From an uncultured Fimbriimonadales bacterium (GTDB lineage Bacteria; Armatimonadota; Fimbriimonadia; Fimbriimonadales; GBS-DC), in the NCBI GenBank assembly GCA_964595265.1, contig CAZQPV010000001.1, positions 4,632 through 39,416 on the forward strand: a stretch of DNA of 34,785 bases. The letters are read 5' to 3'. The translations under genes were made by a program, and so were the position numbers. Numbering within the stretch: the stretch's first letter is position 1; every line of letters begins with the position of its first letter. Below, one piece after another: positions 1 through 34,785 of the stretch. Below the pieces are notes generated by a model. The model did not search any database, was not told the origin of the DNA, and saw only the letters and a list, made by a program, of their open reading frames with translations.

Positions 1-476
1 TGACCCGATTCGGGCGCGCCTCCAACCTGACCACCAGCCCCAGCGGGCGCACGCTCTCCGGTGGCTTAGACCCCGCCGCTTTGTATCGTCCCAAACGCTT
101 CTTCGGCGCAGCACGCAACATCGAAGAAGGTGGGAGCCTCACCGTGATTGCAACCTGTCTCATCGACACAGGCTCCCGAATGGACGAGGTGATTTTTGAA
201 GAGTTCAAAGGCACGGGCAACATGGAGTTGGTGCTGTCCCGTGAGCTGGCAGAACGGCGCATTTTCCCCGCGATTGATGTGAAGCGCTCTGGTACGCGCC
301 ACGAAGAGCTGCTCTATCCGCGCGATGAGCTGATGGCAATCTGGCAGCTGCGCCGACTGCTGGCGAATCAGGAAGACCTCGTGGAAGCGGCGGAACAGCT
401 GATACGGCTGCTACAACGCACACGCTCCAATCGCGAGTTCCTGCAAGAAGTGGTCGCACGCACCCGAACCACATAA
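1..476 (+). CDS. rho: Transcription termination factor Rho, C-terminal part (5' end lies outside the window; codon phase begins at base 3)
   Basis: The translation contains [19 protein letters not shown] and the C-terminal region typical of Rho. The ORF is open to the window edge. Stop is TAA at 474-476. Confidence 0.9.
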
Positions 477-486
477 GGAGGCTTCT

Positions 487-1098
487 ATGCGCGACGACGA
501 ACGACGCAAGCGTCCCGACGAAGACCCCGAAGAGGGTCCAGAAGAGCCAGAGTTCGAAGACCTCTTCGGGTTCGAAGCAGAAGAGGAGCCGCGCAATATC
601 GAGGCGGAGCTGAAGCGCCTCTTCGGCAGCGAAAGCGAACCGCCTGATGAGCTGGAAGAGGCGCGGCGGTTCGAACGCGGGCGCGAACTGGAAGTGCGCG
701 TTACCGGCGTCTACGAGCGCATCGAGATGGGGCAACCTCAGGCACTACTGGTGCATCTGCGCGATAACTACGGGCGTACCGTACCGATTGTAATTGGTCC
801 CTTTGAAGCCCACGCGATTGTGATGGCGCTCAATGATGAAGTCCCTCAGCGCCCGCTGACACACGACCTGATGCGCAACATCCTGATGCGCCTGGGGGTG
901 TCGGTAGACCGCGTGGTGATTGACGACCTCTGGCAAGGCACTTTTTACGCCAAGATCTACCTTCTGCACGGCGATGAGGAGATAGAGATTGACTCGCGCC
1001 CCAGCGATGCGATTGCGCTCGCGTTGCGCTTCCGAGCGCCGATTTATATGGTGGAATCAGTCCTGGAGGCGGAAGGTCAGTCGGACGACTTTAGTTAA
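487..1098 (+). CDS. Bifunctional nuclease (BFN/DUF151) family protein with a ~75-aa highly acidic N-terminal extension
   Basis: The core (PIVIGPFEAHAIVMAL ... THDLM ... IDSRPSDAIALALR) matches the BFN-domain pattern. An AGGAGG Shine-Dalgarno lies 5 nt upstream of the ATG. It sits directly after rho. Confidence 0.75.
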   Translation: MRDDERRKRPDEDPEEGPEEPEFEDLFGFEAEEEPRNIEAELKRLFGSESEPPDELEEARRFERGRELEVRVTGVYERIEMGQPQALLVHLRDNYGRTVPIVIGPFEAHAIVMALNDEVPQRPLTHDLMRNILMRLGVSVDRVVIDDLWQGTFYAKIYLLHGDEEIEIDSRPSDAIALALRFRAPIYMVESVLEAEGQSDDFS

Positions 1099-1121
1099 CA
1101 TAATCCCACTTATCAGACTCT

Positions 1122-1763
1122 ATGCGCCGCGCCCTCTACTGGCTCACTTTCTACTTCGCCTATGTGTTCTGTAAAGTTTTCTTCGGGCTGGCGCTGCGCT
1201 TTCCGTTTCTGGCATGGATTCGAATCGAAAATCGCCATCGGATGCCGCGCCGCGGCGGGCTGATTGTGATTGCCAATCACCGCTCGCTCGCTGATCCTGT
1301 GGTCCTCTGGTACGCCTCGCCGCGCCATCTATGCTTTATGGGGCGCGCCGACATTCTGGACATCCCCGTTATCAGCGCAATTACCCGTCTGGCGCGGATG
1401 ATTCCCGTGCGCCAGCGCTCTGCCGACCGGCGTGCGCTGATGGAAGCCATTCAGGTGGTTCAGCGTGGCGAGGCGCTGTGTATCTTTCCAGAGGGCGAAC
1501 TGAGCGAAACGGGCGAACTGATGCCGTTTCTGCCTGGCATGCTGCTGATTCTGCGCCACACGAAAGCGCCTGTGCTACCCGTGGGGCTTCTGAACACCGA
1601 GAAGCTCGTGCCGTATGGAAAACTTTTCCCAAAAATCGCATTTACTGTCATCACGGTGCGCTTTGGTGAAGTGATTCCAGCTGAGCAGATTCTGTCGTTG
1701 CCCGACACCGAATCGCAGCTGGAGTTTCTGCGCGAGCAGGTACAGCGGCTGGTGGAGGTATAA
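1122..1763 (+). CDS. plsC: 1-acyl-sn-glycerol-3-phosphate acyltransferase family protein
   Basis: It has the HX4D acyltransferase motif (NHRSLADP) and an FPEGELSETG block (FPEGTRS-like). The N-terminus carries a membrane helix. Confidence 0.8.
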   Translation: MRRALYWLTFYFAYVFCKVFFGLALRFPFLAWIRIENRHRMPRRGGLIVIANHRSLADPVVLWYASPRHLCFMGRADILDIPVISAITRLARMIPVRQRSADRRALMEAIQVVQRGEALCIFPEGELSETGELMPFLPGMLLILRHTKAPVLPVGLLNTEKLVPYGKLFPKIAFTVITVRFGEVIPAEQILSLPDTESQLEFLREQVQRLVEV

Positions 1764-1771
1764 TCTGCTGT

Positions 1772-2665
1772 ATGAAGAACGGTTCACCCAAGCGCCTGGC
1801 GTTTGGCTGGTACGGAGGCAAATACAGTCATCTGGATTGGCTACTCCCCTTGTTACCCCCTGCTTTCCATTACTGCGAGCCATTTGGGGGATCGGCAGCG
1901 GTATTGCTTAACCGCCTTCCCAGCCCAGTAGAGACTTACAACGATATAGACGGTGAAGTTGTGAATTTCTTTCGTGTACTTCGCGACAATCCAGAACAGC
2001 TGATACGAGCGATAGCACTGACACCTTTCTCACGAAAAGAGCTGGAAATTGCCTGTTCTCCCCCGACTGAAGATTTGAGCTCGCTAGAGCGAGCTCGCAG
2101 ATTCTATGTTCGCGCTCGCCAGACACGCACTGGGTTGGCACAAACGGCATCACCTGGAAGGTGGGCATATTGTGTACTGACAAGCCGGGCTGGAATGTCG
2201 GGGTCTGTCTCTCGCTGGTTCGGCGGGATTCGGGAGCTCTTCTATATAGCGGATAGGTTGCTGAGGGTGCAGATAGAAAACCTTCCTGCCGTGGAAGTAA
2301 TAAAAAAGTACGACTCGCCGCAAACGCTCTGTTACTGCGATCCCCCCTACCCGCACCGTGCGCGTGGCGATAGTAAAGCCTACGCCTATGAGATGAGTGA
2401 CAAAGACCACGAGCAGCTGGCAGACTTGCTACACTCGGTCATGGGCAAGGTTGCTATATCCGGCTACCACTGCGACCTGCTGGATCAACTGTATAAGGAC
2501 TGGTATTGTCACGAGGCGCCTATTCGCGTCTGCCATTCTGTCAAAAGCCCCCGCCAGGAAGTTCTGTGGACAAACTACGACCCACAGGAGGTGCAGTTTT
2601 GGAACGAACCCCAAGAGACATTCTCGAAGAGGTCTACCGAGTCGTTGAATCCAACCCTGATATGA
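1772..2665 (+). CDS. DNA N6-adenine methyltransferase, Dam/D12-class (orphan; no endonuclease gene adjacent)
   Basis: The N-terminal WYGGKYSHL...YCEPFGGSAAV block resembles the SAM-binding motif of D12-class enzymes, and a catalytic DPPY motif (CYCDPPYPH) is present. The gene looks AT-richer than its flanks by eye. Confidence 0.8.
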   Translation: MKNGSPKRLAFGWYGGKYSHLDWLLPLLPPAFHYCEPFGGSAAVLLNRLPSPVETYNDIDGEVVNFFRVLRDNPEQLIRAIALTPFSRKELEIACSPPTEDLSSLERARRFYVRARQTRTGLAQTASPGRWAYCVLTSRAGMSGSVSRWFGGIRELFYIADRLLRVQIENLPAVEVIKKYDSPQTLCYCDPPYPHRARGDSKAYAYEMSDKDHEQLADLLHSVMGKVAISGYHCDLLDQLYKDWYCHEAPIRVCHSVKSPRQEVLWTNYDPQEVQFWNEPQETFSKRSTESLNPTLI

Positions 2666-2820
2666 GCTACTTGTTTCACGAGGGCAGGATGGAATTTCTT
2701 GAAAAATACAAAGAGTTGCTTCTCGATGAACCCGACTCCAGCGTTAGCCATCAACTCAAAACAGCTTTTCTGGAGTTGTGGGCTGAAGCAGCAGGCTCCG
2801 AGAGTACTCTCTCTCACTAA
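2662..2820 (+). CDS. Small hypothetical protein (52 aa), start overlapping the methyltransferase stop (ATGA)
   Basis: The in-frame ATG at 2662 overlaps the TGA at 2663-2665. The ORF is the non-overlapping tail of track ORF 2506..2820. I recognise no family, and it ends 4 nt inside the ccmF 3' end. Confidence 0.3.
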   Translation: MSYLFHEGRMEFLEKYKELLLDEPDSSVSHQLKTAFLELWAEAAGSESTLSH

Positions 2821-5210
2821 AGCGCTATCTTTGCCTGCTCCGTTACAGAGGACGGTACAGTATCATCCCACTCCAGCGTCAGTTTGCGCACGCCTTCCCG
2901 CACGGCGCGGGCGCGACGCACCACCGCCAGCCAGCCGCCCAACAGCGTGAGCGGCGGACCCAGCCACACCAGTATTGTGAACGGCTTGTAGTAGACCTCC
3001 AGCGGAATCACCCAGCGCGGATTTGTCTCAGGCTTGCCTGGCACCATGATGAGCTGGAACTCCACCAGTCGGCGGCTGACATCCATCTGCCCCACCAGAA
3101 TCTGCGCTCCGTCAGGCAGGGGCACGGGAATGGGAATAATCCCACTCCGATCCATCAGACGGAACGGCGCCACCTCCACAGGCTCTTTCCAGCGGGGATG
3201 GCTCACCCGTGCGACCGCAATCGCCCGAAAACCTTCCTGACCCATCGCCCCAGCGGTTTCAAAACCCTTGAACTCTATCGTGTAGTCCCCTACCTTGCCC
3301 TTCTCTTTCTCGTGCAAGCGCAAGGTCAGGGGGTCGGCGCTCACCTGAGGCGGCGCAAAAAACGACACATACAGGTCATGGTCCCACCAGCGCACGATGT
3401 GGGGCCAGACCACATTGCTCACTTCCCCGCCACGCTGAAACTGGTAGAAGCGCGGTTCCACCACAAACTTCGTTTCGTGCGAGGCGACCTCAAGTCGCAC
3501 GCGGTTGAACTTATCGCGCATCGGGTCGCCCGGAAACTTTTCGTTGCCTGTCATGCCCAGATAGCGCCATCGGTAGCCGAACGCAATCGTGTCCCTCCCC
3601 TGCTCCACAATCACCTGCTGTTTCACTTCGTAAGCATAGGAGAGGATCAGCCCGATTAAACCCACCGCCAGCCCGAAGTGGGTCAGGAATCCGCCCATCG
3701 AGTAGCGCGCGTTCCACAAGCCTGCCAGCGCCTGTCCGTAGGCGGCGGGGCGAAGCCACGCCTGCCAGCCCTTCCCCTTCCCGACCTGCGCCCGACGCCA
3801 GATGGCGCCCAGATTCGCGAACGCCACAAACGATAGCAGCACCACGATAAACAGCGTCAGCGGCTCGCGAAAACCATACCAGAACGCCGCGAACCCCACC
3901 AGCACTGCCAGCACCCAGCTTTTGGTGAGACGCTCCAGAATCTGATCCAGCGTCATGCCGCGCCAGCCGAGCATTGGCGCTGCCGCCGCCACAATCGCCG
4001 TGAGAATAATCCACGGGATATGCACCCGATTATAAAAGTCGGGCTTGAGCGCCGCCGCCTGACCATGAAACAGTTTCGCAATCAGCGGCCACGAAGTGCC
4101 CACAAGGCTGATTAGCGCCGAGATACTCAGGAGCGCAATCCCCCACCGCAAAGCCGCTTCACGCGAGAAGCCCTTCGTCGTATCCGATGCGGGTAGCGGC
4201 ATCTGCCGATACCGATAAAGCCAAAGCCCCAGCGTTACCAGAAGTCCTCCCGCCATCAGCGCGACCAGGATGCCCAGCGCGCTCTTGGCTAAGGCGTCAA
4301 ACGAGTGAACCGAGACCTCCGCCAGCACCCCACTGCGCGTTAGAAAAGTCCCGTACACGAACAGCAGGAACGGAATCGCCAGCAGCAGCGGGTTCCAGCG
4401 CACCATTCTGCCCCGATTTACCTGAAGCATGATGCCGTGAACTCCTGCTGCCATAAATAGCCACGGGAAGTAAGAAGTGTTCTCCACAGGGTCCCATGCC
4501 CAGAAGCCGCCCCAGCCGAGCGTCTCATACGCCCAGTAGCCGCCCAGCACCAGCCCGAAGCCAAGCATCGTGGTCGCATAAATCGCCCACGGGCGCACAC
4601 GAAGAACCCACTCATAATATTCGTTGCGCCAGAGTGCCGCCAGTGCGTACACGAACGGCACTGCCAGCGCAGAAAACCCTGCGAAGATAATCGGCGGGTG
4701 GATGGTCATCCAAATATTTTCCAGCGAGGGGTTCAAGCCGAAGCCGTCCTGCGGCGGCCAGACTTCAGGCGCGGGGTCAGGTTTGGGCAGCGGCGCAAAC
4801 GGGCTTTGATACGCCAGAATGCCCAGCAGCGCCAGCACCAGCCCCGAACAGAGGGTCATCACCCAGCGTTCGTAGCCCCCTGCTGTGCGCATTAGCACCA
4901 GCCCATAAATGCCCGTCCAGATAGCCCACAGCAGGAAGCTTCCCTCCTGCCCCGCCCACGCGCCTGCAATCTTGTACCACAGGTGCAGACTCCGCTCGCT
5001 GAAGCTGAACACATACTGCAGGTCGTAACGCCCCGTAATCAGCGCGTACTGCAGTACCGCCTCCGTGGCGAGAATCATCAAAAACGCGCCCCAGAACAGC
5101 CCCCTACCCCAGCGCATTAGGTGGGGGTAGCGCCCGCTGAGCGCATACGCCATCACCGCCCCCAGCGCAAACGCGCACCCCAGCCAGACCACCAGATAGC
5201 CCAGTAGCAT
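2817..5210 (-). CDS. ccmF: Cytochrome c-type biogenesis heme lyase subunit CcmF (System I)
   Basis: A polytopic membrane protein with the WWD heme-handling motif (WGGFWAWDPVENTSYFPWL) and a long C-terminal CcmF_C-like region. It lies directly downstream of ccmE with a 4-nt gap. Confidence 0.9.
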   Translation of the reverse strand: MLLGYLVVWLGCAFALGAVMAYALSGRYPHLMRWGRGLFWGAFLMILATEAVLQYALITGRYDLQYVFSFSERSLHLWYKIAGAWAGQEGSFLLWAIWTGIYGLVLMRTAGGYERWVMTLCSGLVLALLGILAYQSPFAPLPKPDPAPEVWPPQDGFGLNPSLENIWMTIHPPIIFAGFSALAVPFVYALAALWRNEYYEWVLRVRPWAIYATTMLGFGLVLGGYWAYETLGWGGFWAWDPVENTSYFPWLFMAAGVHGIMLQVNRGRMVRWNPLLLAIPFLLFVYGTFLTRSGVLAEVSVHSFDALAKSALGILVALMAGGLLVTLGLWLYRYRQMPLPASDTTKGFSREAALRWGIALLSISALISLVGTSWPLIAKLFHGQAAALKPDFYNRVHIPWIILTAIVAAAAPMLGWRGMTLDQILERLTKSWVLAVLVGFAAFWYGFREPLTLFIVVLLSFVAFANLGAIWRRAQVGKGKGWQAWLRPAAYGQALAGLWNARYSMGGFLTHFGLAVGLIGLILSYAYEVKQQVIVEQGRDTIAFGYRWRYLGMTGNEKFPGDPMRDKFNRVRLEVASHETKFVVEPRFYQFQRGGEVSNVVWPHIVRWWDHDLYVSFFAPPQVSADPLTLRLHEKEKGKVGDYTIEFKGFETAGAMGQEGFRAIAVARVSHPRWKEPVEVAPFRLMDRSGIIPIPVPLPDGAQILVGQMDVSRRLVEFQLIMVPGKPETNPRWVIPLEVYYKPFTILVWLGPPLTLLGGWLAVVRRARAVREGVRKLTLEWDDTVPSSVTEQAKIAL

Positions 5211-5214
5211 CCGC

Positions 5215-5592
5215 TCACCGCCCCTGTGCGGTCTCCGTGCCCTGATACTTGCTGGGGCACTTCACCAGCATGTCTTCTGCATAAAACACGCCGTCGCGGT
5301 AGCTGCCAATCACCACCACCTGCGACGCCATCTCAAAATTATTCGGCTTGCCCTTTGGATACACCACTTTGACCTTGCCCGTCTCGTCTTCGCCCTCAAA
5401 GGTGAGCGTCATGCTTCGCACATCAAACTGGATGGTCTCTTTGAGAGGTTTGAGGGCGACATGCACATGCTCCGCGCGTTGCGCAAGTTGCGACACCTTC
5501 ACATAGGGGCTGGTGTTCTGAATGAACGCGGTCACGGTAAAGGCTAACCCCGCTAATAACAACACGAGCAGAATAATCGTGTTCAGTTTCAT
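5215..5592 (-). CDS. ccmE: Cytochrome c-type biogenesis heme chaperone CcmE, CxxxY variant
   Basis: Only the last 125 codons of track ORF 5215..6096 look real, starting at MKLNTIILLVLLLAG (membrane anchor). An OB-fold-like body ends in MLVKCPSKYQG. GGAGG lies 7 nt upstream of the ATG at 5592. Confidence 0.85.
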   Translation of the reverse strand: MKLNTIILLVLLLAGLAFTVTAFIQNTSPYVKVSQLAQRAEHVHVALKPLKETIQFDVRSMTLTFEGEDETGKVKVVYPKGKPNNFEMASQVVVIGSYRDGVFYAEDMLVKCPSKYQGTETAQGR

Positions 5593-5600
5593 ACACAAGC

Positions 5601-5619
5601 CTCCATGCCTATTATACCC
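5601..5619 (-). promoter_or_regulatory. Putative ccmE promoter -10 (GGGTATAAT, reverse complement of 5611-5619) plus Shine-Dalgarno GGAGG
   Basis: The minus strand reads tagGGTATAATaggcatGGAGGcttgtgtATG. The -10 overlaps the stop codon of the CPBP gene. Confidence 0.45.
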
Positions 5620-6968
5620 TACGCGGCGATAGACCAGAGTGCGAGCATCGCCACGAGGTTGTTGAGCGCGTGCAGAATAATGCTCGGCACCAGCGAACGG
5701 GTGTACGCGAACAGGAGCGCCAGCACCGTACCAATCGCCGTGAGCGGAATAAGCCCCGCAAGAAACTGGGGATGAATCACGGCGAACAGAAACCCGCTCA
5801 CAAACGCGCTGAGCCACACACGCCCCGTGCGCTGCCACAGCGTCTGGAACAGCACGCCCCGAAACACGAACTCCTCCACGATCGGCGCCAGCACAACGCC
5901 CTGCACGAAAATCACCACCCAGCTCACCCAGCCTTCTGCCCCCCTCGCCGCTTCCTGAATCGGATGACTCGACTGGGAAACTGTGGGCGCCAGCAATACA
6001 ACCAGCGCAAGCCCCGCCACTGCGACAGGCACATACGCCAGCCCCCCCGTCAACACGGCAAGAAGGTGCTTCCCGAAGCCATTCGGCGCGAACCACCGAA
6101 CGCCTGTTTCCAGACGCTCCTGCACGGTGTGCAGGTACGACAGACTCAACGCCGACGCCATCAGCTGATTCAACAGCGTCGTTTCAGGAAGCGTGATGCC
6201 AAACCCCTGCAAAAATCGGTCCAGAAACTCCGCGGGCGCAAGGATGATTGTCAGCAAAAAAATGACCAGTGCCCATAGTAACGGGTCTAAGGCAAACGGC
6301 GAGGCGTTTTCCAGCGGGCGCGCTGGCAAGCGCGGCGGATTTACCAGCACCCACAGCAGCACCCCCAACCCGATGACCACCCCGAAGCACACGGCTATGA
6401 AAATAGCAAATAGCACCGCCACTCCCAGCACACCGCGTCTGTGCAGCGAGTCGCGTATCGCGCTGGCTTTCGCCGCCTCCCCCGCCTTTTGCGCCATGAC
6501 TGCCTCGGCAAGGCGCAAATAAAAGGGCGAAACCGTCGGCTCCAGAGCGTGAAGAATCCTCGGGATATGCTCCGGCGTATGCGTCTCTGTCAGCGCCCAT
6601 ATCCAGAGAGCCGTGTACCATCGTCGTTCTGCGGGCGTCAATGCATCGGCAGGCAGCTGCGCGGCGCGCTGGAGCGTCTTCACATACGCCTGCTTGCCGG
6701 AATACGCCTGCACAATTGCTTTACGCACCTGCTGTTCCCAAACGGGGACCTCCAGCTCCGAGAGCGCCTGATTCAGGAGGGGGTTGGAGGCAGGATCTGA
6801 GCCAAACGCGAGCGCCAATTTGAGCAAAGTCTCCGCGCCCTCTGCCGACCTGTCCGCCGATTGGTTCGGCTGACTCAGCATCCAGCCAAACAGGGCAAAA
6901 TTGAGGGTGATGATGAGAGAGAAAAGGAGAACGAGAAGCCACCATGCGTACCGACTTGACTCGCGCAT
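5619..6968 (-). CDS. CPBP-family (CAAX/Abi) intramembrane glutamic endopeptidase with a long N-terminal domain
   Basis: The C-terminal half carries the three CPBP motifs: EEFVFRGVLF, FAVIHPQF and ILHALNNL. It has multiple TM helices. Confidence 0.8.
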   Translation of the reverse strand: MRESSRYAWWLLVLLFSLIITLNFALFGWMLSQPNQSADRSAEGAETLLKLALAFGSDPASNPLLNQALSELEVPVWEQQVRKAIVQAYSGKQAYVKTLQRAAQLPADALTPAERRWYTALWIWALTETHTPEHIPRILHALEPTVSPFYLRLAEAVMAQKAGEAAKASAIRDSLHRRGVLGVAVLFAIFIAVCFGVVIGLGVLLWVLVNPPRLPARPLENASPFALDPLLWALVIFLLTIILAPAEFLDRFLQGFGITLPETTLLNQLMASALSLSYLHTVQERLETGVRWFAPNGFGKHLLAVLTGGLAYVPVAVAGLALVVLLAPTVSQSSHPIQEAARGAEGWVSWVVIFVQGVVLAPIVEEFVFRGVLFQTLWQRTGRVWLSAFVSGFLFAVIHPQFLAGLIPLTAIGTVLALLFAYTRSLVPSIILHALNNLVAMLALWSIAA

Positions 6969-6978
6969 TGTAGTAGGC

Positions 6979-7074
6979 TGGCGGAGGGTCTGGGATTCGA
7001 ACCCAGGGTAGGGAGCTTAACCTCCCTACAACCGCTTAGCAGGCGGCCCCTTTCGACCACTCAGGCAACCCTCC
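6979..7074 (-). tRNA. tRNA-Ser (anticodon GCU), class II with a long variable arm and encoded CCA
   Basis: Hand-folded cloverleaf:
- acceptor GGAGGGT/ACCCTCC
- D arm CCT/AGG
- anticodon stem GCCGC/GCGGT with loop CTGCTAA
- variable-arm stem GTAGGGAG/CTCCCTAC
- T arm CTGGG-TTCGAAT-CCCAG
- discriminator G followed by CCA. Confidence 0.85.
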
Positions 7075-7087
7075 GCCTTGCGCCTCT

Positions 7088-7115
7088 ATTATACCCAATT
7101 TTCGGCGGATGTCAA
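7088..7115 (-). promoter_or_regulatory. Consensus sigma70-type promoter for tRNA-Ser (TTGACA-N16-TATAAT)
   Basis: The minus strand reads cTTGACAtccgccgaaaattgggTATAATagaggcgcaaggc, followed by the tRNA 5' end. The -35 is at 7110-7115 and the -10 at 7088-7093. Confidence 0.6.
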
Positions 7116-7140
7116 GAGAAATCGAGGGGGTTGCCAATAA

Positions 7141-8454
<1,314 letters not shown>

Positions 8455-8471
8455 CTTTCCCCATCTCTCCA

Positions 8472-8515
8472 CCTCCTGGCGAGAAGACAATCCCTCGCCA
8501 GGAGGCGTCCTTTTC
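8472..8515 (+). terminator. Rho-independent terminator after ahcY
   Basis: A perfect 12-bp stem, CCTCCTGGCGAG (8472-8483) pairing with CTCGCCAGGAGG (8494-8505), with a 10-nt loop. It is followed by cgtcCTTTTc. Confidence 0.7.
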
Positions 8516-8530
8516 GGGTATCCTCAAAGT

Positions 8531-9895
8531 GTGAGCATAAGCAAGGCTTCCCATGCCAGCGCCTCTTCTGGTAAGCCGCATGTAGTGATTGTAGGGGGCG
8601 GTTTCGGTGGGCTACAAGCCGCCAAGGCGCTTCGAAACGCGCCTGTTGAGGTTACCCTGATAGACAAGCGAAACTTTCACCTCTTTCAGCCCCTGCTCTA
8701 CCAGGTTGCTACGGGAGGATTGGGACCCGCCGAAATTGCCGCGCCCATCCGCGCCCTCCTGAAACGGCAGCCTAACACGCGCGTGTGGAACGCCGAAGTG
8801 GTCGATATTGACCCGCAAACGCAAACCGTCTTTCTCCGAGAAGGAGATACGGTGCCCTATGATTTTCTCGTGCTGGCAGCAGGCTCCATGTATCACCATT
8901 TCGGTCATCACGAGTGGAGCGCCTACGCCCCTGGGCTAAAAACCGTAGAAGATGCCCAGGAGATTCGGCGGCGTGTTCTGCTCGCTCTGGAGCATGCCGA
9001 GCGTGAAACCGATGCAGAGCGTAAGCAGGCGTGGTTGACCTTCGTAATTGTAGGCGGTGGTCCGACGGGCGTCGAACTGGCAGGCGCCCTGGCAGAACTG
9101 GTGCGCGTTACGGTGCGCGGCGAGTACCGAAACTTTGATTCCGCGTCGGCACGCCTTGTGCTGCTGGAAGGAGGTTCCCGCATCTTACCTACCTATCCCC
9201 CAGAGCTAAGCGAATATGCTCTCAAGGCGCTTCGTCGATTGGGCGTTGAAGTGTATACCGGGGCGATGGTGACTCAGGTGGACGCTCACCAGGTTGTTTA
9301 TCAATATCGGGGCGAGACCGTTCACTGGAACACGCGCACGGTGCTATGGGCAGCGGGGGTGCGCTCTGTGCCATTAGCCGAACGACTTGCCGAGCGGGTT
9401 TCGCTCCCGACCGATAAGGGCGGACGCCTGATTGTCAACCCCGACCTTTCGGTGCCAGGGTATCCGAACCTGTTTGTCATCGGCGATATGGCACATTATG
9501 CCCATCAGGGAAATGCGCCGCTGCCGGGAGTCGCACCCGTCGCGATTCAGCAGGGCGCCTATGTGGCGCGAGTGATACGCAATCGCCTTCAAGGGCGCCC
9601 CACACCGCCGTTCCGCTACCGCAACAAAGGCGATATGGCGGTCATTGGGCGCAAAGCCGCTGTAGCCCAAATTGGGCGCATGAAACTCAAGGGCTTCATC
9701 GCCTGGCTGGCGTGGCTCTTTGTGCATCTCCTCTACCTCGTTGGCTTCGAGAACAAACTGCTGGTGCTGATTCAGTGGGCATGGAACTATTTCACGCGCA
9801 ATCGCCGCGCACGGCTGATTCTCTACTGTTCTGAACATGGTCAGCGTGGGAATAGACCTCAACCCCTTGACACAGCCGAATCGGATGGGGTATAA
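8531..9895 (+). CDS. ndh: Type II NADH dehydrogenase (NDH-2), FAD/NAD(P)-dependent oxidoreductase
   Basis: It has two Rossmann dinucleotide motifs (VVIVGGGFGGL and FVIVGGGPTGVE) and a C-terminal amphipathic/membrane segment. The start is GTG at 8531. Confidence 0.85.
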   Translation: MSISKASHASASSGKPHVVIVGGGFGGLQAAKALRNAPVEVTLIDKRNFHLFQPLLYQVATGGLGPAEIAAPIRALLKRQPNTRVWNAEVVDIDPQTQTVFLREGDTVPYDFLVLAAGSMYHHFGHHEWSAYAPGLKTVEDAQEIRRRVLLALEHAERETDAERKQAWLTFVIVGGGPTGVELAGALAELVRVTVRGEYRNFDSASARLVLLEGGSRILPTYPPELSEYALKALRRLGVEVYTGAMVTQVDAHQVVYQYRGETVHWNTRTVLWAAGVRSVPLAERLAERVSLPTDKGGRLIVNPDLSVPGYPNLFVIGDMAHYAHQGNAPLPGVAPVAIQQGAYVARVIRNRLQGRPTPPFRYRNKGDMAVIGRKAAVAQIGRMKLKGFIAWLAWLFVHLLYLVGFENKLLVLIQWAWNYFTRNRRARLILYCSEHGQRGNRPQPLDTAESDGV

Positions 9896-9896
9896 T
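9867..9896 (+). promoter_or_regulatory. Consensus promoter for tRNA-Glu (TTGACA-N18-TATAAT), embedded in the last codons of ndh
   Basis: TTGACA lies at 9867-9872 and TATAAT at 9891-9896. The tRNA 5' end is at 9911. Confidence 0.6.
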
Positions 9897-9910
9897 AAGA
9901 GGCGTCAGGT

Positions 9911-9987
9911 GGCCCCATGGTCTAGTGGTCTAGGACGCCTGGTTCTCAGCCAGGAGGACGGGGGTTCGAATCCCCCTGGGGCTACCA
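9911..9987 (+). tRNA. tRNA-Glu (anticodon CUC), 77 nt with encoded CCA
   Basis: Hand-folded cloverleaf:
- acceptor GGCCCCA/TGGGGCT
- D stem GTCT/GGAC
- anticodon stem CCTGG/CCAGG with loop TTCTCAG
- T arm GGGGG-TTCGAAT-CCCCC
- discriminator A followed by CCA, then a T7 run. Confidence 0.9.
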
Positions 9988-9992
9988 TTTTT

Positions 9993-11096
9993 TTATGCTT
10001 GCACGGGAGCCTGCGCGGCTTTGCGACGCGACTCAGCGCGCTGGCGGATTTGCTCAATCTCTGCCTCCGTGATGGCTCGCTCAAAGCTGCGGAACCCCGC
10101 CAGTCGGAAGCCGTGTCTACGCGCCATCTGCTGAGTCTGCTCCACCTGCTCAAGAGAGACCTCTTTGCCCAGGGTAAAGTTTTCAATGCGCCCTTCCAGC
10201 GCCAGCATCATCGTTTCGGACATGCAGGCGTAAGCGGTTCGGGGTGGGAACCCAAAATCAAAGCCGAAATCGACTTCACCCGGCACCGCGACCAGTCCGC
10301 CCTCAATCACCAGCACATCGTCGCGTTCGCGGGCGACGCGCACCGACACATCGCGCGGACGCGCCACATCCACCACCACCGCGCCCACTTTGAGGTCTTT
10401 CGGATAAATCACGGCGTCCACGGCGCTGGTGACGGTAATCACGACATCGGCGGTGGGCAAATCGCGGCTGATGTCGGTGGAGACGCCCACGCTGCCGCGC
10501 GCACGCTCACGCAGTTGCGCCGCAATTGGCTCCAGTCGGCTTACATCGCGCCCCAGCAGCAAAATGCGCTCCGCCACGGGCGCCAGTGCCTCCGCACAGG
10601 TGCGCCCGATGGAACCTGTCGCGCCCACCACTGCCACAGTGGCGTTTTCGATACCGATGCCCATGCGCCGTGCGCCCTCTACGGCGGCTTCAATCGCTGT
10701 CGCTACCGTGTAGCTGTTGCCCGTCGTAACGGCAATGTCCAGATTCTTCGCAATCGTAATGCCGCCATCCCCCACCACCGAGGTGAACGCGCCAAGACCA
10801 ATTATCTCCGCCCCCAGCTCCTGTGCAATCTGCCCACAGCGGATAATCTTCTGATACACAAAATCCAGCGGCAACGAGAGCATCATCCGCGGTGAGAGCG
10901 GACAGCCAATGAACCAGCCCTCGGTCTCCGCCCCTGTCAGCGAGCGCACCCCCGTGATTCTGGAGACCACCATCGGCTCTTTGCGCTTCAGCAGCGACTC
11001 CACCCACGACTCAGGCAGATACCGTGCAATCGGGTACTTGCGCGCCGCATCCCGCTTCACATCAATCGGATGAATGACAAAGGCAAACCGATGCAT
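9993..11096 (-). CDS. Acyl-ACP reductase (AAR)-family NAD(P)-dependent oxidoreductase homologue; often annotated shikimate-dehydrogenase-like
   Basis: Remembered alignment to Synechococcus AAR:
- GLGAFTSVV matches ALGGFTSII
- VTTGNSYTVATAIEAAVEGARRMGIGIENATVAVVGATGSIG matches FTTGNTHTAYV...ATVAVVGATGDIG
- YACMSETMMLALEG matches FACFAEAMLLEFEG, including the catalytic Cys position
- ARRHGF matches VRHGF
GGAGGAG Shine-Dalgarno lies upstream. Confidence 0.7.
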   Translation of the reverse strand: MHRFAFVIHPIDVKRDAARKYPIARYLPESWVESLLKRKEPMVVSRITGVRSLTGAETEGWFIGCPLSPRMMLSLPLDFVYQKIIRCGQIAQELGAEIIGLGAFTSVVGDGGITIAKNLDIAVTTGNSYTVATAIEAAVEGARRMGIGIENATVAVVGATGSIGRTCAEALAPVAERILLLGRDVSRLEPIAAQLRERARGSVGVSTDISRDLPTADVVITVTSAVDAVIYPKDLKVGAVVVDVARPRDVSVRVARERDDVLVIEGGLVAVPGEVDFGFDFGFPPRTAYACMSETMMLALEGRIENFTLGKEVSLEQVEQTQQMARRHGFRLAGFRSFERAITEAEIEQIRQRAESRRKAAQAPVQA

Positions 11097-11145
11097 AGAC
11101 TCCTCCGTCTAAAAGGATACCCTATGAGGCGGTACAATTACCGCG

Positions 11146-11760
11146 ATGATTGGGCGCTTGACAGGGTATCTTGTGGGTCTGGAGGGCGATACGCTCCTGC
11201 TGGATGTGCAGGGGGTGGGTTATGAGGTGCGGGTTCCCCAGAGCGTGCGGGCGCAACTGCCAGCGCTGGGGGAGATGCTGACGCTCCATGTACGCACACT
11301 TTTCAGCGAGGAAGAGGGACTGATGCTGTTTGGGTTCACCGAGCTGGCGCAACGCAAGCTGTTTGACCTGCTTTTGCGGGTGAGTGGCGTCGGACCGAAG
11401 ATGGCGATGAATCTGCTCAGCGCGGCGGAGCCAGAGGCGCTGGCGCGAGCCATTGCCCGGAAAGATACGCGCTACCTGCGAAGCCTGCCAGGGGTCGGCG
11501 CAAAGTTAGCCGAGCGGATGGCGCTGGAACTGGCGGATAAGGTCGCCGGGTTCGCTTTTGAACGCAAGATTGAGCGACTGGAGGCGGCGTCCCGAACCAG
11601 CCAGATCGATCTTGAGGCGCTTGCCGAGGGGCTGGTGCAGCTCGGCTACTCGCGACGGGACGCGCTCAATACGCTCACGAATCTGCTCAACGAGAACCCC
11701 TCCGCCGACGAAGCGACCCTGATGCGCCTTGCGCTGACCCGCCTCGGCTTGAAGCGATAA
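11146..11760 (+). CDS. ruvA: Holliday junction branch migration complex subunit RuvA
   Basis: It starts MIGRLTGYLV...LLLDVQGVGYEVRVP and has HhH motifs (VSGVGPKMA, LPGVGAKLAERM) and a C-terminal domain III. Confidence 0.9.
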   Translation: MIGRLTGYLVGLEGDTLLLDVQGVGYEVRVPQSVRAQLPALGEMLTLHVRTLFSEEEGLMLFGFTELAQRKLFDLLLRVSGVGPKMAMNLLSAAEPEALARAIARKDTRYLRSLPGVGAKLAERMALELADKVAGFAFERKIERLEAASRTSQIDLEALAEGLVQLGYSRRDALNTLTNLLNENPSADEATLMRLALTRLGLKR

Positions 11761-11764
11761 ACCT

Positions 11765-12724
11765 CTACGGCGCCGCAGTCTGAAACACGCCCATCTGACG
11801 GAACCGCTGATAGCGGTGTTCCCGAAGCGCTTCGGGTTCCATCTGGCTCAACTCGTCTAATTGCTGCAATACGGCGGAGCGCACGCTCAGCGCGGTGGTC
11901 TGCGGGTCGCGATGTGCGGCGCCCAGCGGCTCTGGCACAATCAGGTCGATCAGTTTCAAGCGGAGCGCCTCTTCGGCGGTCAGTTTGAGCGCGTTCGCGG
12001 CTTCGGGCGCGCGGTTCGGGTCGCGCCACAGAATCGCGGCGCACCCTTCAGGCGGGATGACGGAATAAATCGCATGCTCCAGCATCAGTACCCGGTTCGT
12101 GGCAGCCAGCGCAATCGCGCCGCCGCTGCCCCCTTCCCCTAAAATCACCGAAACGGTGGGCACGGTCAGCTCAAACAGCGTGAGCATGGAGCGGGCAATC
12201 GCCTCGCTAATCCCTCGTGATTCCGACTCGACGCCAGGATCCGCTGCGGGGGTGTCCACCAGCGTCAGCACAGGTAGGCGAAACTTCTCGGCGAGCTGGA
12301 ACATGCGCATCGCCTTGCGATAGCCCTCCGGTTTCGCCATAGCGAAGTTGCGCTTCTGGCGCTCTTTAAGGTCGCGCCCCTTCTGCTGCCCCACAATCAC
12401 CAGCCGATATGAACCCAGCTTACCCACGCCCGCCACAATCGCGGGGTCATCGAATCCCAGACGGTCGCCGTGCAGTTCCAGAAAACTTTCGCACATCAGG
12501 CGAATATAATCCAACGCGTAGGGGCGTTTGGGGTGCCGTGCGAGCAAAACTTTGTCCCACGGACGCAGATGACTGAAAATCTGCCGGAGCAGGCGCTCGC
12601 GCTGGGCTTCCAGCTCCGCAATCTCGCGCGTGCGGTCTATCCCCTTCTCCGCCACCAGCTGGCGCAACTCCTGAATCGCGCTCTCCAGCTCGTTAATCGG
12701 CTTTTCGAAGTCAAAAATTGTCAT
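11765..12724 (-). CDS. accA: Acetyl-CoA carboxylase carboxyltransferase subunit alpha
   Basis: It shows the typical AccA pattern (FEKPI.ELE..I.EL, HPKRPY.LDYI, HGDR.F.DD.AIV.G, GGSGGALA). Its start overlaps the accD stop (ATGA at 12721-12724). Confidence 0.93.
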   Translation of the reverse strand: MTIFDFEKPINELESAIQELRQLVAEKGIDRTREIAELEAQRERLLRQIFSHLRPWDKVLLARHPKRPYALDYIRLMCESFLELHGDRLGFDDPAIVAGVGKLGSYRLVIVGQQKGRDLKERQKRNFAMAKPEGYRKAMRMFQLAEKFRLPVLTLVDTPAADPGVESESRGISEAIARSMLTLFELTVPTVSVILGEGGSGGAIALAATNRVLMLEHAIYSVIPPEGCAAILWRDPNRAPEAANALKLTAEEALRLKLIDLIVPEPLGAAHRDPQTTALSVRSAVLQQLDELSQMEPEALREHRYQRFRQMGVFQTAAP

Positions 12725-13533
12725 GCTGACTCCCCTCCCGTGAAGATGTCCAGCAGGTAGGCAAGCGTCGGGCGGATTTGCTTGCGGGGCACAATCAGGT
12801 CAATCATGCCGTGTTCCATCTGGAACTCGGCGGTCTGGAAGTTGGCAGGTGGCTTGCCCACCGATGCCTGCGCTGCGACACGCTGCCCTGCGAACCCCAC
12901 CAGCGCGCCCGGCTCGGCAAGAATCACATCCGCGAGCGAGGCGAAGCTCGCCAGCACCCCCGCCATCGTGGGGTCAGTAAACACGGCGATATAGGGCTGA
13001 CGCGCCTGCTGGAACCGCGCTACGCCCGCTGTCGTTTTCGCCATCTGCATTAGCGAGACTAGCCCCTCCTGCATCCGCGCGCCCCCCGAAGCACAGAACA
13101 GAATCACAGGCACGCTCTGCTCCAGCCCGCGCTCAAAGCAGCGCACCACCTTCTCGCCTACAACCGACCCCATACTTCCGCCCATAAACGCGAAATCCAT
13201 CACGCCAAGCACCACGCGATGCCCTTCAATCGTGGCAATCCCTGTGATGATTGCCTCGTTCTCGCCAGCCGCCTGGGCGCCCTTCGCCAGCTTGTCGGCG
13301 TACTCCGGGAATCCGAGGGGGTCGGCAGGACGCAAATCGGCGTCGGTCTCCACAAAGCTGCTGGGGTCTACGGTGAACGCAATCCGTTCGCGAGCGCGGA
13401 GGCGGTGATGATGCCCACACGCAGGGCAGACCCGCATCGCCTGCTCAAAATCGGGCTTGAAGAGAATCTTTTTGCACTTTGCACACTGCACCCACTGATC
13501 CGAGGCGCTCGCCACAACCGCTCGCCTTTGCAT
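12721..13533 (-). CDS. accD: Acetyl-CoA carboxylase carboxyltransferase subunit beta
   Basis: It has the N-terminal zinc ribbon CAKCKKILF...CPACGHHHR and a carboxyltransferase body. I chose the ATG at 13533 because GGGTAGAAT sits 7 nt upstream. The track ORF extends to a TTG at 13569. Confidence 0.88.
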   Translation of the reverse strand: MQRRAVVASASDQWVQCAKCKKILFKPDFEQAMRVCPACGHHHRLRARERIAFTVDPSSFVETDADLRPADPLGFPEYADKLAKGAQAAGENEAIITGIATIEGHRVVLGVMDFAFMGGSMGSVVGEKVVRCFERGLEQSVPVILFCASGGARMQEGLVSLMQMAKTTAGVARFQQARQPYIAVFTDPTMAGVLASFASLADVILAEPGALVGFAGQRVAAQASVGKPPANFQTAEFQMEHGMIDLIVPRKQIRPTLAYLLDIFTGGESA

Positions 13534-13550
13534 GGCTTCAATTCTACCCG

Positions 13551-13586
13551 AAACGAGAAAAGGGGGCAAGGAGTCTCCCCTGCCCC
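13551..13586 (-). terminator. Putative rho-independent terminator after nrdJ, immediately upstream of the accD -10
   Basis: The minus strand reads GGGGCAGGGGAGactCCTTGCCCC followed by cttttctcgttt. The stem includes G-U pairs. Confidence 0.5.
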
Positions 13587-13617
13587 AATTATCAAGGGTC
13601 TGGATGGAAAGAGGCGA

Positions 13618-16600
13618 CTATCCGCATCCGAAGGAGGTGCCGCAGTTGAGGCACTGATGGCATGCCCCAGAGCGCACCATAATCATCCCACAGTTTGGGC
13701 AGGGGGGCGCATCCTGCTGCAGTTTCACGATTTTCGACCAGTCCGTGGTCTTCGCCCCCTGCGGTGTTGCAGAGACCGTTGGCTCCGTTTTGGCGCCTTC
13801 CACTCCGATGGTTTCGGGTTGCGTGGCGGCGGCGTGCGCGGTCAGGGTTGCCTCATCCAGCGGCTGAACCTGGGGCGGCTGGTGGTTCAGGAACTTCAGC
13901 GCCAGCCAGCGGAAGATATAGTCCACAATTGAGGTCGCCACAGGAATCTGGGGGTTGTTGGTGAAGCCGCTGGGCTGGAAGCGCGTGTAGGAGAACTTCT
14001 CCACCAGCTTCTCCAGCGGCACGCCATACTGGAGCGCCATCGAGATGGCAGTCGCGAAGGCGTCCATCAAGCCGGAGATAACGGAGCCTTCCTTCGCCAT
14101 CGTCACGAAGATTTCGCCCGGCGTGCCGTCCTCGTACATGCCGACGGTGATGTAGCCCTCATGCCCCGCGATGCTGAACTTGTGGGTGATGCTCTTGCGC
14201 TCATCAGGCAGATGGCGTCGCACGGGGCGCTCCACAATCTGCACCGTCGCCTGAGCCGACTTCTGCCCCTCACTGGGCTTTTTCGTGGAGAGCGGCTGGG
14301 TGCGCTTGCTTCCATCGCGATAGATGGCAATCGCCTTCAGCCCCAACTTCCACGCTTCCATGTAGATTCGCTCGATATCCTCAGGCGTGGCATCGTTGGG
14401 CATGTTCACAGTCTTGGAGATGGCGCCCGACAGGAACGGCTGCACCGCCGCCATCATCTTCACATGCGCCATCGGCGGGAGGCTTCGCTTCCCCTTTGCT
14501 GGGCGGAAGGCGCAGTCGAACACAGGCAGATGCTCCTCTTTCAGGTACGGCGCGCCTTCAATGGTGTCATGCTCGTCGATATACTTGGTGATGGCTTCGA
14601 TCTGTTCGGGGGTGTATCCCAACTGCTGAAGCGCCAGAGGCACCGTGGTGTTCACAATCTTCAGCAGCCCGCCGCCGACCAGCGTCTTGTATTTCACCAG
14701 TGCGATATCGGGTTCAATCCCTGTGGTGTCGCAGTCCATCATAAAGGCTATAGTTCCGGTGGGAGCTAGTACCGTGACCTGCGCATTCCGGTAGCCGTGC
14801 TTCTCGCCGAGCTTGAGGGTTTCCTCCCAGATGGCGCGCGCGGCGCCCATCAGCGACGACGGCACCAGATCCGCCCGAATCTGGTTGAGCGCATCGGCGT
14901 GCATGCGCATCACTTCCAGCATCGGCTCACGGTTCAGCTCAAAGCCCGGAAACGGCGCGCCGCAATCCCGCGCAATAATGGCAGACTGCCGGTACGCCTC
15001 GCCGTGCATAATCGCGGTCAGCACGGCGGCGTAGGCGCGCCCCTCGTCGCTATCATAGGGCAAGCCCAGCGACATCAGCAACGCGCCGAGATTCGCATAC
15101 CCCAGCCCCAGCGGGCGGAAGTTGTGGCTGTTGTCCGCAATCCGCTCGGTCGGGTACGCTGAGTTGTCCACGATAATCTCCTGCGCCGTGATAAGCGTGC
15201 GCACCGCCGCCCGGTATGCCTCCACATCGAAGCTGCCATCAGGCAGGCGGAACTTCATCAAGTTCAGGCTCGCGAGGTTGCAGGATGTGTCGTTCAAAAA
15301 CACAAATTCCGAGCAATTCGCAACGACAAGTCCGTTGACGATGTAGGTATGATGAACCGGCTCGGTCAAGTTGTAGGTCAGTTCGTACCCGTCGAACTCG
15401 CGCTCCACAAGATGCGCATCGATGCGCACCGCGTAGAACTCATGTTCCTGAACCCAGCGCTCAAGAATTTGCTGTTTACTGGCGGTCGCAAAACCGATGT
15501 AGTCATAGAAGCGCCGAATCGAGGGTCCTGTGATGCGCAGGTCGTGGCTGTTGCCCTGAGAGGAATAGGTCACCTGCTGACCGTCGCGTTTGCGTGTGTA
15601 GCGGAACTTGGCTTGCTTGGGCGGTTGCGTGTAGATCCGGCTCTGGATGCCGAACATCAGCAGCAGTTGCTGTACCTGTTGCAGGAGAGTGAGCGACTTG
15701 CTCCCCAGCCCAACATAGCGGGTGTCCTTTTTCTGATCGTCACGGACGCAGCCATCGGCGGTAAACAGCCCACGCAGGTAAGCCGCCACAATCTCCGCTG
15801 GTGCACGGAAGATTGCTTCCGGCACGCATTTTTCAGCGGCTTTCGCTCGCTTCACGCCCAGCGCTTGCAGGAAACGGCTGAACGCCGCTCGCACGACGCG
15901 CAGCTGAACCGTGCCGTTGGCTTGCTGGCTGATATGCGGACGCAACCCCAGCGACTCCAGCACAGCACGGTGGCGAGGCAGCAACTGTTCCTGCTCTTCA
16001 GCGCCGCCGTATGTCCAGATGACCATCGGGCTGGAGCGCACGAAGCAGCCATCGCCCGTGAGGTGTCCCAGCATCTCCGCGAAGGGCACAGACCACTCGG
16101 AGGGCAAGTTGAGCGGGGCGTGGCGCTCACCCTTCGCACGCAACTGCTTCCAGTCGGCGGGCACAGGCAGCTCCCACGAAGCGTCTACTGGCAGGCACGG
16201 AGTGTCCACCACCAGAACCGCGTCGTCTGGAGTCAACTCATCGGCGCGCACCATGCCACGATTCAGGGTGAAGAACCGATGATTGGGCGTACAGCGCACC
16301 TCAATCCCGTTCGAGAAGCGCAACCGCCATACCTCATTCACGCCCGTAATCATCCACTGGGTCGGCTCACTCAACAGAACGCCCTCGTGCGGCTCGCGGG
16401 CTGTACGATTGTGCGTGTAAACCCGTATCGACTCGCCCCGACTCACCCGATGCATGAGCTCCCGAAACGGGATTAGACCTCTGGAGGTGTAAACGAGGCT
16501 ATCGCCAGTGAAGCACGGGTTGCTCGCCTCAATCGGACCGCTGTTTTTGACCGTGTGCCAGCGGTTGGTGGTATCGTGGAACTGCAAGCCAGGGTCGCCG

Positions 16601-17715
16601 CAAATCCACGCCGCTTCCGCAATTTTGCGGAACAGGTCGCGCGCCCGGTAGCGCCCCAGCACCTCGCCTGTGGTACGGGCAGTCGTACACCACTCTTTAT
16701 CCTCCTCTACCGCCCGCATAAACTCGTCGGTAACGCGCACGCTGTGATTCGCATTCTGGAAGAAAACCGAATCATACGCGCCGCCGGGCACATTGAAGCC
16801 TGGATCGTAGCCCGCCTCAATCAGCGCCCACGCTTTCTGCTCCTCTTTGGCTTTGCACTCGATGAAGTCCACAATATCGGGGTGGTCAATATTCAGCACC
16901 ACCATTTTGGCGGCGCGACGGGTTTTGCCGCCGCTCTTGATAACCCCTGCGAAGGCGTCAAAGCCGCGCATAAACGACACGGGACCCGACGCACGCCCGC
17001 CCCCCGACAGATACTCCTGCGAGCCGCGAATACGCGACAGGTTCGAGCCAGACCCAGAGCCGTACTTGAAAATCATCCCCTCGGTTTTGGCAAGCTCCAG
17101 AATCGACTCCATCGTGTCCTCTACGGAGACGATAAAACACGCCGAGCATTGCGGGCGCGGCTCAATCCCGACATTGAACCAGACGGGACTGTTGAAGGCG
17201 GCATACTGGTGCAACAGCAGATATTTCAGCTCATCGCGGAAGGCATCGGCGTCTTCCTCGCTGGCGAAGTAGCGCATCTCGCGCCCCCAGCGCGAAATGG
17301 TGTCCACCACGCGCCCAATCACCTGACGCACGCTGGTCTCGCGCTCCGGGGTGCCCACCTGACCCCGGAAATATTTGGAGACCACTACATTCGTTGCCAG
17401 CTGCGACCAGGAGCGCGGCACCTCCACATCCTTTTGCTCAAACACCACCTCGCCGCGCTCGCCCGTAATCACCGCTGTGCGCTTCTCCCATTCCACCTGG
17501 TCGAACGGGTCCACGCCCGCCTGTGTGAAATAGCGTTTGAAGCGCAATCCCTTGCCACGATTAATCAGGTCAAACTTCTCGCGGGGTACATAACCATAGC
17601 GTCGTGCTGTGCCGTTCGTAGTCGGCTTTTGCGCCTCTTCTTTGGCAGCGGTCTCTACGACAGCGCCGTTCGTTGTTTCCACCATATCCAGCAGACCTTC
17701 TTCAGGGTTAAACAT
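13618..17715 (-). CDS. nrdJ: Adenosylcobalamin-dependent (class II) ribonucleotide reductase NrdJ, interrupted by an in-frame 400-aa intein; Cys-rich zinc-ribbon C-terminal tail
   Basis: Conserved class II blocks are present: NSPVWFN, CSACF, ASNPC|SEFVFLNDTSCNLASLNL once the intein is removed, and APTGTI. The C-terminus is CPNCG...CHQCLNCGTSFGCG. GAGGAGG Shine-Dalgarno precedes it, and it lies downstream of nrdR. Confidence 0.93.
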   Translation of the reverse strand: MFNPEEGLLDMVETTNGAVVETAAKEEAQKPTTNGTARRYGYVPREKFDLINRGKGLRFKRYFTQAGVDPFDQVEWEKRTAVITGERGEVVFEQKDVEVPRSWSQLATNVVVSKYFRGQVGTPERETSVRQVIGRVVDTISRWGREMRYFASEEDADAFRDELKYLLLHQYAAFNSPVWFNVGIEPRPQCSACFIVSVEDTMESILELAKTEGMIFKYGSGSGSNLSRIRGSQEYLSGGGRASGPVSFMRGFDAFAGVIKSGGKTRRAAKMVVLNIDHPDIVDFIECKAKEEQKAWALIEAGYDPGFNVPGGAYDSVFFQNANHSVRVTDEFMRAVEEDKEWCTTARTTGEVLGRYRARDLFRKIAEAAWICGDPGLQFHDTTNRWHTVKNSGPIEASNPCFTGDSLVYTSRGLIPFRELMHRVSRGESIRVYTHNRTAREPHEGVLLSEPTQWMITGVNEVWRLRFSNGIEVRCTPNHRFFTLNRGMVRADELTPDDAVLVVDTPCLPVDASWELPVPADWKQLRAKGERHAPLNLPSEWSVPFAEMLGHLTGDGCFVRSSPMVIWTYGGAEEQEQLLPRHRAVLESLGLRPHISQQANGTVQLRVVRAAFSRFLQALGVKRAKAAEKCVPEAIFRAPAEIVAAYLRGLFTADGCVRDDQKKDTRYVGLGSKSLTLLQQVQQLLLMFGIQSRIYTQPPKQAKFRYTRKRDGQQVTYSSQGNSHDLRITGPSIRRFYDYIGFATASKQQILERWVQEHEFYAVRIDAHLVEREFDGYELTYNLTEPVHHTYIVNGLVVANCSEFVFLNDTSCNLASLNLMKFRLPDGSFDVEAYRAAVRTLITAQEIIVDNSAYPTERIADNSHNFRPLGLGYANLGALLMSLGLPYDSDEGRAYAAVLTAIMHGEAYRQSAIIARDCGAPFPGFELNREPMLEVMRMHADALNQIRADLVPSSLMGAARAIWEETLKLGEKHGYRNAQVTVLAPTGTIAFMMDCDTTGIEPDIALVKYKTLVGGGLLKIVNTTVPLALQQLGYTPEQIEAITKYIDEHDTIEGAPYLKEEHLPVFDCAFRPAKGKRSLPPMAHVKMMAAVQPFLSGAISKTVNMPNDATPEDIERIYMEAWKLGLKAIAIYRDGSKRTQPLSTKKPSEGQKSAQATVQIVERPVRRHLPDERKSITHKFSIAGHEGYITVGMYEDGTPGEIFVTMAKEGSVISGLMDAFATAISMALQYGVPLEKLVEKFSYTRFQPSGFTNNPQIPVATSIVDYIFRWLALKFLNHQPPQVQPLDEATLTAHAAATQPETIGVEGAKTEPTVSATPQGAKTTDWSKIVKLQQDAPPCPNCGMIMVRSGACHQCLNCGTSFGCG
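15316..16515 (-). mobile_element. Intein with LAGLIDADG (dodecapeptide) homing-endonuclease domain, residues 401-800 of the NrdJ precursor
   Basis: - N-terminal splicing block CFTGDSLV, with Cys1 codon at 16513-16515
- block B CTPNHRFFT
- two LAGLIDADG motifs, LGHLTGDGCF and AAYLRGLFTADGCV
- C-terminal block HTYIVNGLVVAN followed by a +1 Cys (codon 15313-15315)
Removing it restores ASNP-CSEFVFL. Confidence 0.9.
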
Positions 17716-17754
17716 TGCAGGAACCTCCTCTGAAAGGATATTGAGAAAGGCAGT

Positions 17755-18234
17755 TCATTGGCGCGATGCCGACGCGCGTTTTTGCATGCGGGTCAGCATC
17801 TGCACCAGACGGTTGAATTGCTGGGGGTCGTTGAACTCCTCATAGACCGATGCGAAGCGCACATAGGCAACGGGGTCAATCGCGAGGAGTTTTTCCATGA
17901 CCATGCGTCCGATTTCGGTGCTACTGATTTCGGACTCCATGCGGTTCTGGATTTCGTGTTCGATCTCATCCACGGCTTGTTCCAGCCGTTCCATACTGAC
18001 GGGGCGTTTCCTGCAGGCGATAACCATGCCGCGCAGGACTTTTTCCCGATCAAACGGCTCGCGGCGCCCATCTTTCTTGACGACCATCAGCGGACGCTCT
18101 TCGTAGCGCTCAAAAGTTGTGTAGCGTCGCCCGCACGCGAGGCACTCCCGACGCCGCCGAATGACCCGACCCTCCTGCGAAGGGCGCGAGTCCACCACAT
18201 GATCCTCATCCTTGCCACAATAAGGGCATCGCAT
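17755..18234 (-). CDS. nrdR: Transcriptional repressor NrdR (zinc ribbon plus ATP-cone)
   Basis: MRCPYCG...CLACGRRYTTFE forms the zinc ribbon, followed by an ATP-cone (VVKKDGRREPFDREKVLRG). Confidence 0.93.
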   Translation of the reverse strand: MRCPYCGKDEDHVVDSRPSQEGRVIRRRRECLACGRRYTTFERYEERPLMVVKKDGRREPFDREKVLRGMVIACRKRPVSMERLEQAVDEIEHEIQNRMESEISSTEIGRMVMEKLLAIDPVAYVRFASVYEEFNDPQQFNRLVQMLTRMQKRASASRQ

Positions 18235-18252
18235 GGTATCACCCTAATGAGT

Positions 18253-18299
18253 TCCCAGATGTTTGGGGATTAAGCGCATAAATCCCCTACATCTTGGGG
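18253..18299. promoter_or_regulatory. Two 16-bp palindrome-like sites (candidate tandem NrdR boxes) that together form a ~45-bp imperfect palindrome in the nrdR leader
   Basis: The sites are TCCCAGATGTTTGGGG (18253-18268) and CCCCTACATCTTGGGG (18284-18299), with centres 31 bp apart. The second fits the remembered NrdR-box core C-w-A-n-A-T-n-T-w-G. GGGGATT (18265-18271) and AATCCCC (18281-18287) are perfectly complementary. Confidence 0.45.
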
Positions 18300-18307
18300 C
18301 TGCCTAT

Positions 18308-18337
18308 ATTATGGCATGCCCCTGACCCATTTGTCAA
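18308..18337 (-). promoter_or_regulatory. Putative nrdR promoter (TTGACA-N18-CATAAT)
   Basis: The minus strand reads cTTGACAaatgggtcaggggcatgcCATAATataggcag. The -35 is at 18332-18337 and the -10 at 18308-18313, which places the two palindromic sites just downstream of the predicted start site. Confidence 0.4.
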
Positions 18338-18348
18338 GGGGTCAGGGG
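18319..18348. repeat. Perfect 10-bp inverted repeat CCCCTGACCC/GGGTCAGGGG with a 10-nt spacer, between the divergent nrdR and serS genes
   Basis: Read directly: CCCCTGACCC at 18319-18328 and GGGTCAGGGG at 18339-18348. The spacer contains the reverse complement of TTGACA. Confidence 0.6.
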
Positions 18349-18409
18349 CAAAAAGGGGCAGATTTAACATTCTCTCCAGCCCCGTTGGCGCGACGGGTAC
18401 AATTGGGCT

Positions 18410-19687
18410 ATGCTGGACTACCGTCGTTTGCGCAACGAGCCTGAGTTCGTTAAGGAGTCGCTGGCGAAACGGGGCTATGACCCCTCGATGGTGGATGAGT
18501 GGCTCGCTGTCGACACGCGCTGGCGCGAGCTGACCACGCAGGTGGAACAGCTCACCGCCGAGCAGAACCGCGTCTCTAAAGAGATTCCCCAGCGTAAAAA
18601 AGCAGGCGAAGATGTGGAGCCGCTCCTGACCCAGATGCGGGCGCTCAGCGAGCAAATCAAGCAGCTCGAAGCCCAGAAGCGCGAGCTGGAATCTCAGCGG
18701 GAACAGATGCTGTTGATGTTCCCTAACATCCCGCATGCCAGCACCCCGGTCGGCGCGGACGCCAGCCAGAATGTGGAGGTCCGTCGTGGCGGGCAACCGC
18801 ACCCCTTCTCCTTTGAACCCAAACCCCACTGGGAGATTGCCGAAAATCTCGGGTTGATAGACTTTGAGCGCGGCGCCAAAATCAGCGGCAGCGGCTTTAT
18901 GGTCTACACAGGCGTGGGCGCACGGCTGGAACGCGCCCTTATCAACTTCATGCTGGATTTGCATATCCGTGAACACGGCTACACGGAAGTGTTTCCCCCG
19001 TTTCTGGTACGCCCTGAAGTGATGGTGGGTACAGGGCAGCTGCCCAAGTTTGAGGAGGAGATGTACCGCTGTGCCGACGACCCGCTCTACCTCATCCCGA
19101 CTGCAGAAGTGCCCGTGACCAACCTGTATCGCGAAGAGATTCTGAACGCGTCCGACTTGCCGTTGAATCTGGTGGCATATTCGCCCTGTTTTCGGCGTGA
19201 GGCAGGCGCGGCGGGCAGGCTCACACGGGGGCTATTGCGCGTGCATCAGTTCAACAAGGTGGAGCTGGTGAAGCTCACCCTGCCCGAAAATTCCTACGAA
19301 GAGCATGAGCGCCTGCTGCGGGATGCCGAGACGGTACTTCAGCGTCTGGAATTGCCCTACCGGATTATGTTGCTCTGCACGGGCGATCTGGGTTTCGCCG
19401 CGGCGAAATGCTACGATTTAGAAGTGTGGTCGCCCGGTGTGCAGCAGTGGCTGGAGGTGTCTTCGTGCAGTAACTTTGAGGACTTTCAGGCGCGGCGGGC
19501 GAACATCCGCTTCCGTCGGGAACCGACCGCACGCCCGGAGTTCGTGCATACGCTGAACGCCTCAGGCGTCGCCACCCCGCGTCTGATGGCGGCAATTCTG
19601 GAAAACTATCAGCAGGAAGACGGCTCGGTGGTCATCCCCCACGCCCTGCACCCGTATATGGATGGGTTAGAGGTGATTCGTCCCTGA
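18410..19687 (+). CDS. serS: Seryl-tRNA synthetase
   Basis: It begins MLDYRRLRNEPE with an N-terminal coiled-coil arm, then class II motifs (FRREAG, RVHQFNKVE, NASGVATPR). Confidence 0.95.
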   Translation: MLDYRRLRNEPEFVKESLAKRGYDPSMVDEWLAVDTRWRELTTQVEQLTAEQNRVSKEIPQRKKAGEDVEPLLTQMRALSEQIKQLEAQKRELESQREQMLLMFPNIPHASTPVGADASQNVEVRRGGQPHPFSFEPKPHWEIAENLGLIDFERGAKISGSGFMVYTGVGARLERALINFMLDLHIREHGYTEVFPPFLVRPEVMVGTGQLPKFEEEMYRCADDPLYLIPTAEVPVTNLYREEILNASDLPLNLVAYSPCFRREAGAAGRLTRGLLRVHQFNKVELVKLTLPENSYEEHERLLRDAETVLQRLELPYRIMLLCTGDLGFAAAKCYDLEVWSPGVQQWLEVSSCSNFEDFQARRANIRFRREPTARPEFVHTLNASGVATPRLMAAILENYQQEDGSVVIPHALHPYMDGLEVIRP

Positions 19688-20026
19688 GCCTATGTTCTCG
19701 TTATCCCATTGTTCGGCGAACTGGCGGATGGTGTGTAGCAATTCCGCCAGCCGCTCGCCGCGCGGGGTAAACCGATACTCCACATGCGGCGGGATCGTAG
19801 GATACGCAATTCGCTGGAGGATGCCGTATCGCTCCAGTTTGCGCACGCGCTCCTGAAGCACTTTGGGGGTTAGCCCTGGCAGGGCGCGCTCCAGCTGACC
19901 GGGGCGGCAAATCCCCCTTGAGATGGCGTCCAGTATCTCCAGCGTCCACTTGCACTTGAGAATGTCGGTCAGGCACGCATAGACTTCGGCGTGGGGATAG
20001 CCTTCCATTTCACGCACAATTTTCAT
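19667..20026 (-). CDS. HxlR-family winged-helix transcriptional regulator
   Basis: It shows the typical HxlR pattern (KWTLEILDAI..G..RPGQLERALPGLTPKVLQERVRKLERYGIL.R...P..PPHVEY.FT.RG). Its start overlaps the recN stop (ATGA), and its 3' end overlaps serS by 21 nt. Confidence 0.85.
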   Translation of the reverse strand: MKIVREMEGYPHAEVYACLTDILKCKWTLEILDAISRGICRPGQLERALPGLTPKVLQERVRKLERYGILQRIAYPTIPPHVEYRFTPRGERLAELLHTIRQFAEQWDNENIGSGTNHL

Positions 20027-21687
20027 AACGGAACCTCCTCGGCTTGTTTTTGCAGAAGTTCGCGGGCGTGTTGCAGGGCGGTCTCGGTGGCTTCCCCTGC
20101 GAGCATGCGGGCGATTTCCGCCACGCGCGCCTCGCCTGCGAGCGGGGTTATCGCGACGCGGGTGCGCTCGCCTTCCACAAACTTTTCAATTAGGAAGTGC
20201 GTGCCCGCGCGGCTGGCAATCTGCGGCAGGTGCGTGATGCAGAGAATCTGGAAATGCTCCGCCAGATGCGCCAGCTTCTCGCCGACATAGTACGCTGTGC
20301 GCCCGCCCAAGCCCGCATCAATCTCGTCGAACACCAGCGTCGGCACGGGCGAGGCGTCCGCCAGCACGGCTTTGAGCGCGAGCATCACGCGCGACATCTC
20401 GCCCCCGGAGGCAATTTTGTTGAGCGGGCGCGGCGGCTCGCCCGGATTGGCGGAAAACAAAAACTCTATTGCGTCTACCCCCGAAGAGTCCATCGGTTTG
20501 GGGGTGATGGCGACTTCGAACAGGGCGCGTTCCATCGCCAGCTCGCGCAGATGCCCCTGCACAGCCTGAGCGAAGCGTTCTGCCCCTGCACGGCGCAGTT
20601 CCGAAAGTTGCGCACAGAGCTGCTCTGCCTCCGCCTGCGCCTGTGTTAGTTCCTGCTCAACCACCTCGCGCCGCTCAGACTGATGCTCCAGCGCCTGCAG
20701 TTTCTGTTCCGCCTCGGTGGCGTATGCCAGAATTGCCTCAATCGTGTCGCCATACTTGCGCTTGAGGCGCTTGATGAGTTCCAGCCTTGCAATCACCTGC
20801 TCCAGCCGTTCGGGGTCGTATTCCACCGTTTCCGTATACTGGCGCAGAGTGTGGGCGACTTCTTCCAGCAGGGCGAGCGCGCTCTCCAGCTGCTCTTGAG
20901 CGGCGCTCATACTGGGGTCAATCCGGCAGATTTCGGTGAGGTTGCGGCTGGCGGAGGCGGCGAGGTCATACGCGCTCCCCTCGCCCATCAGCCACTCGTA
21001 GGCGGCACCCGCCAGCGACAGCAGACGCTCGGCGTGCGTCAGGCGTCGTTCTTCCGTGAGCAGATGCTCCTCTTCGTCGGGGGTCAACTCGGCGGCGCGA
21101 ATCTCCTCCACCTGAAAGCGATACAAGTCCAGCATTTGCTCGCGCTCGCGTTCGCGGGCAATCAGTTCTTGCAGCTCGTTTTGCAGGCTTCGGAACCTTT
21201 GTACGGCGTCCCGCACGCGCACCCGCAGTTGCAACGCCGGCTCCCCCAGCCAGCGATCCAGTAGCTCCAGATGCTGGCTGGGCTTGAGCAGCGACTGGTG
21301 TTCGTGCTGACCGTGCAGGTCTACGAGCCGTTCACCCAGCGCTTTGAGCGTACCCAGCGGCACGGGTTGCCCGTTCACCCGAGCCAGCGAGCGCCCCCCC
21401 GCCTGCACCTCGCGATAAAGATAGAGCGCGCCGTCCTCCAGCTCAATCCCCAGGTCAGCGAGTTCTAATGAAGGCGACGGCAGGAAGACGGCGCTGACCT
21501 TGAGGCGGTCGGCGCCTGCGCGGATTAGCGTCGGGTCAGCGCGGTCGCCCAGCACCAGCCCCAGCGCGTCCAGCAGAATCGACTTCCCCGCCCCCGTCTC
21601 ACCCGTTAACACATTCAAGCCGGGCTGGAAATCCACCTCCAGCCTGTCAATAATCGCCAGGTTCTCCACATACAGGCTCTGGAGCAT
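20023..21687 (-). CDS. recN: DNA repair protein RecN (SMC-like ATPase)
   Basis: It has an N-terminal Walker A (LTGETGAGKS), a long coiled-coil, a signature-like ASGGEMSR and Walker B LVFDEIDAGLGG. Confidence 0.93.
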   Translation of the reverse strand: MLQSLYVENLAIIDRLEVDFQPGLNVLTGETGAGKSILLDALGLVLGDRADPTLIRAGADRLKVSAVFLPSPSLELADLGIELEDGALYLYREVQAGGRSLARVNGQPVPLGTLKALGERLVDLHGQHEHQSLLKPSQHLELLDRWLGEPALQLRVRVRDAVQRFRSLQNELQELIAREREREQMLDLYRFQVEEIRAAELTPDEEEHLLTEERRLTHAERLLSLAGAAYEWLMGEGSAYDLAASASRNLTEICRIDPSMSAAQEQLESALALLEEVAHTLRQYTETVEYDPERLEQVIARLELIKRLKRKYGDTIEAILAYATEAEQKLQALEHQSERREVVEQELTQAQAEAEQLCAQLSELRRAGAERFAQAVQGHLRELAMERALFEVAITPKPMDSSGVDAIEFLFSANPGEPPRPLNKIASGGEMSRVMLALKAVLADASPVPTLVFDEIDAGLGGRTAYYVGEKLAHLAEHFQILCITHLPQIASRAGTHFLIEKFVEGERTRVAITPLAGEARVAEIARMLAGEATETALQHARELLQKQAEEVPL

Positions 21688-21775
21688 CGAGGGGAATTGT
21701 ACCTGTTAGCGACAATCATATGCAGAGTGGGATGATAAACCACCCTGCTAACACGGGACAGTGGAGAGGCGCCTC

Positions 21776-22396
21776 TCAGCGAAGTTTGTCTATGGCAAAG
21801 CCCACACTCCTAACTCCCGGGGTTCTAAGTTGACCTTCCCATATCTCTATGTTCATTATCACCTTCCAACCGTTCAACTCGAAGGTAAGATATGCATTGG
21901 GTATCATTTCATACATCACCTGTGCGCCAGCAGGAAGACCTGTCTGCGGGAAGGGTTGCTCCATCGTCTCAAAAAGATGCTTCATCGATGCGAGCAGCTC
22001 AAGGGCTTTCCCCTGAGCATCGTGTGGAAGTGAGTTGTACGCGAGCCACTGTCCGAGTCTCGGTCCATTCCATCGTTTTCCTAACTCCTCTATTGCTCGC
22101 GCAAGCCACTTTGCATATGCTTTTTCAGCCTCCTGAGTTAGCTTTTTGAAAATTTCTGACACGACTTTCATAATCTCATCGCGCTGCTCACTGGGAACCC
22201 CGCAAGAGAAGAGGAAGCTTATCTCCTCTGGGCGCGATTTGTCTCTGGATGGGCGAGACTTCGTTGTAGGCGACCGATTCGCAGGTTGCTCCGAACTTTG
22301 AGGGTAGGGTATTACGCTTACCACTTTTTGGGGATTGCCCCCCACTCCGGGGATGTCGTATGTAAGCCATACTTTACCGGCTAAATCAACGCGCAC
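21776..22396 (-). CDS. Hypothetical protein (206 aa from a GTG start; start uncertain), last gene of the AT-richer sigma operon
   Basis: The ORF has no family I recognise and no signal peptide, but it has a Pro/Ser-rich linker. It is co-oriented and closely spaced with the upstream genes. Confidence 0.4.
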   Translation of the reverse strand: MRVDLAGKVWLTYDIPGVGGNPQKVVSVIPYPQSSEQPANRSPTTKSRPSRDKSRPEEISFLFSCGVPSEQRDEIMKVVSEIFKKLTQEAEKAYAKWLARAIEELGKRWNGPRLGQWLAYNSLPHDAQGKALELLASMKHLFETMEQPFPQTGLPAGAQVMYEMIPNAYLTFELNGWKVIMNIEIWEGQLRTPGVRSVGFAIDKLR

Positions 22397-22453
22397 GAGA
22401 CCCTGCTGGAGAGCATCCTCAAAAGGTGTCTCCAGAACGCCACTCAGATACGC

Positions 22454-22939
22454 TCATGCGATCGCATTATAATGAGAACTCGGGTAAAGCACCGTATTCA
22501 CCCACTCTGCGACGAGGGAGCGTGCTGCATCGTTTTTGGAAAGGTCAAGGGAGCCGTTGCTCTGAAGGAGCATCTCCAGCAGCTCTGCCTCAAGACGTGC
22601 TCGCCCTTCTCCAACGCGCTTCGCTCCTGGTAGCAATAGGATTATCGTGCCCTCCCCTGCAAGCGAGCCCGACTCTATGTGCCATCCCCTCACTTCGGCT
22701 AGAGATAGCAATCCATCTCTGTCCCCCTGCTCAGCAACTGAAATAGCTGTAAGGGCATCTTCTCGCTCCTCAGGAACCGACACAACAACGCACGGGACGG
22801 CGATAGGTACGGACTCCGGCAGTGCCAGGCTCTTGTCCTGAGCGACTGCCAGCACATCCCCGAAAAGAGTGACCAGTATACCCAGCGCACATCGTAGATA
22901 AGCTCTCATGGTCTTACGATACAAGTTGTACCTGAACAT
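22454..22939 (-). CDS. Hypothetical secreted or membrane-anchored protein (161 aa)
   Basis: I chose the start at ATG 22939 because GGAGGG lies 3 nt upstream. The N-terminus MFRYNLYRKTMRAYLRCALGILVTLFGDVLAVAQD resembles a signal peptide. No recognisable family. Confidence 0.45.
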   Translation of the reverse strand: MFRYNLYRKTMRAYLRCALGILVTLFGDVLAVAQDKSLALPESVPIAVPCVVVSVPEEREDALTAISVAEQGDRDGLLSLAEVRGWHIESGSLAGEGTIILLLPGAKRVGEGRARLEAELLEMLLQSNGSLDLSKNDAARSLVAEWVNTVLYPSSHYNAIA

Positions 22940-22961
22940 GTTCCCTCCAGTATCTTGACTA

Positions 22962-23282
22962 CTATGCTTTCTCCCGCATTCCCGCATCTGGTGCCACCTG
23001 CACACATTGACATCTGTAAATCAATACCTTGTAGAGGCAACAGAGTCCACCAACTTGTGAGCACCCATCTCTCAAGCCTGCTGGAAACAACTCTCGAGAG
23101 CAGGCAACAGGGCAGATGTTACGCTGAGAGCAAAGCCATCTTTCTCCCTCGCAAATAGGCTGCGGTACAAGAATCTGCCCAGGAAGACTGGAGCTTACAC
23201 TTGCGCCTTCCTGTGCCATTGCATTTGCTACTACGAAAGCCATCGCAAATATAACCACCAATCTCAGTCCTGTGCGTAGCAT
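22962..23282 (-). CDS. Small Cys-rich secreted protein (106 aa; 9 Cys in an ~83-aa mature part)
   Basis: It has a signal-peptide-like N-terminus (MLRTGLRLVVIFAMAFVVANAMA|QEG). A strong Shine-Dalgarno (GGAGGTGA) lies 6 nt upstream of the ATG. Cysteines are spread through the mature region, including a CC pair. Confidence 0.5.
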   Translation of the reverse strand: MLRTGLRLVVIFAMAFVVANAMAQEGASVSSSLPGQILVPQPICEGERWLCSQRNICPVACSRELFPAGLRDGCSQVGGLCCLYKVLIYRCQCVQVAPDAGMREKA

Positions 23283-23350
23283 TTTTTGTCACCTCCGCAC
23301 TTAAAAATAGTCACCTCTTCCAGAGCGGCCACGTTTTTGTACTCCCTGAG

Positions 23351-24034
23351 TCACCTCTCACCCAACAACTCTCGCAGACGCGCCAGTGCCAACGCGCGTT
23401 GCTTGTTCACCCAAGCACAACTCATACTCAGCCGCTGCGCAATTTCGCGCTCTCCCAAGCCCTCTCCATAGATCCATTCCAGGATTTGACGCTGGACATT
23501 CGGCAACCTCTCAAGCGCTTCCCTCACCGCGCCGCAAAGCACTGCCTCTTCAACCGCCTCTTGTGCCCCCGGGTCCTCAAACTCCGCTTCTTCTCCTGTC
23601 TCTTCGTTTACGGGCATCTCCGCCACACATGCCCAGTGTCGTCTCAGGCGTTTCCACTCATCAAGGATTGCCCACACAGCACGCTGGTAAGCAAATGCCT
23701 CCAGAGGAACGCCTCGCTCGGGCTGGTAGTCGTGGAATGCTTGCCATACTGCAAGATGGGCGAGAGCAATCCGCTCCTCACGCCAGTAGTCCGCGTCGTA
23801 ATGCGGAGGTGGTGGAAGGCGGTTAGTTGAGGCAATAGCACGCTGGGCAGCGTGTTGGAGAGACGCTGGGAGTAAGGCGGGCAGGGTGTCGTAGTTACTG
23901 TCTCCCACGGGGCTCACCCCCCCCCGCAACACGGTGGAAGAGCGCAAGGGCACTCCCCCCAACATCCCGAATTGCGGCGTCTGAACCAGTACCGCCATAA
24001 GCATCGCTGCCCTCCCACTGAAAAGGATTCTCAT
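23351..24034 (-). CDS. Sigma-70 family RNA polymerase sigma factor (group 4/ECF-like) with an atypical N-terminal ~85 aa; true start uncertain
   Basis: The region-2-like block is IALAHLAVWQAFHDYQPERGVPLEAFAYQRAVWAILDEWKR. The region-4 HTH block is LPNVQRQILEWIYGEGLGEREIAQRLSMSCAWVNKQRALALARLREL. Confidence 0.7.
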   Translation of the reverse strand: MRILFSGRAAMLMAVLVQTPQFGMLGGVPLRSSTVLRGGVSPVGDSNYDTLPALLPASLQHAAQRAIASTNRLPPPPHYDADYWREERIALAHLAVWQAFHDYQPERGVPLEAFAYQRAVWAILDEWKRLRRHWACVAEMPVNEETGEEAEFEDPGAQEAVEEAVLCGAVREALERLPNVQRQILEWIYGEGLGEREIAQRLSMSCAWVNKQRALALARLRELLGER

Positions 24035-24127
24035 CCCTCGCGAAAATTCCTGCTAGTTTGAGAGACAAATCTGAAGGAATTCATCGCCCCACAAAACCGA
24101 TATCCTGTGCTGTACCCCCATACAAAG

Positions 24128-24230
24128 GTACAATTCCCCTCACCTTGAGCGAGCGGGCGCTGGTGATTCTGGGACCCACCGCCACGGGCAAGACGGCGGT
24201 GGGTATTCTGCTGGCGGAGGCGCTGAATGT
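24128..24230 (+). repeat. Direct repeat copy 1: duplicated miaA promoter (TACAAT at 24130-24135) plus the first ~28 codons
   Basis: Hand alignment to 25026-25128 shows 93 of the first 99 nt identical. The shared text starts ggtacaattcccctcaccttgagcgagcgggcgctggtgat. Confidence 0.9.
24146..24230 (+). pseudogene. Truncated miaA 5' fragment (TTG start, P-loop GPTATGKT retained, homology lost after codon ~28)
   Basis: It translates LSERALVILGPTATGKTAVGILLAEALN, then diverges and runs antisense through vapC (track ORF 24058..24693). Confidence 0.6.
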
Positions 24231-24721
24231 TATCCCTCTGGATCCAGCAAGGCACGCAGCTGCTCCCAATCTCCAGCCTCCACATCAAATGCCACCAGCC
24301 CCTCCCGACCTGCTGCCCGCAGCAAGCGATCGTCCGCACTCACGAACACCAGCCGCTCGCCCCCTGACTCTTGTCGCCTGCCCAACGCCGCCTGCAAATG
24401 CACTGCATCCGCAGCCGTCAGACTGTGACGCACCACCAGATCGACTACCACCGCCCAGTCCGACTCCGATAAACTTTGCAGCTGTATGTGTGTCCGATCG
24501 ATTGCCAGCTGCTGTACTAATCGCGCCAGCCCTGCCCGACTCATCTCCCCCCTATTCGCAAGCCGATGCAGTACCGCCACCACTTCTGCCAGACCCAGCC
24601 ACGCGCAAGCGATGCGACAGGCTGAATGGGCGGCAACATATTCTAGCAGCGCATGAACCGTTGCAGAACCAGGCTCCGCGACATAACGTTTGACCCACGC
24701 ACTCGATTCCAGATAGACCAT
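24230..24721 (-). CDS. vapC: PIN-domain toxin, VapC-like
   Basis: PIN signatures are present: N-terminal VYLESSAWVKRYVAEPGS (Glu where Asp is usual), TAADAVHLQAA, and FVSADDRLLRAA. It lies 5 nt downstream of the small upstream ORF. Confidence 0.72.
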   Translation of the reverse strand: MVYLESSAWVKRYVAEPGSATVHALLEYVAAHSACRIACAWLGLAEVVAVLHRLANRGEMSRAGLARLVQQLAIDRTHIQLQSLSESDWAVVVDLVVRHSLTAADAVHLQAALGRRQESGGERLVFVSADDRLLRAAGREGLVAFDVEAGDWEQLRALLDPEG

Positions 24722-24726
24722 CAGGT

Positions 24727-24984
24727 TTACTCCTGGCGCATCGCCTGAATGAGCTGGCTCGCCTTTGTGGGAGCAAGCGCCTGCGCAGCCTGCTGGCGTG
24801 CCTCTTCAAGGGAGGGCAACGGCTCGGTGAGGTTCAGTTGCCAGAGGGCGCAGAGTCGGTCAAAAAGGGGGTCGGTAGCAGGATGCAAATCCACCTCCAC
24901 CTGCGTGCCATCGGGCAGAGGCGGTTCCTGCTCCAGCTCTATTGTGCGCCCGCGTATCACTCCGCGTAAACCCATCACGCTCAC
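24727..24984 (-). CDS. Putative antitoxin, DUF104/AF2212-like N-terminal fold (85 aa from GTG 24984; alternative ATG at 24975)
   Basis: GVIRGRTIELEQEPPLPDGTQVEVDL resembles the short beta-rich DUF104 antitoxin pattern that pairs with PIN toxins. The gene is small and immediately upstream of vapC. Confidence 0.55.
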   Translation of the reverse strand: MSVMGLRGVIRGRTIELEQEPPLPDGTQVEVDLHPATDPLFDRLCALWQLNLTEPLPSLEEARQQAAQALAPTKASQLIQAMRQE

Positions 24985-25025
24985 CTGCTAAGAGGATACC
25001 TCATTTTGCCGCCTCTCCGTCCAAG

Positions 25026-25128
25026 GGTACAATTCCCCTCACCTTGAGCGAGCGGGCGCTGGTGATACTGGGACCCACTGCCACGGGCAAGACGGCGGTA
25101 GGCATGTTGCTGGCGGAGGCGCTGGACG
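25026..25128 (+). repeat. Direct repeat copy 2: native miaA promoter and 5' coding end
   Basis: See copy 1. TACAAT lies at 25028-25033 and the TTG start at 25044. Confidence 0.9.
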
Positions 25129-25970
25129 GCGAGATTATCTCCGCCGATTCGGGCGCGGTCTATCGGGGGTTGGACATCGGCACCGCCAAGCCCACGCCCG
25201 AAGAACGGCAGCGCGTGTGGTTCCACCTGATTGATGTGGCAGACCCTGACGAAGTGTTCACCGCCTCGCGCTTTCGGGAGCTCGCGCTGGAGGCGATGGA
25301 ATCGATTTGGGCGCGAGGCAAGCGTGTGCTGATTGTGGGCGGCACGGGGCTGTACCTGCGCGTGTTGCTGCACGGCTTCAGTCTCGCACCACCCCTTACC
25401 TCGCCTGAGATTCGGGAGCGCCTGATGGCGGAGTGCAAAACCCTCGGCACACACGCGATGCACGCGCGTCTAAAGCAGGTAGACCCAACCGCCGCGGCGC
25501 GCATCCACCCCAACGACGCGGTGCGAATTGTGCGGGCGCTAGAGGTCTTCGAGATGACAGGCGTGCCCATCAGCCAGTGGCAACGACGGGCTGAGTCGGA
25601 GCTGCCGAGCCTCAAGGTGGGGCTGACCATGCCACGCCAGCAGCTCTACGCCCGAATCGACGCCCGAATCGACCAGATGGTGGCGCATGGCTTTCTACAG
25701 GAGGTGCAAAACCTCTTGCAAAAAGGGTACAATAAAGACCTGCCCGCTCTCAAAGGGCTGGGCTACCGCCAGATGATCGAGTATCTGGAGGGGCGCCTCT
25801 CGCTGGAGGAGGCGGTTCGCCTCTGGAAACGCGATACGCGGCGGTTCGCAAAGCGCCAGATGACCTGGTTCCGCAAAGAACCCGGTGTCCACTGGCTCGA
25901 CGCAAGTGCGGGCGCAGAAAAGACCGCCCAGCATATCTTGAGTCTGATTGAACAACAGGGAGGGCTATGA
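25044..25970 (+). CDS. miaA: tRNA dimethylallyltransferase MiaA
   Basis: It has the P-loop GPTATGKT and the blocks ISADSGAVYRGLDIGTAKPT, HLID and RRFAKRQMTWFR. I chose the TTG start at 25044 for length (308 aa) and its position after the TACAAT box. The track ORF starts further upstream. Confidence 0.9.
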   Translation: MSERALVILGPTATGKTAVGMLLAEALDGEIISADSGAVYRGLDIGTAKPTPEERQRVWFHLIDVADPDEVFTASRFRELALEAMESIWARGKRVLIVGGTGLYLRVLLHGFSLAPPLTSPEIRERLMAECKTLGTHAMHARLKQVDPTAAARIHPNDAVRIVRALEVFEMTGVPISQWQRRAESELPSLKVGLTMPRQQLYARIDARIDQMVAHGFLQEVQNLLQKGYNKDLPALKGLGYRQMIEYLEGRLSLEEAVRLWKRDTRRFAKRQMTWFRKEPGVHWLDASAGAEKTAQHILSLIEQQGGL

Positions 25971-25973
25971 AAG

Positions 25974-26234
25974 ATGCCAAAGTCGATTAATTTGCAGGAT
26001 ATGTTTTTGAATCAGGTGCGCAAGGAAGGTATTGGCGTAACCGTGTACCTGAGCGGTGGGCTGCAGTTGCGCGGCGTGGTGCGCGGTTTCGATGCGTTCA
26101 CCATCCTTCTGGAAAGCCCTGGCAAACCAGTTCAGCTGGTCTACAAGCACGCGGTCACTTCGATTGTGCCCTCGCGCCCGGTACCCGGCTACGGACCCAG
26201 CCGTGCTTCGCAAGAAGGTGAGTTCGAGGAGTGA
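25974..26234 (+). CDS. hfq: RNA chaperone Hfq
   Basis: Sm1/Sm2 motifs are present: QDMFLNQVRKEGIGVTVYLSGGLQLRGVVRGFDAFTILL...LVYKHAVTSIVP. This is the classic miaA-hfq arrangement, with a GGGAGGG Shine-Dalgarno. Confidence 0.93.
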   Translation: MPKSINLQDMFLNQVRKEGIGVTVYLSGGLQLRGVVRGFDAFTILLESPGKPVQLVYKHAVTSIVPSRPVPGYGPSRASQEGEFEE

Positions 26235-27097
26235 ATCGCCTCGCCTTTGTTAAGGTTCACGGCAACGGCAACGACTTCATTTTGCTGGACGGCATAGGCG
26301 AGGCACTGCCTGCGCTGGATTGGAGCATGCTGGCGCGCGCGTGGTGCCCTCGGCGTTATGCTATCGGCGCGGATGGTCTCTTGCTGGCGCTTCCCTCAGA
26401 GGTCGCTGACTACCGAATGCGCTTGTTCAACGCCGATGGCTCGGAAGCCGAGATGTGCGGCAACGGCATCCGCTGTCTGGCGCACTTTCTGTTCATGCGC
26501 TATGCGCCCGAAGCAGAGGCGTTGCGCATCGAAACCGGGGCAGGCATTCGGGAGGTGTTTCGCGCCTGCCTGGATGCCACCCAGATTCGGGTCGCGATGG
26601 GCGCGCCGCGCCTCGCTCATGCCGAAATCCCCGCCGCAGGCGCGCCCCCTGACCAACCCATCATCGAACAACCGCTCACCCTGCCCTCGGGCGAGACGCT
26701 CTGTATCTCCGCGGTCAATACCGGCACACCCCACGCTGTCTTGTTCACCGAGCGCCCTCTGAGCGAGTTCCCGCTGGAGCAAATCGGTCCGCAGGTGGAG
26801 TGGCATCCCCTCTTTCCCCAGCGCACGAACTTTCAGGTGGCGCGAATACGCACCCGCAACGAGGTGGAAGTGCGCACATGGGAACGCGGGGCAGGCGCGA
26901 CACTCGCTTGCGGCACAGGCGCATGCGCAGTGGTGGTGATCGGCGTGCTAACCGAACGGCTCGAACCCCAGACCCTCGTGCATATGCCCGGCGGCGACCT
27001 GCTTATTCACTGGGAAGACCGCGACACCCTCTGGATGACGGGACCTGCGCAGACCGCCTTTGAAGGCACGGCGCCTTTGCCCGTTCCTTCCCTCTAA
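26231..27097 (+). CDS. dapF: Diaminopimelate epimerase
   Basis: It has the blocks KVHGNGNDFILLD, the first catalytic Cys MCGNGIRC, the second ACGTGACA, and NTGTPHAV. The GTG start overlaps the hfq stop (GTGA). Confidence 0.93.
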   Translation: MNRLAFVKVHGNGNDFILLDGIGEALPALDWSMLARAWCPRRYAIGADGLLLALPSEVADYRMRLFNADGSEAEMCGNGIRCLAHFLFMRYAPEAEALRIETGAGIREVFRACLDATQIRVAMGAPRLAHAEIPAAGAPPDQPIIEQPLTLPSGETLCISAVNTGTPHAVLFTERPLSEFPLEQIGPQVEWHPLFPQRTNFQVARIRTRNEVEVRTWERGAGATLACGTGACAVVVIGVLTERLEPQTLVHMPGGDLLIHWEDRDTLWMTGPAQTAFEGTAPLPVPSL

Positions 27098-27167
27098 TCC
27101 CTCAAACGGAACCCATCGGGAGCCACAAAGCGTCAAATAGCGTATAATTACACGGGAGCCATTCACT

Positions 27168-28352
27168 ATGCGTTTACGGAACCGAATGCGATATGGGTGG
27201 GGATTGATCGCTACGCTGGCGCTCTCCCTGATGGGAATGTTCGTCAGTGCGCAGGAACCTGCCCACACCGAGCTTAGCCCAAAAGACAAAGAGGAAATCG
27301 AGCTCGGTAAGCAGATTGTCGCGGAAATCGAGAAAGAGGTCAAGTTCGTCAACGACGCCGCGCTGGCAGAGCGCGTGAACCGAATCGGGCAAACGCTCGC
27401 CGAGATTGCACGACGCACCAAAACGAAAGCGCTCTGGGGCGAGGAAGGTCCCGCACCGTTTGAGTATACTTTCCGAATTATCGACGAAAAAGAGGTCAAC
27501 GCCTTCTCCGTTCCGGGCGGCTTCATCTTTATCTACAAGGGCTTGCTGGACTTTGTGAGTAGCGACGACGAGCTGGCGGGCGTGATTGCCCACGAGATTG
27601 CCCACGCCGACCACCGCCATGTGATCCATCTGTTGCGCCGGGACGCCAAAATTCAAGAGCGCGTCCTGTTGCCAGCGATTCTGGTGGGTATTCTGGGGCG
27701 TCTGCCTTCGCAAGATATGGCGAATGTGATTACGGGCACCCAGTTTTATCGGATTGCGCGCTTGAGTAGCTTCAGTCAGGAGGCTGAAACCGACGCCGAC
27801 CTTACGGCTCTGGAGTACCTGCGCCAATCGCCCTACAACCCCGTGGGACTGCTGGTGTTTATGGAGCGGCTAGAAGCGGAAGAGCGCAAACGCCCTCAGA
27901 TTGACTGGGGCATCTTTCGCACGCACCCCGTTACGCGCGAGCGTGTGGCAAAGATTCGTCAGGCGCTCACCGAAATGGGCATCCCTATCCGCAGGCGAGA
28001 GGTCAGCCCTGCCCTACAGGTCAAGGCACTTCCCGTTGATGCGGACAAACCTGAAGGGCTATACCGGGTGGTCTATGACCAGATAGAGATTTTCACCCCG
28101 GCGAACGACTCTCAGCAGCGAGCACAACGCCTCGCAAAGGAGCTAAACCGCCTGCTGGACGATGGCTTGCAACTCTACGAAGTGCAGCTTGCTCCTGATA
28201 AGCAGGGAGTCGTGATTCGCGGGCAGGAACTGGTGCGCATCACACCCGAAGACGCCCAGCTGCGCAATAAGACCCCCGAAGAGGTAGCGCAGGCAGTTCG
28301 CGAGGCGATTCGGCGCGTGCTGTGGACCGACTCCGTGCGGATTGGCTACTAA
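27168..28352 (+). CDS. M48-family zinc metallopeptidase, secreted/periplasmic
   Basis: It has a signal-like N-terminus, the HEXXH motif HEIAHADHRH, and a downstream EAETDAD block typical of M48. Confidence 0.85.
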   Translation: MRLRNRMRYGWGLIATLALSLMGMFVSAQEPAHTELSPKDKEEIELGKQIVAEIEKEVKFVNDAALAERVNRIGQTLAEIARRTKTKALWGEEGPAPFEYTFRIIDEKEVNAFSVPGGFIFIYKGLLDFVSSDDELAGVIAHEIAHADHRHVIHLLRRDAKIQERVLLPAILVGILGRLPSQDMANVITGTQFYRIARLSSFSQEAETDADLTALEYLRQSPYNPVGLLVFMERLEAEERKRPQIDWGIFRTHPVTRERVAKIRQALTEMGIPIRRREVSPALQVKALPVDADKPEGLYRVVYDQIEIFTPANDSQQRAQRLAKELNRLLDDGLQLYEVQLAPDKQGVVIRGQELVRITPEDAQLRNKTPEEVAQAVREAIRRVLWTDSVRIGY

Positions 28353-29341
28353 CCGGGCACCGGCTCGCGCTTGCCCGCAAAAATATCGCGAATAATCTCG
28401 TCGATATCCACCTCTTCAATCGTGATGTCGTGAATGGGGAACGCCTGCAACAGCGCGCTGGCGACCCGGCTCACCTGCTCGCGTGGCACCTCCAGCACTG
28501 CCGAAAGCGGCTCCATGCGCACAATCCGACCATAGCCCTCCAAATCCGCCGCCGAAACGGGACGCTCAAACTGCAAATGGAGCGCACGCGAGGGGCTGAA
28601 ACGCTCCACCAGCGCACGGAGCGTGTCGTCAAAAATCAGCTGCCCGTGATGGATAATCAACACCCGCTGTGCCAGCTCCTGCACATCCTGCATATAGTGG
28701 CTGGTGAGCAGAATCGTGGTGCGCTCGCGCTGGTTATACTCTCTGAGAAACTCACGGATGCGCTTCTGCGAGACCACATCCAGCCCGATGGTCGGCTCGT
28801 CCAGAAACAGCACGCGCGGGCGATGCAACAACGCTGCCAGCAGTTCGCACTTCATCCGCTCCCCCAGCGAGAGGCGCCGCACCTGCGTGTGCAATACATG
28901 CCGAATCTCCAGCATCTCCGCCAGCTCGTAAACCCGGCGCTCAAACACCTCATCAGGAATCTCATAAAGCGCCTTAAGCAGAATGTAAGACTCATACGGG
29001 GGCAAATCCCACCAGAGCTGCATCTTCTGCCCCATCACCAGCGCAATCTGGCGTTGCATTTCGGGACGGCGCTCCCAGGGCACAAACCCCAGCACCCGCG
29101 CTGTGCCTGAGGTGGGAAAAATGATTCCAGAAAGCATCTTCAGCGTGGTGGTCTTGCCTGCCCCGTTCGGTCCCAGAAAGCCCACCAGCTCGCCCTCTTC
29201 AATACGGAACGAAATGTCGCGCACCGCCTGTACCTCGTGGCGCTCGCGATGAAACAGACTCTTAATCGCGCCCCACAATCCGGGCGGGCGCTTGTACGAG
29301 ATATAGGTCTTGCTGAGGTGTTCCGCTTCAATAACGGGCAT
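28349..29341 (-). CDS. ABC transporter ATP-binding protein (no permease gene adjacent)
   Basis: It has Walker [10 protein letters not shown], signature LSLGERMK, Walker [12 protein letters not shown] and an H-loop TSHYM. I chose the ATG at 29341 ([13 protein letters not shown]) because GGTATACT lies 8 nt upstream. Confidence 0.88.
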
Positions 29342-29348
29342 GGGTATC

Positions 29349-29375
29349 AAGTATACCCTGCTGAAAGGTATACTT
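29349..29375. promoter_or_regulatory. Perfect 9-bp inverted repeat AAGTATACC/GGTATACTT, giving back-to-back TATACT -10 boxes for the divergent ABC ATPase and hslU genes
   Basis: Read directly: AAGTATACC at 29349-29357 and GGTATACTT at 29367-29375, with a 9-nt spacer. Confidence 0.5.
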
Positions 29376-29399
29376 AACCCTGTGAAAACGCCCGTACCG

Positions 29400-30809
29400 A
29401 TGGAATCGCTCACGCCCCGCCAGATAGTTGCGGAGCTAGATAAGTATATCGTAGGTCAGACCCGTGCGAAACGCGCCGTTGCAATTGCTCTGCGCAACCG
29501 CTATCGCCGCCAGTTGCTGCCCCCACACCTTCGGGATGAGGTGCTACCCAAAAACATTTTGATGATCGGTCCCACTGGGGTGGGTAAGACCGAGATTGCA
29601 CGCCGATTGGCGCTGCTGGTGCGTGCCCCTTTTATCAAGGTGGAAGCCACCAAGTTCACCGAAGTCGGCTATGTGGGGCGCAATGTGGACTCGATGATTC
29701 GCGATCTTACAAATGTCGCCGTGCGCATGGTGGAACAGGAGAAGATGGAAGAGGTGCGCCCCAAAGCGCGCGAGCGTGCCATTGAGCGAATCGCCAGCCA
29801 GCTCGTGGAGATTGAGATGCCCCGACGCCGCCGACGCACCCCGCCCCCTTCCCCTCTCGCGGCGTTTCTGGAAATTTTTGAAGAAGAGGAAAACGAATCG
29901 CCACGCGAGTCCAAAGAGCGCGCCGCGAAACGACGTCAGCGCAAACGCGAAATCATCAAACAACTCAAAAACGGCGAGCTGATGGACGAAACCCTCACCG
30001 TCGAGGTGGAAGAAAACGCCTCCCCCTTCGTGCAAATCTTCTCACCTCAGGGCATCGAGGAAATGGGCATCGATATAGAAATGTTCTCGCCCTTTGGACC
30101 GCGTTCCCAATCGGAGCGCACGGTCTCAGTGGCAGAAGCGATAGAAATCTACACGCAGCAGGAGGCGCGAAAACTGCTGGACCGCGGCGCGCTCATTCGG
30201 GAAGCCATCCAGCGCGTGGAGCAGACGGGAATCGTGTTTCTGGACGAGATAGACAAAATCGCGGGCGCACGCAGCACGATTGGTCCCGATGTGAGTCGTG
30301 AAGGGGTACAGCGCGACCTGCTGCCGATTATCGAAGGCTCCACCGTCGCGACCAAGTACGGACCCGTGCGCACCGACCATATTCTGTTCATTGCCGCAGG
30401 CGCGTTCCATATGTCCAAACCCTCGGATCTGATTCCCGAGCTGCAGGGACGCCTGCCCATCCGTGTGGAGCTGGACCCGCTCGGCTCCGAAGATTTTCGG
30501 CGCATCCTCGCCGAGCCTGAAAACGCGCTCATCAAGCAGTATCAGCACCTGATGGCGACCGAAGGCGTGAGTATCGAGTTCACCGACGATGCCATCGATG
30601 AGATTGCACGGATTGCGCATGAGGTCAACACCCGCACCGAGAATATCGGCGCACGGCGCTTGCACACCGTGATGGAGCGCCTGATGGAAGACCTCTCCTT
30701 TGAGGCGCCAGAGCGCAGGGGCGAGCATGTGGTCATCGATGCGGCATATGTGCGGGCGCGTCTGGCGGATATTGTGCAGGATGTGGACTTGAGCCGTTAT
30801 ATTCTGTAG
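29400..30809 (+). CDS. hslU: ATP-dependent protease ATPase subunit HslU (no hslV upstream)
   Basis: It starts [17 protein letters not shown], has Walker [16 protein letters not shown], an I-domain insertion, Walker [11 protein letters not shown] and the canonical C-terminus DLSRYIL. I chose the ATG at 29400. Confidence 0.93.
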
Positions 30810-31665
30810 GATGGCGCTGACGCCACTGGCGCACCAGTCGGTTCGGCATCCAGGGAGCGCGTAAAAACAGCGTGCCGATGCTGAACGCGCGCGCTCCCAG
30901 CGCCCACAACTCCTCTAAATCGCGAAGCGTGTAAATACCGCCCCCCGCTATCAAAGGCAAATGGGTTGCCTCGCGCAGTTTGCGAACGGCTTCGCGCGCC
31001 ATCGGACGAATCGGCTCGCCCGAAACGCCTCCACCCCCCAGTTTCGCCAGCGGCGACGGTTTATCGGGGAAAACCATCCGCCACGGCACAGCGTTAATTG
31101 CGTGAATCGCCTCCGCGACGCCCTCCACAGCGCGTGCAATCTCCGTGTAAGGCTGGTCATAGCCCACTTTAACAATTAGCGGGTGTCCCGACTCCGCAAG
31201 CGCCTCGGCGAGCGTGCGCACATGGGCGACTGCGCTCTCGTGAGGCACATTCGGACAGGAGGCGTTGAGTTCCATCGCGGCAATTTCCAGAGGCTTGAGT
31301 TTCTCTGCAAACGCCTGCGCCTCGGCAGCGTTCTCGGCAAACACCGAAACCACAATCTGCAGACGCATCCGCTTCATACGCGGATAACAGGTGCGAATCC
31401 ACCAGTCCACCCCCGGATTCGTCAGCCCGACAGCATTAACCGTTCCCCCTGAAATAAGGCGTACACAGCGCCAGGGTGCGTACCAGCGCAGGTTTCCGCG
31501 TCGGGGCGCCAGCGTGAGCGTTTTGACCACAATCGCGAAGTCATGGGGGTTCAGAATGCCGAGCCACCGGAGGGGATACTCCCACCACCAACCGCGCCCG
31601 TCAAAGCCCAGCGCCCCACTCCCCGTGAGGAACTCTAGCCGTTCGCCGTTCGATAGCGTGATCAC
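30733..31665 (-). CDS. Dihydroorotate dehydrogenase-family TIM-barrel flavoprotein (class 1-like); function not assignable
   Basis: It carries [26 protein letters not shown] (Cys base as in class 1A) and [11 protein letters not shown]...PLIAGGGI. The start is GTG at 31665. The last ~25 codons overlap the hslU 3' end. Confidence 0.7.
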
Positions 31666-31724
31666 AGCCTATGTTGTACCCGATTAGCTTCAGCCCTGCC
31701 ATACCCAGCGGGTACAATTGAAAT

Positions 31725-32816
31725 ATGCCCATCACGGTACGCGAGGTGTTGAAAGCGCTGAACCAGATTGCGCCGCCTCACTGGGCGCTCCGCGACGACC
31801 CGATTGGTCTCCAGATTGGCTCGCCCGACCAGAGCGTGGAGCGCATTCTGGTGGCGTTAGACCCTGACCCCAAGACGGTAGTTCAGGCGCACTATCGCGG
31901 CTGCCAGCTCCTGATTACGCACCACCCCCTGATTTATCGCCCTCTGCGCACGATTCGCTTTGACGACCCCGTGGGTCAGGCAGTCCAGACCCTTTGCGCC
32001 CACCAGATTGCCCATATCGCTGTGCATACCAACTGGGATACCGCGCCAGGAGGCGTTAACGACGCGCTGGCGCAAACGGTGGGATTGGAAGAGGTGCGCC
32101 CCTTCGGCGAGGGCACCTCTGTGCCCCAATTCAAGCTGGTGGTGTTCGTGCCGACTGCTTATCTGGACGCTGTGCTGGATGCGATGGCAGATGCGGGCGC
32201 AGGGGTGATTGGGTTGTACCGTCGGTGCGCCTTCTATCACCCCGGCACAGGCACTTACGAGCCGATGGAGGGCGCGAACCCGTTTCAGGGCGCGGTCGGA
32301 CAGCGCGAGCATGCGGAAGAGATGCGCCTTGAGGTACTTGTGCCCGCCGACCGACTGGAAACGGTGATTGCCGAAATGAAGCGCGTTCACCCCTATGAAG
32401 AAGTGGCATACGATGTCTACCCGCTCCACACACCTCAGGTCTACCCGCTGGGGCGGGTGGGGCGCCTGCCACGCGCAATGCTCGCCAGCGAACTGCGCGA
32501 TTACCTCGCCGAGAAGCTGGGCAATCCCTATGTGCGCGTTTACGGCAAGCCGAACGCGATAATTCGCACGCTGGCGGTGGTGGGCGGCTCTGGGGGCGAC
32601 TATCTGGCTCAGGCGAAAGCTGCGCTCGCCGACGCCCTGCTCGCCGGCGAAGTCAGACACCATCACACATGGGAGGCGTGGGCGCGCGATGTGGTACTGT
32701 TTGAAGGTGGGCATGCCGAAACCGAGATGCCGGGCGTCCACGCGCTCGCCGAACGCCTGCGCCCCATGCTGGAACCCTACGGCGTGGAAATCCTCACACA
32801 GGGAGAACACTCATGA
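31725..32816 (+). CDS. Nif3-like dinuclear metal centre protein (YbgI/GTP cyclohydrolase 1 type 2 family) with an inserted PII-like domain
   Basis: It has the blocks DDPIGLQIGS, ILVALDPD, LLITHHPLIYRPL, the inserted domain (KLVVFVP...AGAG) and a C-terminal GGHAETE. Confidence 0.88.
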   Translation: MPITVREVLKALNQIAPPHWALRDDPIGLQIGSPDQSVERILVALDPDPKTVVQAHYRGCQLLITHHPLIYRPLRTIRFDDPVGQAVQTLCAHQIAHIAVHTNWDTAPGGVNDALAQTVGLEEVRPFGEGTSVPQFKLVVFVPTAYLDAVLDAMADAGAGVIGLYRRCAFYHPGTGTYEPMEGANPFQGAVGQREHAEEMRLEVLVPADRLETVIAEMKRVHPYEEVAYDVYPLHTPQVYPLGRVGRLPRAMLASELRDYLAEKLGNPYVRVYGKPNAIIRTLAVVGGSGGDYLAQAKAALADALLAGEVRHHHTWEAWARDVVLFEGGHAETEMPGVHALAERLRPMLEPYGVEILTQGEHS

Positions 32817-33403
32817 ACACCTACCGCGTGCTGATTGTGGACGACGAACCCGTGATTCGGATGGACCTGCGCGCCATGCTGGAATCGATGGAACACACCG
32901 TTGTGGGCGAAGCCGATAACGGAGAGACCGCCCTCGCGTTGGCGCGTTCCCTGCAACCCGACCTCGTTATCGTGGACATCATGATGCCCGGCATGGACGG
33001 AATAGAACTTTCCCGCCGCCTGGCAAAGGAGCGGATTGCCCCCGTGCTGATCTTAACCGCCTACAGCGAGCAGGCGATGATCGAAGGAGCGGACAAAGCA
33101 GGGGTGCTGGGCTACCTCGTGAAACCCTTTCGCGAAGCGGACCTAGCCCCTGCCATCCAGGTGGCGGTCAGCCGCTACCGGGAGATGCGTGCGATAGAGA
33201 CGCAGATGCTGAATCTGGAGCGTGAGATGAAGGCGCGAAAGACTATCGGGCGCGCCCGACGAGTGCTGGCGCAAAAGCTCGGTCTCTCCGAAGAGGAGGC
33301 GTTCCGACGCATGGTCAGCACCGCCGAAAGCACAGGCAAGCCGCTGGTGGAAGTCGCCGAAGCCGTACTGCTGGCGCATCAGGTGGAGCCAGAACAGGAT
33401 TAA
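32813..33403 (+). CDS. Response regulator with ANTAR RNA-binding output domain (PdtaR/AmiR-like)
   Basis: The REC domain has VLIVDDEP, the phospho-acceptor DLVIVDIMMPGMDG, and KPF. The C-terminal ANTAR region reads RKTIGRARRVLAQKLGLSEEEAFRRM. Its start overlaps the nif3 stop (ATGA). Confidence 0.88.
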   Translation: MNTYRVLIVDDEPVIRMDLRAMLESMEHTVVGEADNGETALALARSLQPDLVIVDIMMPGMDGIELSRRLAKERIAPVLILTAYSEQAMIEGADKAGVLGYLVKPFREADLAPAIQVAVSRYREMRAIETQMLNLEREMKARKTIGRARRVLAQKLGLSEEEAFRRMVSTAESTGKPLVEVAEAVLLAHQVEPEQD

Positions 33404-34233
33404 TCGCGCTCCAGCAACTCCGCCCCCTCAATTCGCGAATCGGTCATCAGCAAAACGCCCTCCGCTTCCGCCAGAGCCTGCGCTTCGGGCGTTATATAGC
33501 TGCCAACCGCAACCGGGTAGGCTTGCAGACCTTGCTCACGCAGAATCTGTGCCCGGTCGCGGGCGCGGATGACATCCGTTACGCCAATGCCCCACGACAC
33601 TTCCACAGCCAGATACACTTCGCGCCTGTCGGAGCGCCGCAATCCGCGTATAATATAGTCTAGCTCCAGCAGTTGGGAACGCTGAGGTTCGGGGATCTCG
33701 GCTCCGTCTTCAATCTCATCGCAGATTTCGCCAGGCGCATAGACTCGCACTTTGCGTAGAAGCCGTCCAAAATACGTCTTGGCTCGATGCCCCCACTGCA
33801 ACTCCAGCACAATCCCCCTGAGCTGACCCACATCATCCCGAAGCTCTTTGATTTCAGCTTCGACTCGCTCAAAGCGCGCGGTGAACTCTGCGCGCATTTG
33901 CTCCATTTCGCTTCGCAAGTCTTGATGGCGCTGCTCGAACTCCAGCCGCATCGCCTGCATCTGTTCCTGGAACTCCCGACGCAACTCCTGCAGGCGCTGT
34001 TCAACCTCTCGGCGCATCGCTTGAATCTGCTCCTGAAACTCCTGGCGCATCGCTTGCATTTCGCGCTCGAAGTCGGCACGCTGGCGGGCAATCTGCTCTT
34101 CAATAGCCGCCATGCGCTCTTCGTGAGCCTGCATGCGCCGCTCGTGCGCCATCAGCATCTCACGCACTTCGGCGCGAAATTCGCAGAACTCCTGAGGCAG
34201 TGCAAGCAGGTCTTGTGGCAGCAGCACGCTCAA
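33400..34233 (-). CDS. Hypothetical protein: ~130-aa Glu/Gln/Arg-rich coiled-coil with internal repeats plus a C-terminal domain with a PD-(D/E)xK-like pattern
   Basis: It has repeated QAMRxEFxEQ units. The C-terminal ELDYIIRG...VYLAVEVSWG...DVIRARDRAQIL is reminiscent of restriction-endonuclease-fold proteins fused to coiled-coils. The TTG start is uncertain. Confidence 0.45.
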   Translation of the reverse strand: MSVLLPQDLLALPQEFCEFRAEVREMLMAHERRMQAHEERMAAIEEQIARQRADFEREMQAMRQEFQEQIQAMRREVEQRLQELRREFQEQMQAMRLEFEQRHQDLRSEMEQMRAEFTARFERVEAEIKELRDDVGQLRGIVLELQWGHRAKTYFGRLLRKVRVYAPGEICDEIEDGAEIPEPQRSQLLELDYIIRGLRRSDRREVYLAVEVSWGIGVTDVIRARDRAQILREQGLQAYPVAVGSYITPEAQALAEAEGVLLMTDSRIEGAELLERD

Positions 34234-34304
34234 CAGCGCCTCGCGCCACTCTGGATGTGGCGAATAATCTGAATCAGGTCTTCAATCGAGCGAATCTGAG
34301 GCAT
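34230..34304 (-). CDS. Possible 24-codon upstream ORF (MPQIRSIEDLIQIIRHIQSGARRC) whose stop overlaps the TTG start of the coiled-coil ORF
   Basis: GGTATAAT (reverse complement of 34314-34321) lies 9 nt upstream of the ATG at 34304. The stop TGA at 34230-34232 overlaps the TTG at 34231-34233. This could instead be the true N-terminus separated by a frameshift. Confidence 0.2.
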   Translation of the reverse strand: MPQIRSIEDLIQIIRHIQSGARRC

Positions 34305-34329
34305 TGTTTCAGAATTATACCGCACAAAC

Positions 34330-34785
34330 CTACTTTTTCGCGGGCACGCGCCCCATCCAGAGCGCAACTCCCAGCAGCAGTAATCCTGCAGAGGCGAAGG
34401 GGAGCGTTGTATCGTACTTCAATAAGCCATTGCCCCAGACGGGTCCAATAATTCGGGCAAGGCTCTCCAGTGAGCCGCTCACGCCCTGCAAACGCCCCTG
34501 CTCGTCGCTCTGCACCGACTGGCTCAGGATACTGGTGAAGGTGGGAAGCGCGAGCGCGCCTCCCGCCGCTGCCAGTCCCGCCAGCCCGTAAAACAGCCAT
34601 ACCGAGTGAGACAACGAAGCCCCCACCAGACCTGCAACATTCAGCCCCATCCCCAGCAGAAACGCCGAGCGCTCCCCCAGCCGTCGTACCACGCCCCCTA
34701 CCAGCACCGCCTGCGACCCCGCCGCCACAATCCCCACAAAGGTCAACACATACCCCACCTGCGCAGGGGTGAACTCAAAGCGCTT
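34330..34785 (-). CDS. MFS transporter, C-terminal part (5' end outside the window)
   Basis: It contains several hydrophobic helices and a GRxxxR-like loop (VVRRLGERS). The ORF is open to the window edge and in frame. Confidence 0.7.
   Translation of the reverse strand, partial: KRFEFTPAQVGYVLTFVGIVAAGSQAVLVGGVVRRLGERSAFLLGMGLNVAGLVGASLSHSVWLFYGLAGLAAAGGALALPTFTSILSQSVQSDEQGRLQGVSGSLESLARIIGPVWGNGLLKYDTTLPFASAGLLLLGVALWMGRVPAKK

Follow-up and report, generated by a model that had tools for sequence, protein, structure and literature searches.

Layout and Composition of the Locus

The 34,785-nt stretch of DNA analyzed here (the window) comes from a hot-spring bacterium. Between recN and a toxin-antitoxin/miaA-duplication region, it carries the genes and remnants listed in Table 1. 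The first-pass annotation described this interval as a four-gene operon of co-oriented ORFs, and four ORFs are indeed present on the minus strand, but they do not correspond to four genes: two of them, ORF3 and ORF4, are the halves of a single gene (gene A) cut by a nonsense codon, and a third, encoding a Cys-rich protein, is frameshifted. The Cys-rich gene and gene A are referred to together as the cassette. The strong Shine-Dalgarno sites that were ascribed to all four ORFs hold for ORF3 (GGAGGGA) and for the sigma factor gene, where GGGAGGG precedes Met11, but not for ORF4, which has none. A promoter and terminator scan found nothing on the coding strand.

Table 1. Features of the locus, with positions as numbered in the window.
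Feature	Position	Strand	Description
recN	20023-21687		Flanking gene
Sigma factor ORF	23351-24034	minus	227 aa as the longest ORF; gene intact
Cys-rich ORF	22962-23282	minus	106 aa; frameshifted 5' part of the gene, with signal peptide and 9 Cys; ends at a premature TAG
(TG)3 run	23001-23006	minus	Site of the frame change in the Cys-rich gene
Out-of-frame 3' remnant of the Cys-rich gene	22906-23004	minus	..GTRCGNAGESIVV..EGTCSG..TCIVRP
Gene A	21776-22939	minus	One gene for a ~387-aa secreted protein, with an in-frame TGA inside; from read-through alignment and AlphaFold2
ORF3	22454-22939	minus	N-terminal half of A with signal peptide; 161 aa from ATG; good GGAGGGA box
ORF4	21776-22396	minus	C-terminal half of A; 206 aa, GTG start
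Premature TGA in gene A	22454-22456	minus	Falls on an Arg codon that does not vary among the four closest homologues (alignment A1)

An AT-rich block had been noted by eye, and measurement confirmed it for part of the interval only. The segment holding the three ORFs downstream of the sigma factor gene (21776-23282) has a GC content of 52.0% versus a genome mean of 60.4% (sd 2.6, z = -3.2), which places it within the lowest 1% of 6998 genome windows of the same size; GC3 of these ORFs is 0.45-0.55, versus 0.74-0.76 for recN and miaA. The sigma factor gene, at 59.4% GC, is normal for the genome. Low GC had been taken to suggest horizontally acquired cargo, and recent horizontal transfer was considered as its cause and rejected. 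In other hosts the cassette has 47-55% GC versus 56-65% in its flanks, and it was lower in every host examined; low GC is thus a property of the gene family and not a sign of recent arrival. In addition, between the window and its sister species (L016), gene A and recN have similar dS values (0.47 and 0.34), which argues for vertical descent since the split. The sister species is represented by two MAGs, L016 and G002, which are 98% identical and carry the locus at the same position between recN and miaA.

Gene A Is One Gene Split by a Stop Codon

In G004 and G009 (the latter being "bacterium HR15"), two genomes from a different genus of the same family, ORF3 and ORF4 both match one uninterrupted open frame of 443-447 aa. 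The stop codon of ORF3 lies in frame with ORF4, and reading through it (21779-22939) gives a protein of 387 aa that can be aligned along its entire length with intact proteins of 355-389 aa. Identity of the read-through protein is 78% to a 375-aa protein (P0002) of a Fimbriimonadales MAG, 45% to the G004 protein, and 35% to that of HR15. The codon at the break reads GCA TGA GCG in the window versus GCA CGA GCG in both sister-species MAGs, which amounts to one C→T transition. True stops in this genome are most often TGA: 364 of 845 long ORFs end with it, among them serS, recN, miaA, hfq, and gene A itself. An alternative genetic code in which TGA is read as sense is excluded because TGA terminates conserved housekeeping genes. 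With a premature stop at a conserved sense codon, gene A appears from its sequence to be a pseudogene.

The two ORFs had been described as a 161-aa signal-peptide protein and a 206-aa protein with no signal peptide and a Pro/Ser-rich linker. The presence and the absence of the signal peptide both stand, but the first ORF is the N-terminal half of A, the second is its C-terminal half, and the linker is a variable, low-confidence interdomain loop (model residues 216-237). AlphaFold2, run on a four-sequence alignment, gave a single two-domain model extending over both halves (mean pLDDT 76.8, pTM 0.71). The nearest candidate for a Shine-Dalgarno site at ORF4 is a GAGGA 17 nt upstream of its GTG; that ORF4 lacks both a ribosome-binding site and a signal peptide is explained by its being the C-terminal half of an exported protein. 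Relative to L016, dN/dS of gene A is 0.27 overall, with values of 0.29 and 0.25 for its two halves, versus 0.04 for recN. Gene A has thus evolved fast and yet under constraint over most of the divergence, which argues that the nonsense mutation is recent. A value of 0.27 is also compatible with a split gene that still functions.

The Cys-Rich Gene Is Frameshifted

Intact homologues of the Cys-rich protein are 130-160 aa long with 12-13 Cys and share the motif CSQxG..CC.Y...C...CGN..S....G.C. The ORF in the window matches them up to ...YRCQC and diverges after that, and the remainder of the gene, in another frame (Table 1), can be aligned to the C-terminal CGNAG.S.V....G.C that is conserved in the intact proteins. 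Upstream of the (TG)3 run it is frame A that matches the homologues, and downstream it is frame B; the switch would be consistent with a gain of two nucleotides or a loss of one, and dinucleotide slippage fits. Judged by this change of frame relative to its intact homologues, the Cys-rich gene also appears to be a pseudogene. The 106-aa protein had been credited with a signal peptide and nine Cys, and it has both, but it is a frameshifted truncation that falls short by ~30 residues, including three conserved Cys. In its original frame, the remnant would overlap the start of gene A by 34 nt.

The signal peptides of the 106- and 161-aa ORFs were read directly from the sequence. The Cys-rich protein of the window contains no His. 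Small, secreted, and Cys-rich, proteins of this family probably carry about six disulfides, and the Cys-rich domain was modelled confidently as all-beta (pLDDT > 90 for the L040 protein, residues 85-150). In some homologues, the N-terminus ahead of a hydrophobic helix is longer. The idea that the Cys-rich protein is a membrane anti-sigma factor was rejected, as the two sigma-adjacent copies have only short signal peptides.

The Locus in Related Genomes

The window combines a frameshifted Cys-rich gene and a gene A with a TGA nonsense codon with a sigma factor gene. At the corresponding position in both sister-species MAGs, the sigma factor gene is absent and only a 3' stump of the Cys-rich gene is left, fused in L016 to an antitoxin-like repeat, with the same stump in G002; gene A is intact in L016 and frameshifted in G002. 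The interval in both MAGs further holds a gene for a 373-aa secreted protein (B), toxin-antitoxin pairs, C-terminal RHS fragments, and an IS630-like remnant. There is no B gene in the window, where the gap between recN and gene A is 88 nt. The cassette is absent from G001 and G003, both of the same genus. When the window is compared with L016 and G002, the recN-miaA interval is seen to be a variable, cassette-swapping hot spot.

Two Orphan Families That Occur as a Pair

In all seven loci with readable upstream sequence (the window, G004, HR15, L040, L041, L042, and L046), the Cys-rich gene lies directly upstream of gene A, and the two often overlap, which suggests translational coupling and joint function. 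The pair is extremely rare. A profile of the A family run against 1.84 billion representative proteins retrieved only eight proteins, and among 401 genomes across the phylum, the family was found only in the genome of the window and in G004. A word-indexed search of 5.8 billion proteins gave a single match for A, compared with three for the Cys-rich family.

None of the downstream proteins had been assigned to a family, and nothing found here changes that. Pfam, NCBIfam, and PADLOC scans, made with all proteins and with the A family, gave no match for the three downstream ORFs, PADLOC, which covers known anti-phage defense systems, yielding only chance-level CARF matches with E of 0.004 or worse. 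Foldseek searches with the model of A against the PDB and BFVD, and with the Cys-rich model against the PDB, returned nothing at E < 0.1. A weak match of the A profile to the C-terminus of HtpG among PDB sequences (E = 0.0012) lies in a coiled region and was judged to be compositional. In the literature on the HR15 lineage, nothing was found on these genes. In a profile-profile comparison, B was collinear with A over 250 columns (P = 8e-4, probability 24%), which hints that B is a distant paralogue of A. Overall, the suspicion of undescribed proteins is borne out: the Cys-rich gene and gene A represent two orphan families without known structural relatives, one a secreted all-beta domain with ~12 Cys and the other a secreted two-domain protein of ~360 aa.

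The Sigma Factor Gene

Membership of the sigma-70 family, as originally proposed, is supported by Sigma70_r2 (PF04542; 26.7 bits versus a cut-off of 24, with only profile positions 32-70 matched), Sigma70_r4_2 (PF08281; 39.5 versus 25.7), PF04545 (27.1 versus 24.1), and TIGR02937 (53.7 versus 42.9). There was no match to region 1.1 or region 3, and no subfamily or equivalog model of NCBIfam reached its cut-off. The likely start is the ATG at 24004 (Met11), giving a protein of 217 aa; a GGGAGGG box (24016-24010) lies 5 nt before it, and gene callers on the independent contigs also start the gene there. The non-canonical N-terminus of ~85 aa that had been described was not confirmed. The first ~45-55 residues of the 227-aa ORF are not conserved among homologues, and the conserved part starts at about residue 55, where a clade-specific LQ.AV.RA...PPP.YD..YWREE replaces the canonical region 2.1.

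Homologues that are 52-58% identical over residues ~47-227 occur at other loci of related genomes, where the genes downstream of them encode unrelated secreted proteins of 382 to more than 900 aa. Outside the window, a sigma factor gene of this clade adjoins the cassette only in L042, in the order Cys-rich, A, sigma, small secreted protein, B; none adjoins it in HR15 or L041. Linkage is thus seen in two of the four loci with readable flanks, the other contigs being too short and the G004 contig starting at the Cys-rich gene, and it is no more than suggestive. Conservation of the gene neighborhood, which had been named as a check on the proposed operon, is accordingly divided: the Cys-rich gene and A co-occur across genomes, but their linkage to the sigma factor gene is weak and gene order differs.

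The earlier observation that no classical anti-sigma factor is encoded downstream stands. Neither the downstream proteins nor their intact homologues contain an anti-sigma domain (zf-HC2, RskA, or other) detectable with Pfam or NCBIfam, and the downstream proteins lack an HxxxCxxC motif combined with a transmembrane helix, having cleavable-type signal peptides instead of cytoplasmic N-domains. The sigma clade is lineage-specific and ECF-like, has no anti-sigma partner, and has members located ahead of diverse secreted proteins. The intact sigma factor of the window might serve other targets.

Interpretation of the Locus

Taken from the sequence, the locus is most probably, at roughly 0.8, a decaying accessory locus, consisting of an intact ECF-like sigma factor gene and a two-gene cassette in which both genes would have been inactivated: the Cys-rich gene by the frameshift at (TG)3, and gene A, whose intact product is a secreted protein of ~375 aa, by a CGA→TGA nonsense mutation. 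The module, which had been thought to be self-contained and working, is in this genome most likely non-functional, with both cassette genes broken, and is probably heading for loss; such a fate fits the place of the locus in a recN-miaA interval where cassettes are swapped. The truncated products may retain some function.

Alternatively, the four ORFs could form a functional operon, in which the 106-, 161-, and 206-aa products work with the sigma factor as an envelope or signaling module and the split of A is a tolerated or adaptive fission. We consider this unlikely. The ORFs are of course co-oriented and closely spaced, the sigma factor gene is intact, and both halves of A have a dN/dS of about 0.25-0.29 versus the intact orthologue; however, ORF4 has neither a ribosome-binding site nor a signal peptide despite being half of an exported protein, the N-terminal domain of A in the AlphaFold2 model is continuous over the break, the three conserved Cys lost from the Cys-rich product would leave unpaired cysteines, and every other member of the A family is a single ORF.

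It is very unlikely that the lesions are MAG errors or minority variants and that the real organism has intact genes, even though the genome is a 240-contig MAG and 88% complete. Separately assembled contigs from three sequencing runs (SRR11582145, SRR11582147, and SRR11582148), made with a different assembler, contain the same locus at 99.96-100% identity, and the TGA and the (TG)3 sequence are both present in all three; the occurrence of both lesions in three independent assemblies shows that they are not MAG errors. In addition, neither lesion lies within a homopolymer, and the flanking housekeeping genes are intact and of the same length as their orthologues. Recoding, by read-through or selenocysteine at the TGA together with a programmed frameshift in the Cys-rich gene, is scarcely credible: each lesion is a single event that could in principle be bypassed by read-through or slippage, but the TGA stands for Arg, and not for Cys or Sec, in the closest homologues, no homologue needs recoding, the (TG)3 site has no slippery heptamer, and TGA, found at the break in a TGA-G context, is an ordinary stop in this genome.

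In relatives with an intact cassette, the abutting or overlapping Cys-rich and A genes are probably translationally coupled, both products would be exported via Sec signal peptides, and the two most likely act jointly outside the cytoplasm, either forming a complex or serving as cargo and partner. We infer these roles only from the signal peptides, the Cys content, and the coupling of the two genes, no homologue being of known function. In some genomes, a dedicated sigma factor of this clade probably directs transcription of the pair. A more far-reaching proposal, which is doubtful and offered tentatively, is that the intact pair forms a two-protein system of an undescribed kind, extracytoplasmic and restricted to thermophilic Armatimonadota, with a dedicated clade of ECF-like sigma factors without anti-sigma factors driving it. 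Such a system could be, for example, a secreted disulfide-stabilised effector and its carrier, or a sensor pair; B would possibly belong to the set, and the window would hold a recently inactivated copy.

Comparison with Known Systems

The locus resembles the operons of ECF (group 4) sigma factors, such as SigE-RseA and SigW-RsiW with their ZAS anti-sigma factors, in that the sigma factor is compact, with only the sigma2 and sigma4 domains, and heads a co-oriented cluster of genes for extracytoplasmic proteins. Unlike those operons, it contains no anti-sigma factor, its sigma factor has a clade-specific N-terminal segment at the usual position of region 2.1, sigma paralogues in related genomes adjoin unrelated secreted proteins, and the downstream pair is usually found without a sigma factor gene.

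The lesions resemble those of unitary pseudogenes in accessory hot spots: of two neighboring genes that are not essential, one carries a nonsense mutation and the other a frameshift, sister lineages have independently acquired lesions or lost genes, and the surroundings contain toxin-antitoxin cassettes, RHS fragments, and what is left of a transposase. The difference from the typical case is that the genes hit here come from two orphan families without a described function. There may also be a likeness to pairs of a bacteriocin or effector gene and an accessory gene, which feature a small exported protein with many conserved Cys and a translationally coupled second gene, and which show a patchy distribution and a GC content below that of the host. 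However, no similarity of sequence or fold to such pairs was found, and the partner A is a large exported protein rather than a small cytoplasmic or membrane immunity protein.

For annotation, the consequence is that a locus otherwise listed as four hypothetical genes would hold one sigma factor gene and two pseudogenes. For this genome, a module appears to be in the process of being lost, and the finding is an ordinary one for the window. Intact copies suitable for study are available in G004, bacterium HR15, and metagenome contigs, and as an orphan system, the intact pair in these relatives is modestly interesting.

Accessory genes between recN and miaA

The interval between recN and miaA is a collecting site for accessory cassettes. 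Fragments of RHS-type C-termini (...YDGHGNLV...RYYEPATGRFISEDP...) lie beside the cassette of the Cys-rich secreted-protein gene and gene A in two different genera; every one of them has a tail that varies and comes with a small membrane protein. In the sister species the fragments are accompanied by PIN/AF2212-like toxin-antitoxin pairs, and an IS630-like transposase remnant is found alongside both. Two contigs of the window's locus, L053 and L054, which come from independent per-run assemblies, end at the identical point (window ~24156), just upstream of the sigma gene and close to the duplicated 5' segment of miaA. This shared break would be explained by a repeat impassable to assemblers.

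A second orphan family of secreted proteins, B (350-375 aa), is absent from the window. When the B and A profiles were compared, 250 columns aligned collinearly (P = 8e-4), and by this measure B may be a distant paralogue of A.

Coordinates of features associated with the cassette
Feature	Locus	Position	Source	Context
B gene	L016	9452-10573	sister species	next to gene A
B gene	L013 (G002)	3823-4950	sister species	next to gene A
B gene	L042	8480-9532	distant metagenome contig	next to gene A
RHS-type fragment	L015	3058-3966	HR15	adjoins cassette
RHS-type fragments	L016	6708-7406, 4825-5532	sister species	adjoin cassette
RHS-type fragment	L013	7287-8246	sister species	adjoins cassette
IS630-like remnant	L016	9167-9442	sister species	
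N-terminal segment of Cys-rich protein	L015	5631-5765 (-)	HR15	

The Cys-rich protein of bacterium HR15 (G009) begins with a segment of ~45 residues (MMMRRGSLRWVRQVLAQKGTAKAFAVVL...), in place of which the Cys-rich protein of the window carries a short signal peptide of the ordinary kind. Many unrelated ORFs, 52-573 aa long, have a 70-90% identical version of this segment at their N-terminus, both in HR15 (contigs C27, C17, C4, C6, C18, and C7) and in related genomes (G018, G022, and G014). It looks either like a lineage-specific leader or export signal common to these ORFs or like a 5' cassette that recombines.

Sigma factor paralogues

Paralogues of the window's sigma factor occur at L022 (G002:C16), L027 (G011:C356), L049 (G004:C26), and L051 (G012:C26), and a different large secreted protein follows each. 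Two of these proteins, of 382 and 411 aa, contain Cys; the others are a 758-aa ORF and a protein of >970 aa that resembles a beta-propeller. This diversity of partners suggests that sigma factors of the window's type form an anti-sigma-less clade, each member being dedicated to an individual secreted protein.

Follow-up and report, generated by a model that had tools for sequence, protein, structure and literature searches.

How does a small toxin–antitoxin (TA) cassette come to lie between two copies of the beginning of a housekeeping gene, and what is the copy that is not part of the gene? This question is raised by a hot-spring Armatimonadota genome, from a MAG-type contig of which a stretch of 34,785 nucleotides (the window) was analysed. 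A vapBC-type gene pair is found upstream of miaA, and the promoter and 5′ end of miaA are present on both of its sides, as copy 1 behind the toxin gene and as the functional copy 2 (Table 1). In our reading, which we consider probable, a recombination hot spot holds one vapBC-type cassette, and copy 1 is the scar of one old host-recombination event that was later subject to conversion.

Table 1. Features of the recN–miaA region, with positions in the window
Feature	Position	Strand	Remarks and evidence
recN	20023–21703	−	left border of the hot spot; tblastn 92–97% to relatives
Variable filling of the recN–miaA interval	21708–24117	−	composition, sigma matches, comparison with relatives
Copy 1	24118–24229	+	miaA promoter (−10 TACAAT 24129–24134), TTG 24145, first 27 codons, junction AATG; repeat family, alignments
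Portable cassette, 779 bp	24230–25008	−	vapC stop to ~24 nt upstream of vapB start; comparison with relatives
vapC-type putative toxin gene, PIN domain, 163 aa	24230–24721	−	Pfam PF01850; conserved acidic residues; dN/dS
vapB-like putative antitoxin gene, 85 aa	24727–24984	−	GTG start (alternative ATG 24975); 5-nt gap to vapC, pairing, dN/dS
Back-to-back promoters PvapB (−) and PmiaA (+)	24985–25043	.	promoter scan, sequence
−10-like GGTATCCT in the cassette	24993–25000	−	cassette comparison
Copy 2	25017–25128	+	functional miaA promoter and 5′ end; contiguous with full-length miaA
miaA, tRNA dimethylallyltransferase, 308 aa	25044–25970	+	TTG start; Pfam IPPT 1.6e-92
hfq, after miaA	25974–26234		Pfam Hfq
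dapF, after hfq	26231–27097		Pfam DAP_epimerase

A single family of direct repeats is detected (24118–24225 and 25017–25124, 108 nt, 92% identical, spacing 899 bp), and the repeat search and MAFFT agree on it. The homology spans from about 24118–24122 to 24229, where copy 1 ends in AATG versus GACG in copy 2. To the left of copy 1 no residual homology is found in the window (p = 0.8, local alignment against 2000 shuffles). An earlier note on this DNA had described a 99-nt block; its 93 identities are right, but its coordinates for copy 1 are one base off, the correct pair being 24127–24225 and 25026–25124. The −10 box, the TTG start and the P-loop that it saw in both copies are indeed there: each copy has GGTACAAT (24127–24134 and 25026–25033), the TTG (24145 and 25044) and 27 common codons that include the P-loop GPTATGKT. 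It is also confirmed that only two opposite-strand ORFs lie between the copies (the 163-aa PIN protein and an 85-aa ORF upstream of its gene), that the vapC stop codon (24230–24232) adjoins copy 1, and that in the 27-codon alignment five of the six substitutions are synonymous and one is Ile/Met. Under random substitution, five or more synonymous changes out of six have a probability of 0.011. The miaA gene is full length, a single novel joint is present (GCGCTG-AATG, followed by TTA), and the spacing of 899 bp is found in the window, L082 and L138.

The cassette is organised like a type II VapBC system. Both genes are co-oriented with the antitoxin gene first and a gap of 5 nt, and they are paired in every context (window, L082, L138, L134, L135, L085–L097). 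The PIN domain PF01850 is matched over residues 2–137 with 27.6 bits against a cut-off of 23.6 (E = 4.9e-6, Pfam search). All four acidic positions of VapC are occupied; E46, D105 and D130 are invariant, and the first is E5 in the close clade and Asp in distant homologues. The exchange of Asp for Glu at this position is conservative. Purifying selection acts on both genes with dN/dS of about 0.1 (vapC 0.10–0.13 in five genomes, vapB 0.03–0.15). Judged from its sequence, the PIN protein would act as a toxin. The product of vapB is modular, with a conserved N-terminal module and alternative toxin-specific C-termini, and in one relative the toxin is deleted while the antitoxin is kept; both properties are shared with known VapBC systems. 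Unlike in these, the close clade consistently has Glu in place of Asp as the first acidic residue, and the putative antitoxin has no Pfam, NCBIfam or PDB match in sequence searches. The label ‘DUF104-like’ given by the earlier note is not confirmed. A protein of PF01954 (AF2212-like in Pfam), the family to which the earlier note gave the name DUF104, gives a weak hhalign match over 28 N-terminal residues (E = 0.0013, probability 18%). The AF2 model of the putative antitoxin has a pLDDT of 74 and a pTM of 0.35, and Foldseek finds no fold match.

The interval into which the cassette is set is variable. Between recN and copy 1 there are ORFs at 21776–22396 and 22454–23005 and a sigma-70/ECF-type factor at 23351–24034 (Pfam and NCBIfam matches), and the G+C content is 50–57% over 21.6–23.6 kb versus 60–68% in the flanking core genes. 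Positions 21740–22968 are 81% in common with L001, L082 and L136, the sigma gene is without counterpart in relatives, and the whole variable block is missing from L002. IS-like fragments and many foreign genes are observed in this interval of relatives. For the functional miaA promoter the scan gives −35 TTGCCG at 25006–25011 and −10 TACAAT at 25028–25033, 10 nt from the TTG. The recN promoter (21690–21703) and both miaA copies carry GGTACAATTCCCCT, three matches where 0.16 are expected. In copy 1 of the window the scan finds the −10 box only, without a −35 match, and L082 and L138 have CACAAT in place of TACAAT; the copy-1 promoter is not conserved across these three. No terminator is predicted at the 3′ end of vapC, in copy 1 or between the two, and no unusual structure is seen there. 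The fold of copy 1 is not unusual (z = −0.95) and has no Rfam match, and the search of 21.6–26.3 kb for known RNA families gives a sub-threshold chance match only.

A comparison with related genomes shows the age of the arrangement. The junction GCGCTG-AATG abutting (T/C)TA is identical in the window, L082/L083 and L138/L084, despite three unrelated left flanks. Since three lineages have this copy-1/vapC junction in common, it goes back to one old event, which predates lineages that differ by dS 0.3–0.46. A recent insertion is not supported by these junctions. Two of the three lineages are close relatives. Copy 1 is present in all three lineages that have an intact vapC at miaA, and the unrelated left flanks meet it at nearly the same position in the window and L138. 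The repeat of L082 is longer (181 bp) and includes the first ~14 codons of vapB. This stretch can be explained as the remnant of an earlier cassette copy, as predicted by a tandem or Campbell-type unit of 899 bp. Remnants of the vapB 5′ end are found three times in L001, L082 and L136. We also considered a long target-site duplication by staggered cuts but do not favour it, as cassette sequence is part of the L082 repeat.

The related genomes show several states of the same site. L001 equals L082 minus exactly 899 bp; the 5.8-kb flanks have 0 and 1 mismatch, and the repeat accounts for all 19 mismatches. At the assembly level this comparison demonstrates that the cassette can be lost precisely by way of the direct repeats. 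The loss allele, read from a MAG assembly, is probably real: the sequence shared at its join is only 5 nt long, too short for k-mer collapse to produce it. L002 has recN, 83 bp, the cassette and miaA in this order, without copy 1. Its homology to the window starts at 24230 on the vapC side and runs into miaA on the other side; vapC is internally deleted, and the antitoxin gene is intact and 98.8% conserved. L136, L137 and L139 have the same MiaA protein as L138 but other cassettes, and in L140–L142 (MiaA 81–82%) a single gene and no TA lies between recN and miaA. The earlier note had proposed to look in the recN–miaA interval of relatives for an empty site or for a TA next to miaA, and both are found, the former in L001 and the latter in L002, L082 and L138. 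Cassette copies with the same ends and 84.6–86.6% identity are also present in Rhs orphan arrays of L134 and L135 (TIGR03696 matches), where the homology is exactly 24231/2–25008 and no miaA repeat is present. The vapC stop codon is the cassette end in four different flank contexts, and the ends are sharp in every context. The recN–miaA interval is thus seen as a recombination hot spot at which small TA cassettes and Rhs toxin tips are swapped in these Fimbriimonadales.

To polarise the substitutions between the copies, L001, L002, L082, L136 and L138 served as outgroups. Copy 2, the functional gene, has the derived state at five of the six positions (four synonymous and Ile>Met), and copy 1 at the remaining one. 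The synonymous bias, which the earlier note had taken as the sign of a foreign functional allele, needs no more than selection on copy 2 as its explanation. The earlier note had named as refuting its reading any relatives with the same duplication and differences free of synonymous bias, and such relatives exist: in L082 the copies differ at four positions, none of them synonymous and including a TAG stop at codon 4, and copy 1 of L138 has V>A and A>G. Because of this stop codon and these nonsynonymous changes in relatives, copy 1 is a non-coding relic; it does not code. The private changes are one synonymous and five nonsynonymous or nonsense in the relic copies, and seven and one in the functional copies (Fisher p = 0.026). 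An ORF of 183 open codons through copy 1, antisense to vapC in the window and L138, was rejected as coding on a pN/pS of 3.2 and the codon-4 stop of L082. Among the miaA alleles compared none is closer to copy 1 than 5/81 differences, and the donor lineage that the earlier note expected does not emerge.

Copy 1 is well conserved for a relic. Between deep lineages its divergence is 6.5–8.3% versus 17–26% at third codon positions, that is 2–4 times less (p = 0.0003–0.002, with two deep lineages sampled), and it is less diverged than copy 2 itself (7–9 versus 12–13 differences). Between the near-identical L082 and L138, copy 1 is 5.6% diverged and the flanking genes 1.2%. AGC as codon 2 is confined to the two window copies, and GCA at this codon is common to copy 1 of L082 and the functional miaA of L136 and L138. 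The conservation is most likely due to recombination with, or gene conversion by, functional miaA alleles. The evidence for conversion within the window lies mainly in one codon (AGC). A single private change in copy 1 versus five in copy 2 is the reverse of the pattern expected from simple neutral decay if both copies were of the same age.

We propose that an 899-bp unit, consisting of the cassette, the miaA promoter and 27 codons, would have been duplicated or inserted once by the host recombination machinery. This could have happened by a tandem duplication of which the first cassette copy was later trimmed, by Campbell-type single crossover of an 899-bp circle, or by homologous anchoring in miaA, with the vapC end joined illegitimately to the interior of the resident miaA. 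A related cassette in L102 is in fact tandemly duplicated, and the toxin is deleted in one of its copies. The product would be the same by each route: miaA is intact under its own promoter, and behind the toxin gene remains a fragment with the truncated promoter and 5′ end. Copy 1 would then have stayed miaA-like through continued recombination with, or conversion by, functional miaA 5′ ends. Copy 1, vapC–vapB and copy 2–miaA, in this order, form the structure expected of a Campbell single-crossover insertion with a unit of 899 bp, and to this extent the model of the earlier note fits; it does not stand out from tandem duplication or from anchoring plus illegitimate recombination. The breakpoint lies at most 4 nt from the vapC stop, which would be an unexplained coincidence in a random tandem duplication.

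The circular element of the earlier note requires more than this. A circle with a miaA 5′ fragment and vapBC would have come from another lineage and entered by one crossover, and the copy-1 promoter would drive an antisense RNA that controls vapC. The architecture equals the Campbell product, the 899 bp present in L082 and absent from L001 fit excision and integration by RecA, copy 1 of the window is an open frame with only synonymous-type differences, and copy 1 of L082 (GCA) and of L138 (ACC) has alleles that also occur as functional ones in other strains. The intact −10 box of the window and the lack of a predicted terminator would suit the antisense RNA. We nevertheless hold this explanation to be unlikely, with five of the six differences derived in copy 2 and not in copy 1, no allele with fewer than 5 differences, coding defects in the relatives' copy 1, an old and inherited event and no circle or vector in the viral and plasmid collections; for the antisense promoter, the missing −35 of the window and CACAAT in L082 and L138 point the same way. 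Maintenance of copy 1 by selection, as a portable homology arm for the RecA-dependent entry of the cassette into miaA loci and its exit from them, an RNA element or an antisense promoter over vapC, we regard as quite doubtful. Its low divergence relative to third codon positions and to copy 2 would agree with selection, as would its presence wherever vapC is intact at miaA and its absence from the vapC-deleted L002, the open path between vapC and copy 1, and the unrelated left flanks joining it at nearly the same position in the window and L138. However, that low divergence comes from two deep lineages only, the near-identical L082 and L138 differ by 5.6% in copy 1, this copy has acquired a stop codon, nonsynonymous substitutions and an altered −10 box, its fold is ordinary and without Rfam match, and in L134 and L135 the cassette appears to do without it. 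In the RNA-element variant, vapBC transcripts that read through copy 1 would include ~107 nt in antisense to the 5′ end of the miaA–hfq mRNA.

The copies might also be attL and attR of a site-specific integrative element that was aimed at the 5′ end of miaA and brought a replacement promoter and 5′ end, with the integrase and the island later deleted and the TA left over. Direct repeats bracket foreign genes beside a housekeeping gene with restored 5′ end, TA pairs are typical survivors of decayed islands, and the IS-like fragments and foreign genes of the relatives' interval would be in line with this. But no integrase is found in or near the interval in at least seven genomes, reduction of the element to one identical 899-bp unit would have to precede the divergence of the lineages, the cassette has identical ends in Rhs arrays without any miaA repeat, and the L082 repeat includes vapB sequence, i.e. 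part of the cargo. This origin is accordingly very improbable. That two strain variants were joined into a chimeric contig by metagenome assembly has a negligible probability. The source contig is of MAG type and Logan unitig breaks fall inside both repeats; the copy-1/vapC junction has no shared k-mer able to cause a mis-join, the same architecture occurs in 192-kb, 303-kb and 16-kb contigs from other samples, and both junctions recur with 100% identity in a separate Logan assembly (SRR11582148, L081), which excludes an assembly artefact.

The old scar that we favour can be compared with known systems. In Campbell-type single-crossover integration, as with suicide plasmids, and in tandem duplication, the unit length likewise equals the repeat spacing (here 899 bp), one novel joint is formed, the target gene stays intact and the unit can be lost by recombination between the repeats, as in L001 at the assembly level. 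Here, in difference to these, the repeats are old and 7–10% diverged, and one breakpoint is the cassette end. We know of no circular or replicating form of the 899-bp unit. SXT/R391 elements integrate in the 5′ end of prfC and supply a replacement promoter and 5′ coding sequence, with a tyrosine integrase, a 17-bp core and ~100 kb in SXT. Foreign DNA at the 5′ end of a housekeeping gene that is restored by a second promoter and 5′ copy is common to both, whereas our locus has no integrase, a repeat of 108–181 bp and a cargo of 0.8 kb. No tyrosine or serine recombinase is found in the interval of the window or the homologous intervals of L001, L002, L082, L136 and L138. Hallmarks of transposons or IS elements are missing as well, in that the cassette neither ends in inverted repeats nor encodes a transposase, and the duplication measures 108–181 bp versus 2–14 bp. 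In line with the earlier note, which had assumed that no integrase or IS was involved, no integrase, IS, phage or plasmid link is found, either in the flanks or for the cassette itself in viral and plasmid collections. TA cassettes are common in chromosomal integrons. Integron cassettes are similarly small, often promoter-poor and sharp-ended, and stacked in arrays in which some are separated by direct repeats. In contrast, intI and attI are absent here, the repeats are copies of host gene ends, and there is no room for attC because the homology between contexts ends at the stop codon.

The closest parallel in organisation is given by the orphan arrays of Rhs, CDI and T6SS loci, for which sequential displacement by a homologous anchor and an illegitimate join is described (Kirchberger 2017, PMC5361080; Jackson 2009 as cited there). 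Here too a constant anchor lies beside variable toxin/immunity-type modules, displaced modules keep a partial anchor as direct repeat, close strains differ by whole modules and no dedicated recombinase is involved; the same vapBC cassette even sits inside Rhs orphan arrays (L134, L135). The constant anchor of our locus, miaA plus the vapB 5′ end, carries different cassettes among strains of identical MiaA, and copy 1 is its relic. Two differences are observed. The anchor is a housekeeping promoter and 5′ end with a vapB 5′ module, not the conserved core of a toxin gene, and the relic is without an attached re-expressible module. By comparison with related genomes the locus is not a new kind of mobile element but an old recombination scar in a cassette-swapping hot spot, a variant of known processes. 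Our literature search gave no earlier description of a TA cassette between two copies of a host gene start.

The movement of chromosomal TA cassettes without an obvious mobile element is still poorly understood. At this locus filled, empty, toxin-deleted and replaced states are seen in near-identical strains, with a dated junction and a second site of the same geometry, so that models with host recombination only become testable. The locus also shows that a cassette may separate a housekeeping gene from its promoter region with the gene unharmed, and the duplicated gene start later permits clean cassette loss. If copy 1 is a scar only, the locus is a tidy example of known processes. A more far-reaching reading, to which we give little credence, is that vapBC cassettes may spread without a recombinase of their own by ‘homology hitch-hiking’, the relic copy being retained as the homology arm. 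Each insertion may carry or create a 100–190-bp copy of the end of a conserved neighbour gene, and host RecA may then insert the unit, remove it and pass it from strain to strain irrespective of the upstream sequence. The relic might also be an antisense partner of the miaA–hfq mRNA. Not all flanking direct repeats are target duplications; in L086, L093–L097, L134 and L135 they are ends of Rhs cores. We keep the hitch-hiking reading open because L091/L089 show the same geometry at an unrelated site, L101 repeats a gene end after each successive cassette, the cassette ends are sharp in all contexts and the conservation of copy 1 exceeds that of neutral sites.

We read the locus, from sequence comparison, as the scar of an old duplication, next to a portable vapBC-type cassette within a TA/Rhs hot spot; it represents known processes in a new variant. 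The repeat search finds a single strong direct repeat in the region, upheld by pairwise and multiple alignments, with vapC and vapB between its copies. Each copy carries GGTACAAT, then ten bases and a TTG; the two have 27 codons in common, among them those of the P-loop GPTATGKT. Copy 1 terminates in AATG at 24229, directly against the vapC stop codon, whose final base is at 24230. Copy 2 is continuous with full miaA, with hfq and then dapF downstream. An independent Logan unitig from SRR11582148 is identical to the window across both junctions. Thus the direct repeat around vapBC, the promoter box, TTG and miaA codons with P-loop in each copy, and the toxin stop at the edge of copy 1, all described in the earlier note, are borne out. 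Its 99-nt block is indeed 93/99 identical, but its copy-1 coordinates were off by one, the correct register being 24127-24225 versus 25026-25124.

Features of the miaA locus and of related sequences (L numbers) compared with it
Feature	Sequence	Position	Strand	Remark
Direct repeat, copy 1 / copy 2	window	24118-24225 / 25017-25124	plus	108 nt, 92% identical, spacing 899 bp
PIN protein (vapC)	window	24230-24721	minus	163 aa; PF01850 above threshold
vapB-like ORF	window	24727-24984	minus	85 aa; 5 nt upstream of vapC
vapC codon 5	window	24707-24709	minus	Glu
-35 box TTGCCG of copy 2	window	25006-25011	plus	straddles cassette end
14-nt motif GGTACAATTCCCCT	window	21690-21703 (minus), 24127-24140 (plus), 25026-25039 (plus)		common to recN and miaA
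Substitution cluster, copy 2	window	25066-25106	plus	miaA codons 8-22
Block between recN and copy 1	window	21708-24117		lower G+C, 50-57% over 21.6-23.6 kb
Sigma-70/ECF-type factor	window	23351-24034		~90-aa N-terminal extension
Deleted toxin gene	L002	9427-9690		~214-bp internal deletion (window 24310-24523 equivalent)
Tandem cassettes	L102	5267-5566, 5688-6483		first without most of vapC
vapBC family in Rhs array	L134	6188-6661 / 8511-8984
Rhs tip fragment	L001	7789-8748		recN-miaA interval
Antitoxin 5' ends	L135	1-127 / 2155-2281
Antitoxin 5' ends	L082	5720-5832 / 7416-7528
Flanking duplication	L091	5608-5693, 6514-6700		also L089, L087
Gene-end repeats	L101	1672-1755, 2994-3104, 3709-3785, 4626-4752		60-110 nt

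The cassette behaves as a discrete unit. In L134 and L135, homologous DNA (84.6-86.6% identical) spans exactly window 24231/2-25008, beginning at the vapC stop codon and ending ~24 nt ahead of the vapB start, and sits within arrays of Rhs toxin tips. The repeats flanking it there encode the Rhs-associated core domain (TIGR03696, E about 1e-17). The homology of L002 to the window also begins at the vapC stop codon. Rhs toxin-tip orphan arrays repeatedly house this vapBC family (also L086 and L093-L097), with TIGR03696 core ends as direct repeats, and the recN-miaA interval of L001 and L082 likewise contains a fragment of an Rhs tip.

By MiaA searches the window belongs to Fimbriimonadales (Armatimonadota); its relatives, mostly hot-spring MAGs, together form a series of states of the recN-miaA interval. 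L140-L142 (MiaA 81-82%) have one gene between recN and miaA, without a TA module and without the TACAAT promoter before miaA. In L002 (MiaA 93%), 83 bp separate recN from the same cassette, whose vapC is internally deleted; miaA comes next, and copy 1 is absent. The order copy 1, vapC, vapB, copy 2, miaA with 899-bp spacing is found behind three unrelated left flanks (window, L082/L083 and L138/L084). L001 equals L082 minus exactly 899 bp; the two show 19/19 mismatches inside the repeat, and 0 and 1 mismatch in the 5.8-kb flanks. The parental sequences share only ~5 nt at the L001 join, so k-mer collapse is an unlikely source of it. L136, L137 and L139, with the same MiaA protein as L138, carry other PIN/antitoxin cassettes directly upstream of miaA, without copy 1. 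The interest of the locus lies in this natural filled, empty and replaced series, together with a second locus of the same geometry. In L002 the antitoxin beside the deleted toxin gene is 98.8% identical to that of the window; this toxin-first loss is the classic order of TA decay. The block between recN and copy 1 holds two unannotatable ORFs (81% common with relatives) and a sigma factor unique to the window genome.

In L082 the repeat extends over 181 bp and takes in the first ~14 codons of vapB, and therefore the duplicated unit consisted of the cassette, the promoter and 27 codons. A tandem duplication would yield this unit, and Campbell insertion, the type of event that the earlier note proposed, predicts the same one if the circle was of 899 bp. 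An anchor-plus-illegitimate join, the route proposed for Rhs and T6SS orphan arrays (PMC5361080), would also give it, with the incoming vapC end joined inside the resident miaA at codon 28. The present data do not tell the three routes apart. Repeat, flank and viral/plasmid searches found no recombinase, IS end, attC, phage or plasmid link for the cassette. The structural reading of the earlier note, integrase-free and recombination-based, is reasonable but not the only one. In L102 a related cassette is simply duplicated in tandem; one copy has lost most of the toxin gene, and there vapB is fused to the last ~20 vapC codons. One breakpoint coincides with the cassette end, and the cassette ends are sharp in four contexts; both might result from ratchet-like trimming through many illegitimate events.

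The junction bases AATG are common to all copy-1 lineages, so the joint formed once, and it predates the split of lineages now at dS 0.30-0.46. Within the 27 codons the copies differ, as the earlier note saw, by five synonymous substitutions and one Ile/Met, a synonymous share improbable under random change (p = 0.011). The note took this bias as a sign that copy 1 diverged as a functional allele elsewhere. That reading fails: polarised with other miaA 5' ends, five of the six differences are derived in copy 2 (ATA, ACT, GTA, ATG, TTG) and one in copy 1 (GGT), so that selection on the functional gene accounts for the bias. In relatives the relic behaves as decaying non-coding sequence, with a stop at codon 4 of L082 copy 1 and Val>Ala and Ala>Gly in L138 copy 1. 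Relic copies have 1 synonymous and 5 nonsynonymous or nonsense private changes, functional copies 7 and 1 (p = 0.026), and the long ORF running from copy 1 antisense through vapC has a pN/pS of 3.2. Copy 2 has five private substitutions in 41 nt, and the 45 nt before these have none; such a cluster may have come in as one short imported tract instead of arising mutation by mutation.

Simple decay does not describe copy 1. It differs at 7-9 of 108 positions between the window and L082/L138, while third codon positions of vapC, vapB and miaA differ by 17-26% and copy 2 by 11-12% (Fisher p = 0.0003-0.002). Between L082 and L138 it differs by 5.6%, with flanking genes 98.4-99.4% identical (p = 0.003). 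Change that is slow in the long term yet fast in the short term fits recurrent recombination, or gene conversion, involving functional miaA 5' ends. The codon 2 alleles support this: AGC occurs in the two window copies only, GCA in copy 1 of L082 and in functional miaA of L136 and L138, and ACC in L138 copy 1 and L002. It is also conceivable that selection keeps copy 1 as DNA or RNA.

The promoter match is full in copy 2 (with -10 TACAAT); by the promoter scan, window copy 1 retains only the -10 box, and copy 1 of L082 and L138 reads CACAAT. The suggested antisense control layer over vapC from a copy 1 promoter is unsupported. The stretch from vapC to copy 1 has no predicted terminator, so a vapBC read-through RNA would carry ~107 nt complementary to the miaA 5' end. 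The motif GGTACAATTCCCCT lies 9-10 nt ahead of the start codon with no Shine-Dalgarno sequence, a placement that suggests leaderless-type promoters. With such a promoter miaA would start with TTG (GTG in L002); in the 82% relatives it starts with ATG, without a GGTACAATTCCCCT-type promoter.

Both proteins show dN/dS of ~0.1 in every comparison. The PIN acidic positions of vapC are E5, E46, D105 and D130. The first of these active-site residues, at position 5, is Glu in every homologue of the close clade (12 clusters) and under purifying selection; distant homologues have Asp. The antitoxin matches no family in Pfam, NCBIfam or PDB, and its structure model is of low confidence with no fold match. 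Its N-terminal 35 residues are conserved, are common to antitoxins with differing C-termini, and align weakly with a PF01954 protein (Pfam AF2212-like, the 'DUF104' of the earlier note). L135 and L082 each have two distinct antitoxin genes, paired with different PIN toxins, whose promoters and first ~30 codons are 98-100% identical; this reflects either a shared N-terminal module or frequent conversion. Truncated remnants of the same module are also present in the recN-miaA intervals of L001, L082 and L136.

The independent site in L091 has the same geometry as the miaA locus. Its vapBC cassette (71% identical) is bracketed by a ~187-bp duplication, which takes in 8 codons at the end of an ABC permease gene, the intergenic region and ~47 codons at the start of the next gene. 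The copy on the upstream side is a relic that has lost ~100 nt (R1 41/41 identical in L091). L101 is a cassette array separated by copies of a host gene end: the end of a 583-aa gene, with its stop codon, recurs behind every cassette in a row of three (a two-gene module, a 73+131-aa pair and a vapBC pair).
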